A stretch of 4,038 nt of DNA. It comes from a virus. Its lineage: Duplodnaviria; Heunggongvirae; Uroviricota; Caudoviricetes. The stretch is taken from IMG/VR virus record IMGVR_UViG_2703719368_000026. The stretch is one strand, 5' to 3'. The translations under genes were made by a program, and so were the position numbers. This document shows, in pieces, positions 1-4,038 of this stretch. Positions within the stretch are counted from its first letter, which is position 1. Each line of letters begins with the position of its first letter. The notes beneath the pieces are model-generated. The model did not search any database. It worked only from the letters and a program-made list of their open reading frames with translations, and was not told the origin of the DNA.

Positions 1-1119
1 TCAAATAACCAACTTAACCCATTCCTGACCTCGAGTATCGTTATAGCGATCGGTGGTTGCCTGGACTTTATGTCCTAGTAATGTTTTTGTATCGATACCC
101 TGTGCACGGTACAGCCGTTCTGATAGAGAGCGTTGTTCATGAAATGTTGGCGGAGTTTTTCCTGCTGGTGGAATTACCCCAGCCAGATCCCGTGCTTTGG
201 CAAAGTAGTCGCTCAGGTTGTCTTTACTCATCGGCTTCGGTTGTTTCTGGTGCCGACTATGGATTAGATATGGACTTAATATTCTGTCTCGGCACCCATC
301 AATAACTTCTTTTAACGTTATCCCAATGGCATCACAGCGTAGTGTAAGCGGTAACGCCAGACGCATTCCGGTTTTTCCCTGGGTGATATGCAAGTGTTCG
401 TTCCACACATCTGAAAAACGCATGTGGCAAATGTCATCACGGCGCTGACCAGTAACAATCGCAAGAAGCATTGCGTTACGGATAAAGTGTTTTTCAGGCG
501 TTGCATTGTAAATTTTTTGCCAGTCTTCCATGGTGAGCCTGGCTCTGGTTACTTTAGGGATCGGTTTACGGGTAGCCTCCGGAGGATTCCATCCAGGAGG
601 AACTTCCCCTGCATGCTGTGCTTCTTTATAAATATCAACCCATAATCCACGATTTACTCTCGCTGTACTGACCATGTCTTTATCCAGCCACTCATCCAGT
701 ATTAATGCAAAGTCTCTTACTTCCAGTTCTTTCAATGGGTGGTTTCCCAGACGGGAAACCAGGTATGCAGCCATTCGAGTTTTTTCTTTGTGAGTTGTAG
801 CTGCAATATCTCCATTTTTCAGTCGCGTGTCCTGTATTTTCAGATATCGATCAACCCATGCCTTTAATCTGATACCCCGACGTTTTGTTGCTGACGGACT
901 TTCATCAATTTTGCGCATGAAATATTCAGCTTCTGCTGCAGCTATTCGCTGATTGGCTGTGGAAGCGATTTTTTCTGCCTTACCTTTGTCTGTTCCGAGT
1001 CCGTGAAATTTTCCAGTCACAGGATTTTTATACTGGTAGTAAACTCTGCCAGTTCTGCGATCAAACTTTTCGTAAAGACCGGCTACGTCAGTGCTGTTTT
1101 TTCGTGGCCTCGGTGACAT
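1..1119 (-). CDS. int: Tyrosine site-specific recombinase (lambda-family integrase), complete
   Basis: 372-aa ORF. The C-terminal translation carries the lambda Int catalytic pattern (HEQRSLS ... LLGHK ... DRY, matching H-x-L-R / LLGH / nucleophile Tyr). ATG at 1119 is preceded by an AAGGAG Shine-Dalgarno (plus-strand CTCCTT 1131-1136). The start is overlapped by the 3' end of xis, as in lambda. The stop codon is window bases 1-3, so attL/attP core would lie just outside the window. Confidence 0.9.
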   Translation of the reverse strand: MSPRPRKNSTDVAGLYEKFDRRTGRVYYQYKNPVTGKFHGLGTDKGKAEKIASTANQRIAAAEAEYFMRKIDESPSATKRRGIRLKAWVDRYLKIQDTRLKNGDIAATTHKEKTRMAAYLVSRLGNHPLKELEVRDFALILDEWLDKDMVSTARVNRGLWVDIYKEAQHAGEVPPGWNPPEATRKPIPKVTRARLTMEDWQKIYNATPEKHFIRNAMLLAIVTGQRRDDICHMRFSDVWNEHLHITQGKTGMRLALPLTLRCDAIGITLKEVIDGCRDRILSPYLIHSRHQKQPKPMSKDNLSDYFAKARDLAGVIPPAGKTPPTFHEQRSLSERLYRAQGIDTKTLLGHKVQATTDRYNDTRGQEWVKLVI

Positions 1120-1357
1120 GAGTTAAAATCTCCTTCAGTGCATCATCATCGCCAGTATGAATTTCCGGCGCAATTCCCGTTTCACCAGGCCCAACAAATA
1201 CTGCTCGGCGATCTATCAGCCAACGCCCACGAATTTTTTGTGGTCTTGGAACGATGTATCCTAGTTTTCCGTATTTCACCAGGGTAGTGTTTGTTATTGG
1301 GAGACTGAACCGTTTTGGTTTCCACTCGTCGAGCGTTATCAGGTACTGTTCGCTCAT
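1088..1357 (-). CDS. xis: Excisionase (lambda Xis-like)
   Basis: Translation MSEQYLITLDEWKPKRFSL...GRWLIDRRAVFVGP resembles the lambda Xis N-terminus (MYLTLQEW...) and winged-helix core. ATG at 1357 has a GGAG Shine-Dalgarno 8 nt upstream; the ORF track extends 3 codons further to a GTG at 1366. The 3' end overlaps the int start by 32 nt. Confidence 0.75.
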   Translation of the reverse strand: MSEQYLITLDEWKPKRFSLPITNTTLVKYGKLGYIVPRPQKIRGRWLIDRRAVFVGPGETGIAPEIHTGDDDALKEILTHVTEATKKQH

Positions 1358-1375
1358 GGCTATCACTCCGGAACG

Positions 1376-1407
1376 CGCCAGTTGCAGAATATCAACGACA
1401 ACTGGCG
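1376..1407. repeat. Inverted repeat CGCCAGTTG-n14-CAACTGGCG upstream of xis
   Basis: 9-bp arms at 1376-1384 and 1399-1407 in the 84-bp gap between the 1442..1720 ORF and xis. No U-tract follows on either strand. Confidence 0.5.
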
Positions 1408-1441
1408 ACGGTTGAACATTAAAAATCAGCCTGACTCGGGA

Positions 1442-1720
1442 TCAGTTTTTGCCAGATAAGTAACGCCACGGGCAGGGGATCCCCTGCCGTTCGTATGAAC
1501 GGCGCAAAATCGTGTTGTCGAAGTTGGCTCCATTTCCCCAGACCTGAACAAAAAATTCACCGGAGTTTTCGTCGATAAATTCCCGCAATTGTAACAGTGC
1601 ATCATCTAACGGGATTTCATCGGTCATAATGGCAGATTGCGCTTCGCGTGATTGCTTAAGCCACCATTTAATGGTGTCCCTCGCCGTGTGCTTTCGTGTT
1701 GTGTGCCTGCTTTTTACCAC
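1442..1720 (-). CDS. Hypothetical protein in the leftward operon; possible remnant of a larger gene
   Basis: 92-codon ORF beginning with GTG at 1720; first in-frame ATG is at 1627, and no convincing RBS was seen for either. Contains GNGANFD, which weakly resembles the exo II motif (HNAxFD) of DEDD-type 3'-5' exonucleases, but the ORF is too short for a complete domain. An 18-bp perfect palindrome (1471-1488) lies in its 3' end. Coding status uncertain. Confidence 0.35.
   Translation of the reverse strand: MVKSRHTTRKHTARDTIKWWLKQSREAQSAIMTDEIPLDDALLQLREFIDENSGEFFVQVWGNGANFDNTILRRSYERQGIPCPWRYLSGKN
1471..1488. repeat. 18-bp perfect GC-rich palindrome GGCAGGGGATCCCCTGCC
   Basis: Read directly; centred on GGATCC. 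Lies in the 3' end of the 1442..1720 ORF (encodes QGIPCPW). No U-tract on either strand. Confidence 0.7.
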
Positions 1721-1744
1721 GTCAGGCGAGGTGGTCCCCGTTAT

Positions 1745-1790
1745 TCCCCAACAACAAGGATCTTGTTAATCTGGATATCCCCAACAACAA
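1745..1790. repeat. Two exact 13-bp direct repeats TCCCCAACAACAA (1745-1757 and 1778-1790) upstream of the cargo ORF
   Basis: Read directly: the repeats are 33 bp apart start-to-start. The second abuts the AAGAG Shine-Dalgarno, and the first bracket-repeat copy lies between them. Confidence 0.7.
1763..1780. repeat. Left copy of bracket repeat TTGTTAA-TCTGGATATCC (13-bp inverted repeat partner plus TTGTTAA direct repeat)
   Basis: AATCTGGATATCC (1768-1780) is the exact reverse complement of GGATATCCAGATT (2335-2347). TTGTTAA (1763-1769) is repeated directly at 2346-2352. The core GGATATCC is itself palindromic. Confidence 0.7.
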
Positions 1791-1804
1791 TAAGAGTATT
1801 GAAT

Positions 1805-2320
1805 GTGATCGCTGAATTAACGGCAGCAATGACGGCTATTCGTGAAACCGCCCAGATTGCAAAACTAATGAACGAGGCAAAAACTCAAGCTGAAGTAAAT
1901 GCGGCTATTGGTGAACTGAACTCAAAGCTTGCATCTATTCAGCGCGAATGCGTGTCTCTCGTTGAGCTGGTGGGCACTTATCAAGAAATAAATGCTTCTC
2001 TCAAAGCTAAAATTGCAGAATTTGAAAACTTTGAGGCTCAGACGGAAGGTTATATCCTTAGCCAACTTGAGTCGGGAACTTTTGTGTACTCGAAGGAGGT
2101 AACCGTGAACGGCGGCAGCATAATCATGCATCTTTGTCCAAAATGTTTTGGACAAAAGATAGTATCGATACTTCAGCCATTCCCGGTTAGAGAATATGAA
2201 TTTTTTCATAAAAGCAGGTGCCTGTACTGTAAAAATCAGTTTCTTATGAATAAAAATCCGGATTACGTATCACCTCCATCTATTGAAGAGTTGGCCAGAA
2301 AACTGAACGGCAATCTGTAG
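1805..2320 (+). CDS. Uncharacterised coiled-coil / C4 zinc-ribbon protein (candidate moron or exclusion/defence cargo gene)
   Basis: Long plus-strand ORF convergent with the leftward operon. Most plausible start is GTG 1805 with AAGAG (1792-1796) 8 nt upstream; alternative ATG at 1829. The TTG-initiated extension back to 1652 is rejected. The N-terminal ~100 residues are Ala/Glu/Lys/Gln-rich amphipathic helix; the C-terminus has CPKC-(24 aa)-CLYC. Looks AT-rich by eye relative to flanks, especially the 3' half (not computed). Stop TAG at 2318-2320. Confidence 0.65.
   Translation: MIAELTAAMTAIRETAQIAKLMNEAKTQAEVNAAIGELNSKLASIQRECVSLVELVGTYQEINASLKAKIAEFENFEAQTEGYILSQLESGTFVYSKEVTVNGGSIIMHLCPKCFGQKIVSILQPFPVREYEFFHKSRCLYCKNQFLMNKNPDYVSPPSIEELARKLNGNL
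2133..2156. repeat. Palindrome TTTGTCCAAAA-TG-TTTTGGACAAA inside the cargo ORF (11-bp arms, 2-nt spacer)
   Basis: Read directly. It encodes the LCPKCFGQ zinc-knuckle residues of the 1805..2320 protein. Confidence 0.7.
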
Positions 2321-2334
2321 ATTTTTACTGTTAT

Positions 2335-2352
2335 GGATATCCAGATTGTTAA
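2335..2352. repeat. Right copy of bracket repeat GGATATCCAGA-TTGTTAA
   Basis: Partner of 1763-1780, located 15 nt after the stop of the 1805..2320 ORF. Confidence 0.7.
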
Positions 2353-2359
2353 AGAGCAT

Positions 2360-2383
2360 GCCGGATGCTTGCTTGTGTCCGGC
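2360..2383. repeat. Hairpin-capable inverted repeat GCCGGA-n12-TCCGGC between the convergent cargo ORF and the leftward small ORF
   Basis: 6-bp GC-rich stem with a 12-nt loop in the 114-bp convergent intergenic gap. The minus strand follows with CUCUUU; the plus strand has no U-tract. Weak as a terminator. Confidence 0.3.
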
Positions 2384-2434
2384 GCGTGTGCACCACTCTC
2401 CCCCCGTGGAGGATTCCTTAATTACCAGATTTCA

Positions 2435-2665
2435 TTAGTCAGAGTTTCTTGCTAACCAGCGACGCGCGCCAGATTCGGTTTTAAACGTTTTGCTTTTGGT
2501 ATACGTCATCGCGGTGAACGTGCCGTCCTGGTTGGGAAACACGCCGCACACCAGAGATTCGTTGTTGCCAAGATCAAGAGTATCCATGCTGACCTCATAT
2601 CCCCTTAACGCCGGGGTAGCGGAACAAAAACCTGCTGCATAGTTAAAGTTGAACCCTGCCGTCAT
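2435..2665 (-). CDS. Small hypothetical protein, first ORF downstream of the P_L-like promoter (YdaF/YdaG-position ORF)
   Basis: 76-codon ORF with ATG at 2665 and a possible GAGG Shine-Dalgarno about 9 nt upstream. An internal ATG at 2587 (also GAGG-preceded) would give a 50-aa product. It sits where Rac carries ydaG/ydaF, but I cannot confirm sequence identity from memory. Not Arg-rich at the N-terminus, so not an obvious N-type antiterminator. Confidence 0.4.
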   Translation of the reverse strand: MTAGFNFNYAAGFCSATPALRGYEVSMDTLDLGNNESLVCGVFPNQDGTFTAMTYTKSKTFKTESGARRWLARNSD

Positions 2666-2765
2666 GTTCTTACGCCTCGGGCTGGCTACTTAATCCCTGA
2701 CCACTGCCGGGTAACTCTAGGTATTGCCCTGTATTGTGTGGGACGGGATGGGTTGGTATGGGAAA

Positions 2766-2794
2766 ACTATAGGAAATGCCTAATTGCTTGTCAA
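2766..2794 (-). promoter_or_regulatory. P_L-like sigma70 promoter for the leftward early operon
   Basis: On the minus strand: -35 TTGACA (plus coordinates 2789-2794), 17-nt spacer, -10 TATAGT (2766-2771). Predicted start near 2759, giving a ~90-nt leader before the ORF at 2665. Embedded in operator half-sites. Confidence 0.6.
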
Positions 2795-2829
2795 TAGGCT
2801 GCGCCTAATGATTTGGGTGCGACCTAATA
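2778..2829. promoter_or_regulatory. O_L-like operator cluster (GCCTAAT/ATTAGGC half-sites)
   Basis: GCCTAAT at 2778-2784 and 2803-2809, CCTAATA at 2823-2829, and TAGGC at 2795-2799. Read on the minus strand this is ATTAGGT-n12-ATTAGGC-gca-GCCTATTGACAA-gca-ATTAGGC-atttcc-TATAGT. Confidence 0.55.
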
Positions 2830-2867
2830 GGTGATGGTTTGTGGGAGAGGTAGTAGGAGTTAACTAA

Positions 2868-2887
2868 CGGGAACTAGGAATTTCCCG
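2868..2887 (-). terminator. Possible weak terminator hairpin downstream of racR
   Basis: CGGGAA (2868-2873) and TTCCCG (2882-2887) form a 6-bp stem with an 8-nt loop, 15 nt after the racR stop. The minus-strand sequence that follows (UUAGUUAACU) is only moderately U-rich, so this is weak. Confidence 0.25.
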
Positions 2888-2902
2888 TCGGACCATATAA
2901 GT

Positions 2903-3379
2903 TTAAGTTCCTGTCTTGGTGATGTTCTGGCTTTTCCGTTTTGATTCTTGATTTTTCAGATAGTTAGCTACCTTCATTTCCATTGCGGCAATGTAGGCAC
3001 GAACGTCATGATCAACCCAACTAGGCTCCGTAGCATTTCCAGATAAGAGGAAAGCCACAATTGCTCTTTTTTCATCAGAGGCGGCTTGATAAAGGCTGTT
3101 TATGTCTAAAAGTTCACTTTTTGTATCTGAAGTGGATGGGGTTGGTATGGGGTATTCGTTAAGCCCCCAATGCTCTGGACCAACCACATCAGAAAAGAAA
3201 CGCCATAGTTCTGGAAGTTTGTCTTTACTTATCGAACCTTTCTTAATCCAGTCATGGATTGATGGTGGTTGGACTTTGAAATGACGTGCGATTTCCGCCT
3301 TTGATTTGACGGCTCCTGATGCAATTTTTTTGTTAATGGCCTGCTCTATCGCTCGGCCTAAGTCTTTACCACTAAGCAT
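2903..3379 (-). CDS. racR: Prophage repressor, RacR-like (Cro/CI-type HTH, no S24 peptidase domain)
   Basis: 158-aa ORF, the same length as E. coli K-12 RacR as I recall it. HTH segment SKAEIARHFKVQPPSIHDWIKKGSI. ATG at 3379 has an AGGAGA Shine-Dalgarno about 10 nt upstream (plus-strand CTCCT 3391-3395). Divergent from ydaS with operator repeats between them. Stop TAA at 2903-2905. Confidence 0.85.
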   Translation of the reverse strand: MLSGKDLGRAIEQAINKKIASGAVKSKAEIARHFKVQPPSIHDWIKKGSISKDKLPELWRFFSDVVGPEHWGLNEYPIPTPSTSDTKSELLDINSLYQAASDEKRAIVAFLLSGNATEPSWVDHDVRAYIAAMEMKVANYLKNQESKRKSQNITKTGT

Positions 3380-3406
3380 TGCTTAATAGTCTCCTATGCG
3401 CATCGC

Positions 3407-3474
3407 ATTAGGCAATACCTACTCTCGAAGCGTTAGGCATAGCCTATTGACAATTGCATTAGGCTAAGCCTAAT
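3407..3474. promoter_or_regulatory. O_R-like operator cluster (ATTAGGC/GCCTAAT half-sites, including 17-bp palindrome ATTAGGC-TAA-GCCTAAT)
   Basis: ATTAGGC at 3407-3413; TTAGGC-ata-GCCTA palindrome at 3433-3446; ATTAGGC-taa-GCCTAAT palindrome at 3458-3474, lying between -35 and -10. The 12-mer GCCTATTGACAA (3442-3453) is identical to the minus-strand 12-mer at P_L. Confidence 0.55.
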
Positions 3475-3476
3475 AT
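3447..3476 (+). promoter_or_regulatory. P_R-like sigma70 promoter for ydaS-ydaT
   Basis: -35 TTGACA at 3447-3452 and -10 TAATAT at 3471-3476 with an 18-nt spacer (or CTAATA with 17). Predicted start near 3483, ahead of the GGAG Shine-Dalgarno and ATG 3504. Confidence 0.6.
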
Positions 3477-3503
3477 TATTGTGTGTTTTTTGGAGTTCAT
3501 TCG

Positions 3504-3827
3504 ATGAAAAAAGATAACTATTCATTCAAACGAGCTTGTGCTGTTGTCGGTGGGCAATCAGCAATGGCTAGGCTTTTAGGTGTATCTCCTCCAAGCGTAA
3601 ATCAATGGATCAAAGGTGTACGTCAGTTGCCTGCTGAGAGATGTCCTGCGATTGAACGAGCAACAAAAGGTGGTGTCCTGTGTGAAGAACTTCGTCCTGA
3701 TGTTGATTGGACATACTTACGACGCTCGTCATGTTATTCGCAGAATATGTCGATGAAGCAACCAAATGACGAAAACGATCATACCCGAAGCATCAAGAGG
3801 CAAATGATTCATGAAAATCAAACATGA
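3504..3827 (+). CDS. ydaS: Cro-like HTH regulator, YdaS family
   Basis: ATG at 3504 with GGAG (3492-3495) 8 nt upstream; the ORF track's GTG at 3483 gives a less likely 7-codon extension. HTH GGQSAMARLLGVSPPSVNQWIKG is typical of YdaS/Cro-like proteins. Transcribed divergently from racR, and its 3' end overlaps the ydaT start by 17 nt. Confidence 0.85.
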   Translation: MKKDNYSFKRACAVVGGQSAMARLLGVSPPSVNQWIKGVRQLPAERCPAIERATKGGVLCEELRPDVDWTYLRRSSCYSQNMSMKQPNDENDHTRSIKRQMIHENQT

Positions 3828-4038
3828 GCACATCCGCATGGCGATGAATGCCTGGGCATATCCTGATGGTGAGAAAGTTCCTGCAGCTGAAATAGCCCGG
3901 ACTTATTTCGAACTGGGGATGACGTTCCCGGAACTGTACGACGACAGCCATCCGGAAGCCCTGGCTCGTAATACCCAGAAAATTTTCCGTTGGCTGGATA
4001 AAGACACCCCTGATGCTGTTGAAAAAATGCAGGCTCTG
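3811..4038 (+). CDS. ydaT: YdaT-like protein (cII-position gene of Rac-type prophages), 5' partial; continues beyond window
   Basis: ATG at 3811 opens a frame running to the window end with no stop: MKIKHEHIRMAMNAWAYPDGEKVPAAEIARTYFELGMTFPELYDDSHPEALARNTQKIFRWLDKDTPDAVEKMQAL. This matches my recollection of the Rac YdaT N-terminus. Not in the supplied ORF track because it has no stop in the window. Confidence 0.8.
   Translation, partial: MKIKHEHIRMAMNAWAYPDGEKVPAAEIARTYFELGMTFPELYDDSHPEALARNTQKIFRWLDKDTPDAVEKMQAL

Follow-up and report, generated by a model that had tools for sequence, protein, structure and literature searches.

The stretch of DNA analysed here (4,038 nucleotides; hereafter the window) contains, from left to right, genes for integrase and excisionase, a 92-codon ORF, a 171-codon ORF on the plus strand, a DUF1391 gene, the P_L promoter and an immunity region of the Rac type. 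It is the left end of Sp6, a lambdoid prophage at the potC/potB site in the Escherichia coli O157:H7 lineage. Sp6 of strain Sakai is presumably the same element as CP-933N of EDL933, to judge by the effector genes nleL, espN and espK. The window was assigned to Sp6 because its top matches were complete O157:H7 genomes (100% identical except for a 136-bp deletion in the window), because potC and potB flank the prophage at opposite ends, ~48 kb from each other, and because the potC/potB prophage is known as Sp6 (PMC8190617).

The int gene (1–1119, minus strand; RefSeq CDS WP_000074985) encodes a lambda-type tyrosine integrase with an arm-binding domain (Pfam Arm-DNA-bind_1, E 3.8e-21) and a catalytic domain (Phage_integrase, E 3.6e-18), sharing 35% identity with lambda Int over 351 aa. 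The adjacent xis gene (1088–1357 or 1366, minus strand) is annotated as excisionase in RefSeq and matches PHROG 629 (E 5e-26), with a Pfam Exc score (23 bits) exactly at the cutoff. The lambda-like character noted in the first-pass annotation holds for Int, whereas Xis resembles its lambda counterpart only weakly in direct comparison (E 0.008) and is placed by family matches. The 92-codon ORF (1442–1720, minus strand) is the dead C-terminal stump of an ExoVIII-like exonuclease gene of about 814 codons, read from a fortuitous GTG beyond a deletion junction. What remains of this gene is its last ~132 codons (1419–1680, minus strand), which match a Pfam Rv2179c-like domain of the DEDD type lacking the first ~55 profile positions (positions 56–177 of 177, E 8e-46) and positions 692–823 of 823 in a PHROG exonuclease profile. 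RefSeq lists it as a pseudogene "missing N-terminus", and it matches the 3' end of the full-length gene in phage vB_EcoS-640R1 at 99.7–100% identity.

To the right of the plus-strand gene lies a short segment between convergent genes (2359–2427), carrying a hairpin (GCCGGA...TCCGGC) that lacks a T tract. It is ~80% similar to the stretch immediately 3' of ydfC in sibling arms, its folding z-scores were only -1.4 to -1.5, and Rfam gave no match, DicF being absent. The DUF1391 gene (ydfA/ydaF-like; 2435–2665, minus strand; RefSeq short form 2435–2587, WP_001414141) is the first gene of the P_L operon and was identified with Pfam DUF1391 (E 6.6e-30) and PHROG 751, which spans residues 9–76 of the long form. 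A promoter scan placed P_L at 2794 to 2766 on the minus strand (TTGACA-17-TATAGT, 11/12), precisely where the first-pass annotation had put it, and its mirror image P_R at 3447–3476 on the plus strand. Three 17-bp operators form OL (2768–2784, 2793–2809 and 2812–2828) with the palindrome ATTAGG-N5-CCTAAT (two or fewer mismatches), and three with the same palindrome form OR on the plus strand (3407–3423, 3432–3448 and 3458–3474). With up to 3 mismatches this palindrome occurs 10 times in the whole window against 1.7 expected, a count reached in 0 of 200 shuffles. Between OL and OR lies racR (2903–3379, minus strand), encoding a 158-aa repressor of the RacR type (NCBIfam RacR equivalog; 246.8 bits, cutoff 200) that has no peptidase domain; the gene is 86% identical at the nucleotide level to that of a Rac-type prophage at ttcA. 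It is followed by a gene for a YdaS/Cro-like HTH protein (3504–3827, plus strand; Pfam YdaS_toxin, E 3.8e-30; P22_Cro, E 1e-8) and by the 5' part of a YdaT/CII-like gene that runs off the window (3811–4038, plus strand; YdaT_toxin, E 3.7e-5; PHROG 163, CII-like, E 1.6e-31). The earlier readings of the immunity genes as Rac-like and of the region as a mosaic, with lambda-type Int and an excisionase beside RacR/YdaS/YdaT immunity, are borne out.

The plus-strand gene (1805–2320, 171 aa; longest frame from 1652) had been regarded simply as cargo. Judged by profile and predicted fold, it encodes a homologue of Rip1. AlphaFold2 (pLDDT 90.8) predicts long N-terminal helices (2–24 and 28–79) and a C-terminal beta domain, which holds four invariant cysteines (C111, C114, C139 and C142). 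The profile search matched Rip1 (PDB 9oox_L) at E 8.5e-24 and single-sequence phmmer at E 3.6e-7. Foldseek gave a probability of 1.00 to 9oox_L and 9oox_M and nothing further with an E value under 0.1 for the predicted fold, and hhalign gave 99.4% to JBD30 gp30. The window protein shares the four cysteines and an SILQP motif with HK446 Rip1, HK630 HkaP and JBD30 gp30, and HK446 and HK630 carry an antisense gene in the same slot of the P_L operon. The protein matches PHROG 1244 (unknown function) and belongs to a distinct, Enterobacterales-wide subfamily of 109 cluster representatives. No match was found in PADLOC-DB (2023), as expected since Rip1 was described only in 2026; this null result is therefore no independent support. 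Upstream, the retained region 1681–1804 (plus strand) contains an AAGAG Shine-Dalgarno sequence and, in a loose promoter scan, a weak sigma-70-like candidate (TTGTTA-17-AACAAT, 1763–1791, 8/12), which may be the promoter of the gene. This region is also kept in the potC prophage of strain JNE120393 (L007, 94.5%), in L008 (89%) and in PhiR29_1 (93.5%). No clear terminator was found 3' of the gene.

Rip1, or ring interacting pore 1 (Patel et al. 2026, Nature 651:1060), is described in a review (PMC13434031) as assembling around phage small-terminase or portal rings to form a membrane pore, which kills the cell before the phage matures. By analogy, the homologue in Sp6 may be active in antiphage defence. 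It could instead have kept the fold without forming an antiphage pore, acting as a regulator or as a packaging factor of its own prophage that binds the prophage's own small terminase. Identity to the characterised Rip1 is low (24–28%), so that the protein might differ in what triggers it, and even in activity; the rings bound by the family are also made by the prophage itself, and all members of the subfamily are named "hypothetical protein" in databases. However, the gene is antisense to every neighbouring operon and is found in the early and not the late regions of lambdoid phages, a placement typical of accessory genes expressed in the lysogen (morons) and not of morphogenesis genes. It is under purifying selection (dN/dS 0.12–0.16) despite the decay of the head and tail genes of the prophage, and shares the Cys4 domain and the helical N-terminus with proteins proven in defence. 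We consider such a non-defensive role unlikely.

The interval between xis and P_L is ~1.4 kb in the window, as the first-pass annotation had stated, and the three ORFs that it counted there were all found. The corresponding interval in relatives is 4–6.5 kb overall (~6.5 kb in lambda, ~5.7 kb in a Rac-type prophage and 4.2–4.9 kb in sibling prophages), making the arm of the window 3- to 4-fold shorter than that of any relative examined. That it has no recombination or kil genes is correct insofar as none is intact, but the 92-codon ORF is what is left of a large exonuclease gene. The recET and kilR genes of Rac and the red and kil genes of lambda were the wrong comparators, as the arm is of a type with an ExoVIII-like exonuclease, DUF1482 and dicB. 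The arm of L007, inserted at the same att site, reads int-xis-exonuclease (814 aa)-DUF1482-dicB-[the same plus-strand ORF]-DUF1391-P_L. Window positions 1–1680 correspond to L007 2267–4082 and positions 1681–2758 to L007 7001–8078, so that colinearity on both sides places the junction of a 2,918-bp deletion at 1680/1681, with no microhomology there in the comparison with L007. Lost with it were exonuclease codons 1 to ~682, DUF1482 (ydfD-like), dicB and the region upstream of dicB; Pfam finds Exonuc_VIII plus Rv2179c-like, DUF1482 and DicB domains in the deleted stretch. As this alignment shows, the compact 1.4-kb arm is explained as the product of a single 2.9-kb deletion, with L007 being a contemporary sibling (91–95% identity) and not the literal ancestor, whose gene content may have differed, for instance in dicF.

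The proposal that the left operon had been replaced by a single cargo module, i.e. that recombination with another phage exchanged the whole early-left operon for one foreign cassette, fares poorly in this comparison. The plus-strand ORF and its flanks (1697–2357) are indeed 93.5% identical to a segment of PhiR29_1, where they lie beside cI in an unrelated phage backbone, and the gene must therefore be mobile between lambdoid backbones. In L007, however, dicB and DUF1391 already flank the same ORF, int and xis are the same and the rest of the arm is intact, and the match to the window is continuous from 1681 across the ORF and DUF1391 to 2758. A single breakpoint, which truncates the exonuclease gene, suffices, and the right-hand junction (ORF to DUF1391) is commoner than the left (330 against 267 complete genomes). 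We regard replacement as quite improbable. That the assembly collapsed or was misjoined at exonuclease genes, which recur in many O157 prophages, is more improbable still, because those 267 independently assembled genomes, many of them long-read, reproduce both the 1680/1681 junction and the layout of the 4 kb as a whole, even though a genome may contain as many as 7 copies of the exonuclease 3' end and the 136-bp deletion alone is without support from other genomes. That deletion (1459/1460), private to the window, lies inside the stump and frameshifts its last codons; a search of 5,426 complete E. coli genomes, the GTDB representative genomes and IMG/VR did not turn up its junction, and the missing 136 bp are present in all E. 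coli genome and phage matches listed for the stretch.

The suspicion that the prophage is reduced or defective proved half right. In the rest of Sp6 the genes for replication, Q, lysis, terminase, head and tail follow the canonical order, so that at ~48 kb with a full late region it is not globally reduced, but it is defective, with a frameshifted portal gene and no J or tail-fibre genes. These defects agree with a published table for Sp6, in a study that also records a disrupted ExoVIII-type system and a repressor without a peptidase domain (PMC2669165). The proposed search for excised circles after mitomycin C treatment has an answer in the same study: circular Sp6 DNA was detected without mitomycin C and was not increased by it, and marked Sp6 could be transferred to K-12, integrating at the same site (PMC2669165).

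We propose, with a probability of about 0.8 for the explanation as a whole, that the Sp6 arm was shortened by deletion from a Qin-like operon while a Rip1-like defence gene was retained. The ancestral early-left operon would have comprised P_L, DUF1391, the antisense Rip1-like gene, dicB, DUF1482, the 814-aa ExoVIII-like exonuclease, xis and int. A single illegitimate deletion of 2.9 kb then joined exonuclease codon ~683 to a site 124 bp 5' of the antisense gene, taking out the bulk of the exonuclease gene together with DUF1482 and dicB, which encodes a cell-division inhibitor. The survival of int and xis fits the spontaneous excision reported for Sp6; also still present are the immunity switch of the Rac type, whose repressor is not cleavable in the SOS response, and the antisense gene with its own upstream region. 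By analogy with Rip1, a promoter of its own probably drives the gene in the lysogen, where P_L is repressed, and the gene product may remain inert until a superinfecting phage makes ring-shaped oligomers of small terminase or portal, around which it would assemble into a membrane pore, killing the cell before phage maturation. Loss of a toxic division inhibitor together with retention of a gene that may benefit the host would fit a narrative of prophage domestication.

The window and published Sp6 are alike in insertion site, size (~48 kb) and the defects in the ExoVIII-type system, repressor, portal, head and tail, and differ in that the window alone has the extra 136-bp deletion in the exonuclease stump. 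Rac of E. coli K-12 likewise has the RacR equivalog, YdaS/YdaT homologues and a DUF1391 gene adjoining P_L; however, the window lacks recET, ralR, racC and kilR, has another integrase and is inserted at potC/potB instead of ttcA, and the 86% nucleotide identity is limited to the immunity module. With lambda it shares an integrase with an arm-binding domain, the xis/int overlap and tripartite OL/OR around the repressor, but it has no N, cIII, kil, gam, bet or exo, its Int is only 35% identical, and xis lies 1.4 kb instead of ~6.5 kb from P_L. L007 and vB_EcoS-640R1 (L002), whose common arm type is Qin-like (exo-ydfD-dicB-(dicF)-ydfC-ydfB-ydfA), share int, xis and the exonuclease 3' end with the window at 95–100% identity, and in L007 the match takes in the Rip1-like ORF and DUF1391 and runs on to the P_L region, whereas the window is short of the 2,918 bp and the immunity modules differ (RelBE and another repressor in L007, cI/DicC in L002, RacR in the window). 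Compared with Rip1 (HK446 gp37, PDB 9oox) and its homologues from Pseudomonas JBD-type prophages, the window protein is of a distinct subfamily at 24–29% identity and its C-terminal tail is longer, with an additional helix predicted at 160–168, but each is a single protein of ~165–171 aa whose N-terminal half is helical and whose C-terminal half is rich in beta structure and has the Cys4 set, the sequence, profile and fold matches are significant, and each gene is encoded by a prophage and runs antisense to the operon around it, in HK446 and HK630 in the same position close to where the P_L operon starts.

The left arm of Sp6 retains a lambda-type integration module in which the arm-binding and catalytic domains and an overlapping upstream excisionase gene are all present. 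The integrase gene int (1–1119, minus strand) encodes a lambda arm-binding domain and a tyrosine recombinase domain (Pfam Arm-DNA-bind_1 and Phage_integrase), with 35% identity to lambda Int, and overlaps at 1088–1119 with xis (1088–1357, minus strand), whose product matches the PHROG excisionase profile (E 5e-26) and Pfam Exc exactly at the cutoff. Between xis and the leftward early promoter P_L (2794 to 2766, minus strand; TTGACA-17-TATAGT, 11/12) lie a 92-codon ORF (1442–1720, minus strand), a plus-strand ORF whose best reading has 171 codons, from a GTG at 1805 to 2320, and a DUF1391 ORF (2435–2587/2665, minus strand). This interval is ~1.4 kb long, as compared with ~6.5 kb in lambda, ~5.7 kb in a Rac-type prophage and 4.2–4.9 kb in sibling prophages. 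The gene positions and the short interval reported in the first-pass annotation were borne out by the ORF listing, family scans and promoter scan, as was the absence of recombination and kil genes, since no ORF in 1358–2765 matched RecE/RecT, Exo/Bet/Gam or Kil (Pfam, PHROG). Elsewhere in the prophage no recombination genes are annotated except rusA. A search of the whole window against Rfam (E up to 1) gave zero matches, so that no DicF or other known sRNA is left in the arm; by Rfam, DicF is present in one sibling arm (L008) and absent from the potC-site sibling prophage of strain JNE120393 (L007), which has a sub-threshold STnc100-like match upstream of dicB.

The best matches of the window were complete E. 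coli O157:H7 genomes (100% identity save one indel), and its whole arrangement was found in 267 of 5,426 complete E. coli genomes. The element in strain 10671 has its integrase gene 166 bp from potC and extends ~48 kb to potB; in O157 Sakai, the prophage occupying the potC/potB site is Sp6 (PMC8190617). The element carries replication genes, a Q-type antiterminator gene, and holin, lysozyme and spanin genes. Its terminase, capsid and tail genes follow the canonical order, the portal gene is frameshifted, those for J and the tail fibres are missing, and the right end has the effector genes nleL, espN and espK. Asadulghani et al. (2009) reported that i) the Sp6 repressor has no peptidase domain, ii) its ExoVIII-type recombination system is disrupted, iii) it has portal, head and minor-tail defects and lacks the host-specificity function, and iv) a marked Sp6 moved into K-12 and integrated at the same locus (PMC2669165). 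The assay for excised circles under mitomycin C, proposed in the first-pass annotation, is likewise already published for Sp6: circular DNA was seen without mitomycin C, and less of it after treatment (PMC2669165).

A search for attL and attR gave no convincing core repeat between the two prophage ends. The sole exact repeat, the 11-bp TTCTCCAAAAT, falls within three tandem ~12-bp repeats outside the window and, as part of such an array, is likelier to be an arm-type site than an att core. The three repeats (TTTCTCCAAAAT, CTCTCCAAAAC and GTTTCCCCAAAAC) lie between potC and int, 64–100 bp to the left of window base 1 (19901–19937 in L001, the potC-side stretch of the same element), with one copy near the potB end (26320–26330 in L004, the stretch at that end). 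These repeats are probably arm-type sites of the integrase.

The 92-codon ORF represents the 3' end of a large exonuclease gene. With the uninterrupted RefSeq version, which is recorded as a pseudogene with its N-terminus missing, the remnant matches positions 56–177 of 177 of the Pfam Rv2179c-like profile and 692–823 of 823 of the PHROG exonuclease profile. In L007, the arm contains, in order, int, xis, the exonuclease gene (814 aa), DUF1482, dicB, the same plus-strand ORF, DUF1391 and P_L. Alignment showed that window 1–1680 corresponds to L007 2267–4082 and window 1681–2758 to L007 7001–8078; the two arms thus differ by a single clean deletion of 2,918 bp, the junction of which has no microhomology. 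Missing from the window are exonuclease codons 1 to ~682, DUF1482, dicB and the region upstream of dicB (Pfam identities). Since the exonuclease gene is truncated in the window, the segment was lost in the lineage of Sp6 rather than inserted into L007. The junction left by the deletion occurs in 267 genomes, and that joining the plus-strand ORF to DUF1391 in 330, which argues that the ORF was resident before the deletion took place. While the compactness of the arm stands, the interpretation attached to it is only partly supported: the proposal that the left operon had been replaced by one cargo module is contradicted by the colinearity with L007 and the single deletion. Nor were recET/kilR of Rac and red/kil of lambda apt comparators, the right one being the Qin-like exonuclease-dicB arm. 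An intact arm of that type has a full ~814-aa exonuclease gene, DUF1482/ydfD, dicB with or without dicF, and a DUF1391/ydfA-like gene, of which the window keeps the last ~132 exonuclease codons and DUF1391, with dicB and DUF1482 deleted and no DicF (Rfam). The window arm is therefore a deletion derivative of the Qin-like arm. It is an ordinary case: arm type and defective prophage were both known already.

In blastn comparisons the window is a mosaic: 1–1680 matches the int-xis-exonuclease 3' end of L002 (phage vB_EcoS-640R1/other potC prophage with an intact arm) at 99.7–100%, 1697–2357 a segment of phage PhiR29_1 at 93.5%, 2442–2760 the DUF1391 region of comparator L006 at 92%, and 2600–3834 the immunity region of the Rac-type prophage L005 at 86%. 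The intact 814-aa protein, annotated as exodeoxyribonuclease VIII (L007 3685–6129; the gene truncated at window 1419–1680), is itself a chimera, with a RecE-like N-terminal domain (Pfam Exonuc_VIII, residues 56–189) and a DEDD-type Rv2179c-like 3'-5' exonuclease at the C-terminus (residues 632–804). The protein lacks both a RecE nuclease domain scoring above the NCBIfam cutoff and a RecT partner gene, and its naming as exodeoxyribonuclease VIII, or as a "recombination system", may be misleading.

A further 136 bp, present in every listed E. coli genome and phage match at this position, is missing from the exonuclease remnant at 1459/1460 (1-nt microhomology). Probes of this junction gave zero matches in the 5,426 complete E. 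coli genomes (60 nt) and in GTDB representative genomes or IMG/VR (30 nt), and exact-product look-ups found none of the frameshifted products on record. The 136-bp deletion is either strain-specific decay or an assembly/processing artefact; the gene fragment that it affects was already dead, and the conclusions are unaffected. Apart from this indel, the window differs from strain 10671 by two bases only, at 2231 and 2801. The former (A/G) gives K143, directly after the second CxxC of the plus-strand ORF product, where most homologues have E, and the latter (G/A) is a spacer position in the central one of the three OL operators.

To the right of the arm is a Rac-type immunity region. A promoter scan of 1300–3600 detected only two sites, P_L and P_R (3447–3476, plus strand), both as expected. 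A 17-bp palindrome, ATTAGG-N5-CCTAAT, occurs three times over each promoter; 10 matches were counted in the window against 1.7 expected, a number reached in 0 of 200 shuffles. The product of racR (2903–3379, minus strand) scored above the cutoff of the NCBIfam RacR equivalog, and the gene is followed by ydaS (YdaS/Cro-like, 3504–3827, plus strand) and ydaT (YdaT/CII-like, starting at 3811, plus strand), identified by Pfam. With RacR, divergent promoters, repeated operators (six in all) and ydaS/ydaT, the region has the defining features of the Rac type.

P_L and P_R are near mirror images around racR, and a 26-nt inverted repeat (2788–2813/3428–3453, 85% complementary) couples the -35 hexamer and adjacent operator of each. 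An exact 13-nt direct repeat, GGGTTGGTATGGG, was also found at 2750–2762 and 3139–3151 (chance expectation in 871 bp ~0.006, by our own estimate). Its first copy sits immediately downstream of the -10 hexamer of P_L; this is the left edge of the Rac-type immunity module, the point (2758/2760) at which homology to L007 and L006 stops. The second is inside racR and is conserved in L005 and L008. The repeat may be a recombination relic. The genes labelled "toxin YdaS" and "toxin YdaT" (L001 23947–24372/window 3504–4038) occupy the positions of cro and cII, and their products have further matches to the P22 Cro and CII-like families of phages; the toxin names may thus reflect overexpression phenotypes and not their role in the switch. 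In L007, a RelE/RelB toxin-antitoxin pair (8196–8667) is located between P_L and the repressor gene, where Sp6 has only the RacR module; this position is another accessory-gene slot in this phage group.

The plus-strand ORF, spared by the deletion, belongs to a PHROGs family of unknown function, and Pfam and NCBIfam searches returned nothing useful; a TMF_TATA_bd coiled-coil match was sub-threshold (18 bits against a cutoff of 29.1) and was rejected as spurious. PADLOC-DB 2023, which is older than the description of Rip1, gave zero matches for any window protein. Homologue searching yielded 109 cluster representatives from E. coli, Salmonella, Klebsiella, Citrobacter, Enterobacter and other Enterobacterales, every named one being "hypothetical". 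The only solved structure found with the family profile was PDB 9oox chain L, "ring interacting pore 1 (Rip1)" (E 8.5e-24, residues 6–152), also matched by the single sequence (E 3.6e-7); 9oox is the Rip1 of phage HK446 bound to the T6 small terminase. Further homologues were located by tblastn in HK446, HK620, HK629 and HK630 (hkaP, for which a literature search gave unrelated matches only) and in Pseudomonas phages, JBD30, DMS3 and D3112 among them, and hhalign against JBD30 gp30 gave 99.4% probability (E 4.6e-21).

In the alignment, the N-terminal half is helical and the C-terminal domain contains C111, C114, C139 and C142, which are invariant in 26 subfamily members and in the HK446, HK630 and JBD30 homologues. 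The CxxC...CxxC and SILQP motifs are common to the window protein, HK446 Rip1 and the HK630 and JBD30 homologues, and it is from this alignment of our own that they are defined as family hallmarks. An AlphaFold2 model (pLDDT 90.8) has helices at 2–24 and 28–79 and a beta domain at 84–150. When it was searched with Foldseek, only 9oox_L and 9oox_M were significant (probability 1.00, 28% identity, target-normalised TM 0.53–0.71), the next match having E 0.2. As modelled, the protein shares the Rip1 fold, a helical N-terminal half joined to a C-terminal globular domain, the part that in Rip1 touches the terminase ring. The hydrophobic moment of the N-terminal helices (0.37–0.44 in 18-residue windows from residues 7–13 and 31–37, with low mean hydrophobicity) is compatible with an amphipathic pore helix but not diagnostic of one. 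The gene is under purifying selection, with dN/dS of 0.12 against L007 and 0.16 against PhiR29_1.

The deletion kept 124 bp of the conserved region upstream of the Rip1-like gene, in which only a weak consensus promoter candidate (8/12 match) was detected; this may be the promoter of the gene. As the hairpin in the intergenic region 2315–2440 has no T tract and a z of about -1.4 (terminator search, RNA folding), no terminator was assigned.

The short arm itself is ordinary prophage decay in a well-studied defective prophage whose excision and transfer behaviour is already published. New here are the exact reconstruction of the scar and the assignment of the surviving antisense gene, a "hypothetical protein" in hundreds of O157:H7 genomes, to a pore-forming defence family described in 2026. 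The annotation can be corrected accordingly: the deletion took the division inhibitor gene dicB and spared the Rip1-like gene and its upstream region. We tentatively propose, with a probability of roughly 0.4, that the Sp6 gene belongs to a separate Rip1 subfamily extending across Enterobacterales (~25–29% identity to the characterised members) and encodes an active abortive-infection pore of O157:H7 with its own trigger spectrum. Such a protein would be expressed in the lysogen, sense the terminase ring, form a pore and confer protection. If so, its retention while dicB and the exonuclease gene were deleted and head and tail genes decayed would make Sp6 a domesticated defence carrier, and the gene could alter the susceptibility of O157:H7 to biocontrol phages and incoming Stx phages. 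An active protein would provide both a testable phage-resistance determinant in a food-borne pathogen targeted by phage biocontrol and a clean natural example of selective gene retention in prophage domestication.

Rip1 was described by Patel et al. (2026, Nature 651:1060). As outlined in a review of that work, it is a single prophage protein, harmless alone; as a 12-mer it encircles the 11-mer small-terminase ring of the infecting phage and forms a membrane pore leading to premature cell lysis, and escape mutations in Pseudomonas phages map to the portal (PMC13434031). Rip1-family genes are antisense to their flanking genes in all six contexts examined, i.e. the window (1805–2320), L007 (7124–7639), PhiR29_1 (L003, 4262–4990), HK446, HK630 and JBD30 (L010, 3441–3935; L011, 3498–3992; L012, 2501–2995), an orientation suggesting that they are by design expressed independently of lytic transcription, or against it. 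Within the P_L operons of HK446 and HK630, the gene lies in antisense orientation among the first genes, a slot of the kind seen in Sp6; in PhiR29_1 it is next to cI and in JBD30 it is located between opposite-strand genes.

Follow-up and report, generated by a model that had tools for sequence, protein, structure and literature searches.

An inverted repeat around a Rip1 homologue marks the conserved flanks of the exchangeable sieB slot of lambda-like prophages

Results

The two copies of a short inverted repeat that bracket ECs_1504, a gene of the Sakai prophage Sp6, are the inner ends of conserved regulatory flanks around a swappable prophage slot and not the scar of an insertion. This slot is the sieB slot of lambda-like prophages: lambda sieB and rip1 of phage HK446 occupy the equivalent position, and one class of cargo matches Pfam SieB (E = 3e-13). 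At least 34 unrelated protein clusters fill it, and the cargos found behind one leader include SieB, Rip1 homologues, a GhoS-like protein, zinc-ribbon peptides and many unknowns.

Within the 4,038-nt stretch of DNA that was analysed (the window), the earlier note had placed the repeat correctly, with TTGTTAATCTGGATATCC at 1763-1780 and GGATATCCAGATTGTTAA at 2335-2352, and the 13-bp inverted repeat that it described is real: AATCTGGATATCC (1768-1780) and GGATATCCAGATT (2335-2347) are perfect reverse complements of each other. A repeat search of the window extends it inward to 26 nt with 81% complementarity (1768-1793 and 2322-2347). The shuffled-sequence null that had been suggested was run here with dinucleotide counts preserved: of 1000 shuffled windows, 3.2% contained, at any position, a perfect inverted repeat of 13 nt or more whose arms were 100-700 nt apart. 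By itself the 13-mer is only mildly unusual, and it gains its weight from the comparative data. The accompanying direct repeat, TTGTTAA, is present at both ends as described and occurs three times in the window (1763, 2346 and 3330), but its left copy is not conserved, being replaced by CGGTTAA, TGTATAA or GGCTAA in related loci, and its right copy, read on the other strand, is the tail of a boxA.

The portable module spans about 1697-2357 and comprises a sas-like region, the putative cargo promoter and leader, the cargo gene, the right arm of the repeat and the boxA. A segment of exactly 1697-2357 shares 93.5% identity with CPS-53-type prophages, in which it lies in a different context, and the whole block is lacking from K-12 Qin. 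It begins 66 nt outside the left repeat copy, and the annotation of an exonuclease pseudogene stops at 1684, just outside the module. The earlier idea that the gene was acquired as a discrete module stands in so far as the cargo is exchangeable and the repeat copies lie at the inner ends of conserved flanks.

Homology identifies the left flank as a sas-type antisense-RNA gene with a sieB-type promoter and leader. The predicted homologue of the P22 and lambda sas antisense RNA (1697-1812, minus strand) is antisense to the cargo's start codon, SD sequence and leader. The minus strand from 1812 to 1690 aligns with the published P22 sas RNA-seq sequence (PMC13397905) and with the regions upstream of sieB in lambda, HK446 and K-12 Rac, and the arrangement is that of lambda sieB and HK446 gp37, antisense to the leader and start of the slot gene and between early-left genes. 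The 3' half of the RNA has 28 invariant alignment columns, and its 3' part holds a conserved 31-mer (1704-1734, minus strand) that is exact in 120 or more IMG/VR loci and in 11 genera of Enterobacterales. This 31-mer could form an H-type pseudoknot (GCCUG/CAGGC and CCAC/GUGG), for which compensatory variants occur in Edwardsiella (CCGC/GCGG) and K-12 Rac (GCCCGG/CCGGGC). A coding role for it was rejected, since frames differ and indels occur, and a literature search on the 31-mer returned nothing.

Adjoining the 31-mer is a covarying hairpin of the sas-like RNA, TCCCCGTT...AACAAGGA in plus-strand letters (1735-1760, minus strand), which is fully paired on the minus strand only, through two G.U pairs. 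Its stem variants include TTCCTT/AAGGAA, TTCTCG/CGAGAA, TTCTTGCT/AGCAAGAA and others, and five pairs in helix 1 of the RNA are changed on both sides. On the named sas structure, 92.4% of cells are paired against 31-50% on a slid register, six pairs are changed on both sides and the covariation score was reached in none of 500 shuffles, for a small sample of ten sequences from which the structure itself had been derived. Pairs were counted on the named structure because RNAalifold, applied to the sas alignment, missed the hairpin through alignment offsets. Rfam gave no match in the window at E up to 1, and in related loci it gave only DicF, C4 and isrK, all located elsewhere.

Two direct copies of TCCCCAACAACAA (1745-1757 and 1778-1790, plus strand) lie around a -10-like element, and the second forms the C/A-rich 5' leader of the cargo mRNA. 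Both copies change together across lineages (TTCCACAGTCAA, CCCCTACAG, CCCCAATGCAA). The left copy of the inverted repeat (1763-1780, plus strand) holds an extended -10-like TGtTAATCT (1764-1772) and the predicted start region, and aligns with TATAAT or TGnTATAAT at the same place in other lineages, which points to it as the -10/+1 region of the cargo promoter; the arm proper (1768-1780, extended to 1793) lies within it. On the minus strand, the same copy is inside the sas-like RNA. A simple sigma-70 promoter and terminator scan of 1600-2500, minus strand included, returned nothing. An AgvB-type anti-sRNA, considered for the resemblance of the C/A-rich leader to a GcvB target, was rejected, as those genes lie downstream of PR'.

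On the right flank, the arm of the repeat (2322-2347, minus strand, with the exact 13 nt at 2335-2347 and the extension from 2322) borders a candidate boxA, GCTCTTTAACA (2347-2357, minus strand), which would serve on a leftward transcript as a loading signal for Nus factors (NusB/NusE) and so alter termination. This boxA is a perfect match to the consensus GYTCTTTAANA (PMC5725501) and the only one in the window, where 0.03 would be expected by chance, and it is conserved beside the slot with other cargos. The right repeat copy starts at its last base, so that the arm would read AAUCUGGAUAUCCAUAACAGUAAAAA directly after boxA on the leftward transcript. As an inverted near-copy of the cargo mRNA leader, the right arm is complementary to the sas-like RNA. 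Sequence and folding suggest a hairpin, GCCGGA...TCCGGC (2360-2383, minus strand), close upstream of boxA on the same strand. A pL-like promoter (TTGACA, 17 nt, TATAGT; 2766-2794, minus strand) matches the consensus at 11 of 12 positions and is accompanied by RacR-operator-like TAGGC..GCCTA repeats; boxA lies about 400 nt downstream of it, after the first gene. A leftward transcript from this putative promoter would cross boxA and then the cargo gene in antisense.

The cargo gene itself (1805-2320, plus strand) starts at GTG, an ATG at 1803 being out of frame with it, and encodes 171 aa. The product matches phrog_1244 (E = 8.5e-58), and its AlphaFold2 model (pLDDT 91) matches HK446 Rip1, PDB 9oox, in Foldseek (E = 5e-7, probability 1.0) with a target-normalised TM-score of up to 0.71; phmmer aligns residues 14-150 with 9oox (E = 3.6e-7). 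The model has helices at residues 3-23 and 28-79, followed by a C-terminal beta domain in which C111, C114, C139 and C142 are invariant. From these sequence and model matches, the cargo is a homologue of the anti-phage protein Rip1, and by this homology would have protective activity. Rip1 (ring interacting pore 1), known from phage HK446 and Pseudomonas prophages (Patel et al. 2026, via PMC13434031), protects against phage by sensing the small terminase or portal ring and forming a pore. Scans of the cargo with Pfam, NCBIfam and PADLOC yielded nothing usable, and a literature search for ECs_1504 found nothing.

The two arms are kept whatever the cargo: in about 25 cargo/variant combinations from Escherichia, Shigella, Salmonella, Citrobacter and Klebsiella, 15-19 of 22 positions match. 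One locus, L191, retains a perfect 13 with a different inner sequence (AATCTGGATGACT / AGTCATCCAGATT), and both arms are changed in locus L107 (GTAACCCTC / GAGGGTTAC) and in SfIV (CTGGTTATCCCC / CTGGTCCCC). Changes on both arms are confined to these three lineages, and the arms are conserved mainly in sequence. Loci without boxA (L265, L284, lambda, P22, HK446 and K-12 Rac) have no right arm and a different left arm. In Providencia, Xenorhabdus, Pantoea and Arsenophonus, the scaffold is present but showed no clear inverted repeat or cognate pairing; as the repeat is missing from these genera and from lambda, P22, HK446 and K-12 Rac, the scaffold does not depend on it.

When whole transcripts were folded, the arms paired in each of 12 loci. 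Their predicted duplex in the window is more stable on the minus strand than on the plus strand (-27.3 versus -22.5 kcal/mol), as it is in 8 of 12 loci; the arms of L191 pair better on the plus strand. Mismatches that turn into G.U on the minus strand are in excess, but the left arm, being C/A-rich, confounds this count. Cognate and non-cognate duplex energies in 60-nt windows differed (permutation p = 0.008 on the minus strand, 0.02 on the plus strand), a comparison too noisy, and too confounded by shared ancestry, to be relied on.

The explanation that we favour, and to which we give about an even chance, is that the copies are the inner flank ends of a portable sieB-slot module whose arms pair in the leftward RNA. 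A possible alternative, although on balance an unlikely one, is that the right arm arose long ago as an inverted duplicate of a leader unit (-10-like AAT, CTGGATATCC and a C/A-rich tract) and that each copy has been kept separately, the left as cargo promoter and leader and the right either as 5' leader to a leftward ORF or within a nut-like site; the arms would then never pair and their complementarity would be a by-product. A leftward 69-aa ORF of SfIV has the right arm as its 5' leader, with a strong SD and the ATG following the arm there and in Kati, so the arm may have a role of its own. That arm conservation lies mostly in sequence, that other genera have the scaffold without the inverted repeat, and that the boxA tail AACAAT and the -10 element TAAT supply three matching bases for free also fit such a duplication. 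In the window and in L191, however, the right arm is in the 3' UTR of the cargo, antisense to it, with no leftward ORF to serve. L191 and L107, moreover, changed both arms in step, and where boxA and the right arm are missing, the left arm is always a different one.

A protein might instead join the two ends. The earlier note had offered as its second reading that a regulator loops out the gene, here a dimeric DNA-binding protein that would sit on the GGATATCC palindromes and repress the cargo promoter, which we judge improbable. An 8-bp palindromic core at both ends, its widely conserved sequence and the overlap of the left site with -10/+1, a typical operator position, all suit it, as would the right-arm variant ATATCCACA, which may resemble a DnaA box; the likeness of the repeat to an IHF site or a DnaA box is partial only. 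Nevertheless, L191, L107, SfIV and two further variants (A19 and C5) lack the palindrome at one end or at both while they keep complementarity. Neither the immunity repressor (RacR-type or LexA-like) nor the cargo is constant beside the sites, which leaves no cognate phage protein to co-vary with them, and no candidate for the binding protein emerged. A LexA box was also considered for the repeat and rejected.

Insertion was the main reading of the earlier note: the ORF would have entered a palindromic site by site-specific or transpositional means, duplicating the GGATATCC core and leaving TTGTTAA as a target duplication. We consider this highly improbable. The layout does run direct repeat, inverted repeat, cargo, inverted repeat, direct repeat, and L191 has a terminal inverted sequence of its own. 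A split site nonetheless calls for an empty counterpart, and the one-core, unoccupied allele TTGTTAATCTGGATATCCAGATTGTTAA is absent from 5,426 complete E. coli genomes, the phage collection and IMG/VR, which contradicts both this reading and an att-like insertion with core duplication. Four kinds of search for empty sites gave nothing relevant. The 38-mer junction had no megablast match and no blastn match with at least 80% coverage in the 5,426 genomes; the 18-bp palindrome had only four matches in IMG/VR, all in unrelated genes; and the distance from left flank to boxA is never below 562 nt in 120 loci. The exchanged block, 1697-2357, also differs from the segment that the repeats bound.

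Neither end of the repeat behaves as an insertion would have it. The left copy lies between two co-varying TCCCCAACAACAA copies in an integrated promoter and antisense-RNA unit, which an insertion into a hairpin could not have created. TTGTTAA is unconserved on the left and belongs to boxA on the right. Observations of the kind that the earlier note had named as refuting its reading were also made: the same ORF occurs without the right copy in three loci (L035, L072 and L090) and in Edwardsiella; the HK446 relative has a different -10/+1 stretch and an N gene instead of boxA; and many unrelated ORFs are bracketed by the same repeat. The module contains no transposase, and the cassette keeps one orientation, always within the same scaffold. 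A transposable element was rejected on the unconserved direct repeat, on element ends that do not fall at the inverted repeats and on the missing empty sites; an invertible cassette was rejected on the constant orientation of the cargo, and an integron attC on GTTAATC, which does not match GTTRRRY. Finally, a chance match is scarcely credible: it is eased by an 8-bp palindromic core and has the shuffle frequency given above in its favour, but the same arm pair recurs across genera and cargos, the repeat reaches more than 20 nt and the arms change together in some lineages, so that the comparative data already contradict it.

Discussion

Our preferred reading, in which the module's arms pair in the leftward RNA, suggests how the early-left transcript could deal with an opposing gene. 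The segment after boxA, the first 13-26 nt of the right copy, would pair with the sas-like segment of the same RNA. In cis, a long-range helix formed right after boxA would close off about 550 nt of untranslated RNA antisense to the cargo; it can be compared with the helix between rRNA leader and spacer, and might be a processing site. A free sas-like RNA might also bind, in trans, to the segment next to boxA. Transcription antisense to the slot may meet a termination barrier there. When NusG is lowered, transcription reads through into kilR of the Rac prophage (PMC5793797). In K-12 Rac, kilR adjoins sieB leftward, at a locus without boxA.

A more speculative extension, which we hold doubtful as a whole, is that lambda-like prophages without N (Rac-, Qin- and CPS-53-like) have a self-contained 'cassette holder' in which defence genes are kept. 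Its boxA would load the host Nus complex just before the early-left transcript crosses the defence gene in antisense, and the 13-26 nt that follow would base-pair with the sas-like segment on the other side of the cassette. The resulting helix, like that of an rRNA operon, would loop out, and perhaps process out, the untranslated antisense RNA, and through the sas-like RNA lytic read-through would be tied to control of the defence gene. If so, the same holder serves at least 34 unrelated cargos across Enterobacterales. If the boxA-linked pairing is real, a phage uses host rRNA-type antitermination and RNA looping to cross an opposing gene, which would also bear on the silencing by Rho and NusG of toxic genes such as kilR in prophages without boxA.

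The findings place a newly described immune family, Rip1, under a control region first worked out for P22 sieB, and suggest that such defence genes are switched by antisense RNA once their own prophage goes lytic. The conserved flanks (31-mer, sas-like hairpin and boxA) additionally provide a simple sequence handle with which to find defence and accessory genes in prophages.

Among known systems, transposon or MITE ends and integron attC cassettes are superficially alike, with an inverted repeat around one gene that varies between genomes. A conserved target duplication, an empty site, a recombinase and a second context, which mark those elements, are absent here, and, unlike transposon or MITE ends, the repeats belong to the conserved flanks and not to the moving part. 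As at lambda nut sites, boxA precedes sequence that a leftward early transcript would have to read through. In lambda, boxA is followed by a spacer and boxB, with N; here there is no N gene and no boxB-type hairpin after boxA, and the hairpin instead precedes boxA.

A counterpart in order is the leader of rRNA operons, in which a hairpin and boxA are followed by the 5' strand of an RNase III helix (PMC8632103). As in that leader (boxB hairpin, boxA, boxC), a hairpin and a consensus boxA come directly before one strand of a long-range complementarity, and the complementarity encloses long untranslated RNA. Unlike in the rRNA operon, what is enclosed is RNA antisense to a protein gene, and the helix, of 13-26 bp, is one predicted from sequence and folds, whereas the rRNA helix is cut by RNase III. 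Tested as an rRNA-type leader, the locus also departs from the model, in that the helix is not maintained in all boxA scaffolds and is absent from many relatives.

The left flank has its counterpart in the sas antisense RNA of the sieB/esc region of P22 and lambda (Ranade and Poteete 1993, as cited in PMC12197685 and PMC13397905). It is homologous to sas in sequence and predicted structure, lies antisense to the leader and start of a rightward slot gene within the leftward early operon, and has the same duplicated motif around the -10 element. A sas RNA is a discrete product of about 105-127 nt that alters translation of the sense mRNA, and the homologue here may do likewise. Unlike in P22 and lambda, the gene behind the leader is a Rip1 homologue and not sieB; in P22, lambda and HK446, the N gene abuts the slot, which has neither boxA nor an inverted copy of the leader.

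For the cargo, the predicted layout is that described for Rip1, an N-terminal helical part and a C-terminal ring-contacting domain (PMC13434031). Pseudomonas rip1, unlike the gene here, is located between terminase genes (PMC13434031). HK446 Rip1 matches the cargo in sequence and in modelled fold, but at only about 28% identity, and its locus is without boxA and the inverted repeat; its gene nonetheless occupies the same slot, behind the same sas-type leader.

Results

The ORF that runs from a GTG at 1805 to 2320 (171 aa), which the earlier note described as cargo, is indeed flanked by an inverted repeat: 18-mers lie at 1763-1780 and 2335-2352, and their 13-bp arms (1768-1780 and 2335-2347) are exact reverse complements. 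The repeat reaches inward to 26 nt at 81% (1768-1793 / 2322-2347), and TTGTTAA occurs three times in the window. Among dinucleotide-preserving shuffles of the window, 3.2% contained an exact inverted repeat of at least 13 nt with arms 100-700 nt apart, so the 13-mer alone is suggestive, not decisive. A longer repeat, the perfect 16-nt pair TGTCTTTATCCAGCCA / TGGCTGGATAAAGACA, lies within int and ydaT (675-690 and 3991-4006), 3.3 kb apart.

In its main reading, the earlier note took this arrangement for the scar of an insertion into a palindromic site, with a duplicated core and TTGTTAA as a direct repeat. The label 'cargo' is apt; the scar finds no support. No empty-site allele was found in the genomes, phage collection or IMG/VR: megablast of the reconstructed junction against 5,426 complete E. 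coli genomes gave nothing, no blastn match covered ≥80% of it, its best matches in the phage collection were occupied or different sites, and the 18-bp palindrome occurs four times in IMG/VR, each in an unrelated gene. A pattern search with left flank and boxA 30-60 nt apart matched only unrelated sequences. CPS-53-type prophages share exactly positions 1697-2357 (93.5% identity) in a different context, a block larger than the repeat-bounded segment: its left end lies 66 nt outside the left copy and its right end 5 nt beyond the right one. In K-12 Qin the entire block is missing between ydfC and dicF (L250:2440-2530), replaced by a filler of 40 nt. The left TTGTTAA is CGGTTAA, TGTATAA or GGCTAA in relatives, three related loci (L035, L072 and L090) and Edwardsiella carry the same ORF with no right copy, and the relative in phage HK446 has no such arms. 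Findings of this kind are what the earlier note had named as refuting its reading.

The right copy overlaps a predicted boxA, a Nus-factor signal. On the minus strand, GCTCTTTAACA at 2357-2347 is the window's only match to GYTCTTTAANA, the gamma-proteobacterial boxA consensus (PMC5725501), with 0.03 expected by chance; a hairpin lies just ahead of it (2383-2360). TTAACAA within this boxA is complementary to the right TTGTTAA, and the first base of the right arm is the last base of boxA. The boxA CCAGATTGTTAAAGAGC is retained beside the slot under different cargos, for example in SfIV, A19 and C5. CPS-53-type modules (L002:4660-4700 and relatives) have, after the boxA complement, a good intrinsic terminator for the cargo, GCGTCC..GGGCGC then TTTTTT, whose tail forms boxA on the other strand; farther on, GCTAACGAATC might make a second, outer pairing with its complement GATTCGGTTA in the left flank.

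The left copy lies in a leader of the sas/sieB type. Its 31-mer (1704-1734) is exact in more than 120 IMG/VR loci and 11 genera of Enterobacterales, on the minus strand: Escherichia, Shigella, Providencia, Proteus, Morganella, Moellerella, Xenorhabdus, Photorhabdus, Pantoea, Mixta and Arsenophonus. This element, the 3' part of sas-type RNAs, can fold into an H-type pseudoknot, for which Edwardsiella and K-12 Rac show compensatory variants; Rfam holds no family for it, and no mention was found in the searchable literature. Beyond the 31-mer come a hairpin with a co-varying stem and a -10-like element (TGtTAATCT here; TATAAT or TGnTATAAT in other lineages). The lineage-specific motif TCCCCAACAACAA is present in two copies (1745-1757 and 1778-1790), the second followed by a Shine-Dalgarno sequence and then by very different ORFs. 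A 'short' scaffold version also exists, in which the sas-type hairpin supplies its 3' arm as the Shine-Dalgarno sequence of the cargo.

The same arrangement stands upstream of sieB in phage lambda (directly) and K-12 Rac, and of gp37 in HK446. The P22 sas antisense RNA, whose sequence is known from RNA-seq (PMC13397905, Table 2), is its reverse complement from the sieB start codon to just beyond the 31-mer, and minus strand 1812-1690 of the window aligns with it. The hairpin and possible pseudoknot are 92% paired, with six pairs altered on both sides; with the register slid, pairing falls to 31-50%. Leader arrangement and alignment together give the left copy two identities: on the plus strand, we infer, the -10/+1 stretch of a sieB-type promoter, at which a simple promoter scan detected none, and on the minus strand, judging by the alignment, an internal segment of a putative sas-like antisense RNA. 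K-12 Rac (L382:2300-2960) carries sieB behind a diverged sas-type leader, with the sieB end overlapping ydaF and no boxA.

In Escherichia, Shigella, Salmonella, Citrobacter and Klebsiella, about 25 different cargo/variant combinations carry boxA, and in these the first 22 nt beyond it agree with the left arm at 15-19 positions, with 7-14 exact from the start. Three lineages are altered on both arms: L191 (left AATCTGGATGACT, right AGTCATCCAGATT), L107 (GTAACCCTC, GAGGGTTAC) and SfIV (CTGGTTATCCCC, CTGGTCCCC). Where boxA is missing (e.g. L265, L284, lambda, P22, HK446 and K-12 Rac), the left arm differs and there is no right arm. Scaffold and boxA are present in Providencia, Xenorhabdus, Pantoea and Arsenophonus, with no clear inverted repeat.

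The cargo sits in the sieB slot, which harbours sieB in lambda and gp37 in HK446. One cargo class matches Pfam SieB (E=3e-13), and at least 34 unrelated protein clusters stand behind the same leader (loci L106-L379), including SieB, several Rip1 homologues, the ECs1072 family, a GhoS-like protein, zinc-ribbon peptides and small membrane proteins. The window's cargo falls into phrog_1244; its homologues all carry the annotation 'hypothetical'. Its AlphaFold2 model (pLDDT 91) matches PDB 9oox, HK446 Rip1 (Foldseek E=5e-7, probability 1.0), which sequence alone also recovers (E=3.6e-7). According to Patel et al. 2026, as summarised in PMC13434031, Rip1 is an anti-phage protein; it detects the ring of the small terminase or the portal and makes a pore.

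The window matches E. coli O157-type genomes at 100% identity; its counterpart in Sakai is prophage Sp6, adjoining potC. Int (1-1119), xis (1088-1366), an N-terminally truncated 3'-5' exonuclease pseudogene (ending at about 1684), the DUF1391 gene (2435-2665) and racR (2903-3379) lie on the minus strand; the cargo ORF ECs_1504 (1805-2320), ydaS (3504-3827) and ydaT (from 3811) lie on the plus strand. Consensus-like promoters flank racR, leftward at 2794-2766 (TTGACA, 17 nt, TATAGT) and rightward at 3447-3476; an early transcript started at the former would run leftward through the DUF1391 gene and next, in antisense, through the cargo ORF. TAGGC..GCCTA inverted repeats overlapping both promoters (2770-2813 and 3402-3482) are probably RacR operators, and GGGTTGGTATGGG, 13 nt long, is directly repeated, with copies at 2750 and 3139.

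At 1459/1460, within the exonuclease pseudogene, the window lacks 135 bp found in the otherwise 100% identical NZ_CP032808 (L001:3061-3195) and in the other close matches listed. The exonuclease gene loses its N-terminus right at the module's left edge (1684-1697), and the early-left genes that normally separate slot from xis, among them dicB and kil, are absent; a deletion therefore joined the module to the exonuclease remnant. In strain A19 (L006:1825-2013) this same early-left operon contains a C4 antisense RNA and isrK beside a Rha gene, a P1/P7 immI-like module immediately leftward of the slot.

Discussion

Because the right arm nearly repeats the cargo mRNA leader in inverted orientation, it is complementary to the sas-like segment of the predicted leftward transcript on which both lie. 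We favour a reading in which the arms would pair as RNA on that transcript, because whole-transcript folds pair them in all 12 loci and the predicted duplex is mostly stronger on the minus strand: -27.3 kcal/mol against -22.5 on the plus strand for the 26-nt duplex in the window, with the minus strand favoured in 8 of 12 loci, about equal in three and worse in L191. The segment after boxA would pair in cis with the sas-like segment or, alternatively, a free sas-like RNA would pair with the boxA-proximal right arm. The main rival sees in the right arm a leader copy, duplicated in inverted orientation and retained for a function of its own; in SfIV the arm is indeed followed by a leftward ORF of 69 aa.

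The placement of boxA makes sense, since it would precede about 550 nt of untranslated antisense RNA, a natural Rho target. The termination barrier would probably be the stretch antisense to the slot. When NusG is lowered, transcription can read through into kilR, a gene of the Rac prophage (PMC5793797); in K-12 Rac this gene comes immediately after sieB in the leftward direction, and boxA is absent there.

No description of a boxA combined with an inverted copy of the leader, the two enclosing a hypervariable cargo, was found in the limited searchable literature. The components are of known kinds, namely the sas/sieB control region, boxA and Rip1. The order of hairpin then boxA is that of rRNA operons (PMC8632103), and the proposed helix between the arms would resemble the rRNA leader-spacer helix, which likewise comes after boxA.

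Follow-up and report, generated by a model that had tools for sequence, protein, structure and literature searches.

The window, by which we mean the whole 4,038-nucleotide stretch of caudoviricete DNA analyzed here (IMG/VR record IMGVR_UViG_2703719368_000026), belongs to a Rac-type prophage of Escherichia coli O157. Its genes run exo'(−), ORF(+), DUF1391(−), racR(−), where K-12 Rac has kilR(−), sieB(+), ydaF/DUF1391(−), ydaG, racR(−). By gene order, the plus-strand ORF holds the sieB position, as the original prediction had proposed. The left arm of the prophage is truncated in the window, and the exonuclease pseudogene adjoins xis.

The ORF (1805 to 2320, plus strand) encodes 171 amino acids between a GTG start and a TAG stop, within a reading frame that spans 1652 to 2320 in the list of open reading frames. 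A Shine-Dalgarno sequence, AAGAG (1792 to 1796, plus strand), lies 8 nt 5′ of the GTG at a position kept in homologous leaders. These coordinates, which match those first proposed, agree with RefSeq, where an identical 171-aa coding sequence is annotated in E. coli O157 genomes as hypothetical protein WP_054428263.1. An internal ATG at 1829 (Met9), which lacks a Shine-Dalgarno sequence, had been offered as an alternative start. Homologs from eight genera start at the position aligned with GTG 1805, using GTG or ATG (M-I-A-E-L...), and residue 9 is methionine in only 22 of 32 homologs, so the alignment places the true start at GTG 1805 and not at ATG 1829. The ORF is a real gene and not a chance frame, given a dN/dS of 0.16 to 0.24 against its homologs, its presence in 653 of 5,426 complete E. 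coli genomes (about 12%, including the O157:H7 and O55:H7 lineage) and 3,333 cluster representatives recovered at E ≤ 1e-3 in a profile search. At ≥80% coverage, 646 E. coli genomes carry an uninterrupted frame.

The product had been described as an orphan that could not be placed in a characterized family, and that description was overturned. No family in Pfam, NCBIfam or PADLOC scored above threshold, the sole Pfam matches being weak, sub-threshold coiled-coil ones. Against the PDB, phmmer aligned query residues 14 to 150 with residues 28 to 159 of the Rip1 chain of 9oox (E = 3.6e-7), and a profile of 32 homologs matched 9OOX Rip1 at E = 6.1e-24 (87.8 bits; positions 6 to 152 on residues 16 to 160 of 164), with both CxxC pairs aligned. 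That chain is 100% identical to HK446 gp37, and the entry title gives Rip1 complexed with the T6 small terminase; BLASTP of the ORF against HK446 Rip1 gave 27% identity (E = 3e-13). We also ran the structure search that had been suggested alongside remote-homology searches. The AlphaFold2 model of the product (pLDDT 90.8) had 9oox_M and 9oox_L as its only significant Foldseek matches in the PDB (E = 5.7e-7, probability 1.00, target-normalized TM 0.73, rmsd 3.5 over 120 columns), making 9OOX Rip1 the single significant fold match. Membership in phrog_1244, quoted at E ≤ 1e-50, is shared by the ORF (8.5e-58), HK446 Rip1 (2.2e-53), HK630 HkaP (7.9e-51) and JBD30 gp30 (2.7e-61). On sequence, profile and predicted fold, we assign the ORF to the Rip1 (ring interacting pore 1) family, as an enterobacterial member and a putative single-protein prophage defense; the family itself has been described only recently.

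In the AlphaFold2 model, the N-terminal region (residues 1 to 79; 1805 to 2041, plus strand) comprises helices at residues 2 to 24 and 28 to 79 and would, by homology, correspond to the pore-forming part of Rip1. The C-terminal beta domain (residues 84 to 150; 2054 to 2254, plus strand), delimited from the model and alignments, would likewise correspond to the ring-binding half. This domain contains the cysteine pairs C111/C114 (CPKC, 2135 to 2146) and C139/C142 (CLYC, 2219 to 2230), both on the plus strand and 24 residues apart, as originally noted. All four cysteines are invariant in the 32 homologs and in a broad eight-member alignment that includes HK446 Rip1 and JBD30 gp30, and the pairs may bind zinc. 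The product has no transmembrane segment, again as first read (the highest 19-residue Kyte-Doolittle mean is 1.13). Of the proposed N-terminal amphipathic helix, the helical part stood; the amphipathicity is modest, with a maximum hydrophobic moment of 0.44 that 5% of shuffles equal and that is not clearly above them.

Two CxxC pairs and long helices could also suit a coiled-coil zinc-ribbon regulator, such as an anti-repressor, a DksA/TraR-like protein or another nucleic acid binder, in place of a pore-forming defense protein, and the weak coiled-coil matches in Pfam lean the same way. However, DksA/TraR-type and anti-repressor zinc-finger profiles, the assignments that the original prediction had set against itself, gave no match in Pfam, NCBIfam or the PDB at E ≤ 1. 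With no Pfam, NCBIfam or PADLOC family at threshold, the sole significant sequence and fold match is to Rip1 complexed with a small terminase, and the position and orientation of the ORF are those of lysogen-expressed morons, not of early regulatory operons. We regard such a regulator as very improbable.

Rip1 was described in Nature in 2026 (Patel et al.), according to a review (PMC13434031), which portrays it as a protein that senses ring-shaped proteins of invading phage and opens membrane pores. In that text, Rip1 is harmless alone, is triggered by oligomeric rings (the small terminase or portal), and forms a pore of about 12 subunits that gives antiphage protection, the N-terminal amphipathic part being the pore-forming one (PMC13434031). 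Assignment to this family gives a “hypothetical” gene of about 12% of complete E. coli genomes a testable putative function, that of a ring-sensing abortive-infection pore, and names small terminase or portal rings as its likely triggers. It also agrees with the earlier suggestion of an exclusion or defense cargo, in that the closest characterized relatives are prophage defense proteins.

With only 27% identity to HK446 Rip1, trigger specificity and activity could differ from those of that protein. The product might even exclude phages or modulate the host by another route, for example through SieB-like membrane effects without ring sensing or through a role in O157 fitness. The low identity, a C-terminal tail (residues 151 to 171) that HK446 Rip1 lacks and the residence of the ORF in sieB's cassette all fit such a view. 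Against it, the homology and fold match run the full length, through both halves and both cysteine pairs, and the Pseudomonas and E. coli family members covered in the review are reported to share one mechanism (PMC13434031). We think a mechanism unlike that of Rip1 improbable.

HK446 Rip1 (gp37; PDB 9OOX) resembles the ORF in full-length homology, predicted fold, both CxxC pairs and phrog_1244 membership. Its gene lies between ral/cIII and N, in the same lambdoid slot and on the opposite strand, behind a conserved leader with a core and two repeats. The two differ in a 10-residue N-terminal extension found only in HK446 Rip1, in the 20-residue C-terminal tail found only in the ORF, and in repeat type, which is CCCCAACAACAA in the ORF leader and ACCCCTACAG in the HK446 Rip1 leader. 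HkaP of HK620, HK630 and HK629, a phrog_1244 protein of the Rip1 family annotated only as “unknown,” is 29% identical to the ORF, and its gene occupies the opposite strand between cIII and N, behind an identical type of leader.

Homologs in Mu-like prophages of Pseudomonas aeruginosa (for example JBD30 gp30, DMS3, and D3112 orf25) are about 30% identical over about 150 residues. JBD30 gp30 is, like the ORF, a single opposite-strand gene inside a prophage; it lies between gp29, annotated as “DNA binding protein” and by its position presumably the small terminase, and the large terminase gene. The original Rip1 is placed between the small and large terminase genes of Pseudomonas Mu-like prophages in the review (PMC13434031). 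These homologs occupy a late (terminase) region, unlike the ORF in its early-left region, and upstream of them there is neither a sieB-type leader nor a sas-like element. A neighborhood census, another of the checks originally suggested, placed the Rip1-family homologs of Citrobacter, Klebsiella, Lelliottia, Edwardsiella, Salmonella and Arsenophonus in prophages without exception, each transcribed against both of its neighbors. Across nine further phage or prophage contexts examined besides the O157 window, the Rip1-family gene is a single gene carried by the prophage.

The sieB/sas locus of Salmonella phage P22 was reportedly described by Ranade and Poteete in 1993. Over about 105 nt, the sequence upstream of the ORF shows homology to the P22 sieB promoter, and its minus strand to the sas antisense RNA. 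P22 SieB/sas and the sieB genes of Rac and lambda share the slot as well as a homologous promoter, repeats and antisense-RNA region. The SieB protein is unrelated to the ORF product, which has no match to PF14163 (SieB) in a Pfam search and no transmembrane segment; a true SieB behind the same leader type scores 3.2e-25 against PF14163. The proposal of a non-SieB replacement cargo was borne out in this respect. The sieB-slot reading, although right, was incomplete, as it had overlooked that the sieB regulatory cassette (promoter and sas-like RNA) is retained. Because the ORF keeps sieB's own regulatory cassette, the leader homology points to a replacement of the cargo within an expression module that has itself been conserved. 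P22 SieB is a lysogen-expressed abortive-infection cargo, and we liken the ORF to it as a predicted cargo of this type. No Esc-like internal product is evident for the ORF, Met9 being only partly conserved.

The promoter region contains a −10-like hexamer, TAATCT (1767 to 1772, plus strand), that aligns with the −10 of P22 P_sieB, TAAACT, and is weaker than the TATAAT or TAAAAT that relatives carry there. Two direct copies of the 13-nt repeat TCCCCAACAACAA lie on the plus strand, the first (1745 to 1757) overlapping the −35 region, with its minus-strand complement in the arm and loop of the sas-like hairpin, and the second at 1778 to 1790. Of 58 leaders, 54 show covariation between the two repeats. 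Homology with the mapped P22 sieB RNA start suggests an mRNA 5′ end at about 1777 to 1779.

A scan for consensus promoters and terminators found no sigma-70 promoter upstream of the ORF and no intrinsic terminator downstream. Together with the weak −10, the truncated left arm and its exonuclease pseudogene, and a downstream terminator of related cassettes that has been replaced in the window, this raises the question of whether the ORF, though a Rip1 homolog by descent, survives as a silenced or degenerating relic of a defective prophage, without expression or activity. By consensus, however, the P22 sieB promoter is weak too, and yet it has a mapped RNA start. The intact frame in 646 E. coli genomes and the dN/dS of 0.16 to 0.24 also speak against decay, as do the four intact cysteines and leader elements, and we consider a remnant unlikely.

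On the minus strand, we predict a sas-like antisense RNA (1700 to 1809, with ends taken from P22 sas reads) complementary to the start codon, Shine-Dalgarno sequence and 5′ untranslated region of the ORF. The window and P22 sas are 62% identical over 113 columns and 28 of 31 positions match in a conserved core (1705 to 1735, minus strand). The P22 sas reads in the literature correspond exactly to the reverse complement of the P22 sieB leader and span the element (PMC13397905). The core has interleaved complementarity, GCCTG (1705 to 1709) with CAGGC (1723 to 1727) and ACCAC (1716 to 1720) with GTGGT (1731 to 1735), which on the minus strand can be read as an H-type pseudoknot whose third loop is rich in A.

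The hairpin folds better in the sas sense than in the plus sense (minimum free energy, −9.05 versus −4.97), and does so in 55 of 56 and 26 of 29 distinct leaders (81 of 85 in total). In its alignment, 90.6% of cells are paired, compared with 33 to 43% in slid controls; 6 of 10 pairs have changes on both sides, and G·U pairs in the stems occur only on the minus strand. This covariation and strand asymmetry argue that the hairpin is a conserved RNA structure of the antisense strand. Support for the 3′ pseudoknot is only suggestive: independent compensatory variants occur in the cores of K-12 and locus L292, with a further variant in L009 and a G·U pair on the minus strand only in L290, although these are few events and one helix is fixed by the search pattern in most sequences. 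Matches in the SieB-based locus search were mostly close P22 relatives and thus yielded few independent core variants, and a scan of genome contigs, which relied on one peptide pattern, was for that reason limited to 14 loci.

As a rival explanation, the conserved upstream region could act purely as DNA, as a promoter and boundary shared through lambdoid recombination, with no functional antisense RNA acting on the Rip1-like gene in this prophage. The 105-nt region contains the mapped P22 sieB promoter; an Arsenophonus homolog has retained features resembling a promoter, while most of the core is missing; some SieB loci (L291 and L293) lack parts of it; the fold of the entire sas-like RNA is no better than that of shuffles (z = −0.51); and neither a consensus scan nor inspection by eye showed a dedicated minus-strand promoter inside the 5′ end of the ORF. 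Set against these points are the P22 sas reads, which span exactly this element (PMC13397905), the compensatory stem variation and better minus-strand folding, the covariation above slid controls, the G·U pairs confined to the minus strand and the location of the 31-nt core, which precedes the promoter and is preserved among at least 33 families of cargo. We find the DNA-level explanation doubtful, while giving it more weight than any other alternative considered here.

We favor the antisense RNA and, with no dedicated promoter seen for it, infer that it would be processed from the leftward transcript. A candidate early-left promoter is a leftward sigma-70-like site, TTGACA-17-TATAGT (2766 to 2794, minus strand), that agrees with the consensus at 11 of 12 positions; transcription from it would cross the ORF and the sas-like region in the antisense direction. 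A plus-strand riboregulator or pseudoknot in the 5′ untranslated region was dropped as a candidate, as the P22 RNA start puts the core upstream of the promoter and folding favors the minus strand. The C/A-rich repeats of the leader suggested either an AgvB/AsxR-type anti-sRNA or a possible target of GcvB; membership in the AgvB/AsxR type was rejected, as those sRNAs are located at the PR′ moron site and have a different conserved 3′ part. The K-12 sRNA KilS was likewise rejected, as it adjoins sieB without overlapping the core. An Rfam search at E ≤ 10 found no family over 1700 to 1810.

Our main reading, to which we give a probability of roughly 70%, is that the ORF is a Rip1-family single-protein prophage defense in a sieB-type cassette with sas-like antisense control. 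The weak promoter would drive the ORF from an RNA start at the second TCCCCAACAACAA repeat, and the Rip1-like protein would be made in the lysogen and, by homology, do no harm by itself. The trigger would be the assembly, by a superinfecting phage, of a late protein that is ring-shaped (a small terminase or portal): the cysteine-rich C-terminal domain would dock around the phage ring, and the N-terminal helices of the resulting assembly of about 12 subunits would form a membrane pore. The cell would then be killed or lysed before phage progeny could mature, as in abortive infection. Once lytic growth begins in the resident prophage, or in a phage that carries this cassette, the sas-like antisense RNA would arise from the leftward early transcript and stop the Rip1-like protein from being translated, so that the phage would escape its own defense, much as sas acts on SieB in P22. 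Silencing of this kind when its own prophage turns lytic is probably the fate of the Rip1-like gene. For lambdoid Rip1-type genes in sieB's cassette, the antisense RNA could offer an answer to prophage suicide by its own ring sensor at induction. In the window prophage, self-immunity may be moot, given the truncated left arm with its exonuclease pseudogene beside xis.

In 120 contigs, at least 33 unrelated families of cargo were found behind this cassette, and among these only SieB and Rip1 have known roles. We speculate, as a tentative generalization with less than even odds, that the sieB-type cassette is a portable “defense with self-immunity” expression module of enterobacterial lambdoid prophages, consisting of a weak promoter, twin covarying repeats and an antisense RNA that ends in a conserved pseudoknot. 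Any abortive-infection cargo would be expressed in the lysogen until the lytic switch, when the antisense RNA, released by processing of the early-left transcript, would silence it, and Rip1-type genes, including HK446 Rip1, would be so regulated. If this is true, the 30 or more unannotated cargo families behind the cassette are a catalog of candidate antiphage genes, and the sas-like RNA is an undescribed RNA family, absent from Rfam. The cassette is in addition a cheap sequence handle for finding more prophage cargo genes.

We found no description of a generalized sas or sieB cassette in the literature searched. The TERi locus of Listeria comK prophages has a conserved promoter opposite the early lytic operon that drives alternating defense cargo, and a protein-based self-immunity that is switched on at induction (bioRxiv 10.1101/2025.02.27.640495). 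It resembles the sieB-type cassette in the opposite-strand promoter and alternating cargo, whereas the sequences and host are unrelated and self-immunity in the sieB-type cassette would come from a putative antisense RNA instead of proteins.

At the other end of the cassette, homology with relatives stops at about 2363; relatives have a hairpin with a T-run after the cassette, which is replaced in the window beyond that point. Directly after the stop codon, the window has an inverted copy of part of the promoter and RNA-start region (2322 to 2365, minus strand). It includes a 13-nt block, AATCTGGATATCC, identical to a block in the promoter region, and a 12-nt inverted repeat pairs 1769 to 1780 with 2335 to 2346.

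The protein encoded at 1805 to 2320 (plus strand, 171 codons) was originally described as an orphan that could not be placed in a characterized family. Remote-homology and structure searches with the product overturned that description, and we assign it, from sequence similarity and a predicted model, to the known ring interacting pore 1 (Rip1) family as an uncharacterized member. The product had no match above threshold in Pfam, NCBIfam, or PADLOC; in PHROGs it falls in phrog_1244 (function unknown; E = 8.5e-58), which also takes in HK446 Rip1, HK630 HkaP, and Pseudomonas JBD30 gp30. A single-sequence search of PDB sequences matched 9oox, “ring interacting pore 1 (Rip1)” (E = 3.6e-7), and a profile of 32 homologs matched the same entry over near full length (E = 6.1e-24), with both CxxC pairs aligned. 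An AlphaFold2 model built from the 32-sequence alignment (pLDDT, 90.8) gave only two significant Foldseek matches in the PDB, both of them 9OOX chains (probability, 1.00; target-normalized TM, 0.73). This entry is titled “HK446 Rip1 in complex with T6 small terminase,” and its Rip1 chain is 100% identical to HK446 gp37. C111, C114, C139, C142, Y83, V94, Y95, and I122 (numbered as in the ORF) are invariant in eight diverse members. The superfamily is large, counting 3333 cluster representatives with a cutoff of E ≤ 1e-3 and 1799 with E ≤ 1e-10; almost all are 145 to 180 aa long.

On its own, the prophage protein Rip1 is nontoxic; its triggers are rings of phage portal or small terminase, with 12 Rip1 monomers surrounding, as a ring, an 11-mer small terminase; the C-terminal half contacts the ring, the pore is formed via an N-terminal amphipathic helix, and the outcome is premature lysis (PMC13434031). 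Homologs are widespread in Proteobacteria and mainly prophage borne (PMC13434031). The original suggestion of a defense cargo is essentially right.

The ORF has the features first described for it, namely, a GTG at 1805 with AAGAG 8 nt upstream and two Cys pairs arranged as CPKC-24-CLYC, and it lacks a membrane span by hydrophobicity (the best 19-residue window reaches only 1.13). Two starts had been considered, GTG 1805 and ATG 1829. Homologs in Escherichia, Salmonella, Citrobacter, Klebsiella, Lelliottia, Edwardsiella, Arsenophonus, and other genera have GTG or ATG at the position aligned with 1805, and the internal Met at 1829 is kept in only 22 of 32 homologs; we therefore take GTG 1805 as the start. 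The proposed amphipathic helix over the N-terminal ~100 residues was borne out in part: helices are predicted at residues 2 to 24 and 28 to 79, with a beta domain at 84 to 150, but the amphipathicity of the N-terminal helix is only modest. Values of dN/dS from 0.16 to 0.24 indicate that purifying selection acts on the ORF, and the gene was found in 653 of 5426 complete E. coli genomes.

The window is 100% identical to E. coli O157:H7 chromosomes, and the matching region in strain ERL04-3476 adjoins potC. The annotation there reads integrase, excisionase, 3'-5' exonuclease pseudogene, hypothetical protein (WP_054428263.1, 171 aa, the ORF product), DUF1391 protein, racR, HTH protein, and YdaT-family protein. 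In the window, the ORF lies among an integrase gene (1 to 1119, minus), an excisionase gene (1088 to 1366, minus), an exonuclease remnant (1442 to 1720, minus), a DUF1391 gene (2435 to 2665, minus), racR (2903 to 3379, minus), and a ydaS-like gene (3504 to 3827, plus). ERL04-3476 already has the Rv2179c-like 3'-5' exonuclease gene in pseudogene form, and 136 bp of it present in that strain are absent from the window at 1458/1459; the 20 E. coli matches listed all cover 4174 bp as two aligned segments, which suggests that they have these 136 bp as well. Between racR and the DUF1391 gene, the sequence TTGACA-17-TATAGT (2766 to 2794, minus) is close to the sigma-70 consensus and directed leftward, making it a candidate for the early-left promoter of this Rac-type prophage.

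The gene order in K-12 Rac is kilR (minus), sieB (plus), ydaF/DUF1391 (minus), ydaG, and racR (minus); the ORF therefore holds the exact place of sieB, as had been proposed. In every context examined, the gene is opposed to both of its neighbors. Several homologs sit beside prophage repressors, a setting raised in the original prediction: the PhiR49_1 homolog (93% amino acid identity) adjoins cI, and those of Citrobacter, Klebsiella, and Lelliottia have the repressor to one side and xis or early-left genes to the other. Others are found between recE and N (Edwardsiella), next to cro (Salmonella), or beside terminase genes (Arsenophonus and Pseudomonas Mu-like phages). The HK446 Rip1 gene, on the opposite strand, separates a ral-like anti-restriction gene and cIII from N, and the HkaP gene is placed between cIII and N. 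A Trabulsiella odontotermitis locus (L022) apparently has two Rip1-like genes, one with the canonical core upstream (its protein begins MLAEFTA) and the other with a different upstream region. GmrSD is a known defense type, and an Edwardsiella prophage (L010, 9105 to 10785) has a GmrSD_N-domain gene, flanked by N and the repressor, within a few kilobases of its Rip1-like gene; several defense cargos cluster in the early region of this prophage.

DNA-level conservation covers ~105 nt ahead of the start codon, even where the proteins are only ~27% identical, and has a sharp limit upstream. BLAST with this leader led to phage P22, beside the annotated sieB promoter (29690 to 29720) and sieB RNA start (29727). 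Alignment with P22 (62% identity over the leader region; 28/31 in the core) places on the plus strand a first TCCCCAACAACAA repeat (1745 to 1757) overlapping the -35 region, a -10 element TAATCT (1767 to 1772), and an RNA start at the second TCCCCAACAACAA repeat (~1777 to 1779), with a conserved 31-nt core (1705 to 1735) upstream of the promoter. By this similarity, we identify the region upstream of the ORF as sieB's control region. Published P22 sas small-RNA reads match the P22 leader exactly in reverse complement, from its start codon across both repeats and the core (PMC13397905); sas is an antisense RNA switching sieB translation (Ranade and Poteete 1993, as cited in PMC12197685). No Rfam family matches the leader region. 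In the K-12 Rac locus (L260, 3906 to 4003 and 4060 to 4175), the small RNA KilS is annotated in the kilR-sieB interval on the minus strand; the sas-like core sits ~65 nt closer to sieB and is not overlapped by KilS.

Searching viral contigs by pattern for the first 24 nt of the leader (window positions 1705 to 1728; loci L139 to L258) recovered it in at least 120 contigs. Among the matches listed, only 13 had a Rip1-family ORF downstream, and 102 downstream ORFs with a length of 55 aa or more fell into at least 33 families, comprising SieB (PF14163), the Rip1 family, and others of unknown function. Cargo behind the core also includes small CxxC...CxxC proteins, small membrane proteins, and phrog_5286, 3311, 6315, 8894, and 3983. 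Spacing from core to start codon falls into classes of ~63 to 72 nt (one hairpin) and ~99 to 106 nt (two repeats), with a few of ~148 or 196 nt. One viral contig (L195) has, ~101 nt past the core, an ORF for a highly divergent 136-aa coiled-coil protein with CxxC pairs (phrog_1244, E = 2.9e-22), so several Rip1 sublineages use the cassette. A noteworthy by-product of the analysis is that lambdoid Rip1 genes have the sieB promoter and antisense cassette in common with many unknown cargo families, an arrangement analogous to the conserved promoter with alternating defense cargo of Listeria prophages (bioRxiv 10.1101/2025.02.27.640495).

For 55 of 56 two-repeat leaders, the 36-nt stretch beside the core has a more stable fold as the minus strand (sas sense) than as the plus strand (mean, -9.05 versus -4.97 kcal/mol), and this is also true for 26 of 29 one-hairpin leaders, with a z of about -2.2 against shuffles. 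In a 37-sequence alignment, 90.6% of cells pair, versus 33 to 43% with slid partners, and 6 of 10 hairpin pairs have changes on both sides. The full 111-nt sas-like RNA folds no better than shuffles (z = -0.51). The minus-strand core, ACCAC-N3-GCCUG-N2-GUGGU-A-rich 6-7 nt-CAGGC, has the layout of an H-type pseudoknot. Its GCCUG/CAGGC helix was fixed by the search pattern, and independent variants come from loci found through proteins: compensatory GCCCGG/CCGGGC in K-12 Rac (L260) and GCCGGG/CCCGGC in L292. A core change in L290 gives a G.U pair on the minus strand only, and the other core helix is ACCGC/GCGGU in Edwardsiella. Based on these fold and covariation data, we consider the sas-sense hairpin supported and the pseudoknot suggestive only. 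The direct repeats covary. Of 58 distinct leaders, 54 have repeats identical at 10 or more of 11 positions, and at least five repeat types are represented; our interpretation is that the antisense copy of repeat 1, in the sas hairpin, is kept complementary to the mRNA 5' end (repeat 2, 1778 to 1790).

We postulate that, in the lysogen, an mRNA with a short leader would be transcribed from the weak sieB-type promoter, and the Rip1-like protein would build up harmlessly; a superinfecting phage with a suitable ring would then be sensed and the cell permeabilized. Leftward early transcription, the direction in which the strong sigma-70-like site (2794 to 2766, minus) points, would generate RNA antisense to the gene. 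Processing would leave a structured sas-like segment intact, and base pairing of this segment with the 5' UTR, the SD, and the start codon would block further synthesis of the protein. The shut-off half of this scheme is drawn by analogy with P22. No separate promoter for an antisense RNA was found, and the prophage here may be too decayed to need such shut-off.

Downstream of the ORF, cassette homology between the window and the PhiR49_1, Citrobacter, Klebsiella, Salmonella, and Lelliottia loci stops at ~2363. Those loci have a T-run hairpin after the cassette, whereas the window has in its place a GC-rich hairpin, GCCGGA-N12-TCCGGC (2360 to 2383), that lacks a T-run. Just past the stop codon lies a partial inverted copy (2322 to 2365) of the promoter and RNA-start region (1758 to 1792), with a 13-nt identical block, AATCTGGATATCC, at 2335 to 2347 (minus-strand reading) and a 12-nt inverted repeat (1769 to 1780 and 2335 to 2346). 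This copy, kept in the enterobacterial homologs (GGATATCCAGATTGTTAAAGAGC) and not in HK446, may serve as an antisense promoter or as a site for a protein.

Follow-up and report, generated by a model that had tools for sequence, protein, structure and literature searches.

A perfect 24-base palindrome at a zinc knuckle of a Rip1-like prophage gene: probably a product of codon choice

A cargo gene of a Rac-like Escherichia coli prophage carries a perfect palindrome over the codons of a zinc knuckle. From the sequence of this palindrome, its reading frame, the distribution of its alleles and the absence of conservation and covariation, we infer that it is probably a coincidence of codon choice with no independent function. 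Two alleles of the site are common, and the perfect form, which is one of them, may owe its origin to quasipalindrome correction. The initial annotation had offered three readings of the site, namely a protein-binding site, an mRNA hairpin and a coincidence of codon choice at the CxxC knuckle. It is the last of these that agrees both with the behaviour of redrawn codons and with the finding that the repeat is broken or absent in most relatives.

The window, which here means the whole analysed stretch of 4,038 nucleotides, is part of a 48.5-kb Rac-like prophage adjoining potC in an O157-type E. coli. The features of the window are listed in Table 1. The cargo open reading frame with the palindrome occupies a cargo-swap site of Rac/Qin-like prophages.

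Table 1. Features of the window discussed in the text, in order of position.
Feature	Position	Strand	Remarks
Integrase	1-1119	-	
Excisionase	1088-1366	-	
Truncated 3'-5' exonuclease	1442-1720	-	
Host gene of the palindrome, Rip1-family homologue	1805-2320	+	171 aa, GTG start; RefSeq WP_054428263
Extended imperfect hairpin	2123-2169	+	20 pairs and two bulges; predicted for TGT alleles only
Left arm, TTTGTCCAAAA	2133-2143	+	cTT TGT CCA AAA = Leu110-Cys111-Pro112-Lys113
Spacer, TG	2144-2145	+	2 nt; first two bases of the Cys114 codon
Right arm, TTTTGGACAAA	2146-2156	+	tgT TTT GGA CAA Aag = Cys114-Phe115-Gly116-Gln117-Lys118
Second zinc knuckle, Cys139-Leu-Tyr-Cys142	2219-2230	+	TGC CTG TAC TGT; identified by Cys invariance
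DUF1391	2435-2665	-	
pL-like promoter, TTGACA-17-TATAGT	2766-2794	-	11/12 match; overlaps ATTAGGC repeats
racR	2903-3379	-	
YdaS-like gene, then YdaT-like gene	after racR	+	

The site had been described initially as a 24-bp inverted repeat coinciding with the CPKC codons of the cargo frame, and both the repeat and its frame were confirmed. The arms are complementary at all 11 positions across the 2-nt spacer, and the first pair outside the 24 bases (C2132/A2157) is a mismatch. The palindrome is the sole perfect inverted repeat of such size within the window. It starts 330 bp into the coding sequence, where codons 110-118 (Table 1) encode LCPKCFGQK, and both knuckle cysteine codons, 2135-2137 for Cys111 and 2144-2146 for Cys114, lie inside it. 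The third base of the Cys111 codon, at 2137, has as its pairing partner the third base of the GGA codon, at 2152. In the RNA form, the innermost A-U pair must open, which gives a loop of 4 nt. The palindrome was also said to be unrelated to the ATTAGGC operator motif, and this stands: all five ATTAGGC occurrences in the window are confined to 2778-2809 and 3407-3474.

The host gene, labelled as a hypothetical protein in RefSeq, can be assigned by sequence and fold comparison to the Rip1 (ring interacting pore 1) family. An AlphaFold (AF2) model made from 43 homologues (pLDDT 91.5) features helices at residues 3-23 and 28-79 followed by six strands, and the beta-rich C-terminal domain carries four cysteines; this layout agrees with the Rip1 family, in which a pore-forming helical half precedes a ring-contacting domain. 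These residues, C111, C114, C139 (codon 2219-2221) and C142 (codon 2228-2230), are invariant in the 43 homologues, and the initial reading of CPKC as a zinc knuckle was borne out in that the motif belongs to a four-cysteine zinc ribbon. The best Foldseek match was PDB 9oox, HK446 Rip1 with the T6 small terminase (E = 5.9e-7, probability 1.00, target-normalised TM 0.71). An hmmsearch of the family profile against the 9oox chain gave E = 1.1e-23 over residues 6-151, and BLASTP against HK446 Rip1 gave E = 3e-13 at 27% identity. A tblastn search also found hkaP of HK620/HK630 and the gene in Pseudomonas phages JBD30, DMS3 and D3112. In PHROGs, the protein falls into phrog_1244 (‘unknown function’); the only hits from Pfam and PADLOC were a coiled-coil match below threshold and a spurious match to REase_I, and a literature search under its accession found nothing. 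About 12% of complete E. coli genomes carry the gene. A 2026 review describes Rip1 as a single-protein defence encoded by prophages, which builds a 12-mer on the terminase or portal ring of the invading phage and opens a pore in the membrane (PMC13434031; also PMC12908700); once triggered by a small-terminase or portal ring, it blocks the superinfecting phage (PMC13434031). By analogy, a putative anti-phage role is predicted for the Rip1-like allele of the window.

The initial annotation estimated that a palindrome of this length is unlikely by chance in 4 kb. For a single window the estimate is sound. In 2000 dinucleotide-preserving shuffles of the window, scanned for perfect inverted repeats with arms of at least 11 bp, such repeats occurred in 0.85% of shuffles with a spacer of up to 4, in 1.3% with up to 10 and in 2.4% with up to 20; by this measure the palindrome is unusual for one 4-kb window. 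In a genome-wide scan, such repeats are expected by chance, as extrapolation of the shuffle rate gives roughly 10-30 cases per 5.5-Mb genome. The real 48.5-kb prophage contains six perfect repeats with arms of at least 11 bp, far above the shuffle prediction. The other five are all intergenic, and the palindrome is the one intragenic repeat of the six, a point that counts against mere coincidence.

In a second chance test, the protein was kept fixed and the codons were redrawn from family usage. An arm of at least 11 bp appeared in 48 of 5000 redraws (0.96%), and in 47 of the 48 cases it lay at the palindrome's own site. The exact observed sequence was produced in 0.36% of the 5000 redraws, and the product of the codon frequencies for the palindrome is 5e-4 to 1.6e-3. 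Since 47 of the 48 palindromic redraws fell at one spot, LCPKCFGQK must be intrinsically near-palindromic when it is written with A/T-ending codons.

The palindrome can thus be regarded as a probable by-product of the coding sequence and not as a cis-acting element. The A/T-ending codons that the gene favours (CTT, TGT, CCA, AAA, TGT, TTT, GGA, CAA) make the peptide read as 11 + 2 + 11. The AAA-A/T-TTT symmetry is supplied by Lys AAA facing Phe TTT. The CC/GG symmetry comes from Pro and Gly, with Pro CCA facing the TGG that spans TTT-GGA, and the TTTGT/ACAAA symmetry from Leu-Cys TTTGT facing the ACAAA of GGA-CAA-A (Gln-Lys). A 10/11 near-palindrome accompanies the LCPKCFGQK peptide in one subclade of the family, and the perfect form is this near-palindrome with a single synonymous C-to-T change at 2137. 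The change may be an ordinary transition or a quasipalindrome-templated mutation.

Homologues were taken from phage records, from E. coli genomes and a set with one genome for each species, and from IMG/VR contigs and assemblies. The LCPKCFGQK peptide is restricted to the closest relatives (P0001-P0027). Elsewhere in the family, the knuckle reads CPLCYSK, CPHCFHQ, CPNCF.., CPQCF.., CPKCFTQ or CPKCFLE, and relatives with these other knuckles have no inverted repeat at the site; on both strands, their core folds reach just 0 to -2.5 kcal/mol. Across the family, then, the palindrome lacks conservation. Among the 29 distinct coding-sequence alleles with LCPKCFGQK, one of the 24 bases is variable, namely 2137 (T in 16 of the alleles, C in the other 13). 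A TGC codon at this position places an uncompensated internal C·A mismatch opposite A2152. This broken form was found in 54 IMG/VR contigs; across the family, the codon is TGC in 15 of the 20 representatives. The exact TGT form was found in 25 IMG/VR contigs, once per contig, and 24 of the 25 belong to the collected homologues of the gene. A compensating synonymous change of GGA to GGG together with TGC gave no match in 2.9 million viral contigs.

The site is present in 674 complete E. coli genomes; the 24-mer is exact in 332 of these and carries one mismatch in 313, two in 26 and more in 3. Each of the 15 genomes listed for an exact match belongs to O157:H7 or a similar strain and has two copies, and the exact class thus appears to be largely O157:H7. 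One E. coli allele carries a Pro-to-Gln replacement (CCA to CAA), which brings the palindrome down to 9/11. The L092-type alleles keep all 24 bases in a protein that is just 65% identical. The state of 2137 differs between close relatives in two species: in E. coli between the window and allele L001, and in Salmonella between alleles L101 and L104, whose C-terminal halves are 98.7% identical. Base 2137 has therefore changed at least twice or been moved by recombination. Its family-wide rate of synonymous difference, 0.39, equals the gene average of 0.40. The initial annotation had proposed to look for homologues that keep the CPKCFGQ peptide while synonymous changes destroy the palindrome. Such a change was found, in that the TGT/TGC difference breaks the palindrome in the commonest allele, but the free variation that had been envisaged was not, as the other seven degenerate codons are invariant in the 29 alleles.

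This invariance was compared with the rest of the gene. Within the subclade (29 alleles), one of the nine degenerate codons of the block varies, against 41-52% across the remaining C-terminal half; the depletion is mild and not decisive, with a nominal P of 0.06-0.014, as a post hoc value from non-independent alleles. The 9-codon block ranks 12th lowest of 151 for synonymous variation. Family-wide, the synonymous fraction at the block is 0.227, which ranks 15 of 111, against 0.40 overall. Constraint is much stronger in the LKAKIAEFE block (0.06-0.16): the LKAKIA codons CTC AAA GCA AAA ATT GCA are near-invariant in the 20 representatives, each of the GCA codons being replaced by GCT or ACA in 2-3 of the 20. 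The gene is a mosaic, with a nucleotide identity of 50-70% in the N-terminal half and 76-96% in the C-terminal half, and this mosaicism gives the synonymous-site argument less weight; a recent recombination tract was considered as an account of the invariant codon run. Alleles L101 and L104 have four base differences downstream of codon 65. Three of these, the synonymous transitions at 2131, 2137 and 2164, fall within the extended stem, where each improves the pairing in L104. The rough post-hoc probability of such a cluster is about 0.003-0.01.

Functional readings of the site were weighed against these observations. A double-stranded DNA binding site, an operator or similar, for a dimeric phage or host regulator, possibly an autoregulatory one, would suit the perfect dyad symmetry over 24 bp, as this is the type of palindrome used by dimeric regulators. 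However, the site lies in the middle of a coding sequence, away from a promoter, the dyad is lost at homologous loci, and ATTAGGC is the motif of the immunity operators here. A search that allowed up to three mismatches found the dyad just once in the window and in the whole 48.5-kb prophage, where near-matches to the half-sites occur at chance level. The homologue of the gene product binds terminase rings, and not DNA, and is a pore in the membrane. For a Rip1-type product, a pore and terminase sensor, there is no evident need to bind its own gene, so that an auto-operator loses its rationale, and the proposal of a protein-binding site in the initial annotation is not retained; an operator here is extremely improbable. 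The GTCCA...TGGAC portion, which we take to resemble the operator half-sites of P22 Mnt, was set aside, since the spacing differs. Signals in transcription and translation were sought as well. No intrinsic terminator was found at the palindrome and no terminator-like site on either strand between 1400 and 2950: the stem is A·T at 8 of 11 pairs, and the bases that follow it, AGATAGTATC on the plus strand and GATGCATGAT on the minus strand, contain no T-run. There is no promoter-like site at the palindrome, the upstream sequence ATAATCATGCATC has no X XXY YYZ heptamer 5-9 nt before the stem that would signal a frameshift, and no conserved alternative-frame ORF is evident at the site.

The mRNA hairpin of the initial annotation, as a sense-strand element, is contradicted by the alleles. 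A hairpin in the sense mRNA might slow ribosomes at the first zinc knuckle or tune mRNA stability, and so set the dose of a potentially toxic pore. The local fold is indeed stable in TGT alleles, with a core of -10.2 kcal/mol and z from -3.0 to -3.9 for the 84-nt surroundings (in the window, MFE -26.9 kcal/mol and z -3.9; as DNA, -9.2 kcal/mol and z -4.7), and all three synonymous differences of L104 from L101 are better paired on the sense strand. In the majority allele, however, the C·A mismatch halves this stability (core -5.1 kcal/mol, z about -0.4 to -0.8), the compensated allele is absent, other members of the family do not fold in this way, and the upstream sequence is free of slippery heptamers. 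A 10-bp A/U-rich stem is also easily opened by elongating ribosomes. The outer stem of the extended hairpin is lost in L001 and L092. An RNAalifold consensus over 26 distinct alleles contained 0 pairs, the structure of the window differed little from column shuffles (67.3% against 65.9% paired cells, covariation score 0.124 against 0.124), and a scan of the window against Rfam 15 gave no match at E<=1. We consider a sense-strand role highly unlikely. On the antisense strand, the hairpin would belong to the leftward pL-like transcript, as an element of processing, pausing or stability for xis/int or as a point of sense/antisense contact. It is kept there in every LCPKCFGQK allele, because TGC yields a G·U in place of U-A (-9.6 kcal/mol against -10.2), and mild synonymous depletion accompanies it. 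The strong pL-like promoter is aimed at the gene, and the search for terminator-like sites gave none on the way from there to the palindrome; the transcript, if unstopped, would read the palindrome in antisense. Against this, the hairpin is missing in all other family members with the same orientation and locus, the outer-stem changes of L101 are mismatched on the antisense strand, and the hairpin has neither a U-tract nor an Rfam family. Read-through from pL is itself conjectural, and the exonuclease gene downstream is already truncated in the window. Such an antisense element is therefore very unlikely. Taking both strands together, a role as an RNA hairpin is unlikely, with the antisense form slightly ahead of the sense form. 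It is quite improbable that the dyad of the LCPKCFGQK subclade is a selected hairpin, most plausibly one on the antisense early-left (pL) transcript, where it would be a site of processing or pausing and would insulate or couple the int/xis operon and the counter-oriented defence gene; if it were, the mild synonymous depletion and the clustered Salmonella stem changes would be traces of that selection.

The codon-coincidence explanation leaves room for more than one mutational origin of the perfect form. One route is quasipalindrome template switching, in which the nascent strand, on a presumed 10/11 TGC ancestor, would use the opposite arm as its template, so that C2137 becomes T, recurrently and with no selection. 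This route refines the codon-coincidence explanation and is no competitor to it. In E. coli, imperfect inverted repeats are hotspots of template switching and are corrected toward perfect repeats (PMC7202029), and such correction has been proposed as the reason why perfect repeats are in excess and persist in Proteobacteria (PMC5941160), where the ratio of observed to expected repeats with 11-bp arms in non-coding DNA is about 20-25 (PMC5941160). In the present gene, 10/11 alleles are found side by side with 11/11 alleles, and in each of two species near-identical alleles are in different states. TGC is the commoner codon in the family, TGT occurs in at least two separate backgrounds beside near-identical TGC alleles, and the clustered Salmonella changes all raise complementarity, as template switching would predict. 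However, TGT is also found in L014 and L019, which have no partner arm, so that plain C-T transitions in either direction suffice. The three Salmonella changes are spread over both arms, which is more than a single switch can explain. Template switching is thus no more than a possible origin of the perfect allele.

The synonymous depletion, the 24 bases kept in L092-type alleles, the antisense G·U pair and the Salmonella cluster leave a small probability for a lineage-specific hairpin, and they are also expected from mutational bias. As a cis-element, the palindrome would be at most such a hairpin within one defence gene and of little import. The comparison of alleles strikes it from the candidate regulatory sites, and it illustrates that a short peptide (Cys-Pro-Lys-Cys-Phe-Gly-Gln), together with A/T-biased codon usage, can dictate a palindrome that looks statistically striking. 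A useful by-product of the analysis is the identification of the cargo ORF as a Rip1-family and putative anti-phage gene.

Comparison with known systems places both the gene and the repeat. The predicted protein resembles HK446 Rip1 in length (171 against 164 aa), in its long N-terminal helical region and in a C-terminal beta domain with four conserved cysteines, and the knuckle with the motif that follows it reads LCPKCFGQKIVSILQ here and LCAQCYESSVKSILQ in HK446. It is likewise prophage-borne, as is Rip1 of HK446 and of Pseudomonas Mu-like prophages. The identity to HK446 Rip1, in contrast, is just 27%, and the knuckle peptide LCAQCYESS of HK446 Rip1, judged as a peptide, cannot encode the palindrome. 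In the window, the gene lies between the truncated exonuclease gene and DUF1391/racR, whereas in the Pseudomonas phages it lies between terminase genes. The palindrome shares with lambdoid terminators and operator palindromes a dyad symmetry of comparable length. It differs from them in having no G+C-rich stem or T-run and in being intragenic, unrepeated and unconserved; the intergenic location type of those elements is shared by the prophage's other five perfect repeats. A further likeness is to the perfect repeats, of chance or quasipalindrome origin, in enterobacterial genomes (Lavi et al. 2018, PMC5941160; Klaric, Perr & Lovett 2020, PMC7202029), which likewise have 11-bp arms and a small spacer. 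As with those repeats, the palindrome is one base from a widespread imperfect form, and the perfecting change recurs in separate backgrounds. The published conservation analysis centred on non-coding repeats (PMC5941160); the palindrome described here, unlike them, is intragenic, and its symmetry is mostly dictated by amino acids.

The cargo ORF, the 171-aa gene that carries the 24-nt palindrome at its CPKC zinc-knuckle codons, encodes an anti-phage protein homologue of the Rip1 (ring interacting pore 1) family. The assignment is based on PDB entry 9oox, which was matched both by fold and by profile, and a tblastn search also matched the gene to hkaP of phages HK620 and HK630. Among the 5426 complete E. 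coli genomes searched, 674 contain the palindromic site inside the gene, mismatched versions included, and O157 strains have two copies each. The features located in and around the gene are listed in the table.

Features of the cargo gene and its surroundings
Feature	Position	Strand	Remarks
3'-5' exonuclease, truncated pseudogene	1442-1720 (locus L002, 7587-7988)	-	without N-terminus; adjoins the cargo gene
Conserved block, about 95 nt	~1697-1790	+	5' of the cargo gene
Cargo ORF, Rip1-family homologue	1805-2320	+	annotated as hypothetical protein
Imperfect GC-rich stem GCCGGATGCTTGCTTGTGTCCGGC	2350-2375	+	just 3' of the cargo gene stop codon
Near-consensus sigma-70 promoter, TTGACA-17-TATAGT	2766-2794	-	sequence match

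The family alignment demonstrates that the cargo gene is a mosaic of codons 1-65 and 66-171. Nucleotide identity between the window and the compared alleles L092, L101 and L104 is 50-70% in the N-terminal helical half versus 76-96% in the C-terminal half. At the junction, the codons for the peptide LKAKIA, CTC AAA GCA AAA ATT GCA, are nearly invariant among 20 representatives drawn from several genera. In the CPxC knuckle, the proline codon is CCA throughout 26 distinct alleles, a single Pro-to-Gln variant being the sole exception. This codon constancy may reflect a recombination junction or a constraint acting at the nucleotide level. The Salmonella alleles L101 and L104 feature only four differences across the 3' 318 nt, three of which are synonymous transitions within the extended hairpin around the palindrome (window equivalents 2131, 2137 and 2164), and pairing is better in the same allele at all three positions. 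Such clustering could be coincidental, or could stem from templated mutation, selection or a short conversion tract.

The conserved block upstream has the pattern GTTGTGTGCCTGCTTTT.ACCACGTCAGGCGAGGTGG...CCCCAACAACAAGGA...TAATCTGGATATCCCCAACAACAA, contains a GCCTG/CAGGC stem and two copies of CCCCAACAACAA, and has no match in Rfam. Roughly 2,390 E. coli genomes contain the initial ~40 to ~90 nt of this sequence, which at locus L005 precedes an entirely different cargo gene (148 aa). The block looks like a common promoter or leader at a cargo-swap hotspot.

The exonuclease gene is truncated, and the early-left region of the prophage is therefore partly decayed. In L191 (NZ_CP032808.1, 3283000-3331500), the 48.5-kb region that holds this same prophage, the large terminase gene is split by an IS3 insertion and the portal and gpJ genes are frameshifted; hence, the prophage is likely defective. 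At its far end lie genes for type III effectors, nleA and nleH1-2.

Downstream of the cargo gene, the GC-rich stem has no adjacent T-run on either strand and was not called in the terminator scan. The sigma-70 promoter is directed through DUF1391 and then antisense through the cargo gene. It overlaps two ATTAGGC repeats (2778-2784 and 2803-2809), and three further copies of this immunity-region operator motif are located at 3407-3474, in the racR/ydaS-like intergenic stretch. This promoter is probably the equivalent of pL, under the control of RacR.

Follow-up and report, generated by a model that had tools for sequence, protein, structure and literature searches.

Organization of the racR immunity region

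The window (the entire 4,038-nucleotide stretch of DNA analyzed here) is the immunity region of a Rac-type lambdoid prophage from E. coli O157:H7, with its genes in the order int, xis, cargo ORF, racR, ydaS and ydaT. The genes that frame the present analysis, together with a hairpin next to racR, are as follows.

2435..2587, minus strand: DUF1391 (ydaF-like) gene, the first one downstream of the leftward promoter P_L (Pfam DUF1391, 6.6e-30; phrog_751; annotation)
2867..2888, minus strand: hairpin ACGGGAA-n8-TTCCCGT, directly past the racR stop codon (read from sequence)
2903..3379, minus strand: racR, repressor gene, 158 aa (ORF; NCBIfam NF049929 equivalog; racR annotation in O157 genomes)
3504..3827, plus strand: ydaS, Cro analogue and first gene of the P_R operon (Pfam YdaS_toxin, 3.8e-30, and P22_Cro, 1e-08; annotation)
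3811..4038, plus strand: 5' part of ydaT, CII analogue, continuing beyond the window end (Pfam YdaT_toxin, 3.7e-05; annotation)

RacR of the window scores 246.8 bits against NF049929 (cut-off 200) and is 92% identical to K-12 RacR, carrying H42 where the K-12 protein has Y42. Judged by gene order and Pfam matches, the Cro-like ydaS and CII-like ydaT genes adjoin racR divergently. The DUF1391 product would be 76 aa long if started at an in-frame ATG at 2665, and the annotated 50-kb O157 prophage locus includes the effector genes nleA and nleH1-2. The hairpin at 2867..2888, which reads ACGGAA..TTCCGT at the matching position in K-12, possibly marks the end of the racR transcript; it is no canonical terminator, since a T-run is absent after it. 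An Rfam scan of the window returned no matches at E <= 1, so that the palindromes described below and the P_L leader are not explained by known RNA families. By eye, the P_L leader contains a putative hairpin with compensatory changes.

Two outward promoters flank racR and share a 12-mer

A promoter scan of the whole window found only two sigma-70-like sites, one on either side of racR. P_L lies on the minus strand at 2794..2766 (TTGACA-17-TATAGT, 11/12 matches) and P_R, the ydaS promoter, at 3447..3476 (TTGACA-18-TAATAT, 10/12 matches).

2766..2771, minus strand: P_L -10 hexamer TATAGT (promoter scan)
2789..2794, minus strand: P_L -35 hexamer TTGACA, inside the 12-mer at 2788-2799 (promoter scan)
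3447..3452, plus strand: P_R (P_ydaS) -35 hexamer TTGACA (promoter scan)
3471..3476, plus strand: P_R -10 hexamer TAATAT (promoter scan; PMC9638921)

P_L is situated 109 nt beyond the racR stop codon and is directed away from racR, with a predicted start near 2759 on the minus strand. On its 3' side lie the DUF1391 gene, an exonuclease remnant, xis and int; the K-12 genes equivalent to this side are ydaG, ydaF, kilR, racC, recET, xis and int. The cargo ORF (1805..2320) is convergent with P_L, so that transcripts reading through from P_L would run antisense to it.

The two promoters share the 12-mer GCCTATTGACAA, which occurs exactly twice in the window against 0.01 copies expected from shuffles. 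The original prediction had located the plus-strand copy correctly at 3442-3453 and the minus-strand copy at 2783-2794; the latter actually occupies 2788-2799, five positions away. It had also put an ATTAGGC half-site 3-4 nt downstream of each -35, a spacing that holds when counted from the 12-mer (3 nt at P_L, 4 nt at P_R) but becomes 4 and 5 nt when counted from the hexamer. Beyond the 12-mer, the P_L and P_R units align as mirror images over ∼52 nt with a local score of 23, compared with a background maximum of 14 in 1038 within-window comparisons. Only in the E. coli Rac lineage are the two 12-mers exactly identical; in other genera P_L and P_R share just CCTATTGAC.

Both promoters are covered by pairs of 17-bp operator dyads

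The motif ATTAGGC is present in five copies in the window where 0.43 are expected, a number that 0 of 200 shuffles reached, and all of these copies fall within 2778-2809 or 3407-3474. The original prediction had defined the operator by an ATTAGGC half-site. The units are not isolated half-sites, being full 17-bp dyads of the form ATTAGGC-N3-GCCTAAT, two per promoter and two further ones at O_R, and 17-mers with up to three mismatches to this form number six in the window against 0.12 expected. To the left of racR are two clear dyads over P_L plus a weak third candidate, and to the right are four, lying over P_R and the racR start codon.

2768..2784: O_L1, ATTAGGC-ATT-TCCTATA (minus strand), over the P_L spacer and -10; 3 mismatches
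2793..2809: O_L2, ATTAGGC-GCA-GCCTATT (minus strand), 2 bp shared with the P_L -35; 1 mismatch
2812..2828: O_L3, weak and uncertain candidate; 4 mismatches, only the half-site ATTAGGT (minus strand, 2822-2828) being good
3371..3387: O_R4, ACTAAGC-ATT-GCTTAAT, across the racR ATG; 3 mismatches; "operator 3" of the K-12 paper
3407..3423: O_R3, ATTAGGC-AAT-ACCTACT; 2 mismatches
3432..3448: O_R2, GTTAGGC-ATA-GCCTATT, 2 bp shared with the P_R -35 and including the start of the 12-mer; 2 mismatches
3458..3474: O_R1, perfect palindrome ATTAGGC-TAA-GCCTAAT, covering the P_R spacer and -10; 0 mismatches

The perfect 17-bp palindrome that had been predicted over the P_R -10 region is thus confirmed at 3458-3474. 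The TTAGGC or ATAGGC element predicted ahead of each 12-mer is likewise present, but rather than standing by itself it forms a complete dyad with the GCCTATT of the 12-mer, at 3432-3448 and 2793-2809. Centers of O_L1 and O_L2 are 25 bp apart and O_R1 and O_R2 are 26 bp apart, while the O_L3 candidate is centered 19 bp, not 25, from O_L2; its position has three mismatches in related E. coli-type contigs and the site is absent from the other genera examined. O_R3 is the homologue of the O2/-35 unit of three-operator relatives, with its -35 lost.

The dyads are confined to the surroundings of racR. In a prophage-wide motif search, 17-mers with up to three mismatches were restricted to the two clusters beside racR in the 50-kb O157 locus, and likewise in the 27-kb K-12 Rac locus, where the same O_L unit is present. 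Positions 1-2777 contain no TAGGC-type site, which upholds the earlier remark that the cargo ORF has no operator nearby. The O_L and O_R sites are separated by 639-690 bp in the window and by 0.64-2.3 kb in relatives.

K-12 data identify RacR as the likely ligand

E. coli K-12 has few essential transcription factors, and RacR is among them. Its binding to GCCTAA/TTAGGC repeats was described by EMSA and ChIP-qPCR (Krishnamurthi 2017, PMC5700373), and a later DNase I footprinting study took an ATTAGGC logo as the monomer site and defined operators as WTAGGC-n3-GCCTAW (Wisniewska 2022, PMC9638921). The latter study mapped the ydaS start by primer extension to a promoter with TTGACA/TAATAT hexamers, the -10 being backed by mutagenesis, and found protection of the region equivalent to O_R1 already at the lowest concentration of RacR. 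What is known from K-12 RacR thus comprises the ATTAGGC half-site, the right-hand operators and the ydaS promoter, and K-12 is the only system in which EMSA, ChIP-qPCR, footprints and reporters have demonstrated binding to the racR-ydaS sites and repression of ydaS (PMC5700373, PMC9638921).

The window matches this system closely. It has the same repressor family, the same half-site, the same P_ydaS hexamers with the best operator over them, and likewise an operator over the racR ATG and four dyads at -87, -61, -36 and 0 from the racR start. O_R4 corresponds to the O3 given as ACTAAGCATTGCTTAAT in PMC9638921, and the sites at P_ydaS and at the racR ATG fit both the K-12 sites and the WTAGGC-n3-GCCTAW description. 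The two differ in that O_R1 is a perfect palindrome in the window and GTTAGGC-GTC-GCCTAAT in K-12, and the -10 of the leaderless racR promoter is GAGACT in the window and GAGAAT in K-12. That the repressor recognizes ATTAGGC half-sites, as originally proposed, is accordingly supported by its assignment as a RacR equivalog and by the EMSA and footprint of its K-12 orthologue on a nearly identical O_R (PMC5700373, PMC9638921).

The K-12 papers treat the intergenic region only, and operators on the ydaG/ydaF/kilR side, O_L and looping go unmentioned in them (PMC5700373, PMC9638921, PMC11014345). We found no description of the O_L/P_L of Rac in searchable papers; an earlier sequence-level account of the leftward promoter may exist. 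Transcriptomes do report on this side of the prophage. When RacR is lowered in K-12, ydaG, ydaF, kilR, ydaE, racC, recET and xis/int rise, with leftward Rac genes increasing 40- to 70-fold or more (PMC6765115, PMC11014345, bioRxiv 10.64898/2026.09.06.749655). This leftward derepression could be indirect, acting through YdaS/YdaT or excision.

In lambdoid switches, operators are common to Cro and CI. Autorepression by YdaS and its competition with RacR at O_R have been reported (PMC9638921, PMC11014345), and YdaS very likely binds O_L as well. O_L could on this basis be bound mainly by YdaS or another factor rather than by RacR, in which case P_L would be shut only late and would be unsilenced in the lysogen. 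We regard this as very unlikely, since the O_L dyads share their half-sites with the O_R sites footprinted with RacR, and the leftward genes, silent when RacR is present and YdaS is not expressed, go up when RacR is lowered. Operators shared by RacR and YdaS are likely, and exclusive use by YdaS is not.

The O_L pair is conserved across genera

We examined loci picked by RacR protein similarity alone, which constitute an unbiased sample for O_L conservation, as opposed to loci selected on the operator cassette. An operator pair 25 bp apart lies downstream of racR in E. ruysiae, Mixta, a Pseudomonadota MAG, Proteus, phage 683R6 and Klebsiella phage KpF5. The O_L pair was present in 78 of the 79 protein-selected viral contigs having enough flank, in a search that used an alignment of diverse RacR N-terminal domains and whose best 80 hits were near-identical E. 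coli-type loci only. Over a broader range, 53 distinct racR sequences 47-100% identical to that of the window were accompanied by the O_L pair wherever the flank sufficed, with two exceptions: a protein-selected Nitrosomonas MAG (L012), which has no O_L pair within 1338 bp downstream of racR, and an Aeromonas locus (L014), in which the O_L sites are degenerate only. The pair is also found with S24-peptidase-fused RacR variants and at loci in which racR and P_L are separated by a cargo gene.

A complementary search retrieved 120 viral contigs matching TTAGGC-N3-GCCTATTGACA, 108 of which encode a RacR-like protein; among contigs with two such cassettes, all 72 pairs diverge around racR. Conservation of O2 and the -35 in these loci is by construction, since they were selected on the O2/-35 cassette. 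The edge of the family is marked by Pseudomonas phages whose N-terminal domain is 52-55% identical to that of RacR. These show no O_L pair within 2.5 kb, keep the ATG-overlapping site and carry ATAAGGC-ATT-ACCTTAT as O_R1.

Within the family, the O_L1 position differs between lineages. Other genera have a near-perfect ATTAGGC-n3-RCCTAAT-AT, with a -10 that reads TAATAT or nearly so, like that of P_R, and in the E. coli lineage the right half-site has been turned into the -10 TATAGT. Because O_L1 is weak in this lineage, repression of P_L may be leakier there or may need cooperativity from O_L2.

Conservation also bears on whether the left unit might be a non-functional relic copy of the P_R cassette, produced by duplication or gene conversion and lacking any regulatory role. 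The shared 12-mer and the mirror alignment over 52 nt do indicate common ancestry or exchange of the two units, and copying between sides evidently occurs, since the E. coli P_R itself seems to have gained a P_L-like O2/-35 unit. A relic is nevertheless highly improbable. The O_L pair is kept in Escherichia, Mixta, Proteus and Klebsiella phages, between which its flanks are unrelated and cannot be aligned; column conservation is high in the half-sites and -35, which substitutions have spared, whereas the N3 spacers, the spacer between operators and the flanks are poorly conserved. Furthermore, O_L invariably precedes a leftward gene set directly, its promoter matches at 11/12 positions, and the leftward genes of K-12 respond when RacR is lost.

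The chance that the palindromes act as RNA or DNA structures (hairpins or terminators) rather than protein-binding sites is practically negligible: a terminator scan does pick out 3458-3474 with the ATTATTGTGT after it as terminator-like, but this stem has 7 bp with just three G-C pairs, the other five dyads are imperfect, conservation follows half-site identity rather than pairing with non-compensatory changes in mismatches and N3 loop, and the published K-12 RacR footprint (PMC9638921) effectively refutes the idea. O_R1 was ruled out as a terminator on account of its weak stem, this footprint and its position; the hairpin precedes the P_R start, whether mapped or predicted, and is therefore not part of the P_R transcript.

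Proposed model for RacR control of both promoters

We propose that in this Rac-type immunity region RacR dimers on 17-bp dyads occlude P_R and P_L and autoregulate racR, and we hold this to be very probably correct. RacR dimers would bind ATTAGGC-N3-GCCTAAT dyads (core TAGGC) through an N-terminal helix-turn-helix domain. At both outward promoters, two dyads 25-26 bp apart would lie over the RNA polymerase contacts, with O1 covering the promoter spacer and -10, and with O2 ending in a GCCTATT whose final TT opens the -35 TTGACA. Given this placement, occupancy would occlude both P_R (ydaS-ydaT and the replication genes) and P_L, which is predicted to drive the DUF1391 gene and, by read-through, the early-left remnant toward xis and int. 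O_R3 and O_R4, the latter over the racR ATG, would act in racR's own promoter region to autoregulate racR. The original proposal that the repressor controls ydaS-ydaT as well as a leftward promoter is therefore supported, for P_R through the K-12 data and for P_L through cross-genus conservation and the K-12 transcriptomes; we infer, with good support, that RacR binds and represses at O_L/P_L in the element of the window.

The layout is an ordinary lambdoid O_L/O_R arrangement and is nothing conceptually new. As with the CI- and Cro-bound O_L/P_L and O_R/P_R of lambda, the repressor gene lies between two outward promoters, each overlain by tandem 17-bp dyads ∼2.4 helical turns apart, with extra operators for autoregulation; genes for the Cro and CII analogues point away from the repressor gene, and an early-left operon leads into recombination, kil, xis and int genes. 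Unlike lambda, the Rac-type region has an unrelated operator sequence, no N or nutL has been identified in it, and the C-terminal domain of E. coli-type RacR is not an S24 autopeptidase. O_R comprises four dyads and O_L two clear ones, instead of three and three, and O_L is only ∼0.64-0.69 kb from O_R because racR alone lies between them.

Another parallel is the PaaR2/YdaS switch of CP-933P in E. coli O157:H7, likewise a YdaS/YdaT-type immunity region (Jurenas 2021, PMC8630535). There, PL933P and OL1-3 lie on the far side of the repressor operon, PL933P has -35 and -10 hexamers identical to those of its P_R along with matching operators, repressor control has been shown, and PaaR2 octamerizes (PMC8630535). 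PaaR2 is however a different repressor, with operators that are GTTTAGTAA-type 18-bp palindromes, and its operon holds a toxin-antitoxin pair, unlike the racR region of the window.

K-12 RacR is also reported as an octamer by size-exclusion chromatography (151 kDa observed, 148 kDa predicted), which its authors placed on the four adjacent O_R dyads; the word "loop" is absent from their paper (NAR 2023, PMC11014345). Adjacent operator pairs are present at both loci, O_L1/O_L2 at 25 bp and O_R1/O_R2 at 26 bp, and each could hold a tetramer. We tentatively suggest, as a possibility we would not yet favor, that a RacR octamer bridges tetramers on O_L1-O_L2 and O_R1-O_R2 in the manner of lambda CI. 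If so, racR would be enclosed in a loop of ∼0.65 kb, or of up to ∼2 kb at loci with a cargo gene between racR and P_L, both lytic promoters would be repressed more tightly, and O_R3/O_R4 would be free to set racR autoregulation. In nature, this DNA-binding domain with its operator set occurs joined to two unrelated C-terminal domains, the Rac type and the S24 autopeptidase, so that with such a bridge the family would amount to a natural experiment that tells if looping is dependent on the oligomerization domain.

Present models of RacR take in the racR-ydaS intergenic region only. If the O_L unit is bound by RacR, the direct RacR regulon would widen to the early-left operon (kilR, recET, the ralR region and xis/int), and there would be a direct path from RacR loss to KilR toxicity and prophage excision. 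In the O157:H7 element, the same switch would control a full-size lambdoid prophage.

Results

The window (4038 bp) matches the prophage arm that adjoins potC in many E. coli O157:H7 genomes with 100% identity except for one deletion, in which 136 bp are absent at 1459/1460 within an already truncated 3'-5' exonuclease (Rv2179c-like) pseudogene. The racR product scores as a RacR equivalog (NCBIfam NF049929) with 246.8 bits, above the cut-off of 200, and is 92% identical to K-12 RacR.

Features of the window (operators are dyads compared with ATTAGGC-N3-GCCTAAT)
1-1119, minus: integrase gene (int)
1088-1357, minus: excisionase gene (xis)
about 1442-1720, minus: truncated 3'-5' exonuclease pseudogene
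1805-2320, plus: cargo ORF, 171 aa, GTG start, phrog_1244 (unknown function)
2435-2587, minus: DUF1391 (ydaF-like) gene
2768-2784: O_L1, 3 mismatches
2793-2809: O_L2, 1 mismatch
2794..2766, minus: promoter P_L, TTGACA-17-TATAGT, 11/12 matches
2903-3379, minus: racR
3371-3387: O_R4, 3 mismatches
3407-3423: O_R3, 2 mismatches
3432-3448: O_R2, 2 mismatches
3447..3476, plus: promoter P_R, TTGACA-18-TAATAT, 10/12 matches
3458-3474: O_R1, 0 mismatches
3504-3827, plus: ydaS
3811->, plus: ydaT, start only

In O157 strain ERL04-3476 (locus L218, NZ_CP032808.1 3283000-3332900) the RacR-controlled lambdoid prophage at potC spans ~46 kb, with the type III effector genes nleA and nleH1-2 annotated at the far end of the locus. 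The cargo ORF has phrog_1244 as its sole match and no family in Pfam or NCBIfam, where a coiled-coil-type Pfam match (TMF_TATA_bd, E = 0.0033) stays below threshold; by eye, two CxxC pairs lie at its C-terminus. It is convergent with P_L, and K-12 Rac carries sieB at the equivalent position.

The heptamer ATTAGGC occurs five times in the window against 0.43 expected, always within 2778-2809 or 3407-3474, and the 12-mer GCCTATTGACAA occurs twice against 0.01 expected. The original prediction placed the plus-strand 12-mer correctly at 3442-3453 but its minus-strand copy at 2783-2794, 5 nt away from the actual position of 2788-2799. It had also described ATTAGGC-type half-sites. All of these elements are accounted for, but because a search allowing up to 3 mismatches recovers six full dyads (0.12 expected), they are pieces of complete 17-bp operators and not isolated half-sites. 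A consensus scan of the whole window finds just two sigma-70-like promoters, P_L and P_R. In both, GCCTATT closes one dyad and its final TT opens the -35, while the neighbouring dyad, at a centre-to-centre distance of 25 bp (P_L) or 26 bp (P_R), overlies the spacer and -10. The two units align as mirror images over ~52 nt with a score of 23 (background maximum 14 in 1038 comparisons). When the motif search was extended to the whole prophage, as the original prediction had proposed, the 50-kb O157 prophage locus and the 27-kb K-12 Rac locus each proved to have dyads with up to 3 mismatches in the two clusters beside racR and nowhere else.

The four O_R dyads lie at -87, -61, -36 and 0 from the racR start, which are exactly their positions in K-12. 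Krishnamurthi et al. (2017) reported that the 123-bp K-12 racR-ydaS intergenic region contains three variants of a GCCTAA/TTAGGC repeat, demonstrated that RacR binds there (EMSA, thermal shift, ChIP-qPCR) and found a ydaS reporter to be repressed by RacR (PMC5700373). Wisniewska et al. (2022) mapped ydaS transcription to one start site, with TTGACA as -35 and TAATAT as -10, and obtained a RacR DNase I footprint whose sites include one covering the ydaST promoter and another at the racR ATG (PMC9638921). A 2023 follow-up counts four inverted repeats and ascribes to them the RacR octamer seen by size-exclusion chromatography (PMC11014345). According to the K-12 RacR literature, RacR represses ydaS-ydaT and occupies its best site, which overlies the ydaS promoter, before the others. 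Since the right-hand dyads and their half-site are thus published for K-12, the ATTAGGC half-site that headed the original prediction is already known, and the P_R unit is not new.

Within the RacR recognition helix alpha-3 (residues 38-47; PMC11014345), residue 42 is His in the window (codon 42, 3254-3256) and Tyr in K-12, with the operators unchanged. At the leaderless racR promoter the -10 (3388-3393) is GAGACT in the window and GAGAAT in K-12.

K-12 Rac has the same O_L unit between racR and ydaG, consisting of TATAGGTAATGCCTAAT and AATAGGCTATGCCTAAT with TTGACA-17-TATAGT. To test conservation of O_L, we picked loci by RacR protein similarity alone. Two dyads 25 bp apart lie downstream of racR in E. 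ruysiae and phage vB_EcoS-683R6 (Escherichia), Mixta mediterraneensis (RacR identity 64%), Proteus mirabilis (61%), a Pseudomonadota MAG (58%) and Klebsiella phage KpF5 (57%). Of the best 80 viral contigs chosen by protein similarity, 79 have enough flank and 78 of these carry the pair. In KpF5 (L016; L-numbers denote comparison loci) and its relatives 1.9 kb separate O_L from the start of racR because a DUF450 gene (3649-4803 in L016; also in L010, L017, L025, L032 and other Klebsiella-type elements) lies between racR and P_L/O_L, in the position taken by rexAB in lambda. Among 53 different racR sequences, with 47-100% identity to that of the window, the arrangement is kept wherever flank suffices, save in L012 (Nitrosomonas MAG), with no O_L within 1.3 kb, and L014 (Aeromonas MAG), with degenerate operator sites only. 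No O_L pair lies within 2.5 kb in Pseudomonas phages whose repressors are 52-55% identical in the N-terminal domain.

The aligned loci give the P_L consensus AAAAT-ATTAGGC-n3-GCCTATTGACA-n6-ATTAGGC-n3-RCCTAAT-AT with unrelated flanks; column information is concentrated in the half-sites and the -35, with little in the spacers (N3 and inter-operator) or the flanks. The cassette pattern TTAGGC-N3-GCCTATTGACA occurs at 120 or more loci in viral contigs. Among the matches listed, a RacR-like protein is encoded in 108 of 120 cassette loci, and all 72 two-cassette loci have the cassettes diverging around racR, 624-628 bp apart; as these loci were selected on O2/-35, only O1, the pairing and the association with racR are independent evidence there. 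It is thus a conserved property of RacR-type immunity modules that another strong promoter, pointing the opposite way, has its -35 and -10 covered by these dyads.

Other genera have a near-perfect O_L1, and most of their -10 elements are TAATAT, as at P_R, or differ from it at a single base. The E. coli lineage has a weak O_L1 with 3 mismatches, whose right half-site also serves as the -10 TATAGT; we therefore speculate that P_L of Rac-type E. coli elements depends on cooperativity with O_L2 or is somewhat leaky.

The right-hand cluster differs as well. Relatives outside E. coli (L007, from Mixta, L008, L009, L016 and others) carry O_R dyads at three positions, -60, -35 and 0; TTAGGC-AAT-TCCTATTGAC is the dyad that bears the promoter's -35. 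The E. coli Rac-type elements carry four dyads, and the homologous one, ATTAGGC-AAT-ACCTACTCTC, lacks its -35; this ancestral dyad now reads ATTAGGC-AAT-ACCTACT, with TTGAC lost. Between O_R3 and O_R1 the E. coli type has a 26-bp unit, GTTAGGC-ATA-GCCTATTGACA, of the same type as the P_L O2/-35. In the family as a whole, P_L and P_R have only CCTATTGAC in common. Given this extra P_L-like unit, the identical 12-mer appears lineage-specific, and its perfect match is probably the result of an inserted or converted P_L-like unit.

The path of P_L in the window runs through the DUF1391 gene, the convergent cargo ORF, the exonuclease remnant, xis and int, with no canonical terminator predicted along it; P_L in this prophage has few genes left to drive. 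The window and K-12 share a conserved P_L leader (2588-2760 in the window, minus), which runs from the predicted start to the first ORF. By eye, a leader hairpin GCCCGA...TCGGG is present in Mixta L007 and viral contigs L044 and L113, with compensatory changes (CCCGG/CCGGG, CCGAT/ATCGG) and a conserved loop GGCG-ATGAAG and 3' GATGATTCG. The leader has no match in Rfam; candidate roles are antitermination, as a nut- or put-like element, or the encoding of a leader peptide.

The RacR DNA-binding domain (residues 1-77) is also found fused to Peptidase_S24 (LexA/CI-type autocleavage) in place of the Rac-type C-terminal domain, in L055, L076, L128, L096, L011 and L013 (342-366 aa) and in L014 (225 aa); Pfam confirms the domain in L055 (PF00717, 1e-13) and L014. 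The long variants with enough flank (L055, L076, L096, L128) keep ATTAGGC operators at both O_R and O_L, and therefore an SOS-cleavable version of the RacR switch exists. The CI repressors of Pseudomonas phages VW-6S (L219) and vB_PaeS-D14H (L220) have a RacR-like N-terminal domain (52-55% identity), and both phages retain the ATG-overlapping site ATTAGGCAATGCTTACC. VW-6S has an altered promoter-proximal dyad (O_R1), ATAAGGC-ATT-ACCTTAT, and an altered recognition helix (PPSIQGWVKNG), which may reflect a specificity shift.

Discussion

Taken as a whole, these data are very probably best explained by RacR acting on dyads at both outward promoters of the Rac-type immunity region. RacR dimers on O_L2 and O_L1 would block P_L and silence the early-left operon, and racR would be autoregulated through O_R3 and O_R4. 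When RacR expression is lowered by C.Csp231I in K-12, ydaC, kilR and ralA rise >70-fold and ydaF, ydaG, ydaE and racC ~40-fold (PMC6765115, PMC11014345). YdaS, the Cro analogue, probably shares the O_L sites with RacR. That O_L serves YdaS exclusively is contradicted by a left arm that stays silent in RacR+ cells without YdaS, and by O_L half-sites identical to those footprinted by RacR. A relic duplicate without function is at odds with the cross-genus footprint of O_L. Finally, a role of the palindromes as RNA structures or terminators is contradicted by their location upstream of the start site, their non-compensatory variation and the published RacR footprint.

In function and layout, the proposed control by RacR at both promoters matches the O_L/O_R scheme of lambda. 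The closest described precedent is PL933P/OL1-3 of CP-933P, a YdaS/YdaT-type switch with a second P_R-like promoter and matching operators past the repressor operon, although its repressor and operator sequence differ (PMC8630535). A 2018 letter by Jobling makes the case for a lambdoid logic and points to the zygotic induction of recombination genes, without a sequence-level O_L (PMC5917428). As far as it is searchable, the RacR literature does not mention ydaG/kilR-side operators, O_L or looping: ydaG, ydaF, kilR, sieB and 'leftward' do not occur in the text of PMC9638921, nor 'loop' in that of PMC11014345, and broader searches likewise did not find the left-hand unit. An older description may exist. 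As far as this literature shows, the O_L/P_L unit is undescribed, yet fully expected. The most interesting reading left is a bridge between O_L and O_R formed by the published RacR octamer, which would then not occupy four adjacent O_R dyads; we offer it tentatively, as possible rather than probable.
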